In this document: in pieces, positions 1-20,000 of the stretch | Numbering within the stretch: position 1 is the stretch's first letter | Layout of the letters: every line of letters begins with the position of its first letter | Virus record (IMG/VR): IMGVR_UViG_3300038312_000089 | From: an uncultured virus (IMG/VR IMGVR_UViG_3300038312_000089) | Lineage: Duplodnaviria > Heunggongvirae > Uroviricota > Caudoviricetes | Direction: 5' to 3' (one strand) | DNA: 20,000 bases | The notes under the pieces: generated by a model | The model's input: only the letters and a program-made list of their open reading frames with translations | Told to the model about the DNA's origin: nothing | Database searches by the model: none | Translations under genes and position numbers: made by a program

Positions 1-1
1 G

Positions 2-244
2 TTCGCAGGATTGAGGTCGGAAGTGAAGAGCGGGATCATGTTGATCGGGATGGTGATTGTTACAGGAACGATCGTCTTGTTAGTCAACATGGGATTGATC
101 CCATCCACAGCGGGCCCGATTACATTGGCCCAAGCCGTTTACGCATTTATCCAGGCCTTGATCTTTAATGCTGGGACTTACATCGTTTCACCACAAACCA
201 GCAAGGTCAAGCAGGTCAAGGCAACCCGCAACCTGGCAGGATAA
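2..244 (+). CDS. Small membrane protein, holin-like (5'-truncated by the window edge)
   Basis: The frame is open from position 2 (FAGLRSEVKSG...), so the true start is probably upstream. Two hydrophobic segments (IMLIGMVIVTGTIVLLVNMGLI; AVYAFIQALIFNAGTYIV) and a basic C-terminus (SKVKQVKATR) fit a holin. Confidence 0.55.
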   Translation, partial: FAGLRSEVKSGIMLIGMVIVTGTIVLLVNMGLIPSTAGPITLAQAVYAFIQALIFNAGTYIVSPQTSKVKQVKATRNLAG

Positions 245-247
245 CGA

Positions 248-754
248 GTGGATCTGTTACAGATCATCCTGATACTGATCCCCGTCGCGCTGGGAAGCGG
301 CGGCCTGGGTTCAGTGATCGCGACCAACATTGCCAACCGTCACAAAGCAAAAGCAGAAGCTGAGAAAGCTGAAGCCGAAGCGGTGAAGATCAAAGCTGAA
401 GTTGAAAAGGTGAAGGCGGATATCGTCGACACGTTGGCCGAGCATTATGCCTCCGAACTGACTGCGTTACGTAACGAATCAAAAGATATGAAATCCCAGA
501 TTGCTAACCTGAATATTGAAATCGCCCAGCTTAAATCAGAACGAAAATCCGGCGAGGTCACAATTGAAACATTGACAAAGAAGAACACGGAGTTGACCTC
601 GCAAGTCCGGGAGTTGACAGAAGCGTCGGAAAAGAAAGATGCGCGGATCCTGGAGCTTGAGAAACAGGTGGCTGTCATCCCAGGGCTTGAGAAGCGCATT
701 GCTGAGCTCACTGCTCGGCTGGATGCTTTCAATGGGAAGAGTAACTGTGACTAA
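248..754 (+). CDS. N-terminally membrane-anchored coiled-coil protein (lysis-associated candidate)
   Basis: GTG start. Hydrophobic, Gly-rich N-terminus (LLQIILILIPVALGSGGLGSVIA) followed by a long heptad-rich Glu/Lys region. The stop overlaps the HNH start. Confidence 0.7.
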   Translation: MDLLQIILILIPVALGSGGLGSVIATNIANRHKAKAEAEKAEAEAVKIKAEVEKVKADIVDTLAEHYASELTALRNESKDMKSQIANLNIEIAQLKSERKSGEVTIETLTKKNTELTSQVRELTEASEKKDARILELEKQVAVIPGLEKRIAELTARLDAFNGKSNCD

Positions 755-1088
755 TCGTCCGTTACGCCCATGCTCGTATCCTGGCTGCCCCAACCTGGTG
801 ACAAGTGGGCGGTGCCAGGCGCACGCATCCACGGGTACCGGGTGGACCAGAGACCGGAACCGGCAGAGGTTGTATGACCGACGTTGGCAGTCATTCCGGG
901 TAGCGTTCCTGGCGGAGCACCCTTGGTGTGTCGCCTGTGAGCGCGTAGGCATTACAACACCAGCAGAACATGTGGACCATGTTACGCCGCACAAAGGCGA
1001 TCCACAAAAGTTCTGGAGTGGTCCTTTCCAGGCCTTGTGCCCGAGCTGTCACTCGAAGAAGACAATCGAAGAGACGGGGGGGGGATGA
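747..1088 (+). CDS. Phage packaging-associated HNH endonuclease (HK97 gp74-like)
   Basis: GTG at 747 overlaps the previous gene. Motifs PCSYPGCPNLV..GRC..H, CVAC, VDHVTPHKGD and QALCPSCHSKKT. Lies immediately upstream of the terminase genes. Confidence 0.92.
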   Translation: MTNRPLRPCSYPGCPNLVTSGRCQAHASTGTGWTRDRNRQRLYDRRWQSFRVAFLAEHPWCVACERVGITTPAEHVDHVTPHKGDPQKFWSGPFQALCPSCHSKKTIEETGGG

Positions 1089-1147
1089 AAAAGTTTCAAG
1101 TAGGCGGGTGTCGAGCGCAGGTGGTCACTTGCACGAAAAAAAATCCC
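1076..1147. promoter_or_regulatory. Putative cos (cohesive end) / packaging initiation region
   Basis: Short non-coding gap between HNH and TerS, with a G9 run (1076-1084), a GC-rich core GCGCAGGTGG (1115-1124) and an A8 run (1136-1143). This is the usual cos position in HNH-TerS phages. The exact cut site cannot be determined. Confidence 0.5.
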
Positions 1148-1163
1148 AATGTGGAGAATTCCG

Positions 1164-1805
1164 ATGCCTGCTAAAAAACCAGCAGATTTGGTGGTCAGAC
1201 ATGAAACTCTGGGTGAAAAAAATCAGAGATTATCAGCAGAAAACGTGAATAAAACGGGTAGAAGTTTACCAACTTCAGCACCCAAAGAGCTGAAAGGCCA
1301 CACGTTTGCCAGGGAAAGCTGGCGAAGGCTGATGCGCGAGTTTGACAGCCTGAAAGCGGAGCGGGTGGACAGTCAGGACCGTGATCTGCTGATTGCTTAT
1401 TGTCTAACCCTGGAAGAAGAACAGGATTTGCTGGTCATGCGAACAGCCGCCCTGTCAGATTGGAAAGATCGGCGTGAGGATGTGCTCTTGCATCGCAAAC
1501 ACATGGCGGATTATGACCGGGAAGGTGAAACCTGGGATGTGCTGGTAAAGCAACTGGTTCAGATTGTGAACAAGGTGCAGTCCGCTTACAAAACCGTCCT
1601 GGATATTGATGCCAGGTTGGACCGCAAGCGGTCGAGCCTGCTTGGTTATCAGCAACAGATGTACCTGACACCGCGCTCGAGAGCTGGAGTGGTCCCTGAA
1701 CGAGCAGAAGAAGAGGACCAGCTGGACGAGATGGAGAAGCTTTTAGGTGATCCAGCTTTCCAGTTTGAAGCGATCGTGAACAAGGGAGGAAAGAATGCCG
1801 TTTGA
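1164..1805 (+). CDS. terS: Terminase small subunit (P27-like family)
   Basis: ATG at 1164 preceded by GGAG. MPAKKP start, P..L...A...W..L motif, LIAYC, C-terminal LTPRSRA motif. Overlaps the TerL start. Confidence 0.85.
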   Translation: MPAKKPADLVVRHETLGEKNQRLSAENVNKTGRSLPTSAPKELKGHTFARESWRRLMREFDSLKAERVDSQDRDLLIAYCLTLEEEQDLLVMRTAALSDWKDRREDVLLHRKHMADYDREGETWDVLVKQLVQIVNKVQSAYKTVLDIDARLDRKRSSLLGYQQQMYLTPRSRAGVVPERAEEEDQLDEMEKLLGDPAFQFEAIVNKGGKNAV

Positions 1806-3372
1806 CCAGGTCAAAGCGGACCGCGCTTGCGCATTCTTCTCCATGTTGAAACACACCGATGGGAAGTTCTATGGTCAGCCCTTCAAGCTGCTGCCCTGGG
1901 AAGAGAATATCTTGCGGGATGTGTATGGAACCGTCAAAGAAGATGGTACCCGGCAGTACCGATACATCTGGGTTGAGGTTCCGAAGAAAAATGGAAAATC
2001 GGAACTTGGAGCTGGGGTGGCGCTCTATCATCTGTTTGCCGATGGAGAGATCAACGGCGAGGTTTATGGCTGCGCCGCGGATCGTGACCAGGCGTCCATT
2101 ATCTACGATGTAGCCAGCAAAATGCTTGAGCTGGTTCCAGCGATGCGGAAGCGCTCCAAGATCTTGCCATCTTACAAGAAAATTACCGATAAGGTAAGCG
2201 GAACGCGCTATAAGGTGTTGAGCTCAGAGGCGTACACGAAGCATGGATACAAACCTTCCGCTGTGCTGTTTGATGAGATCCACGCGCAGCCAAACCGCGA
2301 GCTGTGGGATGTTATGACCCACGGATCCGGTGCTTCCCGCGCCCAGCCGATCTGGTGGAACTTTACCACCGCAGGCAAGGACCCTGACAGGGTGAGCATT
2401 GGCTGGGAGCTGCATGACTACGCCATGAAGGTTGCCTCTGGAGAGATCTCGGACCCGTCCTGGTATGTAGCAATCTACTCCTACGAGGGCGAAGATATCT
2501 ACAACGAGGAGAATTGGTTTGAAGCCAACCCCTCCCTTGGTGTAGCCAAAGATATCGAGTCAATGCGGGATGCAGCCAACCGGGCAAAAAACAGCCCTGA
2601 TGTCGAACTGAACTTCCGTTGGCTGGACTTGAACCAGTGGGTGACGACAAAGCTCACCAGCTGGATTGACCTGGGAGTATACGATCAAACTGAGGAAGAG
2701 ATCCCGGACGAGAAACTGCTTGGAATGAAATGTTTCATTGGCCAGGACGCTTCTACTACAACCGACCTTTCCGCTATCGTAAGGCTATTCCCACCTCAAC
2801 CAGGATTAGATCACTGGCATTTCAAGAGCGACGCCTTTATTCCGCGCAACACATTGCTTGATCGGGTCCGAACTGATCATGTCCCCTATGACAAATGGGA
2901 GATAAGCGGGCACGTACACGTAACAGATGGAGACACGATCGACCATTGGGCAATCCTTGACAAGATCCTTGAATACAAGGGAATGTATGACGTGGTTGAG
3001 CTGGTCTCAGACCCTGCGTTTGCGGTCATGTTGACTCAGGCTGAAATCAAAGAAGGGGTCAACGTAGTCACTCAGCAAGGTACTTTTGCAGTCCTGACAG
3101 ACCCAATGAACACTGTTGAAACCCTGATGCGTTCCGGACAGCTGACCCATGAACACAATCCACTCTTGCGATGGACCTTCGGAAACGCCTCGATCGCGAC
3201 TAACGGATCAGGATTGAAAAAGCTTGTCAAAGAGACTAAAGGAAAGAGCGTGATCAGGACCAAACGAATCGACCCAGTTATGGCGCTGGTGCTGGCAATG
3301 TGCCGGGCGCGGTTCTACGACCAGGCCGACAACCTCGAGGAACGGATCCTCTCGGAAGGATGGGGTATGTGA
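1795..3372 (+). CDS. terL: Terminase large subunit
   Basis: Motifs GQPFKLLPWE, Walker A VPKKNGKS, Walker B AVLFDEIH, TTAG, nuclease GQDASTTTDLSA and RIDPVMAL. RBS GGGAGG upstream. Confidence 0.97.
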   Translation: MPFDQVKADRACAFFSMLKHTDGKFYGQPFKLLPWEENILRDVYGTVKEDGTRQYRYIWVEVPKKNGKSELGAGVALYHLFADGEINGEVYGCAADRDQASIIYDVASKMLELVPAMRKRSKILPSYKKITDKVSGTRYKVLSSEAYTKHGYKPSAVLFDEIHAQPNRELWDVMTHGSGASRAQPIWWNFTTAGKDPDRVSIGWELHDYAMKVASGEISDPSWYVAIYSYEGEDIYNEENWFEANPSLGVAKDIESMRDAANRAKNSPDVELNFRWLDLNQWVTTKLTSWIDLGVYDQTEEEIPDEKLLGMKCFIGQDASTTTDLSAIVRLFPPQPGLDHWHFKSDAFIPRNTLLDRVRTDHVPYDKWEISGHVHVTDGDTIDHWAILDKILEYKGMYDVVELVSDPAFAVMLTQAEIKEGVNVVTQQGTFAVLTDPMNTVETLMRSGQLTHEHNPLLRWTFGNASIATNGSGLKKLVKETKGKSVIRTKRIDPVMALVLAMCRARFYDQADNLEERILSEGWGM

Positions 3373-4586
3373 GCAAGAAACAAGTAATCAACAAAGCAGT
3401 GATAACCCCGATTCCAGCTGAGATGCAGCCTGGTGACAATAACTTTGTACTCTATTGGCCACCAATGGCGACAATTGGAACCATTAGCGTGGAAACGGCC
3501 AAGAAGCTGTCTACCGTTTACCGCTGCATGAATATCTTGAGCGACGACATTGCCGCTCTGCCCTTTCAGCAGTTTGAGCGGCTGGAAAGAGGCTCCAAAA
3601 GAGTCAAGCCAGATGGAGACAGCCGAAATGTGGCTTATTTGATTGAAATTGAGCCTAACAGATGGCAAACACCTTTTGTGTTCAAAAAACGGCTGATTTT
3701 GGACTTATTGGGCATGGGCAATGCCTATGCCTGGAGACCGGTTAGCACATACCCAGAAATCTATCACCTGGAAGCAAGCAAGGTACGGCCGGTGTTTGAT
3801 AAGAAAGGCAACCGCTATTTCCAGGTGTTGTTTGACAATGGGGAAGTCAAAAATATCCCGGATCCCGAGATCCTGCAACTGATGATCAACCCGGATAAGC
3901 GGGGAATGTTTGGTAGGTCAGTGCTGGGATACGCGTCCGATACGATCAGCCGACAGATCGGGGCCAACAACTCGAGAAACACCCTGATGGGCAACGGACT
4001 GTTACCTACTGCCATTCTGAAGGTAAATGGTGCAATTGGGGAAGAAGCCAGGCAGAAGGTGAAAGACAGTTATCTAAAGTCAGCCACAGATGGTGTGATG
4101 GTGCAAGACAGTGCCATTGTCGATTTCAAACAGATCACGATGAACGCGTCTGATGTGCAGTTCCTGGAAAGCATCCAGGCGACAGAAGTTGAGATCGCGA
4201 ACTATTTTGGCTTGCCACAGTACAAGCTCAATTTAGGAAAGCAATCCTACCAGTCAAACGAACAGCAGCAGCTGGATTATCTAGGGACCACCTTGAACCC
4301 CTACCTGGTGCAATTTGAACAGAGTGCCAGGCTGAAATGGCTGGCAACTGAGGATCAGGACGCGGGATTCTTCCGCTTTGAGCGCAAAGCCCTGATGCAG
4401 CTGGACACGAAAACACAAGCTGAGTTTCTGCACACCCAAATATTGGATGGCATTTATTCACCCAACGAGGCCCGGGCTATCAATGACCTGGAACCCTACC
4501 CGGGTGGAGATCAGCACTACTTCCCTGGCAATATGGCAGTAATCACTGAGAAAGGGCTAACCATGCCCGGCAAGGAGACGGAATGA
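3369..4586 (+). CDS. Portal protein, HK97 family
   Basis: GTGA overlap with the TerL stop gives a start at 3369. Motifs VYRCMNILSDDIAALP, EPNRWQT, GNAY, DVQFLES..EIANYFGLP, SYQSNEQQ and SPNEARA. Confidence 0.95.
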   Translation: MSKKQVINKAVITPIPAEMQPGDNNFVLYWPPMATIGTISVETAKKLSTVYRCMNILSDDIAALPFQQFERLERGSKRVKPDGDSRNVAYLIEIEPNRWQTPFVFKKRLILDLLGMGNAYAWRPVSTYPEIYHLEASKVRPVFDKKGNRYFQVLFDNGEVKNIPDPEILQLMINPDKRGMFGRSVLGYASDTISRQIGANNSRNTLMGNGLLPTAILKVNGAIGEEARQKVKDSYLKSATDGVMVQDSAIVDFKQITMNASDVQFLESIQATEVEIANYFGLPQYKLNLGKQSYQSNEQQQLDYLGTTLNPYLVQFEQSARLKWLATEDQDAGFFRFERKALMQLDTKTQAEFLHTQILDGIYSPNEARAINDLEPYPGGDQHYFPGNMAVITEKGLTMPGKETE

Positions 4587-5425
4587 AATTGAATTTGCAA
4601 GAGAAAACGATTCCAAATGAACACAGGCGCACCCTGGCATTTGATGCCGTGGGGAACGGCGAGGTGGAGATCTACTGCTATGGTGACATCATGGACAGCT
4701 ACTGGTTCTATGACCCGGTGCATCCACCTCTGGGGTATGTCACACAGGACGCGATGAAAGAAGCCCTGGACCAAGCGGGTGGGAAGCCGGTTCTACTGCG
4801 GATCCATTCATCGGGTGGGGACATGATGGCAGCCAGCGCGATCAGGGCATTGCTGATGTCGTATTCAGGCAAAATAACCTGCCAGATCGACGGGTTGTGC
4901 GCAAGTGCGGCAACGTACATCGCTACTGCGGGGGCAAAGGTGGTCATGCAGGACAGCGCATTTTTCATGATCCATGACCCCTGGACGATCACGATAGGCA
5001 ATGTGGACGACCACCGGGTGACGATCAGCATGCTCAAAGAGCTGAAAAAAGGGATTGTTGAAGCGTATATGGCAAAAAGCACGCTTGAGCAGAATCAGAT
5101 CGAAAAAATGATGGCTGACGAGACCTGGATGAGCGCACAGACTGCGCTTGAGAATGGTTTTGTAGATGAGATCATCAGCCAGCCGGCATCCGCAAGAGCA
5201 GCCGTTATGGCAAAGGATTCTCTGCCAGTGATGAATCACGCTTTGCAGGGATACCGGGAGGTGCCGGAAGCGGTGAAAAAAATGATGAATGTTACGGAGG
5301 CTCCGGCAACCAGCGTGCCGGAAGAAGTCACCGATACAGAGCCCGACCAGGGCGAAATTGAACGCGAGAGAGCCGTCCAGGCACTGCGCGAAAAATCCCA
5401 AAAACTCAAGGAGATGAGAATATGA
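4583..5425 (+). CDS. Prohead maturation protease, ClpP-related
   Basis: Motifs IHSSGGD, DGLCASAATYI (catalytic Ser), FMIHDP (His) and ETWMSAQTALENGFVDEI. ATGA overlap with the portal gene. Confidence 0.95.
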   Translation: MKLNLQEKTIPNEHRRTLAFDAVGNGEVEIYCYGDIMDSYWFYDPVHPPLGYVTQDAMKEALDQAGGKPVLLRIHSSGGDMMAASAIRALLMSYSGKITCQIDGLCASAATYIATAGAKVVMQDSAFFMIHDPWTITIGNVDDHRVTISMLKELKKGIVEAYMAKSTLEQNQIEKMMADETWMSAQTALENGFVDEIISQPASARAAVMAKDSLPVMNHALQGYREVPEAVKKMMNVTEAPATSVPEEVTDTEPDQGEIERERAVQALREKSQKLKEMRI

Positions 5426-5790
5426 CCACATTCAAAAGTGCGTATGACCTGGCGCAAAAACGCGTGCAGGCCGTGAATGAAAAGGCTCAGGAGATTGAAA
5501 CCCTCCTGGCTGGCACCGAGGAAGACGTCAATGCTGCTCTGGCTCTTGAGCCCGCGCTGGACGAGGCTCAAGCCGAAGCACAAAAGGCGATCGACCTTTA
5601 CAACAAACTGACCAAAGCCGGCGATTTCGCTGATAGCACAGCCAGTTTGTTTGTACCTGTATCAGAGGCAGCTGCTGAAATTGAAGCAGCTAAAAGCACC
5701 ATGACCCGCGAGGAATTCGACGGGATGAATTTCAGTGAGAAGACTGCGTTCATGAAACGCGGTGGCAAAGTCACTGAAGAAAAGGAGTAA
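5422..5790 (+). CDS. Putative capsid scaffolding protein (coiled-coil)
   Basis: Acidic, Ala/Glu-rich helical protein between protease and capsid, with RBS AAGGAG. The C-terminus TMTREEFDGMNFSEKTAFMKRGGKVTE resembles scaffold coat-binding tails. Confidence 0.7.
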   Translation: MTTFKSAYDLAQKRVQAVNEKAQEIETLLAGTEEDVNAALALEPALDEAQAEAQKAIDLYNKLTKAGDFADSTASLFVPVSEAAAEIEAAKSTMTREEFDGMNFSEKTAFMKRGGKVTEEKE

Positions 5791-5793
5791 AAA

Positions 5794-6942
5794 ATGCCTG
5801 ATTCTTTAGCAAGTCTGTTTCCAACCCTTTATGCCGGCATCGCGGAGTTCCCGCGGCGCCAGTTTGGGATGATCCGCGCCGTCCAGGTGGATGGCCAACT
5901 CTCCCGAGCCGTGCTGGGTCAAAGTGAGGTTTGGGATGTACCTCAGGTGAGCGCTGCGGTCGACATCGAACCTGCTGCAACGTTGCCCGCACCTGCTGCA
6001 GACGTGGCAAACCCGCTCACTTACAAAATGGCATACCGAAAGGGTGTGCGCATTCCGGTTACCGGGGAAGCTTCGGAAGCAATCGGCGATGCCGCTATGG
6101 CAACCCGCCGGCAAAACCAGTATCTGCAGGCATTTGACATGCTGGCAGCCGGAATCGAAAGTTACCTGGCAGGCGTGGCGATCTTGAATGCCAGCAGGGC
6201 TTTTGGCACTGCTGACACCGTGCCCTTCACAGCCAGCACTGTCAACATGGAATATTTCGCGAAGCTGTGGGGTATCCTGGCGACAAACGACCGGTCCACT
6301 GGAGAACTCTCCCTGGTGCTGAACACAGCGACTGCGGAGGCGATGCGTGCCTATATGGGCATGTTGTACAAAGCCAACGAGTATGGCAGCGACGAGATGA
6401 TGAAAAACGGCTACCTGACCCGGATCCAGAACTTTAACCTGTACGAATCCAACCAGTTTACCAAGCACACCAAGGGCACTGGTGCCAATTATGTTTTAGA
6501 CGGTGCTCACGCTGTCGGCGCGACCGCCATCAAGGTCAAGACCGGTACCGGAACCATTCTGGCTGGGGATGTGATCTCGATCGCTGACGAACCGTCCGGT
6601 TCGAAGTACGTTGTTACCAAAGGTATTGAGGCTGCAGGAACCCTCACGATCGGTGCTCCCGGTCTGCTGGGCGCGGCTGCTGATGGCAAAGCGGTGAGCA
6701 TCCACCAGTACACGCCAAACTTCGCGTTCAACCAGTCCGCCCTGGGCTTAGGCGCGCGCCTGCCTGAGATCCCGAAGGAAGGGGATGCTGCGATTGACGC
6801 GACCAGCATTAAGGATCCTTACACCAACCTGGTGTTTGAGATTCGCCGCTATGCGGAGTATCGCCAGATTGTGGATGAAGTCTCGATCATGTACGGCGCA
6901 ATTGTTTTAGACCCAGAGGCAATCGCCATTGGGTTGAGCTAA
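5794..6942 (+). CDS. Major capsid protein (P22 coat protein-like, with beta-rich insertion domain)
   Basis: Position and size (382 aa), RBS AAGGAG. N-terminal SLASLFPTLYAG...GMIRAV, insertion HTKGTGANY...GTGTILAGDVISIA...TIGAPGL, C-terminal NFAFNQSALGLGARLP...DPYTNLVFEI...MYG. Confidence 0.85.
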   Translation: MPDSLASLFPTLYAGIAEFPRRQFGMIRAVQVDGQLSRAVLGQSEVWDVPQVSAAVDIEPAATLPAPAADVANPLTYKMAYRKGVRIPVTGEASEAIGDAAMATRRQNQYLQAFDMLAAGIESYLAGVAILNASRAFGTADTVPFTASTVNMEYFAKLWGILATNDRSTGELSLVLNTATAEAMRAYMGMLYKANEYGSDEMMKNGYLTRIQNFNLYESNQFTKHTKGTGANYVLDGAHAVGATAIKVKTGTGTILAGDVISIADEPSGSKYVVTKGIEAAGTLTIGAPGLLGAAADGKAVSIHQYTPNFAFNQSALGLGARLPEIPKEGDAAIDATSIKDPYTNLVFEIRRYAEYRQIVDEVSIMYGAIVLDPEAIAIGLS

Positions 6943-6949
6943 GGCCGTC

Positions 6950-7147
6950 ATGGCTGAGGTGCAGTTTACACCCGTGACCAAGGATGGATATCGTATGGAT
7001 GTCCATCCCGATGCCCTGGAAGCCTATCTCAAGGATGGATGGGTGGTCATGGAGACTACAAAACAGACGGGAGGTGGTCCAACTCTGAAGGACACCACCG
7101 CCGAGTCTGGCCAAAAGAAAGCGGCCAAAAAGGCTGAGGTGAAATGA
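6950..7147 (+). CDS. Small hypothetical virion protein following the capsid gene
   Basis: 65-aa ORF filling the gap, with VHPDALEAYLKDGW and a Lys-rich tail. Confidence 0.7.
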   Translation: MAEVQFTPVTKDGYRMDVHPDALEAYLKDGWVVMETTKQTGGGPTLKDTTAESGQKKAAKKAEVK

Positions 7148-7148
7148 A

Positions 7149-7454
7149 ATGAGCATCCTGACACCTACTGAAGCAGCGACGGTTTTACGCTGCGAAATAA
7201 ACGATCAAAACATGCTGGATCTGTTGCCGCAGGTGGACGCGCATATTGAAAACGCGACCGGCTGGAAGTGGACCGAGGATGAGGTGATCAACCCGACTGC
7301 CAAAGCGGCGGCCAGGATGCTTTTGGTGCAATGGCATGAAAACCCGGCACAGCTGGGATCTGAATCGGTGCTCAGCTTTGGTTTGAACGCGGTATTGCTG
7401 CAGCTAAAAGCAGAGGCAGTCCGCTTGAATGAGCTGCTGGAGCTGAGCACATGA
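7149..7454 (+). CDS. Head-tail connector (HK97 gp6-like adaptor)
   Basis: Motifs LTPTEAATVLR, IENATG and AKAAARMLLVQWHENP; position after the capsid gene. Confidence 0.88.
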   Translation: MSILTPTEAATVLRCEINDQNMLDLLPQVDAHIENATGWKWTEDEVINPTAKAAARMLLVQWHENPAQLGSESVLSFGLNAVLLQLKAEAVRLNELLELST

Positions 7455-7795
7455 GAATAGGGAACGCGATTACCAACCCAGGAGAGCTGCGAACACAGAT
7501 CCAGCTGGAAAAACGTACCTACCAGGAAGACACAGGGGGATTCAAGCAGCTGGTCTCGGGAGAGGTAAAAACGGTCTGGTGCAAGTGGACCAACGCCCAC
7601 GGCGATGAAGCCTGGCAGGCTGACGCAGCAGGTGCTTCCAAAGCAGCAACCCTGCTTCTACGATATGTGCCTGGACTGGACGAAACCTGGCGTGTACTTT
7701 ATGGCACCCAAGTCTGGGAGATCCGATCCATCGACAACATCCGTGAACGGAACGAGTGGCTGGAGCTGAAAATCAGCAGGATCGGTGTGGGATGA
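7451..7795 (+). CDS. Head closure protein (SPP1 gp16-like)
   Basis: Motifs NPGELRTQIQLE, TVWCK, LRYVPGL and WEIRSIDNIRERNEWLEL; ATGA overlap. Confidence 0.88.
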   Translation: MRIGNAITNPGELRTQIQLEKRTYQEDTGGFKQLVSGEVKTVWCKWTNAHGDEAWQADAAGASKAATLLLRYVPGLDETWRVLYGTQVWEIRSIDNIRERNEWLELKISRIGVG

Positions 7796-8190
7796 AAGCG
7801 GATTTGAGCATGCCCAAGAAACTGCAGGAGATGATGGAGCAGTTGACTGCCCTGGAAGCAGGCAGGATTGACGAAGTCGCCGGTGAAATGCTGGATGCCG
7901 GGGCTGACGTGGCTTTGAGCGGCATGCAGCGGCGCGTACCAAAGCGTACAGGCAGGCTGCATGACAACCTGAAAAAGGGTCAGGTCAAGAGGGATGGCAA
8001 CGTCTCGCACATCGAAATTGGGTTGATTGACGCCCCCGGTGATGTTGTTCGTTATGGCACTGTCCAAGAGTTTGGCTCCAGCAGTGTCAGTGCACAATCG
8101 TACCAACGGGCTACGATGAAAGAAGACAAAAGCAAAATCACAAAGGCGATGAAGGCTGTGCTCGAGAAAGAGCTTGGAGAACTGGAATGA
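7792..8190 (+). CDS. HK97 gp10-like tail completion/neck protein
   Basis: ATGA overlap gives a start at 7792. Motifs VPKRTGRLHDNL and YGTVQEFGSS...AQSY.R. Confidence 0.85.
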   Translation: MKADLSMPKKLQEMMEQLTALEAGRIDEVAGEMLDAGADVALSGMQRRVPKRTGRLHDNLKKGQVKRDGNVSHIEIGLIDAPGDVVRYGTVQEFGSSSVSAQSYQRATMKEDKSKITKAMKAVLEKELGELE

Positions 8191-8534
8191 CGATCTGGCA
8201 GAAAGTGAACGATACCCTGGCTGGGTTGGGAATTAAGACAGCCAACAACCGGCTGACTCTAAAAACCGGTGAAACCTGGCCTGATCAATACATTACCTTC
8301 CAGGTGATCTCTGCCGGTCCAGAAGAGCATATTGATGACCACGAAACAGCACGGAGCCACCTGGTGCAGCTGAATCTGTGGTCACGGAGTGGATTTGAGA
8401 GTTTCCCTGATGTGGAAACAGCCATGCTGGCAGCCGGGTTTTACTTCCAGGCTGAAAGAGACATGGATTACAACGACAAAACTGGCCACTATGGCCAAAG
8501 CAAAGATTTCCTCTATTACGAGGAGAAGGAGTAA
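8187..8534 (+). CDS. Putative tail terminator
   Basis: Position before the major tail protein. Motifs PDQYITF, VQLNLWS, AMLAAGF and YNDKTGHY. Confidence 0.75.
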   Translation: MTIWQKVNDTLAGLGIKTANNRLTLKTGETWPDQYITFQVISAGPEEHIDDHETARSHLVQLNLWSRSGFESFPDVETAMLAAGFYFQAERDMDYNDKTGHYGQSKDFLYYEEKE

Positions 8535-8536
8535 CA

Positions 8537-9157
8537 ATGGCAATTGGTTCAGGAGAATACAAAAGCCAGATCGGGCTTGACAAGCTGTATTATGCGCCTA
8601 TCACCGCGGACGATGCCACCGCGTATACACCAGGCACACCAGTTGTGCTTGCCCCGGCAGCCAGCGCAAAGCTGAGCACGACCAAAAGTATCAATACTCA
8701 GTACGCGGATGACGGGGTATTTGATACCTCAACCGCAGAAGGTGAGACCAAGATTGAGATTGAGGTGACAAACCTGCCACTGGCAACCATCGCGGAATTG
8801 ACCGGAAGGACGCTGAACACAACCAACGGGATGCTGATCGAAGGCAGCGCAGCCAATGCGCCGGATTTTGCACTCAGTTTCAGGAGCAAGAAATCGAACG
8901 GCAAATATCTCTACATTCAGTATCTGAAGGGGAAGTTTGAGATTGGCGATGCCGAATTTCAAACCCTGGAAGCCAACCCGGCTCCCAAGCTGGCAAAACT
9001 GACCTACACCGCGATCACAACGATCCACAAATTCACGACCAAAACGGGCGTGAGTGAATCGGTCAAGGTCACGAAAGTGGACGAAGACGTGTCCGCATCG
9101 GCTGCCCTGGTAGCAGGCTGGTTCACCCAGGTGAACGTGCCGGCGACGATAGTTTAG
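8537..9157 (+). CDS. Major tail (tube) protein, phi13-like family
   Basis: RBS AAGGAG. Motifs IGLDKLYYA, YADDG, APDFALSFRSKKSNGKY.Y..Y.KGKF. Confidence 0.92.
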   Translation: MAIGSGEYKSQIGLDKLYYAPITADDATAYTPGTPVVLAPAASAKLSTTKSINTQYADDGVFDTSTAEGETKIEIEVTNLPLATIAELTGRTLNTTNGMLIEGSAANAPDFALSFRSKKSNGKYLYIQYLKGKFEIGDAEFQTLEANPAPKLAKLTYTAITTIHKFTTKTGVSESVKVTKVDEDVSASAALVAGWFTQVNVPATIV

Positions 9158-9173
9158 CTCAATCGACAATGAA

Positions 9174-9195
9174 GGGGCGGTCACGAAACCGCCCC
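9174..9195 (+). promoter_or_regulatory. GC-rich stem-loop between the major tail gene and the chaperone gene
   Basis: GGGGCGGT-cacgaa-ACCGCCCC, a perfect 8-bp stem. There is no following U-tract, and the RBS AGGAG lies 5 nt downstream. Confidence 0.6.
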
Positions 9196-9208
9196 CTACA
9201 GGAGTAAT

Positions 9209-9532
9209 ATGGAAAAGTTTGCTATTGAAATGATTTTGTACGATGAGGACAGTAAGCCAAAAGCAACCCACCGACAGAGCTTTGTGCCCTTCCGTCTGCT
9301 GAAAGAAGCAGTCAAGTTGCAGGAATATGTAAGCGAGCTGCAGGATCCGCAAAAAATGAAGCCGGAAACGATTGATAATCTGGCTGATTTCGTGGTGGCG
9401 TTCTTTGGGAACAAGTTCAGCAGAGAAGATTTGCTGGACGGCGCCGAGCTCTCGGAAGTAATGACCGTAATTAACCAGATTGTCACCAAAATCAATGGCG
9501 GTGCAAACCCTACCCTTCCTCCGGTGGAATAG
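9209..9532 (+). CDS. Tail assembly chaperone (gpG-like)
   Basis: Between MTP and TMP, RBS AGGAG, motif LADFVVAFFGNKFSREDLLDG. Ends just after a slippery heptamer. Confidence 0.85.
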   Translation: MEKFAIEMILYDEDSKPKATHRQSFVPFRLLKEAVKLQEYVSELQDPQKMKPETIDNLADFVVAFFGNKFSREDLLDGAELSEVMTVINQIVTKINGGANPTLPPVE

Positions 9533-9720
9533 AACCGGAGGATGATGAGCGGGATATGCTGGAGGTTCTGCTGGATATGCAGCTGACACTGATCCAAGTG
9601 TTTGGCTGGTCCCTGGCAGATATCGACCGGACAGATGCAGTGAGCCTTTTTGATCTGATGCGTCATATTGGCAGGAGCCAGGCGCCGAAGCCGGTTTTTG
9701 CTGATGAAGTGGAGTGGTAA
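9505..9720 (+). CDS. Frameshifted extension of the tail chaperone (gpT part of gpGT), not in the ORF track
   Basis: The -1 frame is open from the heptamer AAACCCT (9505-9511) to TAA at 9718-9720: ...YPSSGGIEPEDDERDMLEVLLDMQLTLIQVFGWSLADIDRTDAVSLFDLMRHIGRSQAPKPVFADEVEW. Confidence 0.8.
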   Translation, partial: KPYPSSGGIEPEDDERDMLEVLLDMQLTLIQVFGWSLADIDRTDAVSLFDLMRHIGRSQAPKPVFADEVEW

Positions 9721-9722
9721 TA

Positions 9723-12203
9723 ATGGCAGGTAGCGGAGATTCACTCAGCTCTAACATGTCGTTGGACTCAACCGATTTCAAGGCGGGGATTTCTGCAGCG
9801 AATCGGGAGCTGCGGCTTTTGGACAGCGGTTTCAAAGCCAGTGTCGCCACGTTGGGAGATTGGTCTAAAAGCTCCGATGGGCTAAACCAGCGGATCTCAA
9901 CGCTCAATCAGGCGATTGGGGTGCAAGCGGGCAAAGTTAACTCCTTGCAAGAGGAGTACTCCCGCGTGGCAGAAGAGAAGGGAGCAACGAGCCGAGCAGC
10001 CCAGGAGCTGCAAATCCAGCTGAATAAGGAAACCGAAAAGCTGAACAAAATGTCTCTTGAGCTGGTTAATACCGAAAAAGCGCTTGATGATATGGGAAGT
10101 GAATCCCAGGACACCGCCAAAGAAACAAAAAAGGTCGGCGAGGAATCTAAGAAGGCAGAAAAGGAAGTTAAGACTTTTGGCGATCGGCTGAAAGACCTGG
10201 GAAAAGGTACCGCCTCTGTGCTCGCAGGTGTAGGGGATAAGTTGGCTTCGATTGGTAAGGCGGCTGGTATTGCAATGGGCGCTATCGTTGTTGCTGCCGG
10301 AGCAGCTGCTCTAAAACTGGGGCAGGAAGTCATCAAAGCTTACGCGGCGTATGAGCAGCTGGTTGGCGGCGTGGACACGCTGTTTGGAGAGTCATCCAAA
10401 ACTGTGCAGGCGTATGCCGAAAACGCTTACAAGACCGCCGGAATGTCTGCCAATCAGTACATGGAGACGGTGACAGGTTTTTCAGCCAGCCTTATCCAAT
10501 CTCTGGGCGGTGATACCGAAAAAGCAGCGGGCATTGCTGACATGGCAATAACGGATATGTCGGATAATGCCAACAAAATGGGCACGGATATCGCGTCCAT
10601 TCAAAATACATACCAAGGGTTTGCGAAACAGAACTATACGATGCTCGATAACCTGAAGCTGGGTTATGGCGGCACGAAAACAGAAATGGAGCGTCTGCTT
10701 GCCGATGCTGAGAAAATTTCAGGCATCAAATATGATATTTCGTCTTTCGCAGATGTTACAGAGGCAATCCACGTCATCCAGACTGAAATGGGGATCACCG
10801 GCACGACTGCAAAAGAAGCCACAGAGACGATATCTGGCTCAGTCTCCGGGATGCAAGCTGCTATCGCTAACTTAATGGCGGGTCTTGGAAACTCAGATGC
10901 TGATATCAAAACCTTGATCGGTAATGTGGTTGAGGGGTTCCAGAACGTGCTGAAAAACATTACGCCGGTTATAGAAAACATTGTGATGGCTTTACCTCCC
11001 GCCCTAGGTGGAATAATCACCGCTATTGGGGATCTGCTGCCAACGTTGCTCACAACGGTAACTGTTCTGTTTTCGCAGGTACTGACAACTATCCTTGCGC
11101 TGCTACCGGACTTGATACCAGCAGCTGTAGGTGCTTTGATGACCATCATCGGTGCCCTGGTTGACAATCTGCCGCTACTCATTGGAGCTGCTGTACAGTT
11201 GGTCACCACGCTTGTTGAGGGGCTAACAGCCGCTCTCCCGGAATTAATCCCAGCTGCGATTGATGCAATCATAACAATTGTCCAAGGGCTGATGGACAGC
11301 ATGCCCATGCTGCTCAACGCCGCCTTGCAACTGGTTATCGGGCTGGCATCAGGGATTTCGAATGCACTGCCACAGCTGATGACCATGATCGCTACAATAA
11401 TTCCTGAAGTGGTTGTCACTTTGATTAATAACCTCCCACTTCTGATCGGAGCGGCGATGCAAGTGATAACCGCCCTGATGAATGGACTAATCCAAGCTCT
11501 GCCCGTGTTGATTGGGTATGTGCCCGAGATCATCATCGCTATCGTCGGTGCACTTTTGCAATCATTACCAATGATCTTCGATTCCGGGAAACAAATTATT
11601 GATAGTCTGATCAATGGAATTAAGAGCTTGTTTTCAGCACTTCGAGGTAGCGGATCGGATGCGGTCAAGAACCTCGTTGCTGGGATAGGAACATGGCTAA
11701 GCAAGATGGGCTCAAAGGCAAAGGAACTCATGACCAACTTCATCAATGGGATCAAAGGGTCTTTTTCGAACCTTAGAGAGATTGGAAAAAACATCGTTGA
11801 CGGTCTTTGGGAGGGAATAACGAATAGTTGGTCGACATTAGTTGCAAACATCAAAGCGAAATTTAAAGAACTCTTCTCTAATATCAAGGATTTGCTGGGG
11901 ATTTCATCGCCATCAAAGCTCTTCGCGGATGGAATTGGAGTTCCTATCGCCCAAGGTATCGGCTTTGGATTCTTGAAGGAAATGGACAATGTGGAGCGGT
12001 CAATGCGGATGACGATCGCAGGATTGATGCCGGCTGTGGAATCAACTATCCCCGGAGGAGGTATGCAACCTGCTTTTGCCGGCGTTGGTCAGGCGAGCGC
12101 AGTGGAAAGATCGCCAGTGATAATCAACGTCAACCCCAGCGAGCCGATTGATTATGAGCTTCTGGCCAACAAAGTGGCCAGAAAAGTGACGGAGGGCTGG
12201 TAA
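9723..12203 (+). CDS. Tail tape measure protein
   Basis: ATG at 9723 after GGAG. Motif LDSTDFKAGISAANREL, coiled-coil N-terminus, about 22-aa LP..I.AA..L repeats, C-terminal LGISSPSKLF. 826 aa. Confidence 0.95.
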   Translation: MAGSGDSLSSNMSLDSTDFKAGISAANRELRLLDSGFKASVATLGDWSKSSDGLNQRISTLNQAIGVQAGKVNSLQEEYSRVAEEKGATSRAAQELQIQLNKETEKLNKMSLELVNTEKALDDMGSESQDTAKETKKVGEESKKAEKEVKTFGDRLKDLGKGTASVLAGVGDKLASIGKAAGIAMGAIVVAAGAAALKLGQEVIKAYAAYEQLVGGVDTLFGESSKTVQAYAENAYKTAGMSANQYMETVTGFSASLIQSLGGDTEKAAGIADMAITDMSDNANKMGTDIASIQNTYQGFAKQNYTMLDNLKLGYGGTKTEMERLLADAEKISGIKYDISSFADVTEAIHVIQTEMGITGTTAKEATETISGSVSGMQAAIANLMAGLGNSDADIKTLIGNVVEGFQNVLKNITPVIENIVMALPPALGGIITAIGDLLPTLLTTVTVLFSQVLTTILALLPDLIPAAVGALMTIIGALVDNLPLLIGAAVQLVTTLVEGLTAALPELIPAAIDAIITIVQGLMDSMPMLLNAALQLVIGLASGISNALPQLMTMIATIIPEVVVTLINNLPLLIGAAMQVITALMNGLIQALPVLIGYVPEIIIAIVGALLQSLPMIFDSGKQIIDSLINGIKSLFSALRGSGSDAVKNLVAGIGTWLSKMGSKAKELMTNFINGIKGSFSNLREIGKNIVDGLWEGITNSWSTLVANIKAKFKELFSNIKDLLGISSPSKLFADGIGVPIAQGIGFGFLKEMDNVERSMRMTIAGLMPAVESTIPGGGMQPAFAGVGQASAVERSPVIINVNPSEPIDYELLANKVARKVTEGW

Positions 12204-13510
12204 TGGGATGCAGCTTAGTCTTTGTCTCTGGCAATCAACGGATTGATCTGAATGAGAGAGTTGGCCTGTTTTTGCAGGCTGGTTATGGTCCTACGGTTGA
12301 CGTTCATGCAAAAACGATAACGGAATCAGTTAAAGTGCAAATGCGCGGACCAATCTCAGCAAACATCCAAACTTTGAACCGCTGGTTCGAACGTGCCAGG
12401 AAAAAGGATCCCGCGTTGGATCCGGTTTACCTGGAATATAAAGTGGCAGAAGGCGAGACTGCCTGGAGAAGCCAAATTTATGATGGCGCCGTGACAGTTG
12501 ACAGTGCGATCAGCCGGGAGTACACCCGAGGTCGGGTAAATGTCGAGATCTCGTTTGAACGAGACCCGTTTTGGGAGGGTCCGGAAACAGTTTTGCCAAT
12601 TGGGAATGTTAATGGTGGCACTCAGGCCAGGGTTTTTAATGCCAACGATGGTGCTGGAACAGTGCCCAATCAAAGGATCAATTCTGCCTATGTGACTGCT
12701 AACCTGATTCAGGGTGATCTGCCAACACCAGTAAAATTGACCATCGAAAATTTGTACACGTATGATCTCGGACATTTGTGGATTGGAATGAACAATACCC
12801 GCCCCAACTGGAACACCGGTTGGATGCTTGAAGCGGAAAGCGCGATTGGTGTGACGCCCGTGAGTGCTGCAGGGGCAAGTGGCGGAGCGATCGCACAAGG
12901 GCAGCTAACCTATGGATCAGCTCAACCAATTTTGCGTTGGTCTATCTCGGACACGCTCATCTCAATGATGAGGGGGCAGCGTTTGAAAATGTTACTGCGC
13001 CCCTGGTACACCGGATCCTATTCGGAATTTAAGTACAGGCTTCGAATTGTCTCTGGAGGAACAACGGTATATGAAACCGACTGGCTGCGTGAATCGCAAA
13101 CCTACGCCAGGCATTGGCTGGATCTGTTTGACTTTCGCATGCCGCCCTGGCTGGAAGGCAAAGAGAACCTGGCTGAACTAACGCTTGAGTTGTGGGCAAC
13201 ACCAACCAGAGCCGGCACCTGGACCTGGGCGTTTGATGACGTGATGCTTTTTGCTGAAGATGGTTTCGTGAACCTGGACACTTTAGTGGTTCCAGGAGGA
13301 AAACTGATCATTGATGGTGATACAGGTTGGAGTGAGGATGCAGCTGGGAAAAAGAGTGGGTTAAAGAAGATGATAGGCTCGCTGATGCTGGTGCCTGGTG
13401 CTTTCCATCTGTTTTATTTCGCACTGCATAGGGTGAACATGAACCAAGCGCCTGCCGATTTTCTGGTTGGAGTGAGCGGGAGTTATCGCCCGAGAAGGTG
13501 GCTATTATGA
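12203..13510 (+). CDS. Distal tail (Dit-like) protein with a probable inserted domain
   Basis: Directly follows the TMP (TAATG overlap). Motifs ISFERDPFWEG, GDLPTP and terminal YRPRRW; 435 aa. Confidence 0.65.
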   Translation: MGCSLVFVSGNQRIDLNERVGLFLQAGYGPTVDVHAKTITESVKVQMRGPISANIQTLNRWFERARKKDPALDPVYLEYKVAEGETAWRSQIYDGAVTVDSAISREYTRGRVNVEISFERDPFWEGPETVLPIGNVNGGTQARVFNANDGAGTVPNQRINSAYVTANLIQGDLPTPVKLTIENLYTYDLGHLWIGMNNTRPNWNTGWMLEAESAIGVTPVSAAGASGGAIAQGQLTYGSAQPILRWSISDTLISMMRGQRLKMLLRPWYTGSYSEFKYRLRIVSGGTTVYETDWLRESQTYARHWLDLFDFRMPPWLEGKENLAELTLELWATPTRAGTWTWAFDDVMLFAEDGFVNLDTLVVPGGKLIIDGDTGWSEDAAGKKSGLKKMIGSLMLVPGAFHLFYFALHRVNMNQAPADFLVGVSGSYRPRRWLL

Positions 13511-15036
13511 AAGTTCGTTTTCTGCAGCGGAATCAACTTATTGAGCAGGTTCTTCCTGCTGGCTTGACAGTCGAAGTTGATCATTATAGCAAAACCGTTT
13601 TTGGTGGCTGCGAAAAAGCTGAGCTCAATATTTCAGGCAAACAAGACCAGCTGCTTGAACTGATCAACTACCTGCGAAACGGCGTGGAGATCTATGATGA
13701 TGCCGGAAACGCGGTTTGGTGGGGTTTCATCGATAGAGTGGAAATCCCAAGGGATCAGGTCATAATCAGCGCAGATCTGGAAGAAATGCACAACAAGATC
13801 GCAGTGGCTTACAACCTGATCTCCGCTGGCGGCAACACGGTTGGGATCAGACGTACTTCCCCCTGGATTTCGGATGATGATTCAGTCGCTAAGTTTGGAA
13901 CCAAAGAACTGCTCGAGAGCGGGGGATCCATGAACGCGGTGGAAGCGGTCGCAATGGCAACCAGATTGCAAAATGAGCGCGGTTTCCCAAGAGTGTTCAC
14001 CACTTCCGGAAACGCAAAAGAAGCCAAAGTCGAATGTTTGGGCTGGTGGCAGACGTTAGGATGGCGGTATACATTTGTGCCAACAGAACTTGCACTATCT
14101 TTTCAGACGATCGGGAACGCTTCCGTCCAGTTGTTGGAAGGTGTGAAAGTGGGCCAAAGCTTTTTGGCAACCTCCGATATCAACCTGGCTGAAATGGAAA
14201 TCCATATTCGAAAAGTCGGCGGACCTGGTGATGTCAGTGTTGAATTGTCTGAATCGGTTGATGGGGTCCCTGGGACTTCAATCAGAAGCGCCACCATTAA
14301 TGCCAACAATATCACAACAACAGCGGAGTGGGTGAGAGCCACCTTCTCAGAAACGCTGGTACTTACACCTGGAAAAACCTATTATTTGACCTTCAGCTCG
14401 TCCTTTTCAACTGAGAGCAGTTACCAGGTGATCACCCTTGACCCCAATCATGGCTATGGCGGTGGGGTTTTTGTTGAATTTGATAGCGGGACCGGCGCCT
14501 GGATCCAGACGACCAAGGACATGCCCTTCCGGCTCTACAACAACGTTTTGACCGAAACGTCTCAGCAACTCCAAAATATCTTGACTGATGCGGGGCAATT
14601 TTTGCAAACGATTTTTATTAATGACCGCAGCAGTCTCTATGCGGAAAGTTACCGAAACGGCGACACGACTGCCCTGACAGAAGCTGAAGATTTTCTGGAG
14701 ATCGGCACCTCGAACAACAAGCGCTTGCTCGCCAGGGTGAATCTGGATCGAACTGTTGAAGTCTGGGAGCAACCAGACGAAACTACAAACCCACCAGTCG
14801 AAATGCGCTCTGACGGCAAGCTCTATTATCCTGCCGGTTCGCAGGTTGAGGAGCATTTTGACCCCACCGGGAAATGGATCTCCATAGAACCGATTCTGTG
14901 GGTGGCGATTGAGACAACTACTCTCACTGGTAAAAAAAGCTTTTTTTGCGATGAAGTCGAGTGGAACAAAGACGGATTGAAATTGAAGCCGGCAAACTGG
15001 CAAAACCCTTACAACCTGAGGATAATCAATGGCTAA
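13507..15036 (+). CDS. Tail tip / baseplate hub (Tal-like) protein
   Basis: ATGA overlap gives a start at 13507. Motifs VEIYDDAGNAVWWGFIDRVE and DSVAKFGTKE; position after the Dit-like gene. Confidence 0.65.
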   Translation: MKVRFLQRNQLIEQVLPAGLTVEVDHYSKTVFGGCEKAELNISGKQDQLLELINYLRNGVEIYDDAGNAVWWGFIDRVEIPRDQVIISADLEEMHNKIAVAYNLISAGGNTVGIRRTSPWISDDDSVAKFGTKELLESGGSMNAVEAVAMATRLQNERGFPRVFTTSGNAKEAKVECLGWWQTLGWRYTFVPTELALSFQTIGNASVQLLEGVKVGQSFLATSDINLAEMEIHIRKVGGPGDVSVELSESVDGVPGTSIRSATINANNITTTAEWVRATFSETLVLTPGKTYYLTFSSSFSTESSYQVITLDPNHGYGGGVFVEFDSGTGAWIQTTKDMPFRLYNNVLTETSQQLQNILTDAGQFLQTIFINDRSSLYAESYRNGDTTALTEAEDFLEIGTSNNKRLLARVNLDRTVEVWEQPDETTNPPVEMRSDGKLYYPAGSQVEEHFDPTGKWISIEPILWVAIETTTLTGKKSFFCDEVEWNKDGLKLKPANWQNPYNLRIING

Positions 15037-16828
15037 CAAAGACCGAATTTCAGACTTGATGAAACGAGCCGCACCCTACCTGACACGCATGTCGGATGAT
15101 GTTGCATCAGATACTGTTGCTAAAGAGATCGATGCGTTGGTCCTGGCACTTGAGTCGCACAAAGCCAGCGTGGATCATGAGCCGTACGATCATACCTGGG
15201 CGGGAAATAACAGCTTCCTTAAAGATATTTTGGTCAACACAATCCTTCCACTGATGCCTGACACGTACGATATCGGCTCTGATACCTACCGCTTCAGGAA
15301 GGGGTTCTTTTCCGAGCTGTCCAGCCTGATCTTCAAAAAAGAGAATGTCGTGATCATGGATGGGCAGTTCCTGGTGACAAAGATGGCTGGGGCATTGGCA
15401 GCGACTGCCCTTGCTGGTGCTGGGGTAATGGATTTTGGCAGGGAGATGATCGTCGGAGATTTCGTCTTGTTCCGGGGTGAAGGAAAGATTGAGTACGTTA
15501 AGGTTGGTTCCGCGGTTATTATCGGGCAGACCCTCTACAATGTTTCCCGCAACCTTGATGGCAGCGGCGCCAATGATTGGTCTGAAGGAACCCCCTTTGC
15601 AGTCCTGGGTAGTGAGGGAGAGGGTTGGCTCGAACTCAATGCGATCGACCGTAAGCGGTTCAGTGTCTGGGCACAAGGCAGCGACTACAACAACAGTTTG
15701 GAGATCGGCAGGTTCGGCGATATCACCGGCTGGCAGAACGCCCCCTACACTGGGATGGGCATAGCGCTTGGTGATTATGCCAACGGCAAGTACTTGCTCT
15801 ACACCAAAACGGATGGCATGATCGTCAAGGGTGGAACCATCATTGCCGGCGATGGCAAGGTCATAATAGACGAAAACGGATTGAGATTATTCACCGAGAC
15901 AGTCTATAACGATTACACATCCCCATCATCTATAAAATTTATCCATGATGGGGTTAACTTCGGAGGTATATATGGCAGCGGCAGTCCGTCTGATGTTGGT
16001 ATCCAACAAAAAATCTATGGCGCGCCAGGGCAGATAATTAATAATTGGGACATAGCAGTAGCTAAAGACACGGGTGTCGTATACAAGTTAACGAATGCCA
16101 TGAGAGAGGGGGTGTATGGCAATTCGTATATCTTGGACGTAGCTAATTATGAGGCCGAGGTTTCAGAATCAGAGTCGCTGATAGAAATTAAAGCCAGGCA
16201 CAGCCTACTTGATACCGACCCTGTTGTTTACTATACCGCCTTGTTAAAAATATGGGCGCGGGTCGATGAATCCTTGATTGCCCTTACTGCTGAAAAAATT
16301 GATCTCACAGCTCCGAATGGGATCATTGTCACCGGCACCCTCAAAGATCAAAGCGGAGTAGAGTATCTTAAAACAACGGGCAAAGCGGCTGACAGCAACA
16401 AGCTTGATGGAAAGACGTTCGCTCAAGTGATGTTATCCATTTACCCCGTCGGTGCAATTTTTATGAGTAGCTCCTCAACAAACCCCGGCACATTGTTTGG
16501 TGGAACCTGGGAAGAATATGGACAAGGACGCGTACTTGTTGGGAAGGCTACCTCGGGAACATTTGCAACCGCAGGAAGTACTGGTGGCGCTGAAACTCAT
16601 TCTCACGGATTGTCAGCAGGTTTTGCAAAGATTGCGTCATCAGTCGATGGCTGGATTGCGATGGCTCGTAAAGCGGTGTCAACTTGGACCATCACCCATA
16701 AGAACGCCGCTACAAATAACTCCACATTAGGAACGTCATCAATAGGCGCTGACTTGGGTGGTACTACCGATTCAGGCTCGACATTACAGCCCTATGTGGT
16801 CGTTTACATGTGGAGACGAACAGCATAA
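15029..16828 (+). CDS. Tail fibre / receptor-binding protein with a C-terminal T4 gp10-like (YPVG) domain
   Basis: Motifs ILP...DTYDIGS, linker KAADSNKLDGK, C-terminal SIYPVGAIFMS...NPGTLFGGTWE..GQGRVLVG...STGGAETH...LQPYVVVYMWRRTA. Confidence 0.8.
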   Translation: MANKDRISDLMKRAAPYLTRMSDDVASDTVAKEIDALVLALESHKASVDHEPYDHTWAGNNSFLKDILVNTILPLMPDTYDIGSDTYRFRKGFFSELSSLIFKKENVVIMDGQFLVTKMAGALAATALAGAGVMDFGREMIVGDFVLFRGEGKIEYVKVGSAVIIGQTLYNVSRNLDGSGANDWSEGTPFAVLGSEGEGWLELNAIDRKRFSVWAQGSDYNNSLEIGRFGDITGWQNAPYTGMGIALGDYANGKYLLYTKTDGMIVKGGTIIAGDGKVIIDENGLRLFTETVYNDYTSPSSIKFIHDGVNFGGIYGSGSPSDVGIQQKIYGAPGQIINNWDIAVAKDTGVVYKLTNAMREGVYGNSYILDVANYEAEVSESESLIEIKARHSLLDTDPVVYYTALLKIWARVDESLIALTAEKIDLTAPNGIIVTGTLKDQSGVEYLKTTGKAADSNKLDGKTFAQVMLSIYPVGAIFMSSSSTNPGTLFGGTWEEYGQGRVLVGKATSGTFATAGSTGGAETHSHGLSAGFAKIASSVDGWIAMARKAVSTWTITHKNAATNNSTLGTSSIGADLGGTTDSGSTLQPYVVVYMWRRTA

Positions 16829-16844
16829 AGCAGGAGGCTTTGAA

Positions 16845-18092
16845 ATGGATTATCCATTTGGAATTGACATCAGCAAACATCAAGGCACAAATGACTTTGT
16901 GAAGATGAAAGCCAACACCGCTTTTGTGTTCGTCAAGGCTACTGAGAGTTGGGGCTACACAGACCCAAAGTTCTACGCAAACTGGCAAGGGCTTATCGGT
17001 CACAATAGGGGAGCGTACTGCTACGTCTGGCTATCAGACGACCCACTCAGGCAAGCGAATCACCTCATTGATATCGTGGCTAACGCAGGCGTTGATTGGC
17101 GATACGATCGCTTGGTACTCGACCTTGAAAAGAGCGGACACGGACTATCGAAAGCAGAAGTCACAAGACGCGTACTCGTGATGATGGAACGGATAAAAGA
17201 AATCACGGGTAGATATCCGATTCTTTACTCTCGCAAGTACTGGCTACAGGACAATATGCTTATCACCGACCCACGATTGATTAATGCTGACTGGTGGTTG
17301 GCTTATTATCGAACGGCACTGCCGTATCCTTTGTTTACACCTGAGATGCCGTCACCGCCATTGATGCCTAATGGTGTGAGTAAGTGGCTCATTCACCAGA
17401 CTTGTGAGCGGGGCAAAGGGCGTGAGGTCGGCGTTGGCAGTTACTACGTTGACCAAAACCGATTCAATGGCACAAGAGCCGAACTTGACAGCTTCTTTGG
17501 GCGCGGCACGAATATTTACCTTCCGATTATCACCAAACCAGAACCAGTTGAAGATGACTGGACTGGACTACTGAGAGTGAAGTTGTGGTCACAGCACGAC
17601 CCACGTTGGGGCGGCGACCGCATGGGTGAATCCTACTGGAGGCTCACAGAAAAAGGCTGCCTGGTTACCAGCGTGGCTATCTATCTGGATTTTCTGGGAA
17701 TAGATACCGACCCAGAACAATACAACCAGTTACTTGGCATTCATGGGGGATATCAATACGTTACCGAAAATGGTATCAAATATGCGAATATGTACTGGAG
17801 AATTCCAGGCGTGCTATTTCCTGAGATTCAAAAGGATCTCGCTGACTACACCTGGTACTGGAATGGCACTGGCTGGGAAACACAGGCACGCTCCATACTG
17901 AGTAGCAAACGCCCTGTGTTAGGTCTCGTGGATATGTACGCAGGCGGTGCACTCAATCAGCATTGGGTCGTCATTGTCGGTGAACGTGCTAATGGTTGGT
18001 GGGCAGTTGATCCGGATACGGGCACGTTGATTAATCTCAGTAAATATCAAAATAAAGTATATCGAATCGTTAGCTATCGGAGGCTTCAATGA
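16845..18092 (+). CDS. Endolysin: N-terminal GH25 muramidase plus C-terminal C39-like cysteine peptidase domain
   Basis: RBS AGGAGG before the ATG at 16845. GH25 motifs GIDISKHQG, FVFVKATE, VLDLE, YPILYS and VDQNRFNG. C-terminal motifs SQHDPRW...GCLVTS...HWVVIVG...VDP. Confidence 0.88.
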   Translation: MDYPFGIDISKHQGTNDFVKMKANTAFVFVKATESWGYTDPKFYANWQGLIGHNRGAYCYVWLSDDPLRQANHLIDIVANAGVDWRYDRLVLDLEKSGHGLSKAEVTRRVLVMMERIKEITGRYPILYSRKYWLQDNMLITDPRLINADWWLAYYRTALPYPLFTPEMPSPPLMPNGVSKWLIHQTCERGKGREVGVGSYYVDQNRFNGTRAELDSFFGRGTNIYLPIITKPEPVEDDWTGLLRVKLWSQHDPRWGGDRMGESYWRLTEKGCLVTSVAIYLDFLGIDTDPEQYNQLLGIHGGYQYVTENGIKYANMYWRIPGVLFPEIQKDLADYTWYWNGTGWETQARSILSSKRPVLGLVDMYAGGALNQHWVVIVGERANGWWAVDPDTGTLINLSKYQNKVYRIVSYRRLQ

Positions 18093-18181
18093 AGCAAGAA
18101 GTCAGACGCGGTAGAAAATTTGTAGAATACCACCTCGGCATCGGCTGGGGCGGCATAGGGTATAGAAACGAGGCAAAATGA
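18089..18181 (+). CDS. 30-aa mini-ORF (MKQEVRRGRKFVEYHLGIGWGGIGYRNEAK), possibly a gene remnant
   Basis: RBS GGAGG at 18079-18083. ATGA overlaps with both the lysin stop and the next start codon. Confidence 0.55.
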   Translation: MKQEVRRGRKFVEYHLGIGWGGIGYRNEAK

Positions 18182-18393
18182 TAACAGTAAAAGTGACGAA
18201 TTGCACGATTGTTGAAAGCGAGATGGTTGTATCGTGCCAGACAACCAACACGGCGCACCCGAATATTACGCTTGAATTTTCAACCAAACACGGCTGCGGG
18301 CAAACGCTGGAAGGCGTGCAGAGTGAGATTGACGGCGGCGCAAAACTGTTGTGGATTGCGTACGCAAAACCGCAATGGAACGTTGTAGCGTAA
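18178..18393 (+). CDS. Hypothetical protein (71 aa)
   Basis: GAGG upstream, same strand as its neighbours, fills the gap before the propeller gene. Confidence 0.65.
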   Translation: MITVKVTNCTIVESEMVVSCQTTNTAHPNITLEFSTKHGCGQTLEGVQSEIDGGAKLLWIAYAKPQWNVVA

Positions 18394-18404
18394 GGTAGGC
18401 TATT

Positions 18405-19415
18405 ATGGCTCATACTTGGTCGGAAGTACAGCCTGCTGGAATTGCGGATAAGAGTTGGCAAACCTCCGCAATGTCTTCTAACGGGTCAAAGATTATCGCT
18501 GGCATTAACGGTGGTCGGCTTTACTTGTCCACTAATTCAGGTACAAATTGGTCGGAAGTCCAACCTGCTGGTGATGCGGATAAGATTTGGCAAACCTCCG
18601 CAATGTCAAGTGATGGGTCTGTTATTCTGGCTGGCGTTAATGGTGGTCGGATTTATCTCTCAACCAACTCAGGCACATCTTGGTCGGAAGTCAAACCCGC
18701 TGGAGACGCGAATAAGAGTTGGTATACCTCCGCAATGTCGGATGACGGCTCGGTCATTCTGGCTGGCATAAATGACTCCACCAATGGTCGGCTCTACTTA
18801 TCCACTAACTCAGGCACAAACTGGTCGGAAGTACGACCTGCTGGGGACGCGAATAAGTATTGGCGCACCTCGTCAATGTCAAGTGATGGGTCGGTTATTA
18901 TCGCTGGCGTTTACAATGGTCGCCTCTACTTATCCACTAACTCCGGTTCGTCTTGGTCGGAAGTCCAACCTGCTGGAAACGCGAATATGAGGTGGCGTAC
19001 CTCCGCAATGTCTTCTAACGGGTCAAAGATTATCGCTGGCGTGTATAGCACCACCAATGGTCGTCTTTATTTGTCCACCAATTCAGGCACAAACTGGTCG
19101 GAAGTACAACCCGCTGGAGTCGCGGATAAGAATTGGTACGTCTCGTCAATGTCGAGCGACGGGTCAAAGATAATCGCTGGCGTTTACGGTGGTCGGCTCT
19201 ACTTATCCACCAATTCAGGCACAAATTGGTCGGAAGTCCAACCTGCTGGAAACGCGGATAAGGGTTGGTCTACCTCCGCAATGTCGGATGACGGGTCAAA
19301 GATTATCGCTGGCGTTTACGGTGGTCGGCTGTATCTCGGCACGGAAGCAGGGGGTGGCGACCCATCATCCATCATCAACCATATTATGCACTATCGAAGA
19401 CTAATGAGCAGATAG
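18405..19415 (+). CDS. Seven-repeat beta-propeller protein (BNR/Asp-box-like), putative adhesin/receptor-binding protein
   Basis: Seven 44/47-aa repeats WSEVxPAGxA(D/N)xxWxxSxMSxxGSxIxAGxxxGR(L/I)YLSTNSGxx, with Asp-box-like STNSGxxW. No signal peptide. Confidence 0.88.
   Translation: MAHTWSEVQPAGIADKSWQTSAMSSNGSKIIAGINGGRLYLSTNSGTNWSEVQPAGDADKIWQTSAMSSDGSVILAGVNGGRIYLSTNSGTSWSEVKPAGDANKSWYTSAMSDDGSVILAGINDSTNGRLYLSTNSGTNWSEVRPAGDANKYWRTSSMSSDGSVIIAGVYNGRLYLSTNSGSSWSEVQPAGNANMRWRTSAMSSNGSKIIAGVYSTTNGRLYLSTNSGTNWSEVQPAGVADKNWYVSSMSSDGSKIIAGVYGGRLYLSTNSGTNWSEVQPAGNADKGWSTSAMSDDGSKIIAGVYGGRLYLGTEAGGGDPSSIINHIMHYRRLMSR
18417..19337 (+). repeat. Seven intragenic tandem repeats of 132/141 bp
   Basis: Each unit begins with the invariant TGGTCGGAAGT, at 18417, 18549, 18681, 18822, 18954, 19095 and 19227. 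Spacings are 132, 132, 141, 132, 141, 132. Confidence 0.97.
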
Positions 19416-19424
19416 GGAGTTACT

Positions 19425-20000
19425 ATGAACATTCTCAAACAATCAACAGCGGCAACAATCAAGCTTGGACCCTTCGTGGATGACACGGACGGCAAGACAG
19501 CAGAGACCGCTCTCACAATCGGGCAAGCGGATATCCGTCTCAGTAAAAATGGCGGTGACATCGCGCAATCCCATAACACAGCGGGCGCAACCCACGACGA
19601 GTTGGGCTACTATGATATCCCGCTCGACACGACCGACACGGGCACGCTTGGCAGGTTGCGGGTGCTGGTCAGCAAGGCGGGCGCATTGCCAGTGTGGCAG
19701 GACTTTTTGATTGTGACCGCGAATGTGTTCGACACCTTCTGCTCTACTGGCAGCTTGAACGTCAACGCGGCAAGCCTCTCGACCGATGTTATCACCGCCG
19801 CAAGTGTGAAAGCCGATGCGGTCACGAAAATCCAGAGCGGACTGGCAACGCCAACGAATATCACCGCTGGCACTATCACGACTGTGACCAACCTTACTAA
19901 CCTACCAACAATGCCAACCGACTGGGTAACGGCTGCAGGCTTGAAAGCTGATGCTGTTACTGAGATTCAAAGTGGGCTTGCTACGGCTGCGGCGCTTGAC
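19425..20000 (+). CDS. Putative virion structural/fibre protein, 3'-truncated by the window edge (not in the ORF track)
   Basis: RBS GGGAG at 19415-19419, ATG at 19425, no stop to the window end: MNILKQSTAATIKLGPFVDDTDGKTAETALTIGQADIRLSKNGG...HDELGYYDIPLDTTDTGTLGRL...GALPVWQDF..., then Thr/Ala-rich repeats (KADAVT(K/E)IQSGLAT twice). Confidence 0.85.
   Translation, partial: MNILKQSTAATIKLGPFVDDTDGKTAETALTIGQADIRLSKNGGDIAQSHNTAGATHDELGYYDIPLDTTDTGTLGRLRVLVSKAGALPVWQDFLIVTANVFDTFCSTGSLNVNAASLSTDVITAASVKADAVTKIQSGLATPTNITAGTITTVTNLTNLPTMPTDWVTAAGLKADAVTEIQSGLATAAALD

Follow-up and report, generated by a model that had tools for sequence, protein, structure and literature searches.

The closest described parallel to the blade shuffling reported here is found in the fungal HNWD NLR sensors (het-d and het-e of Podospora anserina). 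In the accessible part of PMC12222747, these possess seven-blade propellers of highly similar repeats with four hypervariable codons on the interaction face, and their repeat shuffling and length variants are attributed to recombination. Highly repetitive, recently amplified propellers, as presented in the accessible parts of PMC9218822 and PMC5587647, have a blade identity above 60% and keep diversity at hot-spot sites. The gene studied here (18405..19415, + strand) encodes a seven-bladed Asp-box-type beta-propeller of 336 aa with no visible signal peptide; its position is counted in the window, the whole 20,000-nucleotide stretch of DNA that was analysed. It resembles the HNWD proteins in its similar blades and in hypervariable codons that strand topology and hot-spot spacing place on the interaction face, but it differs in being a stand-alone propeller with no HET or NACHT domain, in having Asp-box rather than WD40 blades, and in having repeats that are 74-85% identical at the nucleotide level, as opposed to 80-100% in HNWD. 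The phage propeller is a member of the Asp-box group rather than an HNWD protein or, as far as the DNA searched shows, a target of a diversity-generating retroelement (DGR). Blade shuffling of this sort has been described before, and the gene adds a case to it; the gene slot with a shared tail in which it lies is newly found.

The window corresponds to the late region of a tailed phage. Pfam and PHROGs identify its terminase, GH25 endolysin and tail genes, and gene order was used to assign the rest. A second assembly of the same phage (L010; 99.97% identity across 11,452 nt) extends 8.1 kb further downstream and encodes two integrases and a repressor, indicating that the phage is temperate; judged by its genes, it is a temperate siphovirus. 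The phage DNA examined amounts to ~28 of the 37.7 kb of the contig behind L010. The repressor region (L010:12806-16744) has a tyrosine integrase on either side (n=2), and look-up of the integrase returned mixed taxa, with one cluster mainly from Chloroflexota. Both the propeller and a reverse transcriptase (RT) are absent from the nearest virus record, the 63% complete G001, which is uninformative.

The propeller belongs to a cassette that follows the endolysin, away from the main tail module, and shares the orientation of the late structural genes. At its head is the endolysin (GH25 plus a C39-like domain; 16845..18092, +), and the propeller gene is directly 3' of the endolysin in the window, L001, L002, L013, L015 and L026. 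A conserved 71-aa ORF (18178..18393, +; a cluster of 106 members) also stands directly 5' of the propeller gene in L001, L007, L008, L013, L015 and L026. It precedes the propeller in all six close loci having upstream DNA and was not found in the 80 loci where the partner gene described below accompanies another head; it may serve the propeller specifically, as a cap or chaperone. A spacer of ~90 nt between the endolysin and this ORF (18093-18175) is missing from L001, L015 and a second variant in run X1.

The array comprises seven repeat units of 132 or 141 nt (18417..19346, +) that begin at 18417, 18549, 18681, 18822, 18954, 19095 and 19227, and is reported by Tandem Repeats Finder with period 132, 6.8 copies and score 817. 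Three-codon insertions lie in the b-c loops of repeat 3 (18774..18782, +) and repeat 5 (19047..19055, +). The open reading frame, the seven repeats and both insertions are as a previous sequence-only reading had described them, and all 28 codons that it quoted from the most variable columns (9, 13, 15 and 31) are correct, 25 of them ending in C or T. Its description of the framework as almost invariant was overstated: 21 of 37 aligned columns are invariant (12 are two-state and 4 have three or more states), with a mean blade identity of 76.6% aa, comparable with the highly repetitive propellers, and 47 of 111 nucleotide columns are variable. Nor is variation as concentrated at the four sites as it had proposed, since column 31 has two states only (N/Y) and columns that it left out (pN of 0.62, 0.64 and 0.50 at 21, 25 and 35) vary like its columns 13 and 15 (0.59 and 0.66).

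Structure prediction supports the seven-bladed propeller that had been proposed: AlphaFold2 (60 sequences) gives a pLDDT of 95.6 and a pTM of 0.90, with a C-terminal helix at residues 320-335; the Sortilin-Vps10 profile matches with an E value of 1.3e-18; and the best Foldseek and profile matches are Ycf48, a seven-bladed WD40 protein, GH74 and sortilin, with Ycf48 and WD40 at the top of the Foldseek matches. A box of the form S-T-N-S-G-x-x-W, with Asn replacing Asp, occurs at all six internal junctions in the window, and L001 has Asp at five of six. The product combines this motif with a predicted propeller fold; the accessible part of PMC9218822 defines Asp-box/BNR propellers by an SxDxGxTW-type box between strands c and d. 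Ycf48/HCF136, GH74 and the sortilin Vps10 domain share the fold and the box motif with the phage propeller, but are only 13-20% identical to it, and the phage propeller is near-symmetric, with Asn for the box Asp. The GH...WD dipeptides and DHSW tetrad of WD40 proteins are absent from its repeat, which has no WD40 Pfam match. An enzymatic role (GH74 or sialidase-like) is unlikely, as the variable sites change from blade to blade and from allele to allele; the match to NF045728 is far under its cut-off, and no catalytic site was identified.

The predicted strand order places columns 9-13 in the d-a loop, column 15 at the start of strand a, and column 31 at the end of strand b or in the b-c loop. 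By this topology the four columns are predicted to lie on the top face, a face assigned from strand topology and hot-spot spacing rather than from atomic distances. Columns 13, 15 and 31 are spaced 2 and 16 residues apart, matching the WD40 hot spots R1-2, R1 and D-1 (residues 16, 18 and 34 in the accessible part of PMC3419727). The earlier proposal of variable residues on one face is supported: three of its four sites match the top-face hot-spot spacing. Columns 21 and 25, in the a-b loop of the opposite face, vary too. Its reading of the product as a likely binding protein is also supported, and the propeller protein is probably host-binding. Column variability of close phage blades correlates with that of cellular blades (Spearman 0.80) and of 269 protein blades (0.75), which makes the variable face a trait of the family.

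The history of the seven blades is no more tree-like than that of codon-shuffled blades: the best of 945 trees has a consistency index of 0.583, compared with 0.582 +/- 0.013 after codon shuffling, and none of 160 clonal simulations had an index below 0.667 (minimum 0.667). This equality favours recombination, which the sequence-only reading had named as an alternative mechanism. Four-gamete incompatibility, a looser statistic, affects 142 of 231 pairs, a level attained by 2-5% of clonal simulations. Because incompatibility is flat over distance (P = 0.48), tract length is not given by the data, and distance decay was set aside as evidence for recombination. Simple saturation is an unlikely cause, since no variation is seen at 6 of 16 fourfold sites when either all seven blades or all those with the same codon prefix are compared.

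Comparison with close relatives extends this pattern between genes. The window and L001 are nearly identical in nucleotide sequence around the array (221/227 in the 5' flank, 49/51 in the tail and 74/75 in the next gene), whereas their blades are 77.5% identical at the same position and 77.9% at other positions (P = 0.63); positional orthology of the blades has been erased between the two. The loop insertions of L001 are in repeats 1 and 6, as against 3 and 5 in the window. Upstream flanks of L015 and L013 align to the window at 224/227 and 223/223 nt, and their arrays are 76% and 70% identical to it in amino acids; overall, relatives with 97-99% identical upstream DNA differ by ~25% in the array. 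Blade identity is 78.4% within the window, 77.9% within L001 and 77.5-77.9% between them, and some window blades are nearer to L001 blades (up to 87%) than to any of their own (maximum 85%). The within-protein closeness of highly repetitive propellers is thus not found in the window, and blades as alike between genes as within them point to one recombining pool common to both genes, not to a single amplification in each. L002, with blades 84-100% alike internally and ~60% identical to those of the window, looks independently amplified. Exact repeats of 126 nt (L001), 191 nt (L002) and 108 nt (L011) occur within arrays. Repeat-number polymorphism of the HNWD kind may be represented by L015, which has 4 repeats in the same cassette, whether real or through assembly collapse. 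The blades behave as a pool in which, we infer, repeats recombine.

The propeller frame is under purifying selection. Across 49 blades, none of them with cut ends or very short loops, the frame has a dN/dS of 0.16, the top face 0.61 and the four sites 0.78; the corresponding values for the window only are 0.21, 0.81 and 1.32. As regards selection of the kind considered for HNWD, the four-site range of 0.78-1.32 is biased upward by the post-hoc choice of sites, so that positive selection is not demonstrated.

The codons at the variable columns had been read as the product of adenine-directed mutagenesis by a DGR. DGRs, according to the accessible part of PMC10907252, alter only positions that are adenine in the template, and their targets share with the phage propeller variable residues on a binding surface and many NNY codons; they differ in that a DGR acts on one C-terminal variable region, while the sites here are spread across seven repeats. 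Asp, Asn or Tyr, which the genetic code writes with NNY alone, account for sixteen of the 28 codons, in agreement with selection for these residues, the other cause that had been suggested. Given the amino acids, 21.6-22.4 NNY codons are expected and 25 are observed (P = 0.014-0.052, with no correction for the post-hoc choice of columns or for common ancestry); the excess is a small residual, not a strong signal. At the four columns, NNY codons number 149/168 in close relatives, 93/124 in other phages and 188/244 (77%) in cellular homologues, as counted with a blade pattern that skipped last blades and to which the window contributed 6. The third-base pyrimidine may have been kept through shallow divergence from AAY, GAY and TAY codons, which would not fully explain the residual excess.

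Variation in the array extends beyond adenines: A is missing from 17 of the 47 variable nucleotide columns, 9 columns have only C and T, C-T differences make up 106 of the 503 pairwise differences between blades, and two synonymous A sites are invariant among all seven. The search for a template and an RT, by which the DGR proposal was to be checked, found neither in the DNA searched. No template copy of the repeat is present in 27,103 nt of the phage outside the gene, where the best matches are 11-15 nt long, and RVT_1 is present in none of 31 propeller-bearing viral records (0/2 and 0/29, a set that does not include L009, L010 or L015), 4 of which are at least 90% complete, with control genomes positive. 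RT is likewise absent among the ORFs of the window and L010 (~28 of 37.7 kb) and among 32 further ORFs of L009, L010, L013 and L015. RT matches occur in 4 of 10 propeller-bearing cellular genomes, and the 7 RT loci tested from those genomes have no sequence in common with the propeller genes. The allele is stable across two assemblies: between the window and L010 the endolysin differs by 3 SNPs and the propeller gene by none, and two X1 contigs (18474-18839, 366 nt, depth 126; 19011-19255, 245 nt, depth 113) cross the array with no alternative letters, both comparisons being limited by the loss of rare variants from contigs. Depths from X2, X5 and X10, which combine several organisms, were left out of any ranking. 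The DGR proposal is not supported. In the literature, subscription papers aside, no propeller was found as a DGR target, nor do the accessible parts of PMC7159879 or PMC10743442 contain one.

The propeller ends in a Gly-rich linker and a basic C-terminal helix (residues 320-335; 19347..19412, +) with an HY..R motif, a proposed docking peptide. The next gene (19425..20000, +; 546 aa in full in L010:10877-12517), referred to as the partner, encodes a conserved N-terminal Ig-like domain of ~105 aa that is present in viral clusters and bears no Pfam, PHROG or NCBIfam name (PHROG 0/53 members). The domain is predicted with a pLDDT of 91.2 and has generic Ig-like structural matches only (top Z 8.2). 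The TP901-1 BppU type is a siphophage pair of baseplate-upper and receptor-binding proteins, and the locus resembles such pairs in having a conserved Ig-like adaptor next to a variable head. The partner matches 3uh8 (Z 6.4, rmsd 3.0, 87 aligned) and 6v8i (Z 6.6, rmsd 3.0, 88 aligned) weakly, with Z values within the generic Ig-fold range, and the HY..R tail and adaptor differ in carrying no family name in the libraries scanned. The N-terminal domain of the partner is kept while the length of its middle varies (L010:10877-12517, 546 aa; L009:331-2289, 652 aa; L015:10323-13007, 894 aa), which suggests a stalk of adjustable length.

We surveyed the slot by taking the gene just 5' of the partner in the best 80 of 105 viral matches to the partner domain. 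An HY..R-type motif ends 50 of the 69 distinct upstream proteins from these matches, as against 6 of 416 control ends (other long-frame ends of the same loci); the pattern was written after the positives had been seen and before the control. The bodies of the 69 form 43 BLASTP clusters. A domain scan of 40 upstream proteins left 28 in no family and found LamG in 9, DUF2341 in 2 (one of which is also among the LamG proteins), CBM96 in 1 and LRR_5 in 1. Out of sample, the pattern fits the upstream gene of the cultured phage PP496355; among 120 propeller homologues from the family search it occurs in 2, neither convincing. The same tail on mostly unrelated heads suggests that binding heads are interchangeable and dock on a conserved adaptor; the helix, we infer, docks the head onto the partner, and the pair would decorate the virion. 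No description of such a head-and-adaptor module was found in the literature, subscription papers and the supplements of PMC9218822 aside.

The propeller family extends well beyond this phage. Among 8000 candidates, the family search found 847 homologues, many of them fused to T9SS, LysM or FN3 domains, and 10 cellular genomes and 31 viral loci carry relatives, with none found among 50,697 GenBank phages. The alleles of the window (18405-19415), L001:8946-9956 and L015:9725-10312 (0/3) are absent from a collection of 15 billion proteins that includes the window's neighbouring proteins; the family search returned no close allele either, and gene callers or filters may miss these genes. L005, L006, L011, L014 and L026 have the propeller fused to a short-repeat stalk and no HY..R tail, with the propeller mid-stalk in L011. 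L020 (G037:C4) is a 9036-aa open frame with many family blades in sets of ~7 and Ig-like spacers between them, and L038-L040, L042, L047 and L051 have a shorter repeat of 40 aa, in a 14-blade array with the same variable positions. The gene also appears as a CRISPR target: a stretch corresponding to 18659..18692 is flanked by CRISPR-like repeats in an X1 contig, as a spacer against the propeller gene, and one aimed at the constant frame would match several blades at once. L012 is, in its whole length, an array of 89 spacers, one of which resembles the repeat junction (26/28 nt to the window); two match L015 fully, a third does so over 25 nt, and one matches L009 fully. The CRISPR repeat of L012 is presumably of type I-C.

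The explanation that we favour, and consider fairly probable as a whole, is that of an accessory binding head, tethered and swapped as a whole, whose blades are diversified by repeat recombination without an RT. The gene product would be an accessory ligand-binding head of a temperate siphovirus, predicted from its context to be most likely on the virion. Its seven similar blades form the predicted propeller, with the variable residues assigned to the top face and the core under purifying selection. Diversity would arise from ordinary point mutation and from frequent short-tract recombination or gene conversion between repeats, both within one gene and between co-occurring phages. Such exchange would homogenise the frame, permute the top-face residues and shift loop insertions among blades, as the observed pattern suggests. 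At the C-terminus, the HY..R helix probably tethers the head to the partner's N-terminal Ig-like domain, and whole heads (propeller, LamG, CBM96, LRR) appear from the gene pattern to be swapped in the slot.

The principal alternative is a recently amplified propeller drifting under relaxed loop constraint, with shuffling as a passive by-product of repetition and of little adaptive meaning. Top-face dN/dS of 0.6-0.8, not above 1, would fit such drift, as would the variability of the same columns family-wide in the correlations given above and the wide occurrence of repeated propeller amplification (accessible part of PMC9218822). We nevertheless think it rather unlikely, because the arrays are ~25% diverged between nearly identical flanks, the variable sites are known hot-spot positions rich in Y, R and N, and the slot in other phages holds lectin-like heads. 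Those heads also bear on where the protein acts. A non-virion protein that serves the lysogen, inside it or at its surface, or that works during lysis (a cytoplasmic binder, for example, or lysis-cassette cargo), and that is still repeat-recombined, would sit well directly 3' of the endolysin, where the gene is found in the window and five other loci. Against such a protein stand an orientation shared with the late structural genes, the weak resemblance of the partner to tail or baseplate Ig-like domains (Z 6.4-6.6), the extracellular-type lectin folds in the same slot, and the T9SS, LysM or FN3 domains of cellular homologues; such a role is distinctly improbable. Least credible is a DGR acting in trans, from the host or an unseen part of the phage, that writes the variable codons. 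The small NNY excess, a T at the third base of column 13 in 6 of 7 repeats, and the reach of the DNA searched, which falls ~9.6 kb short of the whole 37.7-kb contig that L010 comes from and stops before the host genome, speak for it; the variable columns without A, the C-T differences, the invariant synonymous A sites, matches of no more than 15 nt, RVT_1-free records and stable allele all speak against it, and we regard it as very unlikely indeed. Diversification by repeat recombination, the reading preferred here, would involve no reverse transcriptase.

The locus would extend HNWD-style repeat shuffling to a phage protein, and its analysis disposes of an attractive but misleading DGR signal: a preference of binding sites for Asp, Asn and Tyr is enough to make variable codons rich in NNY. 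A broader interpretation, which we offer tentatively and hold to be somewhat less than an even prospect, is a widespread unnamed two-gene module in which environmental phages may plug almost any ligand-binding domain on a conserved Ig-like adaptor via the HY..R helix, to which propeller heads would add a community-wide recombining blade pool, giving a two-level receptor repertoire free of RT. The shared C-terminal tail is a more useful lead than the array. If the tail is a docking peptide, it explains the occurrence of very different lectin-like heads in one slot of uncultured phages, and heads would be predictable from gene order; the docking proposal is testable in the cultured phage PP496355.
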